Shown here in pieces: positions 1 to 64,000 of a stretch of 64,000 bases of DNA. The notes beneath the pieces are model-generated. The model made no database searches. It saw nothing but the letters and a program-made list of their open reading frames with translations, and was not told the DNA's origin. The number at the start of each line of letters is the position of its first letter. The first letter of the stretch is position 1. The DNA is from an uncultured Verrucomicrobiae bacterium (lineage in GTDB: Bacteria; Verrucomicrobiota; Verrucomicrobiia; Limisphaerales; Palsa-1400), in the NCBI GenBank assembly GCA_963702845.1, contig OY969763.1:640001-704000 (forward strand), read 5' to 3'. Position numbers and translations under genes: made by a program.

Positions 1-912
1 ACTGTTTTGTATAGCCCCGACAGCTTGGTCGGGATGCGTTGACGAAAATTCTTTTCGGAGCAGGGGTAGAGTTCGGTTTCCGAATGCGAGTAGTAATCCA
101 AACCAAGCACATCAATGTGAGCCGGGTTTTGTAAAAACCAGCGCAGGTCAAATTGCGATAAACCGTGCTTTTGCAACCAACCCCACAGCTCGTGTTCCTG
201 GTCGATCTTGCCCGTCACTAAATCAAGGACGACATGGCGGCGATGCAGGCGCAGTTTTAAGTCTTCTTGCAGTTGCTGCATCAACTCGGGCCCAGCCATC
301 TCGGCGGCTTTTGCTTCAATTGTCGGGTGCTCAAGCGCATCGCAGAGAACAATTTCGGTTTGTGGCGAGAACCGGCGCAACATGCGAATGGAGCGGCTCA
401 GGCCTTGGGCGACTCGTGATAGGACATGTACGTAAGATTCTCGTCCCCGACCATGTGGCGGCCAAAGTCCAATATCGGCCGAGAATAAGCAGGTGATTAG
501 CGGCTCGTTGACCGGGCAGACAGAATGGATAGTATTGCGATACTGAGTTCGCGAAAGCTTCCGTGTAGCTCTCCAATGCGTGTGGAAACTCCACGTCGCC
601 AAAAGCTTCCGGCAGCCATGTGGGTGTTCCAAAATGAACTAAATCGAGAATGAGATTGAATCCAAGCTCCTTGGCGTAACCAAGGCGATCATCGCTCCAC
701 GACCAGTCGAACTGGTTGCGAGAGGGCTCAACGAGGTGCCAGGGCAGGGAATACCGCATCCATTTGCAGCCCAACTCATGAGCGGCCCTCTTGAAATCGT
801 CTTTCCAGAATTTGTCGTGCTGAGTCCACTGAAACTGGTCTATTCCAAGATGAGGGATGCAAGAACTCTCTATACCGACTGTCCATCGGAATTCCTTATG
901 CTCTCTTCCCAT
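1..912 (-). CDS. GH1-like (clan GH-A) glycoside hydrolase; one frameshift near 545; runs off the left edge
   Basis: RYSLPWHLVEP..FDWSWSD and LDLVHFGTPTWL; the shifted frame continues VCPVNEPL (acid/base motif) and DVLGLDYYSH. Confidence 0.75.
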
Positions 913-1149
913 CCTTGGTTAACCTATCAATGGCCTGTGTCTCCTCAATGGGGGGAGTGCCGGATATTTTTGTAATGGAAGCAAGGTCGAGGTCGGGAGC
1001 GCGAAACGACTGGCCGACGTTCCTTAACGCAGCTTAAAACCTGACGCTCGTCAACCAACGGTCAGGCTTTTCCCTATTGCAAATGGCCCCCCGTTCAGGT
1101 TGATTGAACGCCGTACCTATTGTGTGTCAAACACCAGGAATTCAAAATT

Positions 1150-1497
1150 ATGAAAATGCTTAAAACATTGATCGCCACTGTCTCCGCCATTGCCGTCCTC
1201 GGCATGGTCACCACTAGCTTTGCCGCCGAAAAGGCCACCAAAGAAAAGACCATCTCGGGTACCGCCAAGTGCGCCAAATGCTCCTTGAAGGAATCCGATA
1301 AGTGCCAAACCGTCATTGAAAAGGCCGGCAAAAACGGCAAGACCACCAAGATCTACTTGGAAGACAATGACGTGGCCAAGAACTTCCATGAACAAATCTG
1401 CAAAGAAGCCGAAGGCAAGAAGGTCAAAGCCACCGGCACGACCGTGAAGACGGACGGCAAGATGGTCATGACCGCCAGCAAGATCGAAGCGGAATAG
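1150..1497 (+). CDS. Small secreted Lys-rich protein (DUF6370-like) with CxxC plus further Cys/His
   Basis: Signal peptide; TISGTAKCAKCSLK..KCQ..FHEQIC; followed by a terminator. Confidence 0.75.
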   Translation: MKMLKTLIATVSAIAVLGMVTTSFAAEKATKEKTISGTAKCAKCSLKESDKCQTVIEKAGKNGKTTKIYLEDNDVAKNFHEQICKEAEGKKVKATGTTVKTDGKMVMTASKIEAE

Positions 1498-1522
1498 CCG
1501 TTTCTGCAGAAGATTTATCGCG

Positions 1523-1553
1523 AGAGCCGACCTTAATGGTCGGCTCTTTTTTT
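1523..1553 (+). terminator. Intrinsic terminator
   Basis: AGAGCCGACC-ttaat-GGTCGGCTCT followed by a T run. Confidence 0.85.
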
Positions 1554-1557
1554 GTAA

Positions 1558-2658
1558 TTAGTCCAAGGACTTGGGCTCGAGCCTGATGAAGCTGATGAGA
1601 TGGTATTTCTCCCGCTCGAACAGAACCCCCGCGCTTTTGTCTTTTAACAGTATAATACTGGAGTAAGCAGCCGGACCTTCGTAGAGCATGTGCTCGGGCC
1701 CAAACGATTCGCATTCGTCGTAACTGACTCGCGCGACGAGGTTGCTTCGACCCGGACCGCGCGGGCCGGTCCACAGGATTCGGTTTTTATTGTCGCCAGC
1801 GGATTCCAACGTCCAACGTTTGATAGCGCAGCAGACGGGCGACACCTCAAGGCCGGGGCGGCGCTTCGACCATGTTTTTCCACCGTCACTGCTCGTGCTA
1901 AACCAACGATGCGAGCCTTTCCCTCCTTGCCGCGTGTCCATCAGAACGCGGCCGTCGGCGAGTTCGACGAGCTGGCTTTCATCGCCGCCACTTTCATCTC
2001 CCGGCACAAAACCACCTCGTTGCCATGTCTTCCCGTGGTCTTCACTGAAGATGGCGAAGTTCTGCCACGGCAGTACCTTCCACGCGGATGCAATCAACCG
2101 GCCCTTGCGATCCTGGATGACTCCGGCGGGACCTACGACGGTGCTTTTCCAGTTCGTATCACTGAGATTGCGACTGACGCTCGTCAGGTCGATACGATCC
2201 GACCACGTCTCGCCGTTGTCATCGCTCCAACGGGCGGCGAGTTGCGTGTCATCAGTTCCAGGGCGGGAAGTCTTCACTGCGCTCCGGCCCGGTTTGCCAC
2301 GTAGATACAACAGCCAGACGCGTTTGGTGTCGTGATCAAAGATTGGTGCGGGATTGCCGGCTGACCATAACTCGCCGGGGGCTTCAATGACTTTAAGAGT
2401 CGACCACGACGCTCCGTTGTTCGTGCTGCGCTTCATGACCAGATCGACGGTTTGTTTCGGAAAGCCAGGATCCGCCATGTTGTTCTTACGGCCTTCAGCG
2501 AAGGCGAGGAGCGAACCATCCGCGGCCGTTTCAATCGCAGGAATGCGGTAACCAAAATAGCCGTCCGTTCCTGAAACAAAAAGATCAACGGGTTTAGGCG
2601 CGGCGTCAATTGAGGCGCATGCGAGGATTGCCAGGAACGCGGTTATCAATTTGTGCAT
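1558..2658 (-). CDS. Secreted sialidase-family (GH33) protein
   Basis: YRIP motif; Asp-boxes STNNGASW, SDDNGETW, SEDHGKTW, SSDGGKTW; signal peptide. Confidence 0.9.
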   Translation of the reverse strand: MHKLITAFLAILACASIDAAPKPVDLFVSGTDGYFGYRIPAIETAADGSLLAFAEGRKNNMADPGFPKQTVDLVMKRSTNNGASWSTLKVIEAPGELWSAGNPAPIFDHDTKRVWLLYLRGKPGRSAVKTSRPGTDDTQLAARWSDDNGETWSDRIDLTSVSRNLSDTNWKSTVVGPAGVIQDRKGRLIASAWKVLPWQNFAIFSEDHGKTWQRGGFVPGDESGGDESQLVELADGRVLMDTRQGGKGSHRWFSTSSDGGKTWSKRRPGLEVSPVCCAIKRWTLESAGDNKNRILWTGPRGPGRSNLVARVSYDECESFGPEHMLYEGPAAYSSIILLKDKSAGVLFEREKYHLISFIRLEPKSLD

Positions 2659-2686
2659 CGCACTGGTTCTGCCGGTTGCGTCGGTT

Positions 2687-2714
2687 TTGACAAGGTATTT
2701 TTTCCTGACAAAGT
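2687..2714 (+). promoter_or_regulatory. Sigma70-type promoter, probably leaderless
   Basis: TTGACA-16 nt-CAAAGT, then 6 nt to ATG 2721. Confidence 0.55.
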
Positions 2715-2720
2715 GTGTGA

Positions 2721-3740
2721 ATGAAGTTGCAGCGTCTTCTTAACGGTCTCGTCTTATTCGCGTTTGTTGCCAAAACGACCTTTGCTTTTTCGGAAGATAA
2801 AGCTGCGAAGTACCAGCCGGGCAAAGGTCATTACGAGGTTGCGACCGTACGACTCGAGTGGTACGACGAGAAGCGTAACCGCGACGTTCCCGTTAAAATC
2901 TACTATCCGAAAAATGCTCCAAGACCTGTGCCTCTGATTATTTTTTCTCACGGCTTAGGTGGTTCGCGCGATGGCTACAGCTATTTGGGCAACGAATGGG
3001 CCAGTCAGGGCTATGTTTCTGCGCACGTCCAACACCTTGGAAGCGACACGGCCGTTTTGGAAACCGCGATGACCGGTGGTTTGCAGGAAGCGATGAAACC
3101 GTACGCTGCCAGCAATCGTGTCATCGACGTGTTTTACGCGATAAACGAACTCGAACGAATGAACTCTCAGCCCGGGCCGCTCCACGGCAAAATCGATATC
3201 AATCGCATCGGCGTCGCCGGACATTCATACGGAGCCTGGACCACGCTGGTAGTCGGTGGCGAAGTGATCATAAAAGACGGCCAGCGCGTAAATGTCCAAT
3301 CGCGCAACCACGATTCCCGAATCAAGGCGCTCATTCCGATGAGTGCGCCCGTGCCGGAAAAAACCAGCTTGGACGAAGTGTTTTCGGAAATCAATTTGCC
3401 GTGCTTTCACATGACCGGCACGCTCGACGACAGCCCTATTGCCGACACAAAAGCCGCCGACCGCCGCGTCCCTTTTGATCACATGACCGGTAAAGTGGCC
3501 GACGAATTTCTGCTCACGTTCAAAGGCGGTGATCACATGGTCTTCTCCGGCAGATTGTCACAACGCAGCCCCCGCGCTGAAAGCGATCACATTTTCCAGA
3601 AGTACATCAAAGAAGGCTCAACCGCCTTCTGGGACGCCTACTTGAAAGGTGACCACGCCGCGAAAATCTGGCTGTCAGGCGGCGCTTTCAAAAAAGACCT
3701 CGATGGCGAAGGCACTTTCGAAATGAAATTCGCCAAGTAG
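2721..3740 (+). CDS. Secreted alpha/beta hydrolase (dienelactone hydrolase/PAF-AH-like)
   Basis: FSHGLGG, GHSYGA nucleophile elbow, TGTLD, GGDH. Confidence 0.85.
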   Translation: MKLQRLLNGLVLFAFVAKTTFAFSEDKAAKYQPGKGHYEVATVRLEWYDEKRNRDVPVKIYYPKNAPRPVPLIIFSHGLGGSRDGYSYLGNEWASQGYVSAHVQHLGSDTAVLETAMTGGLQEAMKPYAASNRVIDVFYAINELERMNSQPGPLHGKIDINRIGVAGHSYGAWTTLVVGGEVIIKDGQRVNVQSRNHDSRIKALIPMSAPVPEKTSLDEVFSEINLPCFHMTGTLDDSPIADTKAADRRVPFDHMTGKVADEFLLTFKGGDHMVFSGRLSQRSPRAESDHIFQKYIKEGSTAFWDAYLKGDHAAKIWLSGGAFKKDLDGEGTFEMKFAK

Positions 3741-3744
3741 ATCG

Positions 3745-4252
3745 TCATTGGATGTTTGACCGAGCGCGCAACGCAGCGACTGTCTCAAGTTCGTTGACGT
3801 ATTTGCGGCAGAGCAGGAGCGGAATCGCGCCGATTACGCCAAACGAGCAATCGATCACGCGCCAGAACAACGGAATGCCTCGCACCGCGCCAAACACAAA
3901 TGCGTAAGGAATTACCAGCGCACACGCGATTAATCCGAACGTGAACAGCCATTTGTTGGGGACCGGCTCGCGTAATGCCCCCACGAACACCAGCGCGATC
4001 ATAAAATGTCCGAACGCCAACCAATCGGTTCCGTAGAACAGAAACGGGTGCGTTGAACCGAACGTCGTCGAGTGCTTGTTCGACCTTCAGAAGCCATTGC
4101 GCCATAAGGCAATTCTGATTTCCAAAGTGCTCCGATAACAGACGCACCTCAGACTGTAATGGAATGGCCGTCACACCACTGACGAAAAGGCCAACGATGA
4201 ACAGCCAGACCAACATGCGGATGCGTTGATGGAGGATTTCGTCTCGCGACAT
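3745..4252 (-). CDS. Uncharacterised membrane protein; frameshift near 4045
   Basis: Two hydrophobic ORF pieces (LFVSGVTAIPL..; YGTDWLAFGHFMIALVF..WRVIDCSFGV) join into one gene. Confidence 0.7.
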
Positions 4253-4255
4253 AAC

Positions 4256-5014
4256 TCAGTCTTTCGTCAGTCCAAGATTTTCAGCCCAGTGACTCAGGAA
4301 GAATTGCTTCGTTTCAGGGAAGAAATGATCGGACTTGCCGACGATTGGTCGAAGCGCCGTCGTCATTTGCAACGCAACCAGCAGAAAAATCGCGCCCCAC
4401 AAAACGAGCATGCCGTTAGGACCCGCTTTGAGTTGAGAAAAGCCGCGCGTAAGAAAGCGCAGCCCAAAAACCGTCGCCACGAGCCAAAACAGTAAATGCA
4501 GCGTTCCCATCGTCGGCACCGATTCTGTTGATTGTGAGAACACCCACGCCACCGGCGCAAAGCCGATCAACAAAATCGTGGTGATCGCGAGCATTCCGGC
4601 AAGCAGGCCGAACACTTCGCCGAGTCGCGCTTGTGAGCCGCTCAAGCAACAGAAGATGTAGAGACTCGGCAGACAAATTAGACCTGACACTAAAAGGCCG
4701 CCAGCGACTTTCACCGGGGAAGCCCACAACTGCATGCCGCCCGAGAATGTTCCGACGATCAATCCGTAAACGAGCGCGCAAAAGACAGCGATCGCAAGTA
4801 GCACGCTAATGATGCCGGCAGTTTTGCCTTGAGAGAGTTGGTAATGGATTCGGCGTGGCTGGCGCAGAATGGCTTCAACAGCAGAGACGATGCCGGTCAC
4901 CGATTGACGATCGCTTGGATTTTCGCCGAGCGGTAAAGTTGCCTGCGGCGGAGTGCCTCCCGACAAAAAAGGTGGCGCATTCTGTGAGATGGGCGGGATT
5001 TGTTGATCACTCAT
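4256..5014 (-). CDS. Multi-pass membrane protein, paralog of 5033..5748
   Basis: About 5 TM segments; SPVKV..LICLPSLY; LQMTTALRPIVG. Confidence 0.8.
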   Translation of the reverse strand: MSDQQIPPISQNAPPFLSGGTPPQATLPLGENPSDRQSVTGIVSAVEAILRQPRRIHYQLSQGKTAGIISVLLAIAVFCALVYGLIVGTFSGGMQLWASPVKVAGGLLVSGLICLPSLYIFCCLSGSQARLGEVFGLLAGMLAITTILLIGFAPVAWVFSQSTESVPTMGTLHLLFWLVATVFGLRFLTRGFSQLKAGPNGMLVLWGAIFLLVALQMTTALRPIVGKSDHFFPETKQFFLSHWAENLGLTKD

Positions 5015-5032
5015 AATTTGTTTTTGTTTGGA

Positions 5033-5748
5033 TTAAGGAAAAATCAGTGTTTTGAACGCGTAATAGAGAGCTTCGTAAAATGTCCTGTGAAAGGCCTCGC
5101 CACGGATGAACTCGACCGGCAACCCCGGTGAACCGATAAACGGGCGCAAGATCCATGAGAGTTGCGCGCCTAAAAACAAATTAACCGTCAGCCAGGCGAA
5201 TAGAATTCTTCGACCAACATTCGCGGTGCTTAAACTTTGCAGCAACCGCAACAAACGCAGGTTTGCCGTTATGCCGGCGAACGCAATCACGGTGACCAGC
5301 ACAATCATGATGAAGCTGTAAACCAGCAACGTGCTTGCGGAGTGGTTGGAAAGTGGCGGCACGTTCCACACCAAAAACGCAATGATCGGACTGAATCCGC
5401 CGAGAATAAATGCGGCGATGGTGAAGCTCATTAAGATCGCGAGTAAGCGACTGTCGGAAATTGATATTCAATCCGAGCAAAGGCGCGAGCATCCCGTTGA
5501 GCAGCGCATTGCCAACTGCAGTGAGCAACAACACCATCGGCAGTTTGATCCCTGAGTAGAGTGCTTGTAGAGGGTTGTGCCACGAACCGATGGCTGCTCC
5601 GAACAGTCCGCAGCCGACCACGATTGTCGCGACACAGCTAACGATTCGGGGAAGCGTCCCGCGAAGGTCCAATCCGCCAGCACAGTCAGTCGCCACGCAA
5701 AAGCGCCCCCGTCTGGCTGATACCTGCCATGTCGTCGTTGGCGTTCAT
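5033..5748 (-). CDS. Multi-pass membrane protein with frameshifts near 5690 and 5440
   Basis: MNANDDMAGISQTGALLRGD, then SGIKLPMVLLL, then AQLSWILRPFIG in successive frames. Confidence 0.7.
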
Positions 5749-5778
5749 GGCGCAATGGCATTGTGCGCGCACTGCCGG

Positions 5779-6636
5779 TCACCAGTCAATTGACGGTTCG
5801 ACTTGCCGGTGTGGTATCCATTGTTCGATGGCGTCGATCGTTTGATCCGGTGTCGAAGTGCCGGCCGTGATGCCAATGGTTTCGGCGCATCGAACCATCT
5901 TGAAATGCAAATCGTCGGCAGATTGGACATGATAAATGCGCGAGCAATGTTTGCTACACGTCTCGACCAATTGGCGCGTGTTATTGCTGTGCGTCTCCGC
6001 CGATCACGAATCACGACATCGGCTTGTTTGGCGAGATCTATTGCTGCATATTGCCGGAGTTTCGTTGGCTGACAAACCGTGTCGATGAAGCGGACTTCTG
6101 ATTTCGGAAAATGGTTTTGGATACAGCGCACGAGATGACTGACACGTTCAATCGGTTGAGTTGTTTGCGAGGCGATGCCAAAGCGCGGATGTTCCGTCAG
6201 TCGTTGAATGTCGCGATTCATCCAACACAACGTCGAAGGTGGCCAGATCTTCAGTCATGCCGCGGACTTCGACGTGGTCGCGTTTGCCGATAATAATTGG
6301 ATGATAGCCTTGATCGACAAGCTGTCGGACCGACCGATGCGCGTAGTGAACCAAGGGGCAGGTGGCTTCGGAAATATTCAATCCTTGTTTGCGCACGCTT
6401 TCGAATGTTTTCTTGGAAGCGCCATGCGCGGTAATCATCACGTTTGATGTTTTGACCTGGTCCAGTTTCTGCGCAATGCGAATGCCTTGTGCACGTAAAT
6501 CCGCGAGCACGTTTTCGTTATGGACCAGGTCACCAAGAATCGTCAGTGGTTGTTCCTGCGCCTTTGTTTCGGCGAGTTCGATGGCGTCTCGCACGCCGAA
6601 GCACATTCCTAAATGAGTTGCACGAATGATTTTCAT
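5779..6636 (-). CDS. ispH: 4-hydroxy-3-methylbut-2-enyl diphosphate reductase; several frameshifts, 3' end approximate
   Basis: GMCFGVRDA, LVHN, ITAHG, ATCPLVH, DHVEV, SQTTQ, DTVCQPT, GITAGTSTPD across frames. Confidence 0.9.
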
Positions 6637-6643
6637 TTCAGTT

Positions 6644-6667
6644 GGTAGGGCGCGTCGCTCCGCGCGC
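6644..6667 (+). repeat. REP-like GTAG hairpin, copy 1
   Basis: GGTAGGGCGCGTCGCTCCGCGCGC; 23/24 identical to the reverse complement of 47950..47973. Confidence 0.7.
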
Positions 6668-6694
6668 ATCAGTTTTTAATGATTCGAACCCAAA

Positions 6695-6711
6695 ACTTTG
6701 TATTGCAAAGT
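6695..6711. promoter_or_regulatory. Palindromic operator upstream of the ispH operon
   Basis: ACTTTGTATTGCAAAGT; 16/17 identical to 7693..7709. Confidence 0.8.
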
Positions 6712-6750
6712 AAGACTGCAGGTTTGTTAAACTGTTCAATTTTATTTCTC

Positions 6751-7062
6751 CTATTTTGTGTCTTTTGCCTGGCGAACGATCTGTTCGAGCAGGTCGATGT
6801 AGGCGCCGAAAGCTTTGCGACCTGCGGGAGTTAAAGAGAAAGTCGTCAGTGGACGCCGATTTTGGAAAGTTTTCGTGACCGAAACAAAACCCGCCTCCTG
6901 AAAGATCTTGATATGCACGCTGAGATTGCCGTCGGTCATGTTCAGCTGTTCGCGCAACTCGGTAAACGACAACTCAGGCGAGGCGGCCAGTAGCGACATA
7001 ATCGGCAGCCGGCCTTTCTCGTGAATGACGCGGTCGAGTTGTAGGAACGGCTTCGGGTTCAC
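6751..7062 (-). CDS. Winged-helix transcriptional regulator (HTH_34, MarR/ArsR-like)
   Basis: LDRVIHEKGRLPIMSLL..LSFTELREQLNMTDGNLSVH..LTPAGRKAF; GTG start overlaps the upstream TGA. Confidence 0.9.
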   Translation of the reverse strand: MNPKPFLQLDRVIHEKGRLPIMSLLAASPELSFTELREQLNMTDGNLSVHIKIFQEAGFVSVTKTFQNRRPLTTFSLTPAGRKAFGAYIDLLEQIVRQAKDTK

Positions 7063-7685
7063 GCGCTGTTCCTGCGATTTTCCGTGAAATACAAATAAAT
7101 CCCGTAAGCGAGATGCGCGCCGCCAAAGCAAACGCCCATCGCCCAATTCGCCGCGTCAATCAGCGGACGCTCGGGAAGGCGCAGCACGATCAAAGCCATC
7201 GCACATCCGCCAAGAATAAATCCCCAGCCAAATAACTTGATTCCGCGCGGCATAAAGAAACCAGCTGAGTGAAGAGCGCATCCGTAAAGAACCATCCACC
7301 CGGGGACGAGCAACCAGATTGGCAACAGGTTATCAGTGTGAAATGCAAGAAACGGCACTCCTGCGACAAAGCCCGAAAATAGCGGCGGAGCAAGTGCCTG
7401 CGCCACTCGCCGTGTCGGCGAAGACCATAACGGTTCAGAGTCCTTCATCGCCTGACGACGGACGAGTACAAAAGCCTCAATCAAACAAACAACACTGACC
7501 GTCAGCCAGAAGACAACAAACGCCCGTGGACTCTCCAAATTTAACCCGCGTGCGACCACTGCGGCAACAAGGCCGGAGACGCCAATGGAAACAGTGAGCG
7601 GCGCCAGGCCCCGGCGATAAAGCGCCGAGCGTTCCATCAAAGTGCGGATGATCTGAAGATTTTCAGAGGCCCAGTCGTTTTGCAT
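7059..7685 (-). CDS. Membrane protein coupled to the regulator (possible sensor)
   Basis: ASENLQIIRTLMERS N-terminus, about 6 TM segments, HLAYGIYLY C-terminus. Confidence 0.8.
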   Translation of the reverse strand: MQNDWASENLQIIRTLMERSALYRRGLAPLTVSIGVSGLVAAVVARGLNLESPRAFVVFWLTVSVVCLIEAFVLVRRQAMKDSEPLWSSPTRRVAQALAPPLFSGFVAGVPFLAFHTDNLLPIWLLVPGWMVLYGCALHSAGFFMPRGIKLFGWGFILGGCAMALIVLRLPERPLIDAANWAMGVCFGGAHLAYGIYLYFTENRRNSA

Positions 7686-7692
7686 GCGAGTA

Positions 7693-7721
7693 ACTTTGTA
7701 TTACAAAGTAAATAGTGTCAA
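7693..7721 (-). promoter_or_regulatory. Leaderless sigma70 promoter overlapped by a palindromic operator
   Basis: TTGACA (7721-7716), 17 nt, CAAAGT (7698-7693), 7 nt, ATG; operator ACTTTGTATTACAAAGT at 7693..7709. Confidence 0.8.
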
Positions 7722-7832
7722 GCTTAATAGACCGCCTCCATCGCCGATTCCAATCGGCACGCGTCAGGTTTACAAGCCGCCGTCCGGACGCCTTCCTTGC
7801 CATGCCCGTCGACAATGAATACCCTGTCCCGA

Positions 7833-8939
7833 ATGCGTCTGCTCGACCGCTATTTGCTGCGCGAATTGCTTGTCCCATTGGGATATTGCCTCGCCGGCTT
7901 TTTGATTTTTTATAGCGCGTTCGACCTCATTTTCGCGTTGGAGAGCCTGCAAAAGCTGAAGCTCCATTTCGGCGATTACCTCGAGTATTACATGTGGACG
8001 TTGCCCGAAATGGTCGTGACCGTAATGCCGATCGGTCTACTACTGGCATTGCTCTACGCTTTGACCAATCTCGCGCGCTACAACGAACTGACCGCTATGC
8101 GCGCCGCTGGAATCGCCCTCTGGCGGTTGATGTTGCCCTATATGACCGTTGGGCTGGCGATTGGGTGTCTGGTCCTGGTGGTAAATGAATTGTGGGTGCC
8201 GCAGTCGATCATGCGCGCGGAGGAAATCAAACTCAGGCGAACATCGCCGGTCCAGAACCGCATCTGGCACGGCCCGTTGAAATTCCGCAATGAAACGGAG
8301 AACCGCTCATGGGACGTGAAGGACTTCAATCTCAAGACGTCCGAAGTGTTACGGCCATCGATCGCCTGGGAGAGCCTGGACGGTGCGCATCATGATTTGT
8401 TCGCTGAAAGCGGGGTTTTCTCAAACGGTGTTTGGAACTTCTACAAAGTGCAACAGTGGGACACGCCGCCCGGCGCGCGTTTTGCCACGCCGATCAGTAA
8501 CGCCGTCTTTGAAGCGAAGTTCGTCGAGACACCGGAGCTCATTAAGAGCGATATCAAAATCAACAGCTTGAAATTAGACCAGGCAGCCAAGCGCCCGCAG
8601 CTTTCCATCAATGAGATTCGAAACTACGAACGTTTGCACCCGCGCGTGCAGCGCGATCGTCGTGCGATGCTCGAAGCGCAGTTACAAGGCCGTTACGCCG
8701 AGCCGGTCAAATGTTTGATGGTCGTGTTGATCGCGATTCCATTCGGCGCACGGTCTGGCCGGCGCAACGTGTTTGTCGGCGTCGCGGCGAGCATCTTCAT
8801 TTGTTTTGGATATTTTATTTTGCAAAAAATTTGTCTCGGTCTCGGGACCGCGGACATTCTGCCGGCGGCGTTGAGCGCGTGGCTGCCGAACATCGTGTTC
8901 GGCCTGGCTGGATTAATCATGACGTTAAAGGTGCGATAG
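7833..8939 (+). CDS. LptF/LptG-family LPS export permease
   Basis: MRLLDRYLLRE, NELTAMRAAGI, IAIPFG, AWLPNIVF. Confidence 0.9.
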   Translation: MRLLDRYLLRELLVPLGYCLAGFLIFYSAFDLIFALESLQKLKLHFGDYLEYYMWTLPEMVVTVMPIGLLLALLYALTNLARYNELTAMRAAGIALWRLMLPYMTVGLAIGCLVLVVNELWVPQSIMRAEEIKLRRTSPVQNRIWHGPLKFRNETENRSWDVKDFNLKTSEVLRPSIAWESLDGAHHDLFAESGVFSNGVWNFYKVQQWDTPPGARFATPISNAVFEAKFVETPELIKSDIKINSLKLDQAAKRPQLSINEIRNYERLHPRVQRDRRAMLEAQLQGRYAEPVKCLMVVLIAIPFGARSGRRNVFVGVAASIFICFGYFILQKICLGLGTADILPAALSAWLPNIVFGLAGLIMTLKVR

Positions 8940-8940
8940 C

Positions 8941-10665
8941 ATGGACCCACTTGCCGAATTGCAATTACGTTACGAGCGGCTGCAAGTGCTGTATCAAGTC
9001 AGCAACGTCATCCATTCGACGCTTGAGCCGCAAGCAGCATTGCAGCTCGTCTTGCGAGAAGCTGTCCGCGTAATGCGCGCCACCAGCGGTTCAGTCATGA
9101 TGATCAATCCGACCAGCGGCCTGCTCGAAATTCAGACTTCGACCGGCCTGCCGACCAATGCGCCCGAACTCAGGCTGCGTGTAGGGCAGGGGATCACCGG
9201 TTGGGTGGCACAAACCGGCAAGCCGGCCTGCGTCGGCGACGTTCGCAAAGATCCGCGTTACGTCATGTTGCGTCGCGGGGTCCGCTCGGAATTTGCCGTG
9301 CCGATGGAAGTTCTCGGTGAACTGCGCGGCGTCCTGAATGTCGATTCCGATCGCGCCAACGCGTTCACAATCGCCGACCAGGAATTATTGCAGGAACTCG
9401 CCGTTCAAGCTGCGCGGGTTATTCAGAACACGTGGCTTTACGAGCAGCTTCGGCTGAAGACGCAGTTGTTGGAGACATTGGTGAGTGTAAGCCAAAGTAT
9501 CAACTCCGCGCTGAACGTGAACGAAGCGCTGCAGGTCATCACGCGCGAGTCGTGCAAGTTGATGCAGGCGAAAATGTGTTCGCTGTTGATGATTGATGAT
9601 TCGGGCGAGAACCTGTCTTTGCGCGCGAGTTTTGGAGCCGGTGCGGCTTACATCAACAAACCTGCGCTGAGTCTTGAAGAAAGTTTTGCAGGGATTGTTG
9701 TGCGGCGAAAAAAACCGTTGCAGTTGGACAACGTGCAGACGTCGGCTCGTTATCAGAACACCGAGATTGCGCGGAAGGAAAAATTATTCGCTCTATTGAG
9801 CGCGCCGCTGTTGTTCGGAGGCCAAGCCATTGGCGTGCTCAACGTTTACAAGGACCGGCCATATAACTTTTCCAACGAGGAAATCCACATCCTTTCCGCG
9901 CTGGCCGAGTTGTCGGCCATTGCCATCGAGAAAGCACGGCTCTACGAACGAGTGGTCGACGTGGAGGAGCAGTTGCGGCAAAACGAAAAACTTTCTGCTC
10001 TCGGTTTGCTCGCAGCGGAGGTCGCCCATGAAATTCGCAATCCGCTCACAGTGATGAAGATGTTGTATCACTCGCTCGATTTGCGTTTTCCCGCAGGCGA
10101 CCCGCGCATGAAAGACGACATCATCCTGCGCGAAAAAATGGAGCATCTGAACAAGTTCGTGGAGCAAATCCTCGATTTCGCGCGCAGCACCGAACCGAAG
10201 CTGACTGCAGTGAATTTGAATCAATTGATCGACGACCTCGGCCTGCTTACGCGTCACAAACTGCGCAACCAACAGATCCAGTTCATGCGCAAGCTCGAGC
10301 CCGACATTCCGAACGTCATGGGCGACGCCACGCAATTATCGCAAGCGTTTTTGAACCTGACGTTGAACGCCGTTGAAGCGATGCCTCACGGCGGTACGTT
10401 GACGATTTCCTCCCGTGCCATGCGCACGCCGCGATCGAGCAAAGAACCGCCTCACGTTGTCGTGGAGTTTACCGACACTGGCCACGGCATGTCTCCCGCG
10501 CAACGCGACCGCGCGTTCACCTCGCTCCTGAGCACGACGAAGAAAAAGGGAACAGGTCTCGGCCTGGCCATCGTGGCGCGAGTCGTTGAGACGCACAGCG
10601 GCAAAATCAAAATCCGCAGCACTCCCGGCAAGGGGACGACCGTCAGTATCGCGTTTCCGATTTAG
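8941..10665 (+). CDS. Cytoplasmic GAF-GAF sensor histidine kinase
   Basis: Two GAF domains; [26 protein letters not shown]. Confidence 0.92.
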
Positions 10666-11975
10666 ATAAACTCGTTGATCAGGTTCTCGAGAAATTCCTG
10701 GCGGCCGCTGCTATTCGGCGCAGCTTCGCCTTTCTTGAGCATGTATTTCTCGAGAGTTTCGAAACTGGCGCGACCGAGTTCGATGTCCTGGCCGATGTCC
10801 TTGTCCCACGACGCATAGCGCGCTTTGACGAATTCGGCGAGACGTCCGTCCTTGCGCATTGCGGCGGCGATTTTTAGGCCACGCGCAAAAGCATCCATGC
10901 CGCCGACGTGCGCGTGAAATAGATCGTCGGTCTCGAAACTTTCGCGGCGCACTTTGGCGTCGAAATTCACGCCACCAGTCTTCAACCCGCCGGCGTTCAA
11001 GATCGTTAGCATGCACTGTGTCGTCAGGTAAATATCAGTCGGAAATTGATCGGTGTCCCAGCCAAGAAGTGGGTCGCCGGTGTTGGCGTCGATTGAGCCG
11101 AGAGCGTCGGCCGCGACCGCGACTTCCAATTCGTGCTGCATCGAGTGGCCGGCAAGCGTGGCGTGGTTGGTTTCGAGGTTCAGCTTGAGATGATCTTTCA
11201 AGCCATACTCGCGCAAAAAATTCAGGCACGCGGCGGCATCGGAATCGTATTGGTGCTTGGTTGGTTCTTTGGGTTTTGGCTCGATGTAAAACTGGCCTTT
11301 GAATCCGATCTTCTTTTTGTGCTCGACCGCCATGTGCAAAAATTTGGCGAGGTGATCGAGTTCGCGTTTCATGTCCGTGTTCAGCAAAGTGGAATAACCT
11401 TCGCGCCCACCCCAAAACACATAGCCTTCGCCACCGAGTTCATTGGTGACCTCGAGCGCTTTCTTGACCTGCGCTGCGCCGTAGGCAAAAACGTCGGCGT
11501 TGCAGCTCGTGGCCGCGCCGTGCGCATAACGCGGATGCACGAACAAACAAGCTGTTCCCCAAAGTAAACGAATTCCGGTGCGCTGTTGTTCCTCCTTCAG
11601 GACTTTCGCAACTGCGTCGAGATTCTTATTCGTGTCAGTGAGCGACGCGCCTTCTGGTGCAACGTCGCGATCATGGAACGCATAAAATGGCGCGCCGAGC
11701 TTCTCGATAAATTCAAAGGCCACGCGCGCGCGATTCTCCGCGTTCGCAACCGAATCCGAGTTATCGTCCCACGGACGGAACATGGTCGGGCCGCCGAACA
11801 TATCCGCGCCACGTCCACGGAAGGTGTGCCAATAAACGACGGAAAAACGGAGGTGATCCCGCATCGTTTTGCCTTCGATCACCTCGTCGGCGTTGTAATG
11901 TTTGAAGGCTAACGGATTCTTGGACTTCGGACCTTCGTATTGGATTTTTGAAATTTTTGGGAATGCCTGAGACAT
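10662..11975 (-). CDS. xylA: Xylose isomerase (class II)
   Basis: [40 protein letters not shown]. Confidence 0.98.
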
Positions 11976-12205
11976 AAAAATTGAAATACGCAGCGAGTTT
12001 GGGGGCGATGATTCATTTCCGGCAAGAGAAAACAGCGGTGATATTGGACCTGCTTGTGCTTACAAATCCAACAATAGGGCAGTGGCTTTTGCAGTCGTGA
12101 GAAAATGAGGGGGCGCCTGGCGGCTGTTACTTCGGTGTTTTTGTAAGTGTCTTATTAGCAGCGTGCAATAAACGTGGCCTGCTGCGGGATTTGCAGATCT
12201 GTTGT

Positions 12206-12221
12206 TGGCACGGTTCCGGCT
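12206..12221 (+). promoter_or_regulatory. Candidate sigma54 (-24/-12) promoter
   Basis: TGGCACG-GTTC-CGGCT gives GG-N10-GC; ATG follows 12 nt after the GC. Confidence 0.5.
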
Positions 12222-12232
12222 TTATCTCAAGT

Positions 12233-12421
12233 ATGATCGCACGTGTAATACGTCTCAAAACCAAACGATCCAGCGCCCGCCGAGTTTCATTGGCGCGTCC
12301 CAATAGCTTTCGTCATACGGCAGAGCCGCAAGACCACCCCGCCTTTGGATTGCCTGATTCTTATCAATCATGGCTGAGCGACGGCGCTTCCAAAGAAATC
12401 GGTGAATTTTATCGCGCCTAA
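12233..12421 (+). CDS. Candidate small protein (62 aa)
   Basis: Only sizeable ORF in a 500-bp gap; starts at the predicted sigma54 TSS. Confidence 0.45.
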   Translation: MIARVIRLKTKRSSARRVSLARPNSFRHTAEPQDHPAFGLPDSYQSWLSDGASKEIGEFYRA

Positions 12422-12493
12422 GAACGCGAAACATCCGTATCCGTTAGCTAAAGGAGTGTGGGGTACGGGATTTCGCGTTCTGGGGCGCAACGT

Positions 12494-13846
12494 TTATAGC
12501 GCCGTTGGATAAGTTTCGGGAAGTTCACCTTCGTCCCATTGCGACGTTCGTTCCAAAGGTTCTACCGCCTGGGTTTCGTCAAAATGAATCACCGCGTCGA
12601 ATTGTTCGGCGAGGTTTGATGAAAAATAATGGCTCCAACGTTCCGTGTCGGGCCGGTAAACGACCCCAATCGCACGTTCCAATAATTCCGGCGCCAATGC
12701 GCGATACAGAGTTCTGTTATCACGAATAGTGAGCAGGAAATCCGCAATACCGACCTCATGAAACAATTCTTCATAACTGTCCCGGAGCGGTTCTCGCACT
12801 TGTTTGCGTTCGGCTGGGTCGCCCCAATCTGACGCGGCGGTGACAGTCCCGGTTGCGGTCGTAAATCCCACGAGAACAGTTTTATCTCCGTGCCGCTCAC
12901 GCATCAACTGGCCAATGTTTAACTCACCCCGATTGGTCATTTGGGTAGCCCGTGCATCGCCTAAATGCGAATTGTGCGCCCAGACAACGGCTTTCGGAAC
13001 TTCACCCTGGCCACGGAAGTGATCCATTAAACGATCGAGCGTGTTGACCATGTGCGTGTCGCGCAGGTTCCAAGTATTCGGACGGCCGCGATACATGGCG
13101 CGGTAATATTGTTCGGCGTTCTTTGCAACGAGCGCATTCTGTTCGGCAAAGAACAATTCATCGGCAGCGGCACGACCATCGCGGGATAGGAAGTCCATTG
13201 CGCGCTTTTGCAACTCGATGAGCTGTTCGACCACCACGTCTTCGCACGAGAGTGATTTGTGCTGACTCGCCGTTAGACCGTAGGAGTGCGCGTCGTCGCC
13301 GAAATGTTCAAAACAGGAGTATCGCATGCGCGCTTCCATGGCGGCTTCGGGATCCATTTTTTGCAGGTAACGAATCACTGCGTCGATCGAGGCGTGCAGG
13401 CTGTATAGGTCGAGACCGTAGAAACCAACTTTGCTCCAAGCGGGGTGATTGCTGGTGGTGGCATTGTGAGCGCGCAACCAGCCGATGAAACCAACCATAT
13501 CCGCATTACGCCACATCCATGTTGGAAAACGTTTGAAATCGCTGAGCGCTTCATTGGCAGTATCGTCCTGGTCGCCACCGCGAATGTATCGATTCACACG
13601 CAGTGCGTCTGGCCAATCCGCTTCAAGTACGATCACATTGAACCCTTTTTCCGTGATGAGCCGCTTGGTGATTTCCGCACGCGCGTTGTAAAATTCGTGT
13701 GTCCCGTGGGTCGATTCTCCGAGCAGAACAAATTGAGCATTGCCGATTATTTCGATGAGCGGATCGTAATCGGTGGATTCGCCCGTGATAGGGGATGCGA
13801 ATTCGCGAACGGTATCGGCAGTCTGATGCAAACTGAGCATCGCCAT
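12494..13846 (-). CDS. Erythromycin esterase family protein
   Basis: LLGESTHGTHEFY, EADWPD, FPTWMWRN, WAHNSHLGDARAT, ERAIGVVY; AGGAGG SD. Confidence 0.92.
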   Translation of the reverse strand: MAMLSLHQTADTVREFASPITGESTDYDPLIEIIGNAQFVLLGESTHGTHEFYNARAEITKRLITEKGFNVIVLEADWPDALRVNRYIRGGDQDDTANEALSDFKRFPTWMWRNADMVGFIGWLRAHNATTSNHPAWSKVGFYGLDLYSLHASIDAVIRYLQKMDPEAAMEARMRYSCFEHFGDDAHSYGLTASQHKSLSCEDVVVEQLIELQKRAMDFLSRDGRAAADELFFAEQNALVAKNAEQYYRAMYRGRPNTWNLRDTHMVNTLDRLMDHFRGQGEVPKAVVWAHNSHLGDARATQMTNRGELNIGQLMRERHGDKTVLVGFTTATGTVTAASDWGDPAERKQVREPLRDSYEELFHEVGIADFLLTIRDNRTLYRALAPELLERAIGVVYRPDTERWSHYFSSNLAEQFDAVIHFDETQAVEPLERTSQWDEGELPETYPTAL

Positions 13847-13911
13847 AAAACCTCCTGCTCAAACCTAAAACCATTTACGCGGTACGCAACGGGCAGGAAG
13901 GCGCAGCCCCT

Positions 13912-14532
13912 CTATGGCGTGACCGATTTCTCGTCGATTACTTTCTTGCTGATCAGCTTCTGAAGTTTCGGGCGGATGATGAATGCGCAGTAACCCTGGC
14001 TGCCGTGTGTATTGTAGTAGTTCTGGTGATAATCTTCGGCCGCGTAGAATTTCTTCAGCGGCACGATCTCCGTGACGATCGGGTCTTTATAATTCTTCTG
14101 CGCTTCTGCCTTCACTTTTTCAGCAACCTTCTTTTGCTCGTCGTCCGAATATAGAATGACAGAACGATATTGGGTGCCGACATCGTGTCCCTGGCGATTA
14201 AGCGTCGTCGGGTCATGCTCTTCAAAGAATACTTCCAGCAACTTGTCGTAAGAAATCTGCGCCGGGTCGAACTTGATTTGAATGACTTCCGCGTGACCGG
14301 TGTTGCCGTGGCAAACTTGTTCGTAGGTCGGGTTTTCTTTAGTGCCGCCGGCGTAACCGCTGGTGACGGATTTCACGCCGGGAATCCGTTGAAACACGGC
14401 TTCACCGCACCAGAAGCAGCCACCTCCGAACGTGGCGGTCTGCAGATTCTTTTCGGGCTCGGTGGATTTTTCAGGAGCGGCATTCATACAAATTGCAGTA
14501 GTTAAAAGAGCGCCAAGTGCCAGGATCAGCAT
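13912..14532 (-). CDS. msrA: Peptide methionine sulfoxide reductase A with a signal-like N-terminus; start may be 14598
   Basis: [34 protein letters not shown]. Confidence 0.95.
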
Positions 14533-14633
14533 TTCAGCTAGAGACCATCGGCTGAAACCGATCGATTCGAACTTCCGATATGTATTGGTGCACATCATCT
14601 GTTTGACTTGGGTCTGGACGAAACGTTCAACGG

Positions 14634-14846
14634 TTATTTAGGTTTGTCCATATCTTCTTCGTTCAGGTTTTCGAATTCTTTGAAATGATCGGGCCGCAAC
14701 GGTTCGGAAATTTTATTTTCTTCGCCGAGCCATTTGCCGAGGTCGACCAACTTGCAGCGTTTGGAGCAGAACGGGCCCCATGGCGTCGAAAGCCAGTCGC
14801 CTGCTTTTTTGCAAGTCGGGCATTTTATCTCGCGCGTGTTGGCCAT
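14634..14846 (-). CDS. yacG: DNA gyrase inhibitor YacG
   Basis: [19 protein letters not shown]. Confidence 0.92.
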
Positions 14847-14998
14847 GTCTAAAAACCTAATGCAAACCTCTCTCCCAGCAAAGAGACATTGCGCACGCTA
14901 GTTGGTGCGCCGGGGGGTTGGTCTCGACTTGGCTGAACAGTCTCGCGGCATGAATAAAAGCTTTAGCAAAAGCGCGGATTCCACTAAAATCCGTCACA

Positions 14999-17638
14999 AT
15001 GCGAGGTCTTTTTAATTCTGTTTTGGCGTTCGCTTTCGCGTCGTTACTCACCTCTGCGTCTGCGCTGACTATTACAACGCAACCGAAAGCGACCACTGTC
15101 AATGCCGGTTCCACCGCTACTTTCAGAGTGGTCACCACCAATGGGACCGTCACGGCTTATCGATGGTTCTTTGGGACAACTGCTTTGCAGGACGGCACGA
15201 ATAACTCCGGCGCCGTCATTTCCGGCTCTCAGACTGCAACGCTCACCATTGAAAATGTCACCACCAATCTAAATGCGGGCATGTTCAAGGTCGCCGTTTC
15301 CAACGCCGCGAGTCCCGTGGTAAGTATCGCCGCAAGGCTATCAGTGATTCGGGGCACGTTGGTGAACTTCGACGTGCCGGGTGTGGGAACTATGGTCGTG
15401 GAACTCTTCGACCACGACAAACCGGTTACAGTCCAAAACTTTTTGCGCTATTTGCAGAGCGGGTATTCAGGATTTACAAACTTCTACGCGAACGCGTTCT
15501 TTAGTCGGCTTGAGAAAGATTTCGTCCTGCAAGGCGGCGATTTTGCTCCGTATCCGATGGCGTTGGGCAATGCGTTTACGAACGTTTACTCCATCGCGGA
15601 CGTGGCTTTGTCCACGCTTAATGCTGTTGGGGGTGGATTGTTGTGGTATGTGAATAATGAATCGAGCGTTGGTCCGCACATACGCAACACATTCGGAACG
15701 CTTGCCATGGCAACGCCCGATGGATTTCCAAATCGCGCCCGTTCCACGTGGTTCTTCAATTTGGCCGACAATTCAGGTAATCCGCAAAATCTCGATACCA
15801 CTAACGGCGGCTATGCCGTGTTCGGACGTGTCGTGCAAGGCCTCGACGTGCTCACGACAATGAATCAATTGCCGTCTAACCAGATTATTTCGCACGACGT
15901 GACGACGCAGATTACGTCGACGATTTACGGCACAAACACCTTTCTAACTTTGCCGGTCAAAACCACCGATGCGAACAACGTCCACATTTCGGATCTGTAT
16001 CTCATCAACAGTTCGCTCTTGTCGCGACCGCTCTTCGATGTAATCAAACCCACTATTAAAATTACTTACCCTCCCGCGAATGCGATGCTGACGAATGGCG
16101 TTTTTACGATGCGCGGAACCGCAAGTGATAACGTGGGTGTGGCCGGGGTGTATTGTCAGAACCTGTTTTACCATGCTGTGGGACCTGATTTCTTGGACAA
16201 CGACGAGAGCCTTATCGGCCACATCTTTTTGACGGGCACAACAAATTGGTCCGCTGATGTTAATCTGCATCCGGGACCCTGGAAAATGATCATGACGGTT
16301 TACGACGGCCACGGCAATTGGTCGCAGGTTACCGAAAATTTTGTCGTCCTCAGCCCATTGACTGTAACCACAAGCGGCACTGGAACGGTTACGCCGAATT
16401 TGAATGGCAAATGGCTCGCACCCGAAACGAGATATTCAATGACAGCTACGCCGGGCCGCGGACAGTTGTTCGCTTACTGGAGTGGCGTGCGCAATGGCGA
16501 AACGTGGATATTTCCATATAATGACGACACATGGACTTTCCTTGGCAACGACAACTTTAAAAGCGGCCCGCAGCTTGGCCCCAAAGTGACGACGCCTGCG
16601 TTGAACTTCACGATGTATACCAATCTGACTGTCACGGCGAATTTTGTGTCCAACTACTTCCCGGTCGTGCAAGGAACCTATTACGGACTCGTCGCTCCGA
16701 CGGACCACAACTTCATCACTGTTTCCAATGCCGGCCTGTGTAAAATTTCGAGTGCCTCTGTCGGTTCGTTCAGCGGCACGCTGTCCATGTTGGGCAAGAT
16801 GTTTTCCTTTTCAGGGAAATGGGATTATGCCGGAAACGCGAACGGTGTTGTCATTGCGCGACCCGGAATCAGCAACTTAACGGCAAACCTGAGCATCGAC
16901 TTGAGCAATAATCTTGGGCAGGTGACCGGCACGATCAATGGTCCTGGCTGGACGTCTGACGTGAATGCATACCGCAGCGTGACTAAACTGACCACAAATA
17001 CTGTCCCTGCGACACGCAATTATGTCATGACCATTCCGAGCCAATCCGCGAACAGCGATCTCGGCGACAGTTTCGCGACCGTGAGCGTGTCATCCATCGG
17101 CACGTTGACGATTAATGGATTGATGTCCGACAACACGCCTTGGACCGAATCGGTCGGGGTAGGGCAGAGCGGCAACTTCCCGCTCTTCGCGTCACTATAT
17201 AGCGGACGCGGACTGGTGATCGGTCTGCAGGAATTCGCGGACAACAGCGTCGCTCGCTGGATCCGCCCGGCGATTTCAAATGCGTATTATACGAACGGTT
17301 TCTCGACCGGCGCGTTCTTCGACGGGCTGCATCAATACGTTCGCCCAGCGGCAAATAGCACCTACACACTTCGCTTTGGCGGCAATACGTTGACTGAAGT
17401 CGATTACTCGCTTCGTGTCAGTACTGCGGGACAATTCGTAGTGACTGGCGGTTCGGGCAAGGTCCCAACACTCGTTCTGACCGCAACCACTGGCGCAATC
17501 TCCGGCACTTGGACAGACAGCAATAACGGAAAATGGACGCTCAAAGGCGTTTTCCAGGATGCGTCGGCTGGTGGAACCGGATTTATTCTTGGACCGCACG
17601 GCCAAACCGGTTACCTGCACATCAACCCGACGCCATAA
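14999..17638 (+). CDS. Secreted Ig + cyclophilin-type PPIase + long beta-rich C-terminal module
   Basis: ITTQP Ig domain; KPVTVQNFLRY, FVLQGGDF, GTLAMA, GYAVFGRV; C-terminus similar to 18365..20620. Confidence 0.85.
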   Translation: MRGLFNSVLAFAFASLLTSASALTITTQPKATTVNAGSTATFRVVTTNGTVTAYRWFFGTTALQDGTNNSGAVISGSQTATLTIENVTTNLNAGMFKVAVSNAASPVVSIAARLSVIRGTLVNFDVPGVGTMVVELFDHDKPVTVQNFLRYLQSGYSGFTNFYANAFFSRLEKDFVLQGGDFAPYPMALGNAFTNVYSIADVALSTLNAVGGGLLWYVNNESSVGPHIRNTFGTLAMATPDGFPNRARSTWFFNLADNSGNPQNLDTTNGGYAVFGRVVQGLDVLTTMNQLPSNQIISHDVTTQITSTIYGTNTFLTLPVKTTDANNVHISDLYLINSSLLSRPLFDVIKPTIKITYPPANAMLTNGVFTMRGTASDNVGVAGVYCQNLFYHAVGPDFLDNDESLIGHIFLTGTTNWSADVNLHPGPWKMIMTVYDGHGNWSQVTENFVVLSPLTVTTSGTGTVTPNLNGKWLAPETRYSMTATPGRGQLFAYWSGVRNGETWIFPYNDDTWTFLGNDNFKSGPQLGPKVTTPALNFTMYTNLTVTANFVSNYFPVVQGTYYGLVAPTDHNFITVSNAGLCKISSASVGSFSGTLSMLGKMFSFSGKWDYAGNANGVVIARPGISNLTANLSIDLSNNLGQVTGTINGPGWTSDVNAYRSVTKLTTNTVPATRNYVMTIPSQSANSDLGDSFATVSVSSIGTLTINGLMSDNTPWTESVGVGQSGNFPLFASLYSGRGLVIGLQEFADNSVARWIRPAISNAYYTNGFSTGAFFDGLHQYVRPAANSTYTLRFGGNTLTEVDYSLRVSTAGQFVVTGGSGKVPTLVLTATTGAISGTWTDSNNGKWTLKGVFQDASAGGTGFILGPHGQTGYLHINPTP

Positions 17639-17639
17639 T

Positions 17640-18269
17640 GTGACCATTTTCATCGCGACGCGTAATGCGCATAAAGTCCATGAGATCCGTCAAATTCTTG
17701 GGGCGGATATTCGGTTTTTGACGTTGCGGGATTTGCCGAATGCGCCCGAAGTGGTGGAAGATGCCGATACGTTCGCGGGCAATGCAGTTAAGAAAGCAAC
17801 CTCGTTGGCTAAATGGCTCGCCGATCAACCGGAGATCAACAAGGGCGAATTGTATGTTCTCGCCGACGATTCCGGTCTCGAAGTGGACGCATTAAACGGC
17901 GCACCTGGAGTCCATTCGGCACGCTTTGCCGCGGATGACAAAACCAAAGGCAATTCTGCCGACAGTGCAAACAACGCAAAATTGCTGCAGTTGTTGCAAA
18001 AAGTCCCAATGGACAAGCGGACGGCGCGGTTTCGCTGCGTGTTGGCGTTTACACCGGTGGCCAACGCGCAGAGTGCCAGCACGTTCGACGGCGCTTGCGA
18101 AGGCCGAATCGAGTTGGCACCACGTGGAACGTCTGGGTTCGGCTACGACCCATTGTTCATCCCCAACGGCTACTCCCAAACTTTTGGAGAGTTGGGTGAG
18201 ACGGAAAAAAACAAGCTGAGCCATCGCGCCAATGCCCTCGGAAAACTGCGGTCGTCCCTAGGTAAGTGA
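17640..18269 (+). CDS. rdgB: dITP/XTP pyrophosphatase
   Basis: ATRNAHK, LADDSGLEVDALNGAPGVHSAR, GFGYDPLF, SHR. Confidence 0.95.
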   Translation: MTIFIATRNAHKVHEIRQILGADIRFLTLRDLPNAPEVVEDADTFAGNAVKKATSLAKWLADQPEINKGELYVLADDSGLEVDALNGAPGVHSARFAADDKTKGNSADSANNAKLLQLLQKVPMDKRTARFRCVLAFTPVANAQSASTFDGACEGRIELAPRGTSGFGYDPLFIPNGYSQTFGELGETEKNKLSHRANALGKLRSSLGK

Positions 18270-18364
18270 TCCCGTTTCAAATTGACAACTGCACAGGAGT
18301 TCCTTTTAATTACGACGGCCAATTAGACACACGCTTGTCCGAGCTGAATGCAGTACCCCAAACA

Positions 18365-20620
18365 ATGTTTACGCTGCTAACCCATCGGTTGCGCTTCTTG
18401 TTCGCAACGGCGCTCGGGCTGTTTTGTTCGTTCGGTTTTGCTGATATCGCATGCGCGGACAATCCACCGTCCTCTATCACGTACACGGAAATTTATCGTG
18501 ATACGATCCGCAACGACCCCGACTTCGGTCCGTTCGTCATACCGATCGTCTCGTCCTCGTTATCGGTCACACTATATACGAATGTGCCGAGTGCAACGTT
18601 TAGCGCGAAGACGCCATGGGACATCACTTTTGGACTGCTCGAGATATCCGGCTCATTTAGCAATGATCCAAATTACACGGTTGGCAAAACCTCCGCCGCT
18701 TTTCCATTTGTTGATCCAAATACGTCTCAAGTCGCCGGGGCTATTTTCATGTCGTGGCAGTCCGACCATTTCATGCTCACGATCAGGACGAGTTCAGATT
18801 TTGTCGATGCTTTGGATTTCTATACTGGCGCAACGCAGCCGATCAGCGATGCCTCTGATTTAACAATCACGGTTGGCAAATTGGCTCATACGAGCACCAT
18901 TTTCCTCAGCGGCCACAATACGCATCGAATCGATCCGGTTAGTCAGTTGGATTTGGACACGGGAAATATTCTCGGAAAAGGAGATTTTATCGGTCCGACC
19001 GTCTCCATTCAGTCGCCGGCGCCAAACTTTGCCACATTTAACTCGGCTTTGAATGTAACTGGCCTGGCTACTGATAACATCGGCGTTGGTGCCGTTATGT
19101 GGCGTTGGGCGGTGCCCGGCGAGGATCCTAGCCGCGGTGCGTCGCGGTTCGACGATTGGAGCTCGGTGGACGTGCTGAATATCCCTGAGACCGGACTGGC
19201 CACGCGCGCGACATGGAGCACGGCAGTGGACATGAGCTTCAACGAACCAGGCACGAATCGTTTTTGGGTCACTAGTCAGGATCCCGCCGGGCATTTTTCC
19301 GCGATACAAACCCGACAGTTCTTTTATTCCGTTCCAAGTTACCTGACCTTGCAATCGACTGATGGTGGCCGACCTGTTGGTGGACCGGGAGTGTTCAACA
19401 ACGCGGCACTGATAATCAATCGTCCCTATTCCGTCAACGCAATCGCTAATCGTGATAGCATTTTCCTGAACTGGATCGACGGAGATGGAACGGTGGTATC
19501 GATCACGCCGCAATACAAATTCCTGATGCAAGATTCCCTGACCTTGCAGGCAAACTTCGGGCCCAACCCGTTTCCCGCAGTCGCCGGTGTGTATAACGGA
19601 TTGTTCAATCCTGCCACCGGAGTGAGCGAGCTCGATTCGGGTTTGATTTCCGTGACCGTTAGTTCGCATGGCACTTACTCGGGTCACGTGACGCTTGAGT
19701 CCGGAACGTATTCGTTCACAGGCCAGTTTGGCTTCTACGGAAACGCGGGCGATCCCAACGCGGCGGACACAACATTCCAGATTACAGCCAAGGGATTGAA
19801 GCCAATCTTAGGCTCACTTCATATCGCGGGCGCGGGACCGAATGCCTTGAGTCGCAATCTCACTGGTCAACTTTCCGTCTTTGATGCACGCCTGCAAAAG
19901 CGCGTTGTTTCAGTGATCGACGCCGGGTATTCGGCCGGCGCAATCGGTGATGTTGCGGCAGGGTTGTACAATTTCCAGCTTCCTTCATCCCAGGGCACCA
20001 CTCAGATTGGGCCACTCGGTTACGGATACGGAAGTGTGACGCTAAAATCGAATGCTTTGGCTACCACGATGGTAACGCTCGCTGACCAGACGCCGGTTGC
20101 CACTTGCAGCAGCGCCTTAGTGGAAGGCGGCAGTTTACCGGTGTTTATCTCTGGCTATGGCGGCCTGGGAATTATGATCGGATGGCTCACATTCACGAAC
20201 GAAGCCACCAGCGATTTGCGCGGCGACAATGTGCATTGGATCAAACGTCGTCGCCCGGCTAATGCATTTTATCCTGATGGTTTTCATCGGATTTTTGAAG
20301 TGACTGGTTGCCGCTACGTAGCGCCGAAGGCCGGCACAAACATCCTGGGTTGGACCAGTGGAACGGTGAGTTTCGCTGACTTTGCCTTCTCTGGGACGGA
20401 AGGAATAGCGTTCGATCCGAAGCTCAACCGCTTCAGCTTTCCGGCAAATCAGGACAATTTTCGGATTGGCTTCTCGCCCGCGACGGGCATTTTCACCGGC
20501 ACGTTCGCTTCTAGGCCATCTCTGCCTCTTCGCGGAATTGTGCTGCCGAAATTGAATACGGCCTACGGCTTTTTCCTCGATCAAAACCAGAGCGGTTTTG
20601 TCGTCTTCAGCACGCCTTAG
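18365..20620 (+). CDS. Secreted beta-rich protein sharing its C-terminal module with 14999..17638
   Basis: Signal peptide; ATDNIGV, ANFGPNPFPAVAGVYNGL, GFFLDQNQSG. Confidence 0.8.
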   Translation: MFTLLTHRLRFLFATALGLFCSFGFADIACADNPPSSITYTEIYRDTIRNDPDFGPFVIPIVSSSLSVTLYTNVPSATFSAKTPWDITFGLLEISGSFSNDPNYTVGKTSAAFPFVDPNTSQVAGAIFMSWQSDHFMLTIRTSSDFVDALDFYTGATQPISDASDLTITVGKLAHTSTIFLSGHNTHRIDPVSQLDLDTGNILGKGDFIGPTVSIQSPAPNFATFNSALNVTGLATDNIGVGAVMWRWAVPGEDPSRGASRFDDWSSVDVLNIPETGLATRATWSTAVDMSFNEPGTNRFWVTSQDPAGHFSAIQTRQFFYSVPSYLTLQSTDGGRPVGGPGVFNNAALIINRPYSVNAIANRDSIFLNWIDGDGTVVSITPQYKFLMQDSLTLQANFGPNPFPAVAGVYNGLFNPATGVSELDSGLISVTVSSHGTYSGHVTLESGTYSFTGQFGFYGNAGDPNAADTTFQITAKGLKPILGSLHIAGAGPNALSRNLTGQLSVFDARLQKRVVSVIDAGYSAGAIGDVAAGLYNFQLPSSQGTTQIGPLGYGYGSVTLKSNALATTMVTLADQTPVATCSSALVEGGSLPVFISGYGGLGIMIGWLTFTNEATSDLRGDNVHWIKRRRPANAFYPDGFHRIFEVTGCRYVAPKAGTNILGWTSGTVSFADFAFSGTEGIAFDPKLNRFSFPANQDNFRIGFSPATGIFTGTFASRPSLPLRGIVLPKLNTAYGFFLDQNQSGFVVFSTP

Positions 20621-22014
20621 CGCTTGCCGAGCGTGGCGAGAAGCTTGTCGTGGATGTTGCCGAAGCCGCCATTGCTGAACACACAGATCACGTCACCGCC
20701 AACCGCTTCCTTTTTCAGGTGAGCGACGATCGAGTCGGCATCCGGCAGGTAAGCTGTTGGTTTGCCTAAAGCTTTGATGTCCTGCATCAGCTTCTCAGGA
20801 TTCAGGCGCTCTTCGGGCTTGAGCAATTCCAGGCGCGCAATTTGCGCAATCACGACTGCATCGGCGTCTTTGAACGAATCTGCCAATTCATTCTGAAACA
20901 CGTTCCGCCGCGTCGTGTTGGTGCGCGGCTCGAAAACGGCGAATATCTTTTGGTTTGCGTACTTCTGCCGCAAGGCTGACATCGTCTCACGAATCGCCGT
21001 CGGATGATGGCCGAAATCATCAATCACCGTAACGCCGCCCGCGATGCCCCGCACTTCCATGCGGCGTTTCACGCCTTTGAATGTTTCGAACGCCGCTTGG
21101 ATTTGTTTGTTCGATAAACCGCAATGCTTCGCACAACCGACGACGGCGAGCGCATTTCGGATGTTCAATTCGCCGACCATGTTCAGGTGAAACTTGAAGC
21201 TCGGGATTTCGAACGTGCTAGCGGTCGGACCGTACTTGATATTGAACGCCTGCACCGCATTGTCAGCACCGAGCCCGAAACGTTTCACTGGACAATGCGT
21301 CACATTCAGCAGCGGTGCGAGATTTGGATCATCGCCGTTGGCGAGCAATTGACCGTTGCGCGGGATCAGATTGATAAACCGTTTGAACGCGGTTTGGATC
21401 GCTCCAACGTTTTCGAAAATATCGGCGTGATCGAACTCCAGATTGTTGATGATCGCGACTTCTGGAAGGTAATGGACGAACTTGCTACGCTTATCGAAAA
21501 ATGCCGTGTCGTATTCGTCGCCTTCAATGATAAACCATTCGCTGTCGGTGAATCGTGCGCCCTGGCCGAAATTGTTTGGAATACCGCCGATGAGGTAGCT
21601 TGGGTTGAGCCCATTATGCTCAAAGACCCATGCGAGCAGGGAGGTGGTGGTTGTTTTTCCGTGGGTTCCGGAGACTACGAGCGAGCGTTTGCCGCGAATG
21701 AAAAATTCTTTGAGCAATTCTGGCAATGAACAATAACGCAATTTGTGATCTAGCACCGCTTCTGCTTCTGCGTTTCCGCGTGAGATCGCATTACCGATGA
21801 CAACGAGGTCGGGCTTATGTTTGAGATTGGACTCCGAATAGGCCCCCATTACGTCGATTTTGCGCTCTGCCAAAAACGTCGACATGGGCGGATACACCTG
21901 CGAGTCCGAGCCCGTAACGGTGTAACCTCGCGCCTGCATCGCCGCCGCCACCGAGGCCATGGCGGTCCCGCAAATTCCTACAAAATGAATGGAGCGAATC
22001 TCTGATGAAACCAT
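20617..22014 (-). CDS. mpl: Murein peptide ligase
   Basis: IHFVGICGTAM, GTHGKTTT, IEGDEYDTAFFDKRSKF, NNLEFDHADIF, DDFGHHPTAI. Confidence 0.93.
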   Translation of the reverse strand: MVSSEIRSIHFVGICGTAMASVAAAMQARGYTVTGSDSQVYPPMSTFLAERKIDVMGAYSESNLKHKPDLVVIGNAISRGNAEAEAVLDHKLRYCSLPELLKEFFIRGKRSLVVSGTHGKTTTTSLLAWVFEHNGLNPSYLIGGIPNNFGQGARFTDSEWFIIEGDEYDTAFFDKRSKFVHYLPEVAIINNLEFDHADIFENVGAIQTAFKRFINLIPRNGQLLANGDDPNLAPLLNVTHCPVKRFGLGADNAVQAFNIKYGPTASTFEIPSFKFHLNMVGELNIRNALAVVGCAKHCGLSNKQIQAAFETFKGVKRRMEVRGIAGGVTVIDDFGHHPTAIRETMSALRQKYANQKIFAVFEPRTNTTRRNVFQNELADSFKDADAVVIAQIARLELLKPEERLNPEKLMQDIKALGKPTAYLPDADSIVAHLKKEAVGGDVICVFSNGGFGNIHDKLLATLGKR

Positions 22015-22027
22015 GGCGCTATCATGT

Positions 22028-22452
22028 CTAAATCGGTTCAATCGTGAAATCATTTTTCACGCGAAACAATTTTTCGAAGCCTTCGCTCAATTGTGGTGGT
22101 TCCAATTTCTTTGCCATCGCATAAATCGCCACATTCGGCACGCGAGCTTTGCCCGCGCGTTGTGCGTTGCGTTTTAGCGCCTCATCAACCGAACAATCGA
22201 AATAATATCCAATCACCCGAAACTTCGCCGCCCTTGCTTGCGCAATATAAGCAGCCCTCTTTTCGCGAGTGACATTGGTGTTATCGAGAACAAAGGGCTG
22301 TTTCGCGCGCAAACACGCCTCGATGAGAGTCTTTTCCCGAGTTTCCGTCCGTAGCATGTCGCGATTGATGCGCACATGCGTATCGAGGAAATTCTTGGTG
22401 TAGAACGTAGATTTCCGGAGCCCGGTATACCGATGAACAAGACCAGTTCCAT
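22028..22452 (-). CDS. AAA_33/PNK-like predicted kinase; frameshift in the P-loop
   Basis: FIGIPGSG[KST], RINRDML, VLDNTN, EALKRNAQR. Confidence 0.8.
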
Positions 22453-22465
22453 ACTGGCACGCCGG

Positions 22466-23897
22466 TTAGCTCTTCAGCTTTCGCTCGAGAATTTCGCCGA
22501 TCAGATCCAGGGTTAGCCTTTCCTTTGCTGATTCTCATCACTTGGCCTTTGAGAAAGTTGAGTGCTGCCGCATTGCCTGCCTTGTAATCGGCAGCAGGGC
22601 GAGGATTGGCGGCGATGACCTCGTCGCAGAATTTTTCAATGGCACCGGTATCGCTGACCTGGGCCAGGCCTTTTTTCTCCACAATCGCGCTTGGCATTTC
22701 GCCGGTTTCAAACATGTCGCCGAAGACCTGCTGGCCGATGGCGCTGCTGATTTTTTTGCTGTCGACGAGCGAGACAAGTTCGATGATCGCCTCAGGCTTG
22801 AACTTTACGTCGTGCAAGGCCGTGCCGGTTTCGCCGAGCTTCGCACGCAAATTATTGATCACCCAGTTAGCAACGGCTTTCGGATTGCTTGGACTGTTTC
22901 GCCACGGTTTCGAAATACAAGCCAAGCGGCGCATCCCACACAAATGTCTGCGCATCTGAAGCAGGTAATTGATATTCTGAAATCATGCCGTTGTTTCTTC
23001 GCCAACGGCAGTTCCACGACGCGCGCTTTCACTTCTTGCAAGCCACTCGTCGGTTGGAACGAACGGCATCAGAGTCGGGTTCCGGAAAATAGCGGTAATC
23101 GTGCGCTTCTTCTTTGGAACGCATCAATTCGGTGATTCCACCTTCATCATCCCAGCGGCGCGTTTCCTGAAACAATTGGCCGCCGCTTTTGATTACCTCA
23201 ATCTGGCGCGGGATCTCATATTGCAACGCCCGCCGAACACCGCTGAAGGTGTTCATGTTTTTGATTTCGATTTTCTTCCCCAAGCGTTTTTTGGCCGACC
23301 GGGCGCACGCTGACGTTCACATCGCATCGCACCATGCCTTTTTCCATGTCTGCGTCACTGACGCCGCCGTAAATTAAAATCTCCTTCAGCGCGTTCACAT
23401 ATTCATAAGCCATGTCGGCGCTGGTGATGTCCGGCTCCGAAACGATTTCCAGCAACGGCACTCCGGCGCGATTGAAATCAACACCGCTAAATCGCGGGAA
23501 ATGGAAGTTTTTGCCGACGTCTTCTTCCAGGTGCGCGCGCGTGATGCGAACGCTGCGCAATCTGACCTTCAAATTCGAAATCAACGTAGCCATTTTGCGT
23601 CGACGGTTTGTCGAATTGAGTCACCTGATAATTCTTGGGCATGTCCGGATAGAAATAATTCTTCCGGTCAAACTTTGCGTAACGGGTCACTTCGCAATTG
23701 AGCAGATAGCCAGTCAAGGCGGTCAGCCGCAACGCTTCTTCATTGGCCACCGGCAACACGCCGGGCATGCCGAGGCAAACGGGGCAGACGTTGGTATTCG
23801 GCGGCGCGCCGAATTCATTCGCGCAGCCGCACCACATCTTTGATTTCGTCTTTAGCTGGACATGCGTTTCCAGTCCGATAACAGCTTCGTATTCCAC
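22466..23897 (-). CDS. gatB: Asp/Glu-tRNA amidotransferase subunit B; multiple frameshifts
   Basis: [63 protein letters not shown]. Confidence 0.95.
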
Positions 23898-23957
23898 AAC
23901 AGACAAATCTTTCTCAATTAAACCGCACTTTGCAAATGCGTAAACGTGCTCAGCCCC

Positions 23958-24425
23958 TCATAAACGCCGATTAACATAATGCAAGATCTTGAACTCAGGG
24001 TTGTCGCGCAGTTGCTCGACCAGGTCGAAATTACCCTCAAACGGTGGAAAAAAAGCATCGCCTTCCACCGTGCGTTTCACAACTGTCAGATAAAGGTCAG
24101 AACATTCAGCGAGCGTTTGCGAGTAGATCTGTGCGCCGCCACAAATAAACACTTCGCGAGTTTCTTTTGAAACATCAATGTCTCTCCAGTCCGCAACGGT
24201 CGCTACTCCCGGATAAGAAAATCCAGTCCGGCTAATAACAATCGTTGTGCGATTGGGCAGTGGCCTGCCAATCGATTCAAAAGTCTTCCGGCCCATGACA
24301 ACGACATTGCCGGTGGTCAATTGTTTGAACCACTTGAAATCCTCAGGCAGATGCCACGGAATCTGATTGCCGCGTCCGATGACCCGGTTTTCGCTCATGG
24401 CGGCAATGGCTTTGAAGTGTTTCAA
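23958..24425 (-). CDS. folA: Dihydrofolate reductase
   Basis: NRVIGRGNQIPWHLPEDFKWFK, VMGRKTFESIGRPLPNR, CGGAQIY; TTG start inferred. Confidence 0.95.
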   Translation of the reverse strand: MKHFKAIAAMSENRVIGRGNQIPWHLPEDFKWFKQLTTGNVVVMGRKTFESIGRPLPNRTTIVISRTGFSYPGVATVADWRDIDVSKETREVFICGGAQIYSQTLAECSDLYLTVVKRTVEGDAFFPPFEGNFDLVEQLRDNPEFKILHYVNRRL

Positions 24426-24498
24426 CCTCGACCGTTGTAACTCAAACGCGCCGATGCGCAAAGCCGCAACATTCAAGCCGATTGAATCAGCTTGGTTG

Positions 24499-25731
24499 AT
24501 GGTTCGTCCATTGCTTGTGACATGTGTTAACCAAAAAAGCTCTGGGCTCGCCTTTTTCTGTTTATTTCTCATTGCGTCGGTTGCCCACGCGGTTGACGCG
24601 CCAAAGCGTTTCAGCCAGGAAAAATTCGTCATCGGCCTCTGGAACCCGCCGGAGCGCGGTGACTTTGACAAAGCATACAAGGAAATTGCCGAAGCAAACT
24701 TCACGCTCGTGGTCAACACGCCCCAACTAAAACTCTGCGAAAAATATGGTCTGCAGGCGCTGATTTCCAATGGCATCAACGAGCCCGTGCCGGATAGTCC
24801 CGCTTGCATCGGCTATTTCGTCGCTGACGAACCGGGCCCAGGTTCGTATCCCGAAATGGCCCGACGTGCTGAAGAAGTCCGCACGAAGAAACCGGGTAAG
24901 TTCGGCTATATCAATTTGCTGCCAAATTATGCGCCGGCGTGGGCACTCGGCGGGACTTACGACGATTACGTAGGCAATTTCATCAAGATCGTCAAACCGG
25001 AGGTGTTGTCGATGGATAACTACCCGACGATGCGCCCGGATGGTGATTCGCGGCCAACGTATCGCTCGAACCTGGAGGTTTTCCGCAAATACGCCACGGA
25101 GGCCAACATCCCGTTTTGGAATTATTTTTACTGCATGCCGTTCAACGAGAAGTTGGATCCGACGGAAGCGCAGATTCGGTGGCAAATCTTTACGTCGATC
25201 GCTTACGGCGCCAAAGGCGTTCTTTACTTTTGTTATTGGACTCCGGGTAAAGGCGCTGCCGGGGGCGGTGAATTTCCCAAAGGCGGCGCGATCATTACGG
25301 CTGAAGGCCTGAAGACGCGGCATTACGATGAAGCGAGGCGGATCAATGCCGAAGTGAAGAATCTCGGGCCGACGTTGATGAAATTGAAAAGCACTGGCGT
25401 TTATCTGGTGACAACAACCGCTGCGACAACCATTCCGGCGTCGAGCGGGTTGACGAATCTCGCGGGGATTAAAGGCGATCCGGTTGGGAACTATCTTGTC
25501 GGCACGTTCACGTCGGGCGATGGTTCGCGCGCTGTTATGATCATGAACGACAACTATAGCTATACCGGATGGTTAAACCTGACGTTCGACATGGACGCGA
25601 AAGACGTGATGGAGGTTTCAAAAACGACCGGGCAACTTGAGCCGGTGGTTGATGACAGTCCGGAGCTAAAAGGGTTGCAGGCCTCGTTTGGTGCAGGCGA
25701 TGGACGGCTGTTCGTGCTTCCACGTCGATAG
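24499..25731 (+). CDS. Secreted putative TIM-barrel glycoside hydrolase; start approximate
   Basis: Signal peptide; GYFVADEP, LSMDNYP, IAYGAKGVLYFCY. Confidence 0.7.
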   Translation: MVRPLLVTCVNQKSSGLAFFCLFLIASVAHAVDAPKRFSQEKFVIGLWNPPERGDFDKAYKEIAEANFTLVVNTPQLKLCEKYGLQALISNGINEPVPDSPACIGYFVADEPGPGSYPEMARRAEEVRTKKPGKFGYINLLPNYAPAWALGGTYDDYVGNFIKIVKPEVLSMDNYPTMRPDGDSRPTYRSNLEVFRKYATEANIPFWNYFYCMPFNEKLDPTEAQIRWQIFTSIAYGAKGVLYFCYWTPGKGAAGGGEFPKGGAIITAEGLKTRHYDEARRINAEVKNLGPTLMKLKSTGVYLVTTTAATTIPASSGLTNLAGIKGDPVGNYLVGTFTSGDGSRAVMIMNDNYSYTGWLNLTFDMDAKDVMEVSKTTGQLEPVVDDSPELKGLQASFGAGDGRLFVLPRR

Positions 25732-25769
25732 CTTGTTCTGACGCTGCGAACATAGAACAGTGATCATTT

Positions 25770-25873
25770 TTAACTCCCGTTAACTCCTGTTAACTCCTGT
25801 TAAGTGCCGTTTGCTGCCGTTTGTGACCGTCGAAGATTTACTTTTGGTTTGAATTCCTTTGAATTCCTTTGAA
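25770..25873. repeat. 10-bp-period tandem repeats
   Basis: taactcccgt/taactcctgt/taactcctgt/taagtgccgt/ttgctgccgt/ttgtgaccgt, then (tttgaattcc) x2.6. Confidence 0.85.
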
Positions 25874-25966
25874 ACGGTCCGGGAGGCAGACAACCGCGTA
25901 CACACCAAGAGAGCTTGCCGAACGCTGATTAAGAGCTTCGGCGGTTGAATTACCCTGTTTCCCTAT

Positions 25967-25999
25967 TTGTCAAAGAACAATTGCCAGCCACTTGCTGGC
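25967..25999 (-). promoter_or_regulatory. boxB-like hairpin plus boxA-like antitermination element
   Basis: GCCAGC-aagtg-GCTGGC, 4 nt, GTTCTTTGACAA. Confidence 0.65.
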
Positions 26000-26008
26000 G
26001 CATGAAGT

Positions 26009-26037
26009 AACTTACGACACTTGATATGATGTGTCAA
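26009..26037 (-). promoter_or_regulatory. Sigma70 promoter with overlapping inverted repeats
   Basis: TTGACA-17 nt-TAAGTT; GACAC-N10-GTGTC overlaps the spacer and -35. Confidence 0.7.
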
Positions 26038-26116
26038 ATCTATGATGATTTGAACGAGGCGCGGTCCGATGGGGTGTTCTCGACAGCACTGCACTTTCCC
26101 CGCTAAAGTCGATGGA

Positions 26117-27535
26117 ATGAAACCCTTGTATTCTCTGGCAGCGGCTTTGCTTTTAGTGTGCAACGGGAGCGCGGAAACGATTCAGTTGGGGGCGCGTCGC
26201 GAGCTGTTTGTTGATCGGTTTTTGATCGGGACGATGACGAATGCGGAGTTGCGCTTGCACGAGCCACGTCGGGATGGGCCGGCGATTCTTTTCGATAAAC
26301 CTTGGGATGGAGGGTTCTCCGCGTATGTGACGGTGTTCAAGGATGGGGATGTTTACCGGATGTATTATCGCGGGTCACCCAAGGCTGGCCACGATGGGAA
26401 TAGTAATGAATCGGTTTGTTATGCGGAGTCGAAAGACGGAATGGCGTGGACGAAACCGGACCTGGAACTCTTCGAGGTCGCAGGCACGAAGCACAACAAC
26501 GTGGTTCTGACGAACGCGCCGTATGCGCATAACTTCAGTCCGTTTCGCGATGAGGCTCCGTCCGCGACTGCCGGCGCTAGATATAAAGCGCTGGCAGGCC
26601 TCCAGAAGGGCGGGTTGCATGCGTTTGCTTCGGCGGATGCCCTTCACTGGAACCCGATGCAAGCTGAGCCGGTATTTACGCGAGGCGCTTTTGACTCGCA
26701 GAATGTGGCGTTCTGGTCGGTAACGGAATCGCAATATGTTTGTTACTTTCGCACCTGGAAGCAGATGACGAAGGATGGGTTTCGGTGGATTTCACGGACG
26801 ACGAGCAAAGATTTTGTGCATTGGACTGAGCCCGAAGAAATGGAATTTGGCGACACGGCGCCGGAGCATCTCTACACGAACGGCACGCATCCGTATTATC
26901 GCGCGCCACATATTTACATCGCGCTGGCGAAGCGGTTTTTTCCAAACAAGGTCGCATTGCCATCGGAACAGGCACGAAAGCTGGTGAACTATCCCGGGTA
27001 TCGCATTGCGTCGAGTGATTCGATTCTCATGACGACGCGCGGTGGCACACATTATGAGCGCGCGTTCATGGACGCATTCATTCGCCCGGGGCCGGATCCG
27101 GAAGATTGGATTTCGCGCGATAACATGCCGGCGTGCGGCGTGGTGCCGGGAGATGCGCGCACGATGTTCATTTATCGGATGTCGCATTATGCGCAGCCTT
27201 CGGCGGAGATGACGCGGTATTCATTGCGAACGGATGGGTTTATTTCGGTGCACGCTGCCTACGCAGGCGGTGAGATGGTGACGAAGCCATTTACGTTTTC
27301 TGGCTCGCAACTTTCACTGAATTTCCAGAGCAGCGCCGCGGGTGGAGTGCGGGTGGAATTGCAGGATAAAACGGGCAAGGTGTTGATGAATTGCGCGGAG
27401 ATGATGGGGGATGAAATCGATCGCGATGTGACATGGTCGCAGGGTGGTGATCTGCGCCGGTTTGCCGGGAAGACGGTTCGGTTGCGATTTATCTTAAAAG
27501 ATGCGGACCTTTATTCACTGCAGTTTCATGACTAG
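26117..27535 (+). CDS. Secreted five-bladed beta-propeller glycosidase-like protein (GH32/43/130-like)
   Basis: RELFVD, YRMYYRG, CYAESKDGMAWTKP, FDSQN, LRTDGF. Confidence 0.75.
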   Translation: MKPLYSLAAALLLVCNGSAETIQLGARRELFVDRFLIGTMTNAELRLHEPRRDGPAILFDKPWDGGFSAYVTVFKDGDVYRMYYRGSPKAGHDGNSNESVCYAESKDGMAWTKPDLELFEVAGTKHNNVVLTNAPYAHNFSPFRDEAPSATAGARYKALAGLQKGGLHAFASADALHWNPMQAEPVFTRGAFDSQNVAFWSVTESQYVCYFRTWKQMTKDGFRWISRTTSKDFVHWTEPEEMEFGDTAPEHLYTNGTHPYYRAPHIYIALAKRFFPNKVALPSEQARKLVNYPGYRIASSDSILMTTRGGTHYERAFMDAFIRPGPDPEDWISRDNMPACGVVPGDARTMFIYRMSHYAQPSAEMTRYSLRTDGFISVHAAYAGGEMVTKPFTFSGSQLSLNFQSSAAGGVRVELQDKTGKVLMNCAEMMGDEIDRDVTWSQGGDLRRFAGKTVRLRFILKDADLYSLQFHD

Positions 27536-29060
27536 AGCGTTGCCAATTTTGTTAGGCGCGTTGATGGTTTTCACGGCGTCGGCGCGCACGATTCTTTTTC
27601 TGGATGATGAAGATGTTTTGTATCGGTCGGGCACGAAACGCGTTCTCGTCCCGTTAAAAGCGCATGTGTCGAATCCGTTGTTAGAGGGACATGAGAAGCC
27701 GTGGGAAACTGCGATTGCGTGGACGAGTGTTTATCGCAATCCAGCCAGCGGCCATTATCAACTCTGGTATCAAGCATTCGCCGGCGATGCGGCGCGCGAC
27801 AAGACACGACGGTGCACGGTTTGTTACGCGGAGTCGGACGACGGCGTTCATTTCACCCGGCCGAATCTCGGGTTGTATGACTTCAACGGAATTAAAGAGA
27901 ACAACATTGTGCTGTTGGCGAATGGCGCCCGGTTGGATCGGTATGGGGTATCAGTTGTCGTGGACGAAAAGGAGCGGGATGCGAGTCGATGTTATAAAAT
28001 GGCGTATTTTGATTTTACGCGGGACGGCGGCAAGGAGTTGCCGGGGTTAAATGTGGCTTTTTCAGCGGATGGGATTCATTGGACCAAATATCCACACGAA
28101 CCTCTGTCGCGCGCATCCTACGGTGATTATGGTGAGCCGGTTCTGGTTGCAGGTGAATCGAACGGCGCAAGTCTTGCGTGGCCGTTATCGATGGCGGATG
28201 CGTTGGATGTGTTTTGGGATACGCCGCGCAAGGTGTTCGCGATTTATGGGAAGATGTGGATCGATGGACCGGATGGCGGCATGCACTGGAAACATGCGAT
28301 GGGGCGCATCGAAAGCACGGATTTTATCCATTGGTCCAGCCCGCAGTTGATTTTGACACCGGATGATTTGGATGCGAAGTCGGTGGAATTTCACACGACG
28401 CCAGTTTTTTACCACGAGGGCTATTACATCTCGCCGTTGCAGATTCTTGATCGCGCGCAAAATGGCGGAGTGGTCGATATTGAATTCGCGGTGAGCCGTG
28501 ATGGATTGAAATGGCAGCGGCCGTATCGGAATTCGTTTTGGCTTCAGCGGACTTCCGGGAACAAATTCGACAGCGGTTCATTGTTTGTTTGTGCGCAGCC
28601 GGTGACGGTGGGTGATGAAACACGGTTTTACTTCGGCGCCTATTCGCAAGGTGCGACGGGCGGCGACGATTATTCGCTGGCGAGCGGGATTGGTTTGGCG
28701 ACGATGACGCGCGATCGTTTTGTGGGAATTGAACCAGTGGCGGTGAGTGATCAGCCGACTTTGAAGGCGCCGTTGCATAACGTCGGCCAGGTGACTTTGA
28801 AGCCTGTGGATTTGGGTGGCGTCGACGGCATTGAACTGAATGCGGATGCAAAAGATGGGATGATTCGAGTTGAGCTTCTGGATGAGGAAGGAAAACGGCT
28901 GCGGGGATTTACGGCGACGGAGGCGGTTGCGATTAGTGGGGATTCGGTCCGACATCGGGTGATGTGGAAAACACCCAAGGTATTGCCGGCGCGGAGGTGT
29001 TTGATTCGCGTGCATCTGCAGCAGGCGACATTGTATGGGGTGACGCTAAAAGAGAAGTGA
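27528..29060 (+). CDS. Second secreted beta-propeller glycosidase-like protein
   Basis: LFLDD, CYAESDDGVHFTRP, SADGIHW, SRDGLKW, RDRF; overlaps the upstream gene. Confidence 0.75.
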   Translation: MTRALPILLGALMVFTASARTILFLDDEDVLYRSGTKRVLVPLKAHVSNPLLEGHEKPWETAIAWTSVYRNPASGHYQLWYQAFAGDAARDKTRRCTVCYAESDDGVHFTRPNLGLYDFNGIKENNIVLLANGARLDRYGVSVVVDEKERDASRCYKMAYFDFTRDGGKELPGLNVAFSADGIHWTKYPHEPLSRASYGDYGEPVLVAGESNGASLAWPLSMADALDVFWDTPRKVFAIYGKMWIDGPDGGMHWKHAMGRIESTDFIHWSSPQLILTPDDLDAKSVEFHTTPVFYHEGYYISPLQILDRAQNGGVVDIEFAVSRDGLKWQRPYRNSFWLQRTSGNKFDSGSLFVCAQPVTVGDETRFYFGAYSQGATGGDDYSLASGIGLATMTRDRFVGIEPVAVSDQPTLKAPLHNVGQVTLKPVDLGGVDGIELNADAKDGMIRVELLDEEGKRLRGFTATEAVAISGDSVRHRVMWKTPKVLPARRCLIRVHLQQATLYGVTLKEK

Positions 29061-29143
29061 ACCGATTTTCGGCATGTTCTGCGCGCACGGTGCCGGTGAA
29101 TCCTGTTGACTCGGCCTCGATAGCTCCTAAAACGACGACGAAC

Positions 29144-30583
29144 ATGCGTCAGCTTCGAATCATTAAGGCGGGATTGATGACCCTATTGCTTCCGGTAATG
29201 GCCGGTTTTCTTTTCACGACGGTTTTCGCGCAAAGCGTCGTGACGGTCACGATCGATACCAACGCACCGTTACGGCGGCCGATTTCGGATGACTTTGTTG
29301 GGCTGAGCTTTGGGATGCGGGCAGTGTTGGGCAAAGAAGACGGAGCGCATTTTTTTAGTCCATCGAATTCCGCGCTGATTACGTTGTTTGAGAATGTCGG
29401 AATCAAACATTTGCGGATGGGCGGGACTTCGGTGGAGGCTCCGCCAATGACTCCGATTCCGGACAGAGACGACATTGATAATTTGTTTGGGTTTGCGCGT
29501 GCTGCGGGCGTTGCACGGATTATTTATTCGTTGCGATTGCTTGAGACGAATGCGGCGCTGAATTACGAAGCAACAAATGTCGAGATCGCGAAATACATTT
29601 GGAGCCGTTATCGGTCGCAACTCGATTGTTTCGCGATTGGGAACGAGCCGGATCTGCGTCGGGTTTTTGACCAGGATTACGCGATTCGAGATTTTTCAAC
29701 GTATTTGCAGAAGTGGCAGCGGTATTCGTCGGCGATTGTCGCTGCTCTACCGGAGGCGAAATTTGCCGGGCCAGACGGCAGTGGCAACGTGGGCCGGACG
29801 ACCGCGTTTGCGAAGGCGGAATGTCCGACGGGTTTGTTGAAGATGGTGACCGACCATTTTTATGTCGGAGGAAAAGGGCGCGATGTTCCGGCACGTCGCG
29901 GAATCGATGACATGTTGTCGCCGGGGTGGATCGCGAGGAATGAGAAGCGGTTTGAGGCGGCGGCGGTTCCGGTTTTCAATCTTGGTTGTGCGTATCGATT
30001 GACGGAGGCGAACGATCATTATAGCGGCGGTGTGCCGGATGCGAGTGACACGTTTGCGGGCGCGTTGTGGGCGCTGGATTTTTTGCACTGGTGGGCGGCG
30101 CACGAGATCGCTGGCGTGGATTTTCATAATACGCAATGGGTGGTGAATGATGTGCTGACGCATGATACACATGGCGACTTGCGGATTAATCCGAAGGGTT
30201 ACGGATTGAAGGCGTTTGCAATTGGAAGCAAGGGTTCGCCGGAACGGGTGAAGGTGGTGAACAAAAGCGGCGTTAATTTGACTGCGTATTCGGTTCGACA
30301 TGGCGATGAACATTTTGTGACGTTGATCAATAAGGAGCACGGATTTGGCGCTCGCCGCGCGAAGATTACTATTGCGGGTGTGCGCGCGAGTGGTGCAGAG
30401 ATGATGGAGATGACGTCGGGCACAGCAGGGGTTGCGGCGAAGACGGGGATTACATTGGGAGGAGCGGAAATCACGAGCGACGCGCCGTGGGAAGGTCGAT
30501 GGATGAACTTGAAGGTGAATAAAGCGGGGATATGTGTTGTGAAGGTGGCGGCGGGGTCGGCGGTGATTATAAAGGTGAAATGA
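29144..30583 (+). CDS. GH79-like (beta-glucuronidase/heparanase family) glycosidase
   Basis: FVGLSF, LRMGGTS, IGNEPD, RLTEAN, SDTFAGALWALD, GVDFH. Confidence 0.85.
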   Translation: MRQLRIIKAGLMTLLLPVMAGFLFTTVFAQSVVTVTIDTNAPLRRPISDDFVGLSFGMRAVLGKEDGAHFFSPSNSALITLFENVGIKHLRMGGTSVEAPPMTPIPDRDDIDNLFGFARAAGVARIIYSLRLLETNAALNYEATNVEIAKYIWSRYRSQLDCFAIGNEPDLRRVFDQDYAIRDFSTYLQKWQRYSSAIVAALPEAKFAGPDGSGNVGRTTAFAKAECPTGLLKMVTDHFYVGGKGRDVPARRGIDDMLSPGWIARNEKRFEAAAVPVFNLGCAYRLTEANDHYSGGVPDASDTFAGALWALDFLHWWAAHEIAGVDFHNTQWVVNDVLTHDTHGDLRINPKGYGLKAFAIGSKGSPERVKVVNKSGVNLTAYSVRHGDEHFVTLINKEHGFGARRAKITIAGVRASGAEMMEMTSGTAGVAAKTGITLGGAEITSDAPWEGRWMNLKVNKAGICVVKVAAGSAVIIKVK

Positions 30584-30605
30584 GTCGGCGTGGCGCTGCA
30601 ATCTC

Positions 30606-30667
30606 AACGCGAAGACGCAAAGGTGCAAAGGCGCGGAGAGGAACAGAAGGAAACGAAGGAAACGAAG
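30606..30667 (+). repeat. Purine-rich short repeat block (A then B)
   Basis: aacgcgaagacgcaaaggtgcaaaggcgcggagag + gaacagaaggaaacgaaggaaacgaag. Confidence 0.75.
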
Positions 30668-30749
30668 AGGAGAATCGTTAATCTTCGCTAATTGGCCGTT
30701 GATGAATGGTGTTGACTGGCTATCGGTTGTTGCCGACAACTACGCGGAA

Positions 30750-31262
30750 ATGATTATTCGACGGATACAGGCGAGTGATGCGGCGGGGTATCAGGAGGTT
30801 CGCAAGGCGGCGTTGAAGGATGTTCCGCAGTTTGTGGGGCCGTTGGGAGAACAGGAGGCAAATTGTGCGCTCAACGAACTGGAGACGCGGATTAAGAATG
30901 AGGAGGCGGAAGGGATTTATCGTTTCGGAGTTTTTTTGGATGGACGCTGTGTTGGGGTCGCGGCGATGAGTCGGAAGTTGAATCCGAAGTATGCGCACAA
31001 GGTGTTTTTTTGGGGATTGTATATTTTGCCGGAATTTCGAGGGCGATCGGTCGGTCGCAAGTTGATGGAGGAACGGATTGCGTTTGCCCGGACATTGTCC
31101 GGTGTTCGGTTTGCCACATTGCACGTAACGACGACAAATGAGCCGGCGCGGATTTTGCATCAGAAATTTGGGTTTGTGAGTTGTGGGGTTGAACCGGAGG
31201 CGATGTGTCTGGATGGGAAGTTTTATGATTTTGAGTTGATGCAATTGGATTTGAGTGCGTGA
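30750..31262 (+). CDS. GNAT N-acetyltransferase
   Basis: GLYILPEFRGRSVGRKLM, NEPARILHQKFGF. Confidence 0.9.
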   Translation: MIIRRIQASDAAGYQEVRKAALKDVPQFVGPLGEQEANCALNELETRIKNEEAEGIYRFGVFLDGRCVGVAAMSRKLNPKYAHKVFFWGLYILPEFRGRSVGRKLMEERIAFARTLSGVRFATLHVTTTNEPARILHQKFGFVSCGVEPEAMCLDGKFYDFELMQLDLSA

Positions 31263-31268
31263 GATCGG

Positions 31269-31335
31269 GAACCGAAGCGAACGAAGGAAACGAAGATGTT
31301 TAACGCAAAGACGCGAAGAGCAAAAGGCGCAGGGG
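31269..31335 (+). repeat. Purine-rich short repeat block (B then A)
   Basis: gaaccgaagcgaacgaaggaaacgaag + aacgcaaagacgcgaagagcaaaaggcgcagggg. Confidence 0.75.
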
Positions 31336-31397
31336 AGCAAAGGGAGTTCTCAGCCGTTAATCGCACGCGTGGCTGGCTGAAGCCGAGACTCCATATG

Positions 31398-32498
31398 TTA
31401 CGCGTTTTCGACCACGGGCTGCGGATGGGCGACCTCGCCGAGGTGCTCTTTTTCCTTTAAGCCCATGTAGACGACACCGCCGACCATGCTCCAGAAAAGG
31501 CCGCCGGCGAAAGCCAGCAACGACAAAGAGAGGGACTTGGTTTGCGGAACGTTGAGGACGACCAGTAGCATGACGAAGAGGTTTTCGCGGACGCCCAGGC
31601 CGCTTGGGGTGATGGGCAGCGCGGAGATGCAGAACACGATCGGGACGACCACAAACAGGGCCTGAGTCACTTCGACGCCTAAACTCTTGGCAAGGAACAA
31701 CACTTGGAAGACGCAGAAGGTGTTCAGGATGAGTGACAGGCCGACGGTTTTAACAAGGAGTTTTGGTTCTTTGCCGAATTCGCGGCAGCTATCCAAGGAA
31801 CGTTCGAGCATTTCGCCTTTGGGCAAACGACGGAGGTAGTGGCGCGCGCGCGGAAAACGTTTGGAGACGCCGCCCCAGAAGGCAATGCCGAGAACGACAG
31901 TTAACGCGCCAAACATTCCCAGGATGATGAGGCACAGGCCCCAGTATCGTTTGTATTTGAGGACGATGTGCAGATTTACGGCCATCATCAGAGCTGCGTA
32001 CAGAAGCATGCTCCAGAGGCCGATCAGTCGATCGACGAAGACGGTGGTGACGGCTTCGGTTTTTTTGTGATGCGTTTCGCGCGCGGCGTAATAGGCCTTG
32101 ATGAGGTCGCCGCCGCTGGAGCCGAGCAGGAAGGAATTAAAAAACTGGGCGACGAAGGAAATGCCGGTGGCGCGAGCAAGCGAGAGATCGAGACCTTGAA
32201 CTTTCAAGACCATGCGCCAGCGGATGACGTTGAGCATGACGACGACTCCGACGCACAACAGCGACGCGGCGAGTGCGGCAGGGTGAATGAGGCTGAGGGT
32301 GTGCCAGAGTTCGCGTGGGCCGGCGGTCCAGGCCTGGTGCCATTGGGCGGCACGGCTGAGGCTTTGCCAGTTGAGGCCGGCTTGTTCGGCGGCGTATTTG
32401 CCTTCGTTGAGGAAGATGGAATGGAAAATCCAGGCCAGGAGCAGGACGCAAATTGCCATGCGCCAGGTTGCGCGCCAGATGTCTTTTAGGCGGTTCAT
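31398..32498 (-). CDS. Lysylphosphatidylglycerol synthase TM-domain (flippase-like) protein
   Basis: RWRMVL, QFFNSFLLGSSGGDLIK, DRLIG, LPITPSGLGVRE; ATGA overlap with the upstream gene. Confidence 0.88.
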   Translation of the reverse strand: MNRLKDIWRATWRMAICVLLLAWIFHSIFLNEGKYAAEQAGLNWQSLSRAAQWHQAWTAGPRELWHTLSLIHPAALAASLLCVGVVVMLNVIRWRMVLKVQGLDLSLARATGISFVAQFFNSFLLGSSGGDLIKAYYAARETHHKKTEAVTTVFVDRLIGLWSMLLYAALMMAVNLHIVLKYKRYWGLCLIILGMFGALTVVLGIAFWGGVSKRFPRARHYLRRLPKGEMLERSLDSCREFGKEPKLLVKTVGLSLILNTFCVFQVLFLAKSLGVEVTQALFVVVPIVFCISALPITPSGLGVRENLFVMLLVVLNVPQTKSLSLSLLAFAGGLFWSMVGGVVYMGLKEKEHLGEVAHPQPVVENA

Positions 32499-33409
32499 TC
32501 CGGGCCCCACACTTCCTTGATGTGGGCAATGCCTTTCTCTACGGCATCGCGCTGCACATGCGGGCTGAGTTCGAAAACTTTTATGTGTTCTGGCTTAACC
32601 ACCGGTTTCAAAGCGGCAAAATCGATTGTGCCCGAGCCCGGTGCAGCATGGTCGCGTCCCGGATAATCGACATCGTGCACGTGAAAACCGAAAAGCCGCT
32701 CAGCCATGCATTCTAGATGAATAACGTGATGAATAAAACCCAAATTCTCTTTGATTTGCGCGTGACCGGTGTCGTGCCAGTAGCCGACGTTTGGGCGGTT
32801 CAGGCGGCGGAATAGTGCTGAAAATTCGGTATCAAATGGAATTTCTTCGAGCTTCTCGCGATTTTCAATGCCGAGCTTGAGGCCGCGCGCTTCGGCTTCT
32901 TTGGCGAGGCGGTCGAGCATCTGGTAAGCGTTCTCGATGTAGCGATCTTTTTTCTGCTCGCGCTTCATGAGGAGTTCTTCGCAAAGGGCAGCGTAGCGGT
33001 CGGACTCGCGTTGGCCTTTTTCGATGAGTTCCATCAGCTTCTCCGTGTAATTACGCATGTCGATCCGGCCGGTGTGCAGGACGACGGCTTGGGCTTTGAG
33101 GCGCTGGGCGGTATCGAGAGTTTTGATGGTGTGGCGAAAGGCATTGTCGCGTTCGCGCGGGTCTTCGGAGGAGAAAAGATAAAGGTTAGGGGCCGCGCGT
33201 TCGACGCCCATGGGCAAGGGACAGAAATTGTGGAGCGTGGAGATTTTGATTTCACCTGCGTCAACCGCCTGAAGGATCCCAGGGAGCAGGCTCAGACGGA
33301 TTCCGTGACTCAACTCAGCGTAGTCAAAGCCAAGCGCGCGGATTTCGCGAAGCATCTCGCGTCCGTCGGTGTGGCGATGGGAGTTCCAGCAGGTGGAGAA
33401 GGAATACAC
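32495..33409 (-). CDS. Sugar phosphate isomerase/epimerase (AP_endonuc_2 TIM barrel)
   Basis: LGIENRE, YWHDTGHA, FHVHD, DHAAPGSGTIDF. Confidence 0.85.
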   Translation of the reverse strand: MYSFSTCWNSHRHTDGREMLREIRALGFDYAELSHGIRLSLLPGILQAVDAGEIKISTLHNFCPLPMGVERAAPNLYLFSSEDPRERDNAFRHTIKTLDTAQRLKAQAVVLHTGRIDMRNYTEKLMELIEKGQRESDRYAALCEELLMKREQKKDRYIENAYQMLDRLAKEAEARGLKLGIENREKLEEIPFDTEFSALFRRLNRPNVGYWHDTGHAQIKENLGFIHHVIHLECMAERLFGFHVHDVDYPGRDHAAPGSGTIDFAALKPVVKPEHIKVFELSPHVQRDAVEKGIAHIKEVWGPE

Positions 33410-33490
33410 GGTTCGTTAGGGGTCAGTTACTTCGCAGTAGAGCTTTTTTAGTATTCAGTGCGTCAGATGTTAGCAGTTGGCATTAAACGA

Positions 33491-33523
33491 AAAGTGAAAA
33501 GCGGTTTTGCCACTTTTCACTTT
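33491..33523 (-). terminator. Stem-loop downstream of rpsU
   Basis: AAAGTGAAAAGCGG-ttttg-CCACTTTTCACTTT (13/14 paired). Confidence 0.6.
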
Positions 33524-33541
33524 CACGGTATTAGTCCTGAA

Positions 33542-33739
33542 TTACAAGTCAGCGTAGCGTGCGCTGAGCATGGCGGAGAAGCGGGCCGCTTTCATTTTGC
33601 GACGTTTGCGTTCGCTCGGCTTCTCGAAAGTGCGATGACTGCGCACTGTCTGGAGAATGCCTTCGCGGTCGACTTTCTTTTTTAGACGACGGAGCGCCCT
33701 GTCGACGGGTTCGCCTTTTTTAAGTCTAATCTCGGTCAA
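33542..33739 (-). CDS. rpsU: 30S ribosomal protein S21
   Basis: GEPVDRALRRLKKK..FEKPSERKRRK; TTG start. Confidence 0.96.
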   Translation of the reverse strand: MTEIRLKKGEPVDRALRRLKKKVDREGILQTVRSHRTFEKPSERKRRKMKAARFSAMLSARYADL

Positions 33740-33804
33740 AAAAATTCACTTCCTCTCTGGAGTTGAATGCCGAACCACCATGGCTTGGCATTTTGCGAAG
33801 GGGC

Positions 33805-33833
33805 AGGGTAAGTGCATGTAGCGCAGGTGTCAA
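33805..33833 (-). promoter_or_regulatory. rpsU sigma70 promoter
   Basis: TTGACA-17 nt-TACCCT. Confidence 0.65.
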
Positions 33834-33992
33834 CGGCCAAAGATGAAATGACGATTGTCTAAGGAAAAATTGTGGAAGAATGACTAATGTTGTGATTGGA
33901 ACAATTCTAGGTTCACGTGTTTGTGGATTCTTGCATTTCCACCTAAATCCCTTGCGTCAGTAGTTGGTAAGTCGCTATGTTACAGGCACCGA

Positions 33993-34247
33993 ATGCAGAT
34001 GCCGCAATCTCCAACAACGCTGACGCCTGAGCAATTAGAAGAGCTCAACAACAAGCTCTCGCACATGCGTCATGAGATCAACAATCAACTTTCGTTGGTC
34101 GTCGCGGCATTGGAACTAATTCGGTTCAAGCCGGATAGCCGCGATAAGATGCTGCATACCATTTCGGAGCAGCCGAACAAAATTATCGCAGAAATGCAGA
34201 AGTTTTCGACGGATTTCGAGCAGGCGCTTGGGATTAAACGCGATTAA
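33993..34247 (+). CDS. Stand-alone HisKA/DHp-like small protein
   Basis: LSHMRHEINNQLSLVVAALELI H-box; no ATPase domain. Confidence 0.7.
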   Translation: MQMPQSPTTLTPEQLEELNNKLSHMRHEINNQLSLVVAALELIRFKPDSRDKMLHTISEQPNKIIAEMQKFSTDFEQALGIKRD

Positions 34248-34311
34248 TTGGCATATTCCGCGGGTAAATTGGGCGGACCGACACCGGAGCTTCACTCGTC
34301 TATAACCTTCC

Positions 34312-34337
34312 GTAACTTTGCGCATTAACCTGTCGTC
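34312..34337 (+). promoter_or_regulatory. Candidate ECF sigma promoter
   Basis: GTAAC-17 nt-CGTC upstream of 34377. Confidence 0.45.
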
Positions 34338-34376
34338 TGTTCTATTGACCGGTGCTGAAGCCGGATAAAGGAATAT

Positions 34377-34871
34377 ATGAAAAAGTTTAATCTATTGGCC
34401 GTGGCAGCCGGCCTGCTCATCTTGAGTTCCCCCGCTGCATTATTTGCTGATGACACGAGCGATAATAAACCCGCTGATAAACCGAATACTGAGCTGCGCG
34501 AAAAACTTCGCAACATGACGCCGGAAGAGCGCAAGCAATGGATGAAAGGTCATCCTGAAGTTGCCAAGCGAATCGAACAGAACCGTGGCAATTTTGAAAA
34601 GAATCGCGCTGTGCTGGAACGCGCTGGATTGAAGCCCGAAGAGATGAAGGATCTGCCGCCGGCTGAACGCCGCGCGAAGGTCAAAGAGGCCATCGATACT
34701 CGGGTCGCTGATCTGGAAAAGAAAAAGAGCGGCGGCACGGCTTTGACTGAACAGGAACAGTCAGACCTCGATACGCTTAATCAATTGAAAGGCATGGTTG
34801 ATCGCCAGGGGCAGCATAGTCCAGGTCGCCAGCCGAAGGCGCAAAAGCCGTCCGGCGACGATACGAAGTAA
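34377..34871 (+). CDS. Secreted charged helical protein
   Basis: Signal peptide; MTPEER and LPPAER helical repeats; followed by a terminator. Confidence 0.8.
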   Translation: MKKFNLLAVAAGLLILSSPAALFADDTSDNKPADKPNTELREKLRNMTPEERKQWMKGHPEVAKRIEQNRGNFEKNRAVLERAGLKPEEMKDLPPAERRAKVKEAIDTRVADLEKKKSGGTALTEQEQSDLDTLNQLKGMVDRQGQHSPGRQPKAQKPSGDDTK

Positions 34872-34902
34872 ATTTCGGTTCTACCCTACTGCACTAACGG
34901 AG

Positions 34903-34932
34903 AAGGCCACCGCAGAAATGCGGTGGCTTTTT
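34903..34932 (+). terminator. Intrinsic terminator
   Basis: AAGGCCACCGCA-gaaa-TGCGGTGGCTTT-TT. Confidence 0.85.
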
Positions 34933-34986
34933 AGTTTTGTCCACGGTGGCGGGTGAACGCCGTGGTTCGCAACGGTTGGCGGATGA

Positions 34987-36132
34987 TTACAATCCGCGAT
35001 AGATCATCTCGAGGGTGATTACGGAATATGTGGTGACGAGCGCTGGATCTTTTTCCCACCAACGACCGGCATTGTTCTGCCACGAACCATCGGCTTTTTG
35101 GAGATCGATGAGTTTCGACGCCACGGATTTACGCCAATCAACGGTTTTGCCGTTGTTGAGCGTGAGTTCGTTTACGTTGCAAATGGTCAAACCTTTGGTC
35201 ATGAGGTGGAGGTAATAATAAAGGCCTTGCTGACCCATCGCAGGATTTTCGTCTACGGTCCAATTATTTTTTAGCCAATCCATCACGGCGACGACGCGCG
35301 GGTCGTCTTGCTTGAGGTCTGCGTAAATGTAACTGAGTAGGCCGGCGTAGCTGATCGAGCCGTAGGAACGCAAGGCGACGCGGCCGTTGGCGTTTGTTTC
35401 CGAGCCGGCTTTGCTCTCGGCAGGGGTGTAGATGAAACCTCCTTTATTTTTTTGATCGTCCGATGCCCACGGTTGTTTATTGTAGGCGGGCAGATTTTGG
35501 CAGCTTTCGATGAAGTGAATGGCAGCGGGCCAATTCAGGTCGCTGGCGGAGCTCGGTTTGTCGCGATCGAGATATTTGGTGTAGTAGAGCGCTTCCAAAG
35601 CAGTAAGCGTGTTGTTCATGTCGGAATGGTCGTGCTTGTCGCCGTAACCAACGCCGCCGTCGAATGGGGAATCGATTTTACCTTTGGCGTTGAGATCAAT
35701 TTGTTGGCCGTTCAACCACCCGCGGGCGCGGCGTAGGACGTTGTCGTATTGCGAGTCCTTCGCCGTGACCAGGGCCATCATGCAAATCGACGTGTTGTAA
35801 TTTTCCAACTCGCGCGCGTAGATGGCTCCATCTGGTTTAACGTTTGAGAGTATGAATTTGTAGCCGTTGCGGATGGCGGGCGTTTGGTTCCGTTGGAAAC
35901 GGCCAGTTGGTTCGCCCATGTAAGCTTCCAGCGCGAGAGCGGTGACGGCAGGGTGATCGGGCGTCGACCAGGAGCCGTTTGTTTTTTGATTTGCGGTTAG
36001 CCAATCGAGACCTTTGTCGATTGCGTGTTTGACTTCGTTGGCAAAGGAGATGTCGCGGTTTTGCGGAACGGCTGCGTTCGCCGCAACCGAGCAAAGGATG
36101 GCCAGCCCAATCAGAAATCGTTTCGCACTCAT
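34987..36132 (-). CDS. Secreted prenyltransferase/squalene-cyclase-repeat protein
   Basis: QW-like repeats GLDWLTANQKTNGSW and LIDLQKADGSW; signal peptide. Confidence 0.85.
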   Translation of the reverse strand: MSAKRFLIGLAILCSVAANAAVPQNRDISFANEVKHAIDKGLDWLTANQKTNGSWSTPDHPAVTALALEAYMGEPTGRFQRNQTPAIRNGYKFILSNVKPDGAIYARELENYNTSICMMALVTAKDSQYDNVLRRARGWLNGQQIDLNAKGKIDSPFDGGVGYGDKHDHSDMNNTLTALEALYYTKYLDRDKPSSASDLNWPAAIHFIESCQNLPAYNKQPWASDDQKNKGGFIYTPAESKAGSETNANGRVALRSYGSISYAGLLSYIYADLKQDDPRVVAVMDWLKNNWTVDENPAMGQQGLYYYLHLMTKGLTICNVNELTLNNGKTVDWRKSVASKLIDLQKADGSWQNNAGRWWEKDPALVTTYSVITLEMIYRGL

Positions 36133-36246
36133 CGATTCAGTTTTCCACAAAGGGCGCTGGCTGCAAGGTTGGGATTATTTCGAGCGGACGGTGAATGATA
36201 AACGGCGATTGCGTGAGCCGCTTGGCGCGTCATATCGTGTCCAGCG

Positions 36247-37830
36247 ATGAAGGTTCCGAGTGTTACTTCGCGCCGGCAATTTCTTGCGCAAACGGCGGCT
36301 GCAGCCGCGGCGTCGTGTGTCCCGACAGCGCTGGGACAAAGTGTTACCACCGGCGAGCCAACGACGGTTCGCGTTTTGCTGCATGAAGCCGACGGCAAAC
36401 CGCTCGCGCCCGAACGCGCAAAGCGTTTGCATGCGCGCGATCTTGTTAACGATCCGTTGCCACAAAAAATTCATTCGGCGGAAGGTCGTGCTCGCATTGA
36501 TCTTGCGAAGGAGCCGATTCAGTTAAGCTGCCAGATCAGTGTTCCCGGGTTTGGTGAGGTTTATTGTTATGCAGATAATGATGGCAAGGGATACACGCAA
36601 CCGGGGAACGTTGAGTTTGTTGTCGAAGCGGCCAAAACGCGGCTGCGACGTGTTCGCGAATATTATCAGCAAGTAAAACACGGTATCGCGATTGATCCTG
36701 AAGTGGAAAAACGTCTCGATGGCGCGTCACGGCCGATTCCGAAACAGACCGGGCTCGTGCAGATCGCGGTTGCGAATGAGGCACTCGCACACGGCTTGCA
36801 TGCTGGTGAAAGGCTTTCGTTATTGGCTGCGCGTGCGCGGATTTCGCGAATGGCGGAACCGCGCCGGAATTTTTTATTTGGCGGACCGGGCTATGGTTGG
36901 CAACGCGGTGGGGAATACGAAAAACGTTTTCTCGAATTATTCAATTTCGCGGTGACGAGTTGGTATTCGTGGAAAACCCCCGAACCGGAATCGCAACCAA
37001 TCGATTACGCGCGTTATGACCAATCGCTCAACTGGTGTGAACAGCACAAGCTTGCGGCGAAGGGATTCGGCTATTGCTACATGACCCGAGGAGCGACGCC
37101 CGAATGGATTCGTTCGTGGCCTTACGCCAAAGTTTTGTCGGAATACAAAAACGTCGTCCGCCAAACCATGCAACGTTATGACGGACGCTTTCCGTATGTT
37201 GAAGTGATCAACGAGGCGCATGACAAAGCCAATTTGTTCCGGCTATCGCACCAGCAGATTTTGGAATTCACGCGGGAAGTTTTGCGCTCGGCGCGCGAAG
37301 GCTCGGCCAAAGTGAAACGGTTGATCAACAATTGTTGTCTCTGGGCAGAATACGCGGTCAAACAGAACGATGACGGATCACGACGTTGGTCGCCATATCG
37401 GTATCTTAAGGATTGTGTTTCGGCGGGTTGTGAATTCGAAACGATCGGGTTGCAACTGTATTATCCCCGCAACGACGTGTTTGAAATCGAGCGCATGCTC
37501 GAGCGGTTCAAATCGTTTAACAAGCCGCTGCATATCAGCGAAATTTCGTGCAACTCGGCGCCCGGCCTTGACGCGGCGAGTATGCGGCCGAAGGAACTCG
37601 TGCCGGGTTGGCATGGGCCGTGGACGGAAACGATGCAGGCCGATTGGCTCGAAGCGATTTACACGCTTTGCTACAGTAAACCGGAATTTGAGGCGATCGG
37701 ATACTGGGACTTGGCCGATTATGGTGGGCATTTTTGGCCCAACGGCGGATTGCTCCACAAGGATTTTACGCCGAAGGAAAGCTTTGGTCGGTTGCTGAAC
37801 TTGCAGAAGGCGTGGGGGCTCAAGGTGTAG
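36247..37830 (+). CDS. Tat-exported GH10-like glycosidase
   Basis: SRRQFL Tat motif; VEVINEAH, IGLQ, LHISE, GLLHKDFTPK. Confidence 0.8.
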   Translation: MKVPSVTSRRQFLAQTAAAAAASCVPTALGQSVTTGEPTTVRVLLHEADGKPLAPERAKRLHARDLVNDPLPQKIHSAEGRARIDLAKEPIQLSCQISVPGFGEVYCYADNDGKGYTQPGNVEFVVEAAKTRLRRVREYYQQVKHGIAIDPEVEKRLDGASRPIPKQTGLVQIAVANEALAHGLHAGERLSLLAARARISRMAEPRRNFLFGGPGYGWQRGGEYEKRFLELFNFAVTSWYSWKTPEPESQPIDYARYDQSLNWCEQHKLAAKGFGYCYMTRGATPEWIRSWPYAKVLSEYKNVVRQTMQRYDGRFPYVEVINEAHDKANLFRLSHQQILEFTREVLRSAREGSAKVKRLINNCCLWAEYAVKQNDDGSRRWSPYRYLKDCVSAGCEFETIGLQLYYPRNDVFEIERMLERFKSFNKPLHISEISCNSAPGLDAASMRPKELVPGWHGPWTETMQADWLEAIYTLCYSKPEFEAIGYWDLADYGGHFWPNGGLLHKDFTPKESFGRLLNLQKAWGLKV

Positions 37831-37880
37831 TTATGCGTAAATAATCCGAAGAAATCGGCAGTCAAAACAATCTAACGAAC

Positions 37881-39900
37881 ATGCTACGTCGATTCGTGCG
37901 AACATTTATTGCTCTTTTGATTCTGAGCGCCCTCACGATTCAGTCGCAGGCCGCGTTGAAGTTTTACGTCGCGACGAATGGAAATGACGGATGGTCGGGG
38001 CACTACGATGCGCCGCGCAAGAATCAGAAAGATGGGCCCTTGGCGAGTTTGCCGGAAGCGATTCGCCGCGCACGATCGGAGCGGAAAGCGGGAAGCGTGG
38101 AGATAATTTTGCGCAATGGGGTTCACGTTCTGGCTGAGCCGCTGGTTTTGACGGCACAAGATTCGCACCTCAGTATTTCCGCGTATCGTAACGAGAATGC
38201 TATCGTTAGTGGGCAAACGTTGATCGGTGGTTGGGAACATTTGGGAGGCAGCACGAATTTGTGGCATGCGCGTGTGACTGACGAAAAGTTGAAGCAATGG
38301 AATTTCCGCGAGTTGTTCGTGAATAACCATCGCAAGCAACGCGCACGAACACCAAATGAAGGATTTTTCCACCTGGTCGGTGCTAGTGCGGGAGCAGAGT
38401 AATCAAGTTAAGTATGCGGGCAGTGATGTTAAAGCCGAATGGGCGAAGTCGGGTGAGGTCGAGTTGGTGACGCCCCAGTTGTGGGCGGGGAGTCGGAACC
38501 GGATTGTTGCGGTCGATACGAATTCGCACGTGATCACGCTCGGCGGACAGGCCATCACCGAAAACAAGGAAGACAACGCGCGTTACTTCATCGAGAACTC
38601 GCGTGATGCGTTGGATAAAGCAGGTGAATGGTTTTTTGATCCGAAATCGGGCGAGGTTTTGTACTGGCCTGAAGCTGGCGAGGATATGGCCAAAGCGCGC
38701 GTGACTGTGCCGCATTTATCTGAGCTGGTGTTGCTCAAGGGCACGTCCAACGCGCCGGTTAGTGATGTCACGCTCCGTGGGTTGACGTTTGCTGATGCGG
38801 ACTGGCGGCTTGCGCAGAACGGTTACTGTGACGTGCAAGCGGCGGTTTACATCCGCGGCGCGGTCCATGGTGAGTTCGCCAACGACTGTGCGATTGAAAA
38901 GTGCGAGTTTGTGCGACTTGGAACTTACGCGGTTGATTTCGGGAGTGGATGTCAACGTAATCGCGTTGTTGGTAACATAATTCACGATATGGGTGCCGGT
39001 GGCGTGCGGCTTGGTGATACGGACCGAAAAGCTGCGTTTGCAAATCCTTCGGGTCAGTGCGAGATCACCGACAATGAGATTCATAACATCGGCATCATCT
39101 ATCCACCAGCGGTTGCAATGATGTTGTTTCACACCGCAGGTAATCACGTCGCGCACAACGAAATTCATCATACATTCTACACGGCGATTTCCGTGGGTTG
39201 GTCCTGGGGATATAAGCCAACGCCGTGCGGGACGAACCTTATTGAGTTCAATCACGTGCACGATATCGGGCAGAAAATGCTCAGCGATATGGGCGGGATT
39301 TACACACTTGGTTTGGAGCCTGGAACGGTGTTGCGTAATAATCTTATTCACGATGTGAACGCGCTGGCTTACGGGGGATGGGGGCTTTACACGGACGAAG
39401 GCAGTAGCGGAATTGTTTTGGAGAACAATGTCGTTTACCGCTGTGGTTCGGCAAATTTTCATCAGCATTACGGCAAGGAAAATGTTCTGCGGAATAATAT
39501 TTTTGCGTTCGGTCGCGATGCGCAATTGGCCCGGACGCGACCGGAGGAGCACATCTCGTTTTTCTTTACCAACAACATCGTTTACTACGACTCTGGTTCG
39601 CTCTTGACTGGAAATTGGTCAGGAACCAACTACGTCATCGATCACAACGTTTACTTCGATTCACGGCCGGATGGTGCGACGCGGCCGATTGAGGGTGCGA
39701 TGACCTGGCGCGGATGGAATAAAAAGGGGCGCGATGTTCACTCGATTTTTGCTGATCCGTTGTTCGTCGCGCCGGATAAAAACGATTTCACATTGAAGAG
39801 AAATTCTCCGGCTCGGAAGTCGGGTTTTAAGCCAATCGACATCCGCAGCGTTGGTGTTCGTAAACAGTTCGCAAGGACAACCAAAGATGAAACTGATTAA
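37881..39900 (+). CDS. Secreted right-handed beta-helix protein (GH141-like); frameshift near 38390
   Basis: FYVATNGNDGWSG, RARTPN, LDKAGEW, YTAISVGWSWG, DMGGIYTLG, YTDEGSS. Confidence 0.82.
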
Positions 39901-42900
39901 CATTTTTTGCGCGGTTGCGGTTTTCACTCGATTGAGTTCGATGGCGCAGGAAGTGCATGACCAAGCGGTCGTGCTCAACGCCGCGTCACCGATCGCGAAT
40001 TCATTGGCGGATGATATTCGAATCGCCGGTTACGACGTGCGCACCGCGGACGCTCCCGCATTGAGCGACGCCACATTAAAAGGTGTTTCGCTGCTCGTCG
40101 TGCCGGATGGGCGTTCTTTGCCGGATAGTGCGGCCAAACCAATCGAAAAATTTCTCAACGCGGGCGGCCATCTAATCGCTGCAGGATTGCCGGGTTGGCA
40201 AAACTCCACCACGAGTCCGACGAACCTGCCGTACATCGAAGGATTTTCGCCGAATTACATTTTCTATCCTGTAAGTGGTGATGTGTTGGTGTCGACGCCT
40301 GCGGAAATTGCTTTGGTGACGTCGATCGCGAAACCAATTCCGCTGGTGAATGGTGGCAGTCTTTCGGCGATGCATCCGCGGCCGCGTAGCGTTGGTTATA
40401 ACCAGAAGCGCGCATGGCGATGGCAGCCGATATTGGAAGCGCGTTCGAAGGACGGTGATTATCGCGGGGCGATAGCTGCGCTGGTCATTCACTTCGACGG
40501 CAAAATGCGAGGGGCGATGGTCGCGGGTTTCACGCCGACTGACGCGCGGTTTTATCAACAGCCGGAAGTGCGACGTGTCATTCGCGAATTGGCCGTTGAT
40601 ATGCAACGCGGCGTTTTTATGCGTGAGGGCGGGAGCGAGTTTTTCACCGTGTTTCAAGACCAGACGTTCAATTGCGGCGTGCGTGCGGCCAATTTAGGCA
40701 AACTAGTGCAGCCGAGCCTGACTGCGAGGATTCAGATTTTGATCGGCAAGAAAACGGTCCATTCCTTTTCGTATGATTGGGCATTGGGCGGCGGTGAGGA
40801 AAAGAATTTCGAGCAGCCGTGCAAGTCTGAGATTTGGCCTAAACACGGTATGCAGGTCGTCGCTGAATTGCTGAGTGATGGAAAGGTTATCGATCGGTTC
40901 ACGCATGATCTTCATTCATGGACGCCGAAAGAGACGAAGAATTTTATCACGATTACGAACGGACACTTCGAACTGAAAGGCAAACGTTGGAAGGTTAATG
41001 GCGTCAATTACATGCCGTCTTCCGGTATCGCCATGGCAGAAGTGTATTACTTCGAATATTGGCTGGATCGCGGCTCTTACGATCCGGAAGTTATTGAACG
41101 CGATTTGACGCGCATTGAGAAGATGGGGATGAATGCGGTCAGCATTTTTATTTATCACGAATCGATGAAAGCGCAGCACTTGCTGGATTTTCTGCGCCGT
41201 TGCGATGCGCATAAGCTGCATGTGAACCAATCACTGCGTCCGGGCACGCCGCTCAGTTTTAATTGGACGAAGATGAAGGAGTTGATCGAGTTCTATCACA
41301 TGCCCGAGAACGATACGATTTTCGCCTATGATCTGGCGTGGGAACCGAATTTTGGCAATCAGGCTGAACAACAAGACAACTTCGGCGAAGAATGGACGCA
41401 ATGGGTTCACAAAAAATATGGATCCTTCGACGAAGCGGAGCAGTCTTGGGGCTTGCCGCCGGTGTTTGTGGAAAACAAGACGAATGTGCTTAGTGTCCCG
41501 ACCATGCATCAACTGACGCAGAATGGAAACTGGCGGTGGCTTGGCCAGTGATTACCGTCATTTCCTCGACGAGAAACTCGGCGCTGACTTACGGCGAAGC
41601 GCGGCGTCTGGTCAAAACTGTCGATACCAATCACGCCGTCAGCTTTCGAATGACCGAGACCGGCAACCCAACATTTAATTGGGATCAGGTCCTCGCCTAC
41701 GATTTTTACGGCTTGCGCGATGTTGTTGATATCTGGGAACCCGAAGCCTACGGGCGAATTGGTGATTTGGAAAAAGTAAAACCGGGCCGTTTCGAGCGCG
41801 ACTACGCACGTCTGTGCGATCCGGCCGAAGCCGTTCGTGTGGGCGGAAATGGGCGAGACAGTTTGGGATCGTGTCAACATGCGCGAGAACGCGGATCGCG
41901 TTGCTTTCGAAGGTCCGTGGTGCCGCAATTTTTACAAAATGATGGAGCAGTCCGGCGACTGATGGCGTGTTTTTCTGGTGGTATCCCGGCGGATTCCGGC
42001 TTAACGAAAAGAGTGATTTCGGAATCATCAACCCGACGGCACGGACCGCCCATTCTCGCGCGCGATTCGCGAAGAAGGACTGAGGTTTCTAAAAGCCGGC
42101 GATCCGCCGAAACCAAATTACCCATCGCGATCGATCGCGACGTGACGCGCGTGGGATTTTCGGCGTTTACCAAGACGTCAAAAGACGAATATTGGCGCGC
42201 CATCGACGAAGGCAAGACACCGAAGTTGGATTGGCAACATAGACCAGGGGAAGGACTGGCGATATCGAATCAGTTGGTGAGGATTACATTTCCGCGTTCG
42301 GCTGCACTGGGCATCTCGAAAGGGCGCGAATTTTTCGCGCGCCAGAGCAATGACTGGATCAATGTCGCAAGTTGGTCGCCACTATTTCGCATCGGTTTGC
42401 CGAACGGTGATTCGGTGACGAACTGGACATTCGGCGCGGAGCCGGCAACGAACCATTGCCAACGTCGCACTCGGCTGAATCGCCGCCGACGCAACTGACA
42501 AGAACGGCGTGCGTTGGAAAGTGTCGTTGACGCGTTAGCTTGGCAGGCCACAAGCAGCCGTTTGCGCGCGTGCATTATTCGTGGACTCCTGATGTGGCGA
42601 CGGAAGTGAAGTCGATTCTGGGGCCGAACATTTACGTCGGCGAAGCAACCGTCGGCGATGCGAAATCGTGGGGACTGTTTCCAGGGTTGGAATATTTATA
42701 TGGCGCGGAGCGCTCGTCGAATCCGCGCGATTTTTCTGAAAAGCTGGCGGATCGGCGCACTCCCAATCCGAACAAAAGTTTCGATACCACTGATGGCTGT
42801 GACTATCGGGCCTGACAGTCAAACGCCGCCGACGAATGCTTCCAAGTTTTTTGCCCCGGATTCGATGAAGGACCAGGCGTTACTCGGCAAAGACAGTTGG

Positions 42901-44644
42901 GCTGCCACTGGATTGAAAACAAATTTCTCGGTTGGCTTGATGTGGAATCCGCAACAGAAGTGGGACGGTGAACACGCGTTTCCTTCGCCGCGTTTTGCTT
43001 CGCCGAATTTTGATGAAGGAAAAACCAATCACCGCATTGCGCTGTTCCTTCCTTCAACTCCGGAGTTCGTTGCTAGAAAACAAGGACGAGGCGAAGACGC
43101 CGTTTGCCATAGCAGCAGGTAAATCGCTGCAATTGGAAGCGATGTTGGTGGTGGAGCAGGGGACGCCAATCGCAGTGTTGCGCAATTGGCTGGAGGAACG
43201 CGGCGGGTTGCCAAAACCAAATAATCCAGCGCGGAGCTTTCAACAGGAACTCGATTTGTGCCGAACTGGTTTTCTGAAAACAATGTGGAATGAACAGGCA
43301 CAGGGTTGGTCACATTGTATCGGTTGGGCGCCAGGAATCGATTCGCCGGGATACTGTTCGCTGTTGTGGATGGATTCGCAACTTTCCACCGAATGCCGAC
43401 GGTCGTGCTGCCTCACAATCGCGCGTCGATCTCGCCGCGAACAGAATGCTGAAGGAACAACGGAGCCGGCGTGTTTACTTGAGCCAAAACCGTTGTCACA
43501 TCATGCAATGGGAATTTCCATTTCTCTACGGCGACTTGCCTGAGGCGCTCCAAATTTCGACGAGCAGATCCGCCAAATAATCCATCGCAGCAGATCGAAT
43601 GGTCGCTTGGTTCGTTGAGCTCGGAAAAAAGCCGAACGAAAAAGCCTCGGGATTGGAAGGCGATTCGGTGCTCGGCACGTGCGCTGAATGCGAGCTGAAG
43701 CGTTGATGCGTTATGCGCGGATCACCGGTGATCGCGAAGCGCAGGCAGCAGGGGAACGAGCATTGGCGTTCATGGAATCATTCCGTGTGCCGCGCGGCGC
43801 ACAAGGTTGGGAATGCCCTGTTTATGAACCGGATATTTTAGCGCTGGTTACGCGGTGCGCGCGTATGACGAAGCGTTTCGCGCGACGGGAAATGATCGCT
43901 GGTTGCAGGACGCAGTGTATTGGGCCGAGACTGGTGTGCCATTTATATATCTATGGTCGTTGCCGGATCGCCCGATGATGCTCGGCGCGACGTTGCCTGT
44001 GTTCGGAAGCACGTTTTACACGCATTCAGCTGGCTGGCGATGCCGGTGCAATGGAATGGTCTGGTTTATTCCTATGCTGTGTCGCACTTGGCCGATGATT
44101 TAAAACAGCATGTGCTTTCGAAAACCAATTCGCCGCTGCCGATCCAATTGGATTTCACGCCGGAAATTGGAAACGCATTGTTCGAACTGATTACCGTCAG
44201 CGGCGAATACCAACAGTTTCCTGACGGCGAAAAGCCGGCGCGTATCCGGATAGCATTTCAGATTTCAAGACTCGCAATCAGCCATTCCTCAATCCCTGAG
44301 GACATTTTGGTCAATCGCCTCGCATTGAAGGTCAGGATCCGGACATTAAGACAGCACGAATCGATCACGCGCTTGTCAGTTCAGGCGCGACGATTGAGCG
44401 AGTTCAAGGAGACAACGTCATGGCATTAAGTTTGGTTTGAGATTCTTTGTCCGGTCAAAACAGTCATAGTTTTATGACTGGTTTCAGGCCAACGGAAATT
44501 GTCGTGAACGGCAAAAAACTTCCGGAAAGTGGCACGCCTATCAGACGCGAAACGGGCTGGTGGTGGGACCGCGTGCATCGTCGAGCCTATTTTACCGTGC
44601 CGCACGAACGTGCGGAGATGAAAATCGAAATCAAGCAGCAGTAG
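39887..44644 (+). CDS. Very large secreted multidomain protein (GH-A-like TIM barrel plus C-terminal region); many frameshifts; could be two genes
   Basis: Signal peptide; NGVNYMP, YDPEVIERDL, AYDLAWEP; a chain of coding-like fragments extends to 44644. Confidence 0.6.
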
Positions 44645-44693
44645 AATAGAAACTGGCACTCGTTCGTCCATCCTATAGATTGAGTCGATTGTT

Positions 44694-46132
44694 ATGACCG
44701 AATGCCACATCCCAGCGCTGCGACGCGGACGGCCTTACGAAAGTTTGGATAAGTCCAATGTCGTCGATTGCCGTTCTGGCGCGGTGCTGGCGACGGTCAG
44801 CCAGGTCAACGCAGGAATCATTCGCAAAGACCTCGCGCGCGTTGCGGAGAGCCGGGCTGCGCTGAAGAAGTTTTCCGTCTCGCAACTCATCGAAATTTGC
44901 GCAAGGGCAGGGGAGCAGTTCGTCAATGGAACATTGCCGCTCGGCGACAACGGCGCAGACGCAATCGCCCACGCAATATCTCGAAACACTTTCTCCACTA
45001 GCGGCCTGCCGCATGTCATGGTCCGGCGCAACATGAACAAAATTCATCAAGCGCTGACCAACATGGCCAAGGTGCTCAATGGTCTGACGCGCGGGCTTGA
45101 CCTTTCGATTTTGGACAAGGGTATTGGTGAACAGAATGGCGCCCGCGTCTGTTATTATGCCGCCACGAGAGCCTTGGCCTTGTTATGCCGAGCAATTCGC
45201 CCGCGGTGAATTCGCTGTGGCTGCCTGCGATTCCGTTGAAAATTCCAGTCATCATCAAACCCGGACAAAGACGAACCTTGGACGCCGTATCGTTTGATTC
45301 AGGCGTTCATTGCCGCGGGATGTCCCGCGGAAGCGTTTGGCTTTTATCCGACCGACCACGAAGGCGCGGGTGAAATTCTGCGTTCCTGCGGTCGCGCGTT
45401 GATCTTTGGTGACAAATCGACGACGTCCCAATACGCCAACAATCCGGCGATTCAGATTCACGGGCCCGGCTACAGCAAAATTCTGATCGCCGATGACGAA
45501 ATCGAACGTTGGCCCGAATTCATCGACGTGATCGTTGCTGCGATTTCCGACAATGGTGGACGCAGTTGCATCAATGCCTCGACCGTTGTTGTTCCGAAGC
45601 ATGGCGCGGAAATCGCCGAAGCTTTGGCGAAAAAACTTGGATCCGATTGCGCCGACCTCGCCCGAAGATGAGAACGCGAGGCTCTCCGGTTTTGCAAACG
45701 TCAAAATGGCCGATTACATCGACGCGGCAATTGAAGAAGGATTGCAAACGCCGGGCGCAACGGAAGTGACTGCCAAGTATCGCAACGGCCCGCGGAAAGT
45801 GCAATTCCAAGGCGCAACGTATTTGCGACCGACGATTGTCTTGTGCGATTCGTTTGCGCATCCATTGGCCAATCGCGAATTTCTGTTTCCCTACGCAAGC
45901 GTGGTCGAAGTGCCGCAATCGGAAATGCTCAAACAAATCGGGCCTTCGCTTGCCGTGACGCTCATCACCAAAAATCCCGGAGCTCATCGCGCAAGCCGTC
46001 GAATGCCCATTGATCGATCGTCTGAACATCGGCCCGATTTCCACGATGAACGTTTCCTGGGACCAGCCGCACGAAGGCAACATGTTCGAGTTTCTCTACA
46101 AGCGGCGCTCGTTAGAAATGTCGCCCGCATGA
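44694..46132 (+). CDS. Atypical aldehyde dehydrogenase-fold protein; several frameshifts
   Basis: MPSNSPAVN, IIKPG, HGPGYSK, NGGRSCINAS, EFLFPY, WDQPHEGN; TGA overlaps the next ATG. Confidence 0.8.
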
Positions 46133-47277
46133 TCGCCCCCTTCGATTACCAGCCGCGCACGCGCATTGTCTTTGGGGTTGGCAGCATCGATCGCTGCGGC
46201 GAACTCAGTGCGGAACTTGGCGCGCGGAAAATTTTGGTTGTGACCGATCCAGGAGTGGTAAAAGCCGGGCATCTCGATCAACTTTTCAACTCCCTTTCAG
46301 CCGCGAAAATTCAATCTGTGGTGTTCGACGGAGTGCGCGAAAACCCGACAACGCGCGATGTTGACGCCTGTCTGCAATTGGCGAAGGCGCAGACAGTCGA
46401 TATGCTCATCGGCCTCGGCGGCGGCAGTAGTCTCGATACCGCCAAAGGTTGTAACTTTCTTCTCACTAATGGCGGTCGGATGCAGGACTATTGGGGCTTG
46501 GAAAAGGCAACCAAACCAATGCTGCCGTTTATCGCAATCCCCACAACCGCCGGCACGGGTAGCGAATGCCAGTCGGTCGCGCTGATTGCCGATGAAAAAA
46601 CGCATGCCAAGATGGCCTGCGGAGATCATAAGGCTGCCGCGCGCATCGCGATTCTCGACCCGGCATTAACAATTTCGCAGCCCGCACGCGTGACGGCTTG
46701 CACCGGCATCGATGCCCTGTCGCATGCGCTCGAATCGGCTGTGACGCGCAAACGAACTTCGCTCTCGCTCGCCTTTTCGCGCGAAGCGTTTCGTTTATGT
46801 GCAGAAAGTTTGCCGAGGATTTTTCGCAATCCGAAAGATATCGAAGCGCGTGCAAATATGCTGCTTGGTGCGGCGTTCGCCGGAATCGCGATTGAAAACA
46901 GCATGCTCGGTGCGGCGCATTCAGGAGCGAATCCATTGACGGCTCATTTCAACGTCATCCATGGACAAGCTGTCGGGATGATATTGCCGGCGATTGTGCA
47001 GTTTAATTCTGCCGACGCGCCAGCGCGTGAGATTTATCAGCAACTGCAACTGCCGGATGGAGCGAACTCCTTGGTGGATTGGCTCAAAGACATTTTGGAT
47101 ATAGCGGGCATGCCGAAGTCGCTGGCTGATTGCGGAGTGGATAGTTCAGCTATTCCAATGTTGTCGGCAGAAGCGGCGAAGCAATGGACTGCGGCATTCA
47201 ATCCGAGAACGATTGCTGCAGCTGACTTTGTGAAGCTCTACGAACAGGCGTTCAGCGCGCGCTGCCGAAGTGTTTAA
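46129..47277 (+). CDS. Iron-containing alcohol dehydrogenase
   Basis: VVTDPGV, ENPT, GGGSSLD, PTTAGTGSE, DALSHALE, GAAH, HG. Confidence 0.92.
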   Translation: MIAPFDYQPRTRIVFGVGSIDRCGELSAELGARKILVVTDPGVVKAGHLDQLFNSLSAAKIQSVVFDGVRENPTTRDVDACLQLAKAQTVDMLIGLGGGSSLDTAKGCNFLLTNGGRMQDYWGLEKATKPMLPFIAIPTTAGTGSECQSVALIADEKTHAKMACGDHKAAARIAILDPALTISQPARVTACTGIDALSHALESAVTRKRTSLSLAFSREAFRLCAESLPRIFRNPKDIEARANMLLGAAFAGIAIENSMLGAAHSGANPLTAHFNVIHGQAVGMILPAIVQFNSADAPAREIYQQLQLPDGANSLVDWLKDILDIAGMPKSLADCGVDSSAIPMLSAEAAKQWTAAFNPRTIAAADFVKLYEQAFSARCRSV

Positions 47278-47931
47278 GAAAGGTATTGAGGCCCTCGTAA
47301 AGTGACGTCGGCGTCTTTAATATTACTAACGAGTGCGTCCTTGGACTGAAGTCTTAGATAAACGCCGAAACCCGGTCCCCAGGCACGACCATTCATCACA
47401 CAAGCATCCGTTTTGTTGTCATCCAATTGGCGCAACGCTTTCTCCTGAACCGATTTTTGATCGCCGTCCAATTCGTACTTCCAGCCGACGATGCAGGCGT
47501 TTGGAAACCATTGCGCGCAGATTACCAATGATCTTTGCCGTCGGAACCAACTCTGCGAGCATCGTGCCGTCGCGCGTGGAAATTTTTGCGGATTTAATTT
47601 CGATCAGCTCGCCTTTTTCATCCCGCGTCCATGTTTTGCCGAGTTTGAAATCGCTGACGGCCGCAGCGTGAAAAACGGCGTTGATTGTGGGAGACGCTAA
47701 ATTCTCCAAACGATCGCAGAGATTCTGCGTGCTGGTGAAGCGTTGGATTTTCTTTGCCTTCTGTTCCCCGCACCACGTGGCCGATTCGCCAAGTAGAAGT
47801 TCGACTTCGTGACCGCGTTCAGTGAGGAAATTCGCCAGTTCAGAACCGAGCTTGCCTGTGGAAAAATTCGTCAGCCGTCGCACTTCGTCGAGCGGCTCGT
47901 AAGTCGGACCAGCTGTGATGATGCAGTGCAT
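47274..47931 (-). CDS. coaB: Stand-alone phosphopantothenate-cysteine ligase-like protein (CoaB/DFP domain); frameshift near 47510
   Basis: ITAGPTYEPLDEVRRLTNFSTGKLG, HAAAVSDF, VGWKYE. Confidence 0.78.
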
Positions 47932-47949
47932 AGTGCGCCAACAAGAACG

Positions 47950-47973
47950 GCGCGCGGAGCGACGCGCCCTGCC
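47950..47973 (-). repeat. REP-like hairpin, copy 2
   Basis: GGCAGGGCGCGTCGCTCCGCGCGC. Confidence 0.7.
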
Positions 47974-48473
47974 TAACCGCCAAATTGCAGCCGCGGATCT
48001 TCCTTCAACATATCGTCGAGGTTTTTCCACTGAATTTCGTTCATCGAATCGAACGCATTCAGATAAACGGCAACTTCCTCCGGCGCATACTTGGCCAAAA
48101 GTTTGTCGACAGCAGCCTTCAGTTTGTCATCGGGAACGCTTGGCGGTAGTTCGTCGACAGCGCCTTCCTTATGCGCGATCCCAAGCGCGTCGAGAAAATC
48201 GACAAGCATGTCCTTCTTATGCTTCATCAGCCAATTGCGGATGAGATTCGCAGCAGCCAGTTCCAGGCGCGGCTTCGCAAGCATCGCGATCATATCCGTG
48301 TGACGTGTCGCGCGCGGCATGCGTTCGAAAAATTGTGGGCGAAGTTTTTTTGAATCCGCGACGGCGGCCATGGTGGCGCGATAAGTGTCGCGGTCAGTTT
48401 CATACGCCTTCTCCAAAATACCCGACGCCAGCGCGGGCGACATAAATCCAAAAAGTTCGTGAGACGTCAGCAT
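47973..48473 (-). CDS. Hypothetical helical protein
   Basis: Clean 166-aa ORF in line with the flanking minus-strand genes. Confidence 0.78.
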   Translation of the reverse strand: MLTSHELFGFMSPALASGILEKAYETDRDTYRATMAAVADSKKLRPQFFERMPRATRHTDMIAMLAKPRLELAAANLIRNWLMKHKKDMLVDFLDALGIAHKEGAVDELPPSVPDDKLKAAVDKLLAKYAPEEVAVYLNAFDSMNEIQWKNLDDMLKEDPRLQFGG

Positions 48474-48552
48474 ATACAGCGTGGTTAACCTAGCGAACGG
48501 AAGCTGAAACGCAATAATGAATGGGACAACGGAGGATCACTTCGGCCGTTTC

Positions 48553-50489
<1,937 letters not shown>

Positions 50490-50549
50490 TCATAAAACCC
50501 GAGCGCCTCGAAACAAGCTCAAACGATTTTGCGTTTCATCAAACATTCT

Positions 50550-50577
50550 TTGACACCGGCTGCGGTCGTTCCATGAT
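50550..50577 (+). promoter_or_regulatory. Sigma70-type promoter, probably leaderless
   Basis: TTGACA-16 nt-CATGAT, then 6 nt to GTG 50584. Confidence 0.55.
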
Positions 50578-50583
50578 GCCCGC

Positions 50584-51699
50584 GTGAGATGTCGACTGTT
50601 TTTGTTGCTATTGCTCGCGCCACTGTTTGTCTCCTGTCAAACCGGACTGAAACACTCCGTGACCATGGACCGTGTCGTGGTTTCGCCGGATGGCCACGGC
50701 CTCATTCTCGCGCGATCGCGCGAACCATTTCATCCGTGGGGGTTCAATTACGGTAATCGCGGACGTTTGATGGAGGATTTCTGGAACAAAGATTGGAAGG
50801 TGCTTGCTGCCGATTTTCGAAAGATGAAATCTATGGGCGCAAACGTCGTGCGCGTCCATTTGCAGTTTGGCAAATTCATGCTCGGGCGGAACACGCCCAA
50901 CTACGCCGAGCTTCGCCAATACACCCGACTGCTTAAACTAGCCGAGGACACGGGAATTTATTTAGACGTCACCGGCCTCGGCTGTTATCGCCCGTCGGAC
51001 GTTCCGGAATGGTATGACAACTTCGACACCCGCACGCGCTGGGACGCGCAGGCCAACTTCTGGCGGGCCATTGCCAGCGCTGGAGCAGCAAGCCCGGCGA
51101 TTTTCTGTTACGACTTGATGAACGAACCGTTCGTTCCGGGCGGTCCGCGCAAAAGAGGGGAGTGGCGTTCCGGCAGTTTGCTCGGTGGCTACGATTTCGT
51201 GCAATTCATCGCTCTAAATACTAACAAATATTCGCGTGAAGAAGTAGCGCGCGCCTGGATCGGTTTTCAACGCGCTGCTATTCGCGAGAACGACACCAAC
51301 ACGCTCATTACCGTTGGCATGTTGCCGTGGTCGGAGCAATGGCATTTCCTTTCCGGATTCGACCCTCACAAATGTGCAGACCAACTCGATTTCGTCAGCG
51401 TACACATTTATCCGGACAAGAAGATTCCGGCGGAAGCTATCGAGTGTGCGCGCGAATTTGCGGTCGGCAAGCCGCTGGTCATTGAAGAAACCTTTCCGCT
51501 TTCGTGCGACTCCCCACAGCTCGAAAAATTTCTCTTCGATTCACGCGAATACGCAACCGGTTGGGTCGGCCATTACGACGGCGATTCGTTGGCTGAATTA
51601 GACGCGCTCAATCGTCGGCACAAACTGACGATTAGCCAGGCGATCTACCGTTCGTGGATGCAACTTTTCGTCAAACTGCGTCCGCAGTTCTCGCCCTAG
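50584..51699 (+). CDS. GH5-like glycoside hydrolase lipoprotein
   Basis: FVSC lipobox; GANVVRVH, YDLMNEP, SVHIYP, KPLVIEE. Confidence 0.83.
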   Translation: MRCRLFLLLLLAPLFVSCQTGLKHSVTMDRVVVSPDGHGLILARSREPFHPWGFNYGNRGRLMEDFWNKDWKVLAADFRKMKSMGANVVRVHLQFGKFMLGRNTPNYAELRQYTRLLKLAEDTGIYLDVTGLGCYRPSDVPEWYDNFDTRTRWDAQANFWRAIASAGAASPAIFCYDLMNEPFVPGGPRKRGEWRSGSLLGGYDFVQFIALNTNKYSREEVARAWIGFQRAAIRENDTNTLITVGMLPWSEQWHFLSGFDPHKCADQLDFVSVHIYPDKKIPAEAIECAREFAVGKPLVIEETFPLSCDSPQLEKFLFDSREYATGWVGHYDGDSLAELDALNRRHKLTISQAIYRSWMQLFVKLRPQFSP

Positions 51700-52666
51700 G
51701 AATTCTTGTGCAGGTTAATCTGCGCGAGCACTTTGCACATCGCCTCAAGCCTCGGTGTCGCGATGCCAGCCTTTCGTGCCTGACGCAACGGTTCGAAAAA
51801 TAGCGAATCCAATTCAAGTTCCTGGCCACGTTCAAAATCGATTAAGGTCGAAGCGCGATAATCTGCCATCTCAAGAGTGCGATCGATTTGTTTCTGCGCA
51901 GCGGAATCCTTTATCGCCAAACCAAGCGCTTGCGCCGCGCGAATGGTTTCCTCCATCAACTCGCGCACGAGCTTCGCCCAACGCGCGTCAGTCAGCAAAA
52001 TGTCAGTCGTGAGACAAGGGGTCAGCTTTTTACTGGGATCAACTTTCCCACTGTTCACCGCGTCGTAACCCGCTGTGCCGGCGACTCCAAGGCCGTTGAA
52101 AGGAACATTCCACACCAACTTTTCCCAGTGCGCCTGTTCCAGAACGTCCGTGACTTTGCACGGCACGCCCGATTGCTGAATCGCTTCGGCAATGGCGTGT
52201 GTCCGCGGCAGCGCCGGACCAGCGAATTCGCCCATCATAATCGTGCCATGCGCGATGTGCTGAATTTTTCCAGGAGCGATGCGGTTCAGACAGACAAAGC
52301 ACAACCCGCCCAACACCTTCTCTTTGCCGAACAAGGCCGCCAACTGCGCCTCATTTCCCAAACCATTTTGCAAAGTAAGCACGGCGGTCGATGGCCCGAC
52401 CAGCGGCGATACCAATTCCGAAAAATGCCCGTTAGCCGTCGTCTTCAACCCAATCACTACGAGGTCTACGACCCCAATCTCCTTCGGATCCGCGCACATT
52501 TCGGCCTCGTTGTAAAATCGCCTTCCGCAGTAAAAACCTGCACCCCATGTGCTTGCACGGCATTATAATCCGATCGCAACAAGAAAAGGACATCATGTCC
52601 GGCTGCGCAAAGGCGCGCTCCGTAATAGCTACCAACTGCCCCACAACCAACAACGGCAATCTTCAT
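51696..52666 (-). CDS. panE: 2-dehydropantoate 2-reductase; frameshift near 52500
   Basis: VVGCGAVGSYYG, LTLQNGLGNE, WEKLVWN, STLIDFERGQELE. Confidence 0.88.
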
Positions 52667-52763
52667 TCAGATTCAAAATGCCACATATAGAGTTTGTCCT
52701 ACAAGTCGCTACTGGGGGTGGCATGACCCGTGCTAAGTCATTCTCAAGAAAACAAAAAAGGTT

Positions 52764-53039
52764 ATGCGCTTCAAATTCGAACTCGGCGAAATGGAAAAAC
52801 ACGTCATCGAATATGAGTTCAACCAGTGGTTCGGAAAGCTGACGATTAAAGTCGATCACAAACTCGTGGAGCAATCGACGAGGCTTTTCTCCGAGCCGGT
52901 GCGTCAGGATTTTACGATTACTGTCGGTGTGAACGAGAAATACACCGTGCGCATCGAGAAACAACGCAAGAAACTTTATGGGCAACTCAATCGAGTGTTT
53001 GTTAACAACCGATTGACGCAGTTATATCAGGGGATTTGA
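52764..53039 (+). CDS. Small hypothetical beta-rich protein
   Basis: 91-aa ORF followed by a terminator. Confidence 0.65.
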   Translation: MRFKFELGEMEKHVIEYEFNQWFGKLTIKVDHKLVEQSTRLFSEPVRQDFTITVGVNEKYTVRIEKQRKKLYGQLNRVFVNNRLTQLYQGI

Positions 53040-53095
53040 TCTCTTCCTGGCGGGGGGCTGCTTTTCTTGGTTAGCGGACCCTCGCCCCTCCTTTT

Positions 53096-53127
53096 TCCGG
53101 AACGGCCACCCGTTCCGGATTTTTTTT
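53096..53127 (+). terminator. Intrinsic terminator
   Basis: TCCGGAACGG-ccac-CCGTTCCGGA followed by T8. Confidence 0.85.
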
Positions 53128-53172
53128 GTCGATTTAGCGTAATCGACAGCTGATATTTCCCGTCAAAGCATT

Positions 53173-55080
53173 ATGGCCATCCGTCTTTTCATCGCGCTCA
53201 TCGTCTGCATTCGATTCGCCGCCTTCGCGTCCTTCCGCGACACCTCCGTCCTCGTCGAAGCCGAATCGATGTCGCATCTGGGCGGTTGGATGATCGACCC
53301 GCAATTCATGGATCAAATGGGCTCGCCCTATCTGCTCGCACACGGTCTCGGCAAACCCGTTGCTGATGCCTCAACGACAGTTCAATTTCCGAAGCCCGGC
53401 ACTTACCACGTATTCGTCCGCACCAAAGATTGGGTTGCACAATGGAAAGCTCCCGGCACGCCTGGTCGGTTCCAACTTCTCATCGATGGCAAACCACTTA
53501 AGACAACCTTCGGCACCGAAGGTGCTGAATGGCACTGGCAGCCCGGCGGCACGGTCAAAGTCGGTTCCGATCACAAACTCAATATTGCTCTCCACGACCT
53601 CACCGGTTTCGAAGGCCGTTGTGACGCCATCCTTTTTACAACCGAAAAGAAACTCACGCCGCCGAATCAAGGCGAAGCCATGGCCGACTTCCGTCGCGAA
53701 CTGCTCGGCTTTCCAAAAGAACCTGAAGCCGTCGGCACTTACGATTTTGTTGTTGTGGGCGGTGGCATGTCCGGCACCTGTGCCAGCATCGCCGCTGCGC
53801 GTCTCGGCATGAAGGTCGCCCTCATTCAGGACCGCCCCGTTCTCGGCGGCAACAACAGCTCCGAAGTTCGCGTCTGGCTCCAGGGCGCGCGCACGAAAGA
53901 ACCTTGGCCGCGCATCGGCGACATTGTGGCCGAACTCGAGCACACCAATCGCGCCCATTACGGCCCCAGCAACACCGCCCAACTTTACGAGGACGAAAAG
54001 AAAATGAGCGTCGCTTCTGGCGAATCAAACTTGACCATCTACATCGAACACCGCGCCAACGAAGTCATCACGAATAACTCGACCATCAAAGCGATTATTG
54101 CAGAGGACACTCGCACCGGCCGCCGCATTCGCATCAACGGACGTTGGTTCGCTGATTGCACAGGCGACGCCGTCATCGGCGCGCTCGCTGGCGCAGAATT
54201 CGAACTCCAAGCCGAAGGCCGCATGGGACAATGCAATCTGTGGAACGTCTGCGAATGCAAAGACACCAACGCCATCAACGTCGCCGCCATCGAAGACAAC
54301 ACTCCCAAGCCATTTCCGCGCTGTCCGTGGGCACTCGACCTTTCCAAAAGTCCCTTTCCGGGCCGCAGCAAAACCAAACCGAATATCAATCAACTCGGGG
54401 GCTGGTATTGGGAAAGCGGTTTTGATCGCAATCCGATCACAGAAATGGAATACATCCGCGACTGGAATTTTCGCGCGATGTACGGCGCATGGGACGCGAT
54501 GAAAAACGTCGACCACGTCCTGCCGAATCACTCGCTCAACTGGGCCGCCTACATCATTGGCAAGCGCGAGTCGCGCCGTCTCCTCGGCGACCTCGTCCTG
54601 ACCGTTGACGACCTCAAATACGGCAAAAAATATCCCGACGGCTGCGTGCCGAGTGGTTGGAAAATCGACGTGCATATTCCGAATGCTAAATTCGACAAAG
54701 GCTTCGAAGGTGATGCGTTTATTTCCAAAGCTGAGTATGGCCTTTATCCAATGCCTTATTGGGTCCCTTACCGCTGCCTCTATTCCCGCAATATCACCAA
54801 CCTCTTTATGGCTGGTCGGGACATCAGCGTCACCCACGAAGCTCTCGGCGCCGTTCGGGTTATGCGGACCTGCGGCTGCATGGGCGAAGTCATCGGTATG
54901 GCTGCCAGCATTTGCAAAAAACACGAAGCCAACCCGCGCGATGTCTATGCTAGTTACCTGAAGGAATTGCAGGACGTCATGCGGAAGGGCGCCGGCAAAA
55001 AACCGGCTGACCCTCACTACGAGAACCAGGGCGAACCTGAACTCGTCGCGGAAAAGCCTAAAAAATCCGCAACTCACTAG
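53173..55080 (+). CDS. Secreted FAD-dependent oxidoreductase (FAD_oxidored family)
   Basis: VVVGGGMSG, QDRPVLGGNNSSE, DCTGD, KRESRR, PYRCLYS, RVMRTC. Confidence 0.9.
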   Translation: MAIRLFIALIVCIRFAAFASFRDTSVLVEAESMSHLGGWMIDPQFMDQMGSPYLLAHGLGKPVADASTTVQFPKPGTYHVFVRTKDWVAQWKAPGTPGRFQLLIDGKPLKTTFGTEGAEWHWQPGGTVKVGSDHKLNIALHDLTGFEGRCDAILFTTEKKLTPPNQGEAMADFRRELLGFPKEPEAVGTYDFVVVGGGMSGTCASIAAARLGMKVALIQDRPVLGGNNSSEVRVWLQGARTKEPWPRIGDIVAELEHTNRAHYGPSNTAQLYEDEKKMSVASGESNLTIYIEHRANEVITNNSTIKAIIAEDTRTGRRIRINGRWFADCTGDAVIGALAGAEFELQAEGRMGQCNLWNVCECKDTNAINVAAIEDNTPKPFPRCPWALDLSKSPFPGRSKTKPNINQLGGWYWESGFDRNPITEMEYIRDWNFRAMYGAWDAMKNVDHVLPNHSLNWAAYIIGKRESRRLLGDLVLTVDDLKYGKKYPDGCVPSGWKIDVHIPNAKFDKGFEGDAFISKAEYGLYPMPYWVPYRCLYSRNITNLFMAGRDISVTHEALGAVRVMRTCGCMGEVIGMAASICKKHEANPRDVYASYLKELQDVMRKGAGKKPADPHYENQGEPELVAEKPKKSATH

Positions 55081-55212
55081 TCGGTCGTCCTGCCTTTATC
55101 TTACTCGCGAACGGAAAATCTCCGACATTTCCGTTCGCACTTCGACGGTCAAAAGTAACGGGTCGCGCGCCATATACGGCTTTTAGTTGTCACGGTAAAA
55201 AGACTGGCAACT

Positions 55213-55893
55213 ATGAAGCTTACAAAACTATTAGCTCTATCATCGTTGTTTTTGGGTGCTGTGACCGTGGGTGCGCAGCAGGATAATACGCTCTCGGTCA
55301 CGATCTCAGCGCGTATCATTTCTCAAAACACAAACGTTACCGACGTGCACAACGTCACCAGCACGCCGTCGCCAAAATCGCGTTCCGGCTCGAACACCGA
55401 CTTGCTCAAACGTCTTGCTCAGGACGAATTCAACGCTGGAAATTGGCCCAGCAACTCCTTCCCACACGGCGCTAAGTTGGTTGTTGTGGGCGGCAGCTTT
55501 GTCATCGTCAAGGGCACCAACACACTCGTCGACGTTTCCAATGTGATCAGCATCGGATTTGGCGTAAATACCATTATGTCGGGCCGCCAAAATGACATTA
55601 CCGGACTCGCCAGTCCGACCATTACCAATGTCCGCATCGGGCACCTGGTCTTCGATGACACCGGCCTCAATCCGACCGATGGTCTGCGGTTTTATCTCCA
55701 AGGCGTCCTGACCGAGACCATCACCGACAGCGCCGTTGCGAACAATGGCACGTATAACCAGACGCACAGCGTGAGCATGCCGACCGCTGCTGGCGAAGGT
55801 GATTCCGGGGTCGGTTCAGGAAATGACCAACCGATCATCGTCACCGGAAGCGTCTCCGCGTTCGGCAGTGGACGACTGACGTTGGTGCCGTAA
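55213..55893 (+). CDS. Secreted hypothetical beta-rich protein
   Basis: Signal peptide; T/S/N/G-rich; followed by a terminator. Confidence 0.75.
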   Translation: MKLTKLLALSSLFLGAVTVGAQQDNTLSVTISARIISQNTNVTDVHNVTSTPSPKSRSGSNTDLLKRLAQDEFNAGNWPSNSFPHGAKLVVVGGSFVIVKGTNTLVDVSNVISIGFGVNTIMSGRQNDITGLASPTITNVRIGHLVFDDTGLNPTDGLRFYLQGVLTETITDSAVANNGTYNQTHSVSMPTAAGEGDSGVGSGNDQPIIVTGSVSAFGSGRLTLVP

Positions 55894-55911
55894 CGAATTG
55901 CTTACCTTTCG

Positions 55912-55953
55912 AAATCCGATGCGAGCACGCCTCGTGTCGGATTTTTTGTTTTT
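55912..55953 (+). terminator. Intrinsic terminator
   Basis: AAATCCGATGCGAG / CTCGTGTCGGATTT stem followed by T runs. Confidence 0.75.
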
Positions 55954-56036
55954 CAGGCCAGCTGGCACATGACGCAGGTCAATAAGGCGCTCCAAATTTT
56001 CTCGTTCACCACTCGCCGTTCTGATTCAATGAAAGG

Positions 56037-57131
56037 ATGCATCTCAGATTGGTCGTAGGTTTAGTTGGTGCGGCGTTCATTAGTTTCACAGCAGCGGGTG
56101 CGACCACCAACACCACCATCCGGATCATGGCCAGCAACCTCTCGAGCGGGAACAATCAGCGCTATGAAACCGCGGGCATGGACATCTTGAAAGGGCTCAA
56201 GCCCGATGTGGTGGCGATGCAGGAGTTCAATTACGCCAGTGCCACACTTGGGACCAACACCACCGCCGCTTTGCGCGAAATGATCGATAAAACGTTCGGC
56301 ACGAATTTTGTCTACTTCCGCCAAACCAGCGTGAACATCCCAAACGGCATCGTCAGCCGCTATCCGATCCTCAACAGCGGCGTTTGGGACGACACCACGC
56401 TGTCAGACCGCGATTTCGTCTGGGCGCAAATCGACATTCCCGGCACCAATGATCTCTACATCGTTAGTGTGCATATGAAAGCCAGCAGCGGTTCGTCTAG
56501 TCAGCGCGCCGGTCAGGCGACCACTTTGAAAGGCCTCATTCAGGCGAATTTTCCGGCTAACGCTTACATCGTCGTTGCCGGTGATTTCAACCTCTACTCT
56601 ACCGGCGAAGCCTGCTACACGACGATGACGTCCTATCTGACCGACCCAAGCCCCGCCCCGAACGATTCTGCTGGCGACGCCGATACCAACGAACCCCGCA
56701 GTGAACGATACGACTACGTCTTCGCCAGCCAATCGCTCAACACCACTCGTGTCGCCTCAGTAGTTGGCGCTCACACATTCACCAACGGCTTGGTGCTGGA
56801 TTCTTCCGTTTACCCGACGTTGAGCGAAATCTCGCCGGTGCAATCTGGCGATTCACACGTGACCGGCATGCAACACATGGGCGTCATCAAAGATTTTAAA
56901 CTGATCTACACTTTAACCGACCCAACCGCCCCCCCACCAACCCTCACCCTGACCGCACCGAACATTCTTCAATGGCAAGGCGTCGCCAATACAACCTACA
57001 GCGTCCAACTCACGACCGATTTACAAAGCTGGTCGCCCGCCGTCCCTGTAACATCTTCATCAACCGCCTTTTCCTTCACCAACCAATCCCCCGACCCAGC
57101 CGAGACTTTCTATCGCGTCACGTATCCATAG
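56037..57131 (+). CDS. Secreted endonuclease/exonuclease/phosphatase with a short C-terminal FYR domain
   Basis: PDVVAMQE, SRYPI, VAGDFN, RYDYVF; ends TFYRVTYP. Confidence 0.87.
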   Translation: MHLRLVVGLVGAAFISFTAAGATTNTTIRIMASNLSSGNNQRYETAGMDILKGLKPDVVAMQEFNYASATLGTNTTAALREMIDKTFGTNFVYFRQTSVNIPNGIVSRYPILNSGVWDDTTLSDRDFVWAQIDIPGTNDLYIVSVHMKASSGSSSQRAGQATTLKGLIQANFPANAYIVVAGDFNLYSTGEACYTTMTSYLTDPSPAPNDSAGDADTNEPRSERYDYVFASQSLNTTRVASVVGAHTFTNGLVLDSSVYPTLSEISPVQSGDSHVTGMQHMGVIKDFKLIYTLTDPTAPPPTLTLTAPNILQWQGVANTTYSVQLTTDLQSWSPAVPVTSSSTAFSFTNQSPDPAETFYRVTYP

Positions 57132-57243
57132 TGGCGAATTCCCGCGAAGCGGCTTGGAGCAGCCCCAGAGCGTTGGCATTTGAACCTTTCGAAAAATACT
57201 GCCGAACACGTGCCCTCGTGTTAGAACCAACACAAAGGAAACT

Positions 57244-58305
57244 ATGAAACTCACGCGCTTTTGCTTCCCAACGCTCCTGCTCCTGCTTTCGCTGCTGGTC
57301 GGATGCAAGCCGTCGCGGGATATTTCCGGCGCGTGGTCTGGCACGCTCGATGCAGGGCACCTGAAACTTCGCCTTGTTTTCCACATCAAAAGAAGTGGCG
57401 GCTCCTACGAAGCGACCGTTGACACCATTGATCAGGGGCGGCGAGACCTTCCGGTTTCCGCGATCAAAACAAAAGGTAATGAGGTCCATATCGAACTCGG
57501 CGCATTCTCTGCGGTTTATGATGGCAAAGTTGATTCGACGGGCACGCAAATGACCGGTTTATTCCGCCAGGCTGGCGCAAATATTCCCTTCAATCTCCAG
57601 AAAACCGCGCAGCCGCCAACCGTCGCACCGCCGCTTTTGCCAGCCTCATACACGCCTCGTTCTGGCTCGGACCTGCAAGGATACTGGGAAGGCACCGTGA
57701 CCATTGGGCCGGTGAAGAATCGGCTCGGGTTCAAAATTGCTGAACTCGGGAAAGGCCAATATCGCGCCGAACTCGACAGCCTCGACCAAGGTGCCACCGG
57801 CATTCCGATTACCGCCGTTTCATATAAAGCGCCTACCGTGCACATGGACGTCATGGGGGTTGCGGGCAGTTTCGACGGCACCGTCATTCAACCCGGCGAA
57901 ATCAGCGGCACCTGGAAACAGGGACCGAATTCGTTGCCTGTCATCTTGCGACGAGGCGCGCCCCCAGCGAGTGACACGGCTGATTATCGCGCGAGCAAAG
58001 ATACCGAGCCCCAGGGCACCTGGGCCGGCGGACTCGATGCCAAAGCTGCTATCCTCCACCTCGTATTGAAGATCGGCAAGCAACCCGATGGCACTCTCGT
58101 CGCCAAACTCGACAGTCCTGATCAGGGTGCGGCCGGTATACCCGCTTCCACGGTGCAATTCACCGCGCCGTCGACCCTCAACGTGGAATGGAAAGCGATG
58201 TCAGGCGTTTTCAAAGCCGAACTGAAGAATAATAAATTGACCGGCACCTGGATCCAAAACGGCCAGTCGTTCCCTCTGACTTTCCAGCGCGAAAAATCCA
58301 AATAA
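57244..58305 (+). CDS. Lipoprotein made of three tandem homologous beta domains
   Basis: LLVGC lipobox; three GxWxG..D(S/T)xDQG..GxW/FxQ repeats. Confidence 0.82.
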   Translation: MKLTRFCFPTLLLLLSLLVGCKPSRDISGAWSGTLDAGHLKLRLVFHIKRSGGSYEATVDTIDQGRRDLPVSAIKTKGNEVHIELGAFSAVYDGKVDSTGTQMTGLFRQAGANIPFNLQKTAQPPTVAPPLLPASYTPRSGSDLQGYWEGTVTIGPVKNRLGFKIAELGKGQYRAELDSLDQGATGIPITAVSYKAPTVHMDVMGVAGSFDGTVIQPGEISGTWKQGPNSLPVILRRGAPPASDTADYRASKDTEPQGTWAGGLDAKAAILHLVLKIGKQPDGTLVAKLDSPDQGAAGIPASTVQFTAPSTLNVEWKAMSGVFKAELKNNKLTGTWIQNGQSFPLTFQREKSK

Positions 58306-58455
58306 TTTCTGAGCCAATACACGTCGTCTTACTTGACCCGCTCGACTGTGTTGAAGAGTTCCAGTTGCTGCTGGATTCAACACCTCACCAAAATCAGCTA
58401 CAACTTTAGCAATATCTGGCAAGTCCGTGTCGCCCCTATCAAACATAGTGACTAC

Positions 58456-58883
58456 ATGAAAACGTCACGCACTTGCGGTGTCCTGTGTGTGCTCTTTGCT
58501 GTCGCCGTTGTGTCCATCGCGTTCGCTGACGCCACGGCTGACCGCTCTAACATGCAGATTTTCATGCGCCAGAAACTCGAGTTTTCCAAGGGCATCACCG
58601 AAGGCATCGTGCTGGAAAAATTCGAAGTTATTTCACTCAATGCCGCCGCCTTGCGCAAAATGACCCAGACTAATTTTTGGATCCAAACCCAAAACACGAA
58701 TTACCTGGCGAAGATGACGAACTTCCAAACTCAGCTCGGCACCCTCTTTTTGCCGCGGGCGATCGCAATCTCGACCGCACCACCGAAGCCTACGGCAATG
58801 TTCTCAAAAGCTGTATCGATTGCCACCACCTCGTGCGCAAAGAACAAGTTGGCTTCCCGCGTTGGGGTAGTCGCGACGAATAG
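58456..58883 (+). CDS. Class II (c'-like) cytochrome c; frameshift near 58750
   Basis: Signal peptide, helical body; the shifted frame ends SCIDCHHLVR. Confidence 0.72.
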
Positions 58884-58902
58884 CGCAGTTATTTACAAAC
58901 CA

Positions 58903-58931
58903 TTGCACCTGATGGGTGCTCATTGTAGTTT
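58903..58931 (+). promoter_or_regulatory. Sigma70-type promoter of nadA, probably leaderless
   Basis: TTGCAC-17 nt-TAGTTT, then 6 nt to ATG 58938. Confidence 0.5.
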
Positions 58932-58937
58932 GCATTG

Positions 58938-59942
58938 ATGGCTATCGCAGTCGCCCCAAATCAGGATTTCGTCACGCGCATCCCGCTGGCGCCGCAGCGT
59001 CTTGATGCTCTTTCGCGCGACATCATCGCGCTCAAGAAAAAGCTCAATGCCATCATTTTGGCCCACAATTATCAAGTCCCCGAAATCCAGGACATAGCCG
59101 ATTTCGTGGGTGATTCCCTCGGCCTCTCGCAACAAGCCGCCAAGACCAGCGCCGACGTCATCGTCTTCTGCGGCGTACATTTCATGGCCGAAACCGCCAA
59201 GATTCTGAACCCGAACAAATTGGTCATCCTACCCGACAAAGACGCCGGTTGTTCGTTGGAAGAAAGCTGCCCCGCGCCCAAGCTCAAGCAACTTCAGGAC
59301 ACAAATCCAAATTTTTACACTGTCACCTACATCAACTGCAGCGCCGAAGTCAAAGCCCTCAGCGACGTGATATGCACCAGTGGCAACGCCGTCAAAATTG
59401 TCAACGCAACGCCGAAGGACAAAGACCTATTATTCGTCCCCGACGAAAATCTCGGCGCGTGGGTGATGGAACAAACCGGTCGTAAGATGACCTTGTGGAA
59501 AGGCAGTTGTTACGCGCACGTCGAATTCACGCACGAAAGCATCATGCGCATCCGCCGCGAGTATCCAGACGCGCCCGTCGTCGCGCATCCCGAATGTACC
59601 CGTGCCGTTCGTCTGTTAGCTGACGAGATTTGTTCGACCGAAAAGATGGTCGACTTCTGCAAACGCAGCCCGGCGCAAACCATCATCATCGCCACCGAAG
59701 CGGGCATGATTCATCGCCTCAATAAAGAATGTCCCGGCAAACGGTTCATCCCAGCGCCAGTGGCTAACTGCCGTTGCAACGAGTGCAAATTTATGAAAAT
59801 GAATACGCTCGAAAAGTTGCACGCCTGCATGGAAGATTTGAACCCGCGCATCGAACTGCCAAAGCACATCATCGAACGCGCCCGTCTGCCCATCGACCGC
59901 ATGCTGCAAATTTCAGCACAGCCGCTCGCTAACGCTGGTTGA
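58938..59942 (+). CDS. nadA: Quinolinate synthase
   Basis: ILAHNYQ, GDSLGLS, FCGVHFMAETAKIL, AGCSL, AHPEC, CKFMKMNTL. Confidence 0.97.
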   Translation: MAIAVAPNQDFVTRIPLAPQRLDALSRDIIALKKKLNAIILAHNYQVPEIQDIADFVGDSLGLSQQAAKTSADVIVFCGVHFMAETAKILNPNKLVILPDKDAGCSLEESCPAPKLKQLQDTNPNFYTVTYINCSAEVKALSDVICTSGNAVKIVNATPKDKDLLFVPDENLGAWVMEQTGRKMTLWKGSCYAHVEFTHESIMRIRREYPDAPVVAHPECTRAVRLLADEICSTEKMVDFCKRSPAQTIIIATEAGMIHRLNKECPGKRFIPAPVANCRCNECKFMKMNTLEKLHACMEDLNPRIELPKHIIERARLPIDRMLQISAQPLANAG

Positions 59943-59997
59943 AATCACAATAACCTGGGCTTGTTATTAACGGAACCGGTTGCAGTTCAAAACTGGT

Positions 59998-60759
59998 TTA
60001 CGGTGGGAAGTCCGACAACGTAGTGTCGCGCGTAATGGCATACTGAAACTCCCAATCCTTGCGTGTCACCCAGGCAGCATGTCCATCGCAATACAGGACG
60101 TTGCCTCCGTATCTGCCGTGATTGTCCGCTGGATCCAACTCCAGATTTGTGCCCGGATCATCCTGATCGAATAGCAGCCACACTCGGCTCGGACCTGGCC
60201 GAAATTCAGGGCTCACTCTTGTGTTGTGATAGTTCACGAATGACTGCACGTAATCGAGCGTCACTTTGTTAGTGATGGCTCGGGCCCCGGCGCCAGGCAC
60301 GACATGCTGGATGGATCCGAGGACTTCGAAGCTGTGGCCATGCACGGCTCCTTTCGACGCGGAGTTGTCCGTCAGGTCCTTGATAACTTTGTTCGCGTTC
60401 GGAGTAAACACCGTCAGGAACAAATTCGGATTCACGATGTTCTGCGTACCGGGGCATGTGAACGCATTACAGTTCGGCACGTAACTCGGCATTAAAAACG
60501 ACAAGTCGTCGTCACCGATGTAACGCTCGTTGGGCGTGTAACTGGGCACCTGCGTATCGCAAGTGAGGTGCCCCTTGAAATCACCGGCATACATCTGGGA
60601 GCCCAACCCGATTTGCTTCGTGTTACTGAGGCACTTGATCCGTTGCGCCTTATCCTTCGCGCGTGACAACGCCGGCAGCAACATCGACGCGAGAATCGCG
60701 ATGATCGCGATCACCACCAATAACTCGATCAACGTAAACCCACTCCTACGCCTGTTCAT
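59998..60759 (-). CDS. Prepilin-type N-methylation domain protein with H-X9-DG C-terminus
   Basis: [45 protein letters not shown]. Confidence 0.92.
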
Positions 60760-60763
60760 AACT

Positions 60764-63007
60764 CTAGAATTTGAGTCGGAAGAACGCCGCGGCATCCGTT
60801 GCCGGCACTGTTACGGTATTGTTCGATCCGGAAACAACCACCGGTTGCGCGACGTTTGCCCAATTGTTACCTGCTGGAAATGAGCCGACAGATTGTAGCG
60901 TAAACGCGCCGGCATTGGTCGGCCACGAAAACACAATGTTTGGCGCCGCGTAGGAGAAGCTCAATTGCGGTGACGGCGGCGCAGCAAACCCGATCGGCGT
61001 GACCGCAGCCCAACTGGTGTCGATGCGCACCTCGTCCCACGTCATCGCATTCGGCGTGTTTGCCGATGTGCTTTGCCGGATAACGAACGTGTCGATCAAA
61101 GTGATGTCCGCGTCGAGCAGGGGAGCACTGAGCGTCGGCGTGGGCGCGGATGCTTGTCCAAAACTGGCGGCTGTCGGATTGATCCACAAATCAAACGTGT
61201 CATCGCTCGTCGCGGTGGAGTTGAACGTGTATCTTCCGACGATGAACACCGTCTCACCGGGGAAATGGTCGGTCGTGTCCCAAATATACGCGGTGCTCTT
61301 CGAAGTTTTGTTCGCGCCGATTTGGTAACCGGTGCCGTCTCCGTTCAAGCGCACCACCAGTCGTGCATCTTGAACATCGGCGGCTTGATTGACGAACGCG
61401 GCAATAAAGTTCGCGCTCGAGTTGAACGCTCCCAACGCATCCACTCGCATCAAAAATGAATAAAACAATGGCCCGCGATTGATCTGTTGGCCGAGCGCCA
61501 GGCGTTCGGCAGCGCCGGAGCCGCCATTGGTGATGGAGTTGCCGGTTGAATTCGCGAGTCCGGTGTAACTCAAATTTCCAGCGACGATCGTCGTATCGTC
61601 ACCTGAGCCATTCGTGTTCCAAATCATGCCCGCACCGGGCGACTTGCCGGTCAGCCCTTCACCAACGTTGTAATTGAACGGTTCGTAAACATGAATGACA
61701 ACCGGTGGTGGCGGATTGGTGAACACCAGGATTGCTGCCGAACTCGTCGCCGCGCCGACACTGTTACTCGCCACTACCGTATAATTTCCCGCTGCCGTAA
61801 ACGGCGCGTTGGAAATCACCAAAATAGAATTCGTCCCGTTCAACACCGGCGTGTCACCACCGACGAACCATTGAAAAGTCATCGGCACATCGCCCTGTGC
61901 GCCGGCGCGGAACGTCACCGTTGTATTCGTCGCTGTCGTCACGTTAGCGGGCTGACTAAAAAACGTCGGGGCCGCCGGAGTATTCGTTAAAATCGCGTAA
62001 ACCTGGATGCCATTGTTGCAGTCCATTACGAACAATCGATTTGTTCCGTAAAATGCATCGGCATACCCGAAATCCACCGCGCCGGCAAAAGCGCCGTTAG
62101 CGATGTCGCTCGGCAGAGTCTTGCTGTCCTGCAGCACCGGCACGCTCGCGGGTTGGCTCACGTCAAAGAGATATGCGGCGTCGCCCGTTTTGATCGCCAC
62201 ACCGCCAAGCAAATTTAACGTCGGACTCATCTTGATCGGGGCCAAACCAGTCGGCATCGGTGGCTGCGGATAAGTGACCATCGTCGTTGCACTGCCAGTG
62301 GCGACGTTAAACGAGAACAAGCGCAACGGATCAGTCGTCGACCCGCTAGTCGTTCCGAACGCTCCATAAAAAGTATTTCCTGGGCCAAAAGTGATTCCGT
62401 AACCCGCCGATCCGGCTGGGCCGTCCATCGTCAATATCGTCGGCGTAAACGCGGTCAGTGAGGCATCTGTCGGACGAAACAGCGCCGCGACCGTTCCGCG
62501 CGAACCGAATACGATCATCGTGCTCGTCCCCGAACCGCGCACATCCATTGTGTCTCCGTAACGCTGACCATCACCGGCGGTGCCGGGATGTCCGTGCCAA
62601 ACGATCGATTGCGCGGAGCTTTCATTGGCCCAACTATAAATGTTGAGATCGGGCGCGCCTGTGGTGTTCTCCAGATTGGCCGCGTAAATGACCCCGTCAT
62701 CGGCCACGCGCACCAGGTTCATGACGAAACTCGAGTTGCCACCCGTCGCCAGGCCCGACGTATCAAGGGCGCCGATGTCACTGCCGGTCACGCCATCGAT
62801 GATGTGAATCGCAGGCACGGATTTATCAACGATGAGGATGTGGCCGGTGGCTGGATTATAGGTCATGCCACGTTGATTACTGGCTGTGCCGAGCCAAGTA
62901 TACGTTCCTGCGGCGACGTTAGTGATCAAACTCAGCGAATAGGTCGAAGCTTTGGCCGAGGCAACAATGCCAAGGGCGAGAGCAAGGGCGGCAAATGAAG
63001 TCTTCAT
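60764..63007 (-). CDS. Secreted propeller-like (DUF4623-like) + Ig protein with a C-terminal FFR domain
   Basis: [24 protein letters not shown]; Ig motifs [20 protein letters not shown]; ends AFFRLKF. Confidence 0.78.
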
Positions 63008-63195
63008 ACGGGTGGGTAGAGCGCGAAATGAGTTCACGGCTTTTTTAAAAGGGCTTGGGCTGAGCATACAGAAGTCGTGACCGAAAAGTAGCCGCCAAAC
63101 CCTGAAAACTTTGTAAGGGATTACCCGATGGCAAGCTAAGCCACCCCTTAACGCCTCACGCGGCCATTGCAGCTCACGTTCGCACTTTTCCGCAC

Positions 63196-64000
63196 CTATC
63201 TGGGTTCATCTGTGGTTAAATCCTTTATCAATCGATCCAACCTCTGGGCCCACTCATCCAACTTAAAGTTCTGTGGATCATCGTGTCCATCAACCATCCC
63301 CGAATCGAAACAACAATGATACCCCGGCACCAGCCACGTCCCATGTTCCAAGCTCGCGGCCACATATAATAACGCCAGCCGATTATACTGCCCCGATGTG
63401 AACCCCGGCTCTGGCGAAATGGCATCGTTGCCTTTGTGCCCGGCGGGATCAGATCGTCGTGGTTGGCTCAACTCGGTGTGCACAAACATCCCGTGACTCT
63501 CCTCTTTCGTGAGCGTTTTCGATTCGTATTTCGTCGCGCGCCACGACATCGAAAACGGATGCCATGTCATCGACTGTCCCAACCGATTCACAAACATGTG
63601 CGCCACCGGCATCTTTTTCCAACGCTCGAAATTATTCAGCGGCCACTCCGGCGTATTGATATTGGTGGGGATCGCTTTCTCCCTGTAATTCGGCGTGCTC
63701 GTATCGTGAATCACAAAATACTTCGCCGTCACCTTCTGCGAAATCGGCCCGCCGATGTCGTCTTCGGCAATCTTGTGTTCCGCCAAATACTTCTTCAACT
63801 CTTCCGCTTTAATCGCCACCGGTTTCCCAATCAACGATTCCAACGGCTCCGGCAACTTCGCAAGGGGCTCGGCTAACACTCCACCGCGTTTTACCGGTCT
63901 CAACAAACACTTCGCCTGTTCCACCGGCGTCCCCGCAAACTCCATTTTTCTGCGATCAAAAGGGCAGGGTGTCGACTGCGCGGTGATGCACGCGAGAAAT
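63196..64000 (-). CDS. Amidase_2/PGRP-like zinc amidase; 5' end lies outside the window
   Basis: YFVIHDT, AHMFV, HTEL, PGYH..HDDP; frame is open to the window edge. Confidence 0.65.
   Translation of the reverse strand, partial: FLACITAQSTPCPFDRRKMEFAGTPVEQAKCLLRPVKRGGVLAEPLAKLPEPLESLIGKPVAIKAEELKKYLAEHKIAEDDIGGPISQKVTAKYFVIHDTSTPNYREKAIPTNINTPEWPLNNFERWKKMPVAHMFVNRLGQSMTWHPFSMSWRATKYESKTLTKEESHGMFVHTELSQPRRSDPAGHKGNDAISPEPGFTSGQYNRLALLYVAASLEHGTWLVPGYHCCFDSGMVDGHDDPQNFKLDEWAQRLDRLIKDLTTDEPR
63198..63219 (-). repeat. Purine-rich short repeat
   Basis: TTAACCACAGATGAACCCAGAT, forming the last codons of the amidase-like gene. Confidence 0.45.

Follow-up and report, generated by a model that had tools for sequence, protein, structure and literature searches.

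The window analysed here, a 64,000-nt stretch of the genome of an uncultured Verrucomicrobiae bacterium from soil (the source genome, in which coordinates prefixed C1 are given), contains a gene-free intergenic tract between two plus-strand genes (25732-26116). An earlier note, made from the sequence alone, had read on its minus strand a promoter, a hairpin, a boxA, a second hairpin and 10-bp repeats, and this raises the question of what a leader of the rRNA antitermination type would be doing ahead of a repeat-rich tract with no rRNA in it. All of these motifs are present in the sequence, which confirms the observation, and the interpretation then offered, namely a Nus-protected non-coding RNA unit, is partly supported by the evidence assembled below.

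An rRNA-type leader ahead of tandem words

Read in sense on the minus strand, the element opens with the -35 hexamer TTGACA (26032..26037), in the TTGACA(C) form common to the promoters of its family, followed after a 17-nt spacer by a weak -10-like TAAGTT (26009..26014) with ACTTCAT directly after it. Because TAAGTT matches TATAAT at only three of six positions, this promoter was missed by a generic promoter scan. A boxB-like GC hairpin (GCCAGC-aagtg-GCTGGC, 25983..25999; 6-bp stem, 5-nt loop) then precedes the boxA TGTTCTTTGACAA (25967..25979), which consists of a T and the 12-mer GTTCTTTGACAA (25978-25967) and lies 29 nt downstream of TTGACA-17-TAAGTT. The composite pattern TTGACA-N16-18-TANNNT-N5-35-GYTCTTTRAMA, inside which the hexamer falls, has one match in the window and none in 100 dinucleotide shuffles. 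Further on, the putatively transcribed spacer holds the second hairpin, GCCGAA-14 nt-TTCGGC by sequence reading (25917..25942), and leads into the repeats, where Tandem Repeats Finder reported TTAACTCCCG x4.2 (25770-25811), TGCCGTTTGC x1.9 (25805-25823) and TTTGAATTCC x2.6 (25848-25873).

In the sense orientation, the array nearest to boxA reads CAAAGGAAUU x2.6 and then CAAACC (25848..25878), and the same array is found at C1:2702976-2703008 and C1:5776759-5776779. It is followed by six in-phase 10-nt units, CGGUCACAAA CGGCAGCAAA CGGCACUUAA CAGGAGUUAA CAGGAGUUAA CGGGAGUUAA (25770..25829; phase read by eye), whose words are shared with C1:2702885-2702903, C1:3854119-3854134 and C1:3388383-3388424, and by an A-rich closing run, UUAAAAAUGAUCAC (25760..25772), which ends the array as in other copies and shares 21/22 bases with C1:3388383-3388404. 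The claim that no open reading frame exceeds 17 codons holds for ATG starts and fails for TTG starts, from which minus-strand frames of 66 aa (25963-26163) and 42 aa (25780-25908) can be read, both without support. Two short inverted repeats, GACAC/GTGTC and CAAATC/GATTTG (5-6 bp), can also be seen and are given no weight here; small inverted repeats lie at 26016-26053. The minus-strand RNA fold is unremarkable (z -1.64), the plus strand folds better (z -3.38), and the first terminator-like site in sense lies ~589 nt past boxA.

The source genome carries a single rrn operon, on the minus strand of C1 (16S at 3834257-3835827, tRNA-Ala, tRNA-Ile, 23S at 3830726-3833597), and the 12-mer of the element proved identical to the boxA of its 16S-23S spacer. 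That rrn copy (C1:3833700-3833689) lies behind a hairpin, 69 nt past tRNA-Ile and 92 nt short of 23S, which is the canonical place of a spacer boxA; the other boxAs of the operon read TGTTCTTTAACA after 16S and GCTCATTGAAA in the leader. In total the 12-mer occurs six times in the 6.03 Mb of the genome, where simple arithmetic would predict about 0.6-0.7 occurrences. The studied copy hence shares with rrn leaders both the organism's own rRNA boxA and a hairpin just upstream of it (6-bp GC hairpin, 4-nt gap). Compared with the boxA consensus of gamma-proteobacteria, GYTCTTTAANA (PMC5725501), the motif has a single deviating position. Genes with a NusB domain and for Rho are present in the source genome; the matches include two to the NusB domain and two to the Rho RNA-binding domain (C1:4238664-4238885 and C1:2028759-2028971, in open frames of 538 and 393 aa).

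Recurrence within and beyond the source genome

The source genome was searched with a strict boxA motif, [CTG]G[TC]TCTTTGA[AC]A, against gene calls from a crude ORF-based caller (82% called coding, 18% intergenic). This yielded 61 boxA-like sites, 48 of them intergenic by these crude calls, compared with 23 and 0 for the reversed motif. Tandem arrays (period 9-11 or 20-21, within 450 nt) lay downstream of 36/48 intergenic sites and upstream of 7/48, while the corresponding counts at random intergenic positions were 205/2000 and 189/2000, in line with the expectation that copies would be followed by 10-mer arrays. A sense promoter, defined as (TTGACA, ≤1 mismatch)-N16-18-TAnnnT in the 120 nt upstream of boxA, was found at 24/48 intergenic sites; the same form occurred downstream of 1/48, in antisense at 2/48, and at 21/2000 random positions. 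The layout of promoter, hairpin and boxA also recurs outside rrn, as had been anticipated, with 18 matches to TTGACA-N45-75-GYTCTTTGAMA and none to its reversed control. The promoter form particular to the family, TTGACA...CTTCAY...TAnnnT, has 33 matches (29 intergenic; reversed control 0), and 21 of these are followed by boxA within 160 nt.

Set side by side, copies in the source genome follow a common grammar of promoter, GC hairpin(s), boxA and blocks of 10-nt words that each end in an A/U-rich run, and subfamilies differ in their words (e.g. AAUGUGCGAC, UAACCGARGU, UCAUAACGSC, GUUUCUCCA and UAGUAGCAAC). In an alignment of 21 leaders, boxA is the sole near-invariant block. Among the paralogues of one subfamily, aligned from nine copies in the source genome and two in the same-genus genome G002, pairing of the leader hairpin is kept through both-sided (compensatory) and G-U changes on the sense strand, the word changes in concert at all positions (GUGCGAC in the source genome vs GUGCCA in G002), and copies differ by exactly one 10-nt unit. 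Canonical terminators show no sense excess, being found at 24/48 sites in sense vs 31/48 in antisense. Measured against the family, the studied copy has a short leader (9 nt from -10 to hairpin), decaying units, and word blocks shared piecemeal with C1:2702885-2703008, 3388383-3388424, 3854119-3854134 and 5776759-5776779. Its promoter and leader look rearranged, because ACTTCAT follows TAAGTT instead of preceding the -10 as in other copies.

Reading the element as a relic of a tRNA or rrn leader was rejected, as none of the 33 family promoters precedes a tRNA and a single fetched element has one downstream. The latter, a boxA-led repeat unit at C1:5698050-5698538, shares its strand with a tRNA-Lys(ctt) gene ~400 nt downstream and is the sole pairing of an element with a tRNA among those fetched. 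Rfam 15 gave no match at gathering thresholds in the window, and none at E up to 1 over a locus covering the studied region (L002) and 11 paralogous loci, apart from one tRNA. No Rfam family, decayed rrn or tRNA leader, or known element end was thus found to explain the element.

Relatives were represented by two fragmentary assemblies of the same genus (G001 and G002, the latter 67% complete), one genome of another genus (G012, 5 contigs) and one of a third genus (G006). By BLAST, one subfamily is restricted to the genus, and the architecture is wider. The pattern TTGACA-N45-75-GYTCTTTGAMA has 0-2 matches in each of 120 other genomes of the order, against 18 in the source genome; with GYTCWTTGAMA in place of its boxA part, family-level matches number 11 in G002, 18 in G012 and 5 in G006, and at the loci fetched, arrays follow boxA within 500 nt in 6/6, 11/13 and 2/2 cases, respectively. 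The boxA-led design is seen in the source genome and in three other genomes, across three genera of the family, with unrelated words. Copies in G012 differ in promoter and hairpin and agree in boxA; a variable middle of ~70-400 nt then leads to two to four copies of UAUUGCACCC at the end, and their boxA, TGTTCTTTGACA, equals the motif 74 nt before the 23S gene of that genome; copies in G006 use GUCAAG words. Leaders and words are unrelated between genera and boxA is their common block. This conservation across otherwise unrelated leaders argues for boxA as the selected element of the family.

The two same-genus assemblies, both fragmentary, revealed no orthologue of the studied copy. In G001, the orthologue of the downstream gene has different neighbours and an intergenic region of ~115 nt, which keeps a promoter-like TCGACA-18-TAAAGT and holds no element, and the orthologue of the upstream gene is followed by other word repeats with no clear boxA; in G002, the contig ends inside the gene at the orthologous locus. 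Elsewhere, a locus of the source genome (C1:3388250-3388850) and its G002 counterpart (L102) carry, upstream of an orthologous gene (MKPLAQC...), the motif AACTTTGTCAAA and then a word array beside the start codon. The words differ between the two (UAAUUUCGACC vs GAUACACCUA), so that position and phase are kept and the word is replaced.

Transcription unit, DNA site or relic

The upstream neighbour, a plus-strand gene ending at 25731 (frame from 24499), encodes a secreted-looking protein of 410-454 aa without Pfam match, and the downstream one, also on the plus strand, a weakly GH32-like protein for which ATG 26117 (signal-peptide-like MKPLYS...) is a more likely start than 26069. The studied copy and the promoter of the 26117 gene diverge from each other, and on its other side the copy is convergent with the 3' end of the upstream gene. 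This promoter, the plus-strand TCGACA-18-TAAAGT (26080..26109), is outside the element and conserved at the same-genus orthologue that lacks it; it ends 7 nt before ATG 26117 with no Shine-Dalgarno sequence (window 26080-26119), and the mRNA of this gene would be nearly leaderless. Across the family, the gene downstream of an intergenic boxA site shares the strand of the site in ~27 cases and has the opposite one in ~20 (hand tally). The 109 intergenic regions with period-10 arrays comprise 55 tandem, 33 divergent and 21 convergent ones, close to the length-weighted background, and no replication-strand bias of element orientation was seen in a hand tally of the orientation list of the source genome. 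Since copies point either way relative to their neighbours, they behave as self-contained elements and not as obligatory 5' leaders, and they look like self-contained non-coding units.

On balance, we lean towards reading the tract as a shortened and not quite typical member of a multi-copy family that is specific to the lineage and made up of self-contained non-coding transcription units, which would produce a Nus-antiterminated word RNA. In such a unit, a sigma70-type promoter would be followed by one or two GC hairpins, then by an rrn-type boxA and finally by phased ~10-nt word blocks, each closed by an A/U-rich run. In rrn antitermination, boxA is established to recruit NusB/NusE, which leads to Rho resistance. 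By analogy with the rRNA operon, RNA polymerase would start near 26002 on the minus strand, the nascent boxA would bind NusB/NusE (S10), and, as a Nus-modified polymerase would resist Rho, the untranslated repeat RNA would be completed. This transcript would be ~260 nt long and possibly extend, in antisense orientation, over the 3' end of the gene at 24499-25731. The repeated words would amount to several identical binding sites in a row, so that factors with sequence-specific binding would most likely find in the RNA a multivalent platform or a decoy. A more ambitious proposal, which we advance tentatively and consider rather improbable, is that of a so far unrecognised class of bacterial word-array RNAs, with dozens of Nus-antiterminated non-coding genes per genome in this verrucomicrobial family. 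Their 10-nt words, in phased tandem copies, would be drawn from a shared, fast-evolving vocabulary and form a genome-wide titration network for a matching set of sequence-specific nucleic-acid-binding proteins (e.g. a terminase-like HTH family), whether through RNA, through DNA or through both.

Two properties of the arrays run counter to parts of this picture: the preference for a 10-bp period matches the helical repeat of DNA and is not explained by an RNA function, and the units vary too much for one protein to bind them all. At score ≥40, tandem arrays of period 10 number 181 in the source genome, those of period 9 number 41 and those of period 11 number 62. Intergenic DNA holds 158/181 of the period-10 arrays, and 125 distinct units were counted among the 181. 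The units alternate G/C-rich and A/T-rich halves, and 146/237 array clusters have no boxA within 450 nt (≤2 mismatches). Words recur in the leader of their own element in 9/35 cases, vs 7.6% of unrelated pairs, which carries little weight because 6/9 belong to one paralogous subfamily. A Rho-binding (rut-like) reading of the 10-nt period was rejected, the words being by eye not C-rich and G-poor. Period-7 tandem repeats are also over-represented in the source genome (107 at score ≥40, 76 intergenic). Within the window, purine-rich 8-9-bp repeats (GAAGGAAAC, GGAAACGAA and ACGCAAAG; 30620-30675 and 31263-31345) bracket a GNAT acetyltransferase gene (30699-31262), and are a different type of intergenic repeat that brackets a single gene. 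Outside the window, a gene for a 123-aa helix-turn-helix protein with weak matches to small-terminase and HTH_23 models occurs in seven copies (C1:812791-813162 and copies at C1:1556891, 877018, 2104811, 1163814, 3260533 and 2551163), each flanked by several 10-11-bp tandem word blocks (e.g. GGTCACGTTT, CGGTAAAGAAA and GGAGGTAATC), and this protein is a candidate reader of the arrays.

The main rival to the transcription-unit reading follows from the dominance of period 10, equal to the helical repeat, and from the alternating halves of the units: the arrays may act as DNA, as phased sites of the iteron, centromere or packaging type that present one helix face to oligomeric binders, with the promoter and boxA only driving or modulating transcription across them. 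The seven terminase-like HTH genes, each adjoining arrays, and the many arrays without boxA fit this possibility, as does a palindrome in G012, TGCAATTGCA, which lies upstream of the -35 and by eye shares a half-site with the downstream word TATTGCACCC. We nonetheless judge it unlikely, as the fixed order of promoter, hairpin, boxA and arrays (36/48 downstream vs 7/48 upstream) fits the needs of a transcript, and a DNA site has no obvious need of an RNA-level antitermination signal. Moreover, no DNA-binding gene adjoins the studied copy, whose neighbours are glycoside-hydrolase-like, and the diversity of words would demand dozens of cognate proteins.

The studied copy could also be an inert relic of an intergenic repeat family that propagates itself or is spread by recombination, its motifs inherited and unused, a case that would resemble modular short-repeat elements known from other bacteria. 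Words and modules are indeed shared in mosaic fashion among many intergenic loci (GTAGCAAC in 42 and GGTAAAGAAAC in 13), module 2 of one subfamily stands alone at 7 further loci, and array-holding intergenic regions are long (median 710 nt vs 129 nt). The weak -10, rearranged leader and decaying units of this copy, and the absence of the element before the same-genus orthologue of the downstream gene, point the same way. Its boxA, hairpin and -35 are, however, all intact, the conservation of boxA as the sole block common to subfamilies and genera with unrelated leaders argues for selection on the family, and an unsystematic look revealed no terminal inverted repeats, target duplications or transposase, which leaves this a doubtful account of the copy. 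Very improbable in our view is that the tract controls the downstream glycoside-hydrolase-like operon on the plus strand, through upstream curved DNA and operators, with the minus-strand motifs coincidental. The tract does lie directly upstream of the plus-strand gene at 26117, DNA curvature can arise from phased A/T tracts, and the small inverted repeats at 26016-26053 might be operators, yet the same-genus orthologue keeps its proximal TCGACA-18-TAAAGT within a ~115-nt intergenic region that has no element, the composite minus-strand pattern is absent from all 100 shuffles, and across the family elements have no fixed orientation relative to neighbouring genes.

Relation to known systems and significance

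Among known systems, rrn leader and spacer antitermination (boxB, boxA, NusB/NusE/NusA/NusG/SuhB) is matched in the order of putative promoter, hairpin and boxA, in the 12-mer of the organism's own rrn boxA and in an untranslated payload. The element differs from it in having no rRNA or tRNA behind the leader, 10-nt tandem arrays as payload, and dozens of copies vs a single rrn operon. Work by Stringer et al. from 2020 reportedly found that boxA in the leaders of CRISPR arrays protects a repetitive non-coding array from Rho. The element likewise places boxA before a repetitive array, but its units are 10 nt long and directly tandem, without spacers or cas context, unlike the 24-48 nt repeats with unique spacers that define CRISPR arrays.

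Small RNAs with repeated motifs can act as protein sponges, as CsrB and RsmZ do for CsrA and CrcZ for Hfq/Crc, and the element resembles them as a putative non-coding RNA with many copies of a short motif. The family has at least 125 different 10-mers, however, so that no single motif or protein fits. Nor are Csr or Crc RNAs known to have a boxA leader or motifs in strict tandem 10-nt phase. The studied copy carries five (A/C/G)GGA(G/A) motifs; GGA motifs are not shared across the family, other copies using unrelated words such as AAUGUGCGAC, UCAUAACGCC and UAGUAGCAAC.

At the DNA level, the STRR sequences of heterocystous cyanobacteria are heptamer units that form several families dispersed in the intergenic DNA of one lineage and have no known function. 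The family described here is similarly lineage-bound, dispersed, intergenic and made of short tandem repeats, and differs in its period of 10 and in the promoter-hairpin-boxA module that stands at the head of roughly one array cluster in three. Direct repeats at about one helical turn make up the arrays of iterons, centromeres and packaging sites (plasmid parC, tubC, small-terminase sites). The element arrays share this spacing, and a small-terminase-like HTH gene lies beside some arrays of the source genome. In contrast to such systems, the studied copy has no cognate gene beside it (its flanks encode the protein without Pfam match and weakly GH32-like proteins), the family occupies about a hundred loci on one chromosome, and an RNA-level signal lies upstream in fixed orientation. 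Lastly, the boxA carried by the suhB 5' UTR (PMC5725501) is likewise found outside rrn and ahead of poorly translated or untranslated RNA, and about half of the element copies, unlike suhB, have no same-strand gene downstream.

A full-text search of a limited literature collection found nothing on boxA-led tandem-repeat units, or on such repeats in Verrucomicrobia. Taken together, the layout is real, recurrent and apparently undescribed, with a leader of a known kind and a payload and multi-copy family that appear new. It also supplies an annotation rule for these elements: promoter, hairpin, boxA, then period-10 arrays. Antitermination by boxA and Nus factors is usually regarded as something that rRNA, a few phages, some CRISPR arrays and a small number of mRNAs make use of, whereas the source genome has one rrn operon and ~48 intergenic boxA sites, most of them heading repetitive non-coding units. 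Should these units prove to be transcribed, Nus factors would have a far wider known use, the question would arise of what reads a 10-nt tandem word, and a poorly studied phylum would harbour a large and fast-evolving repertoire of non-coding RNAs.
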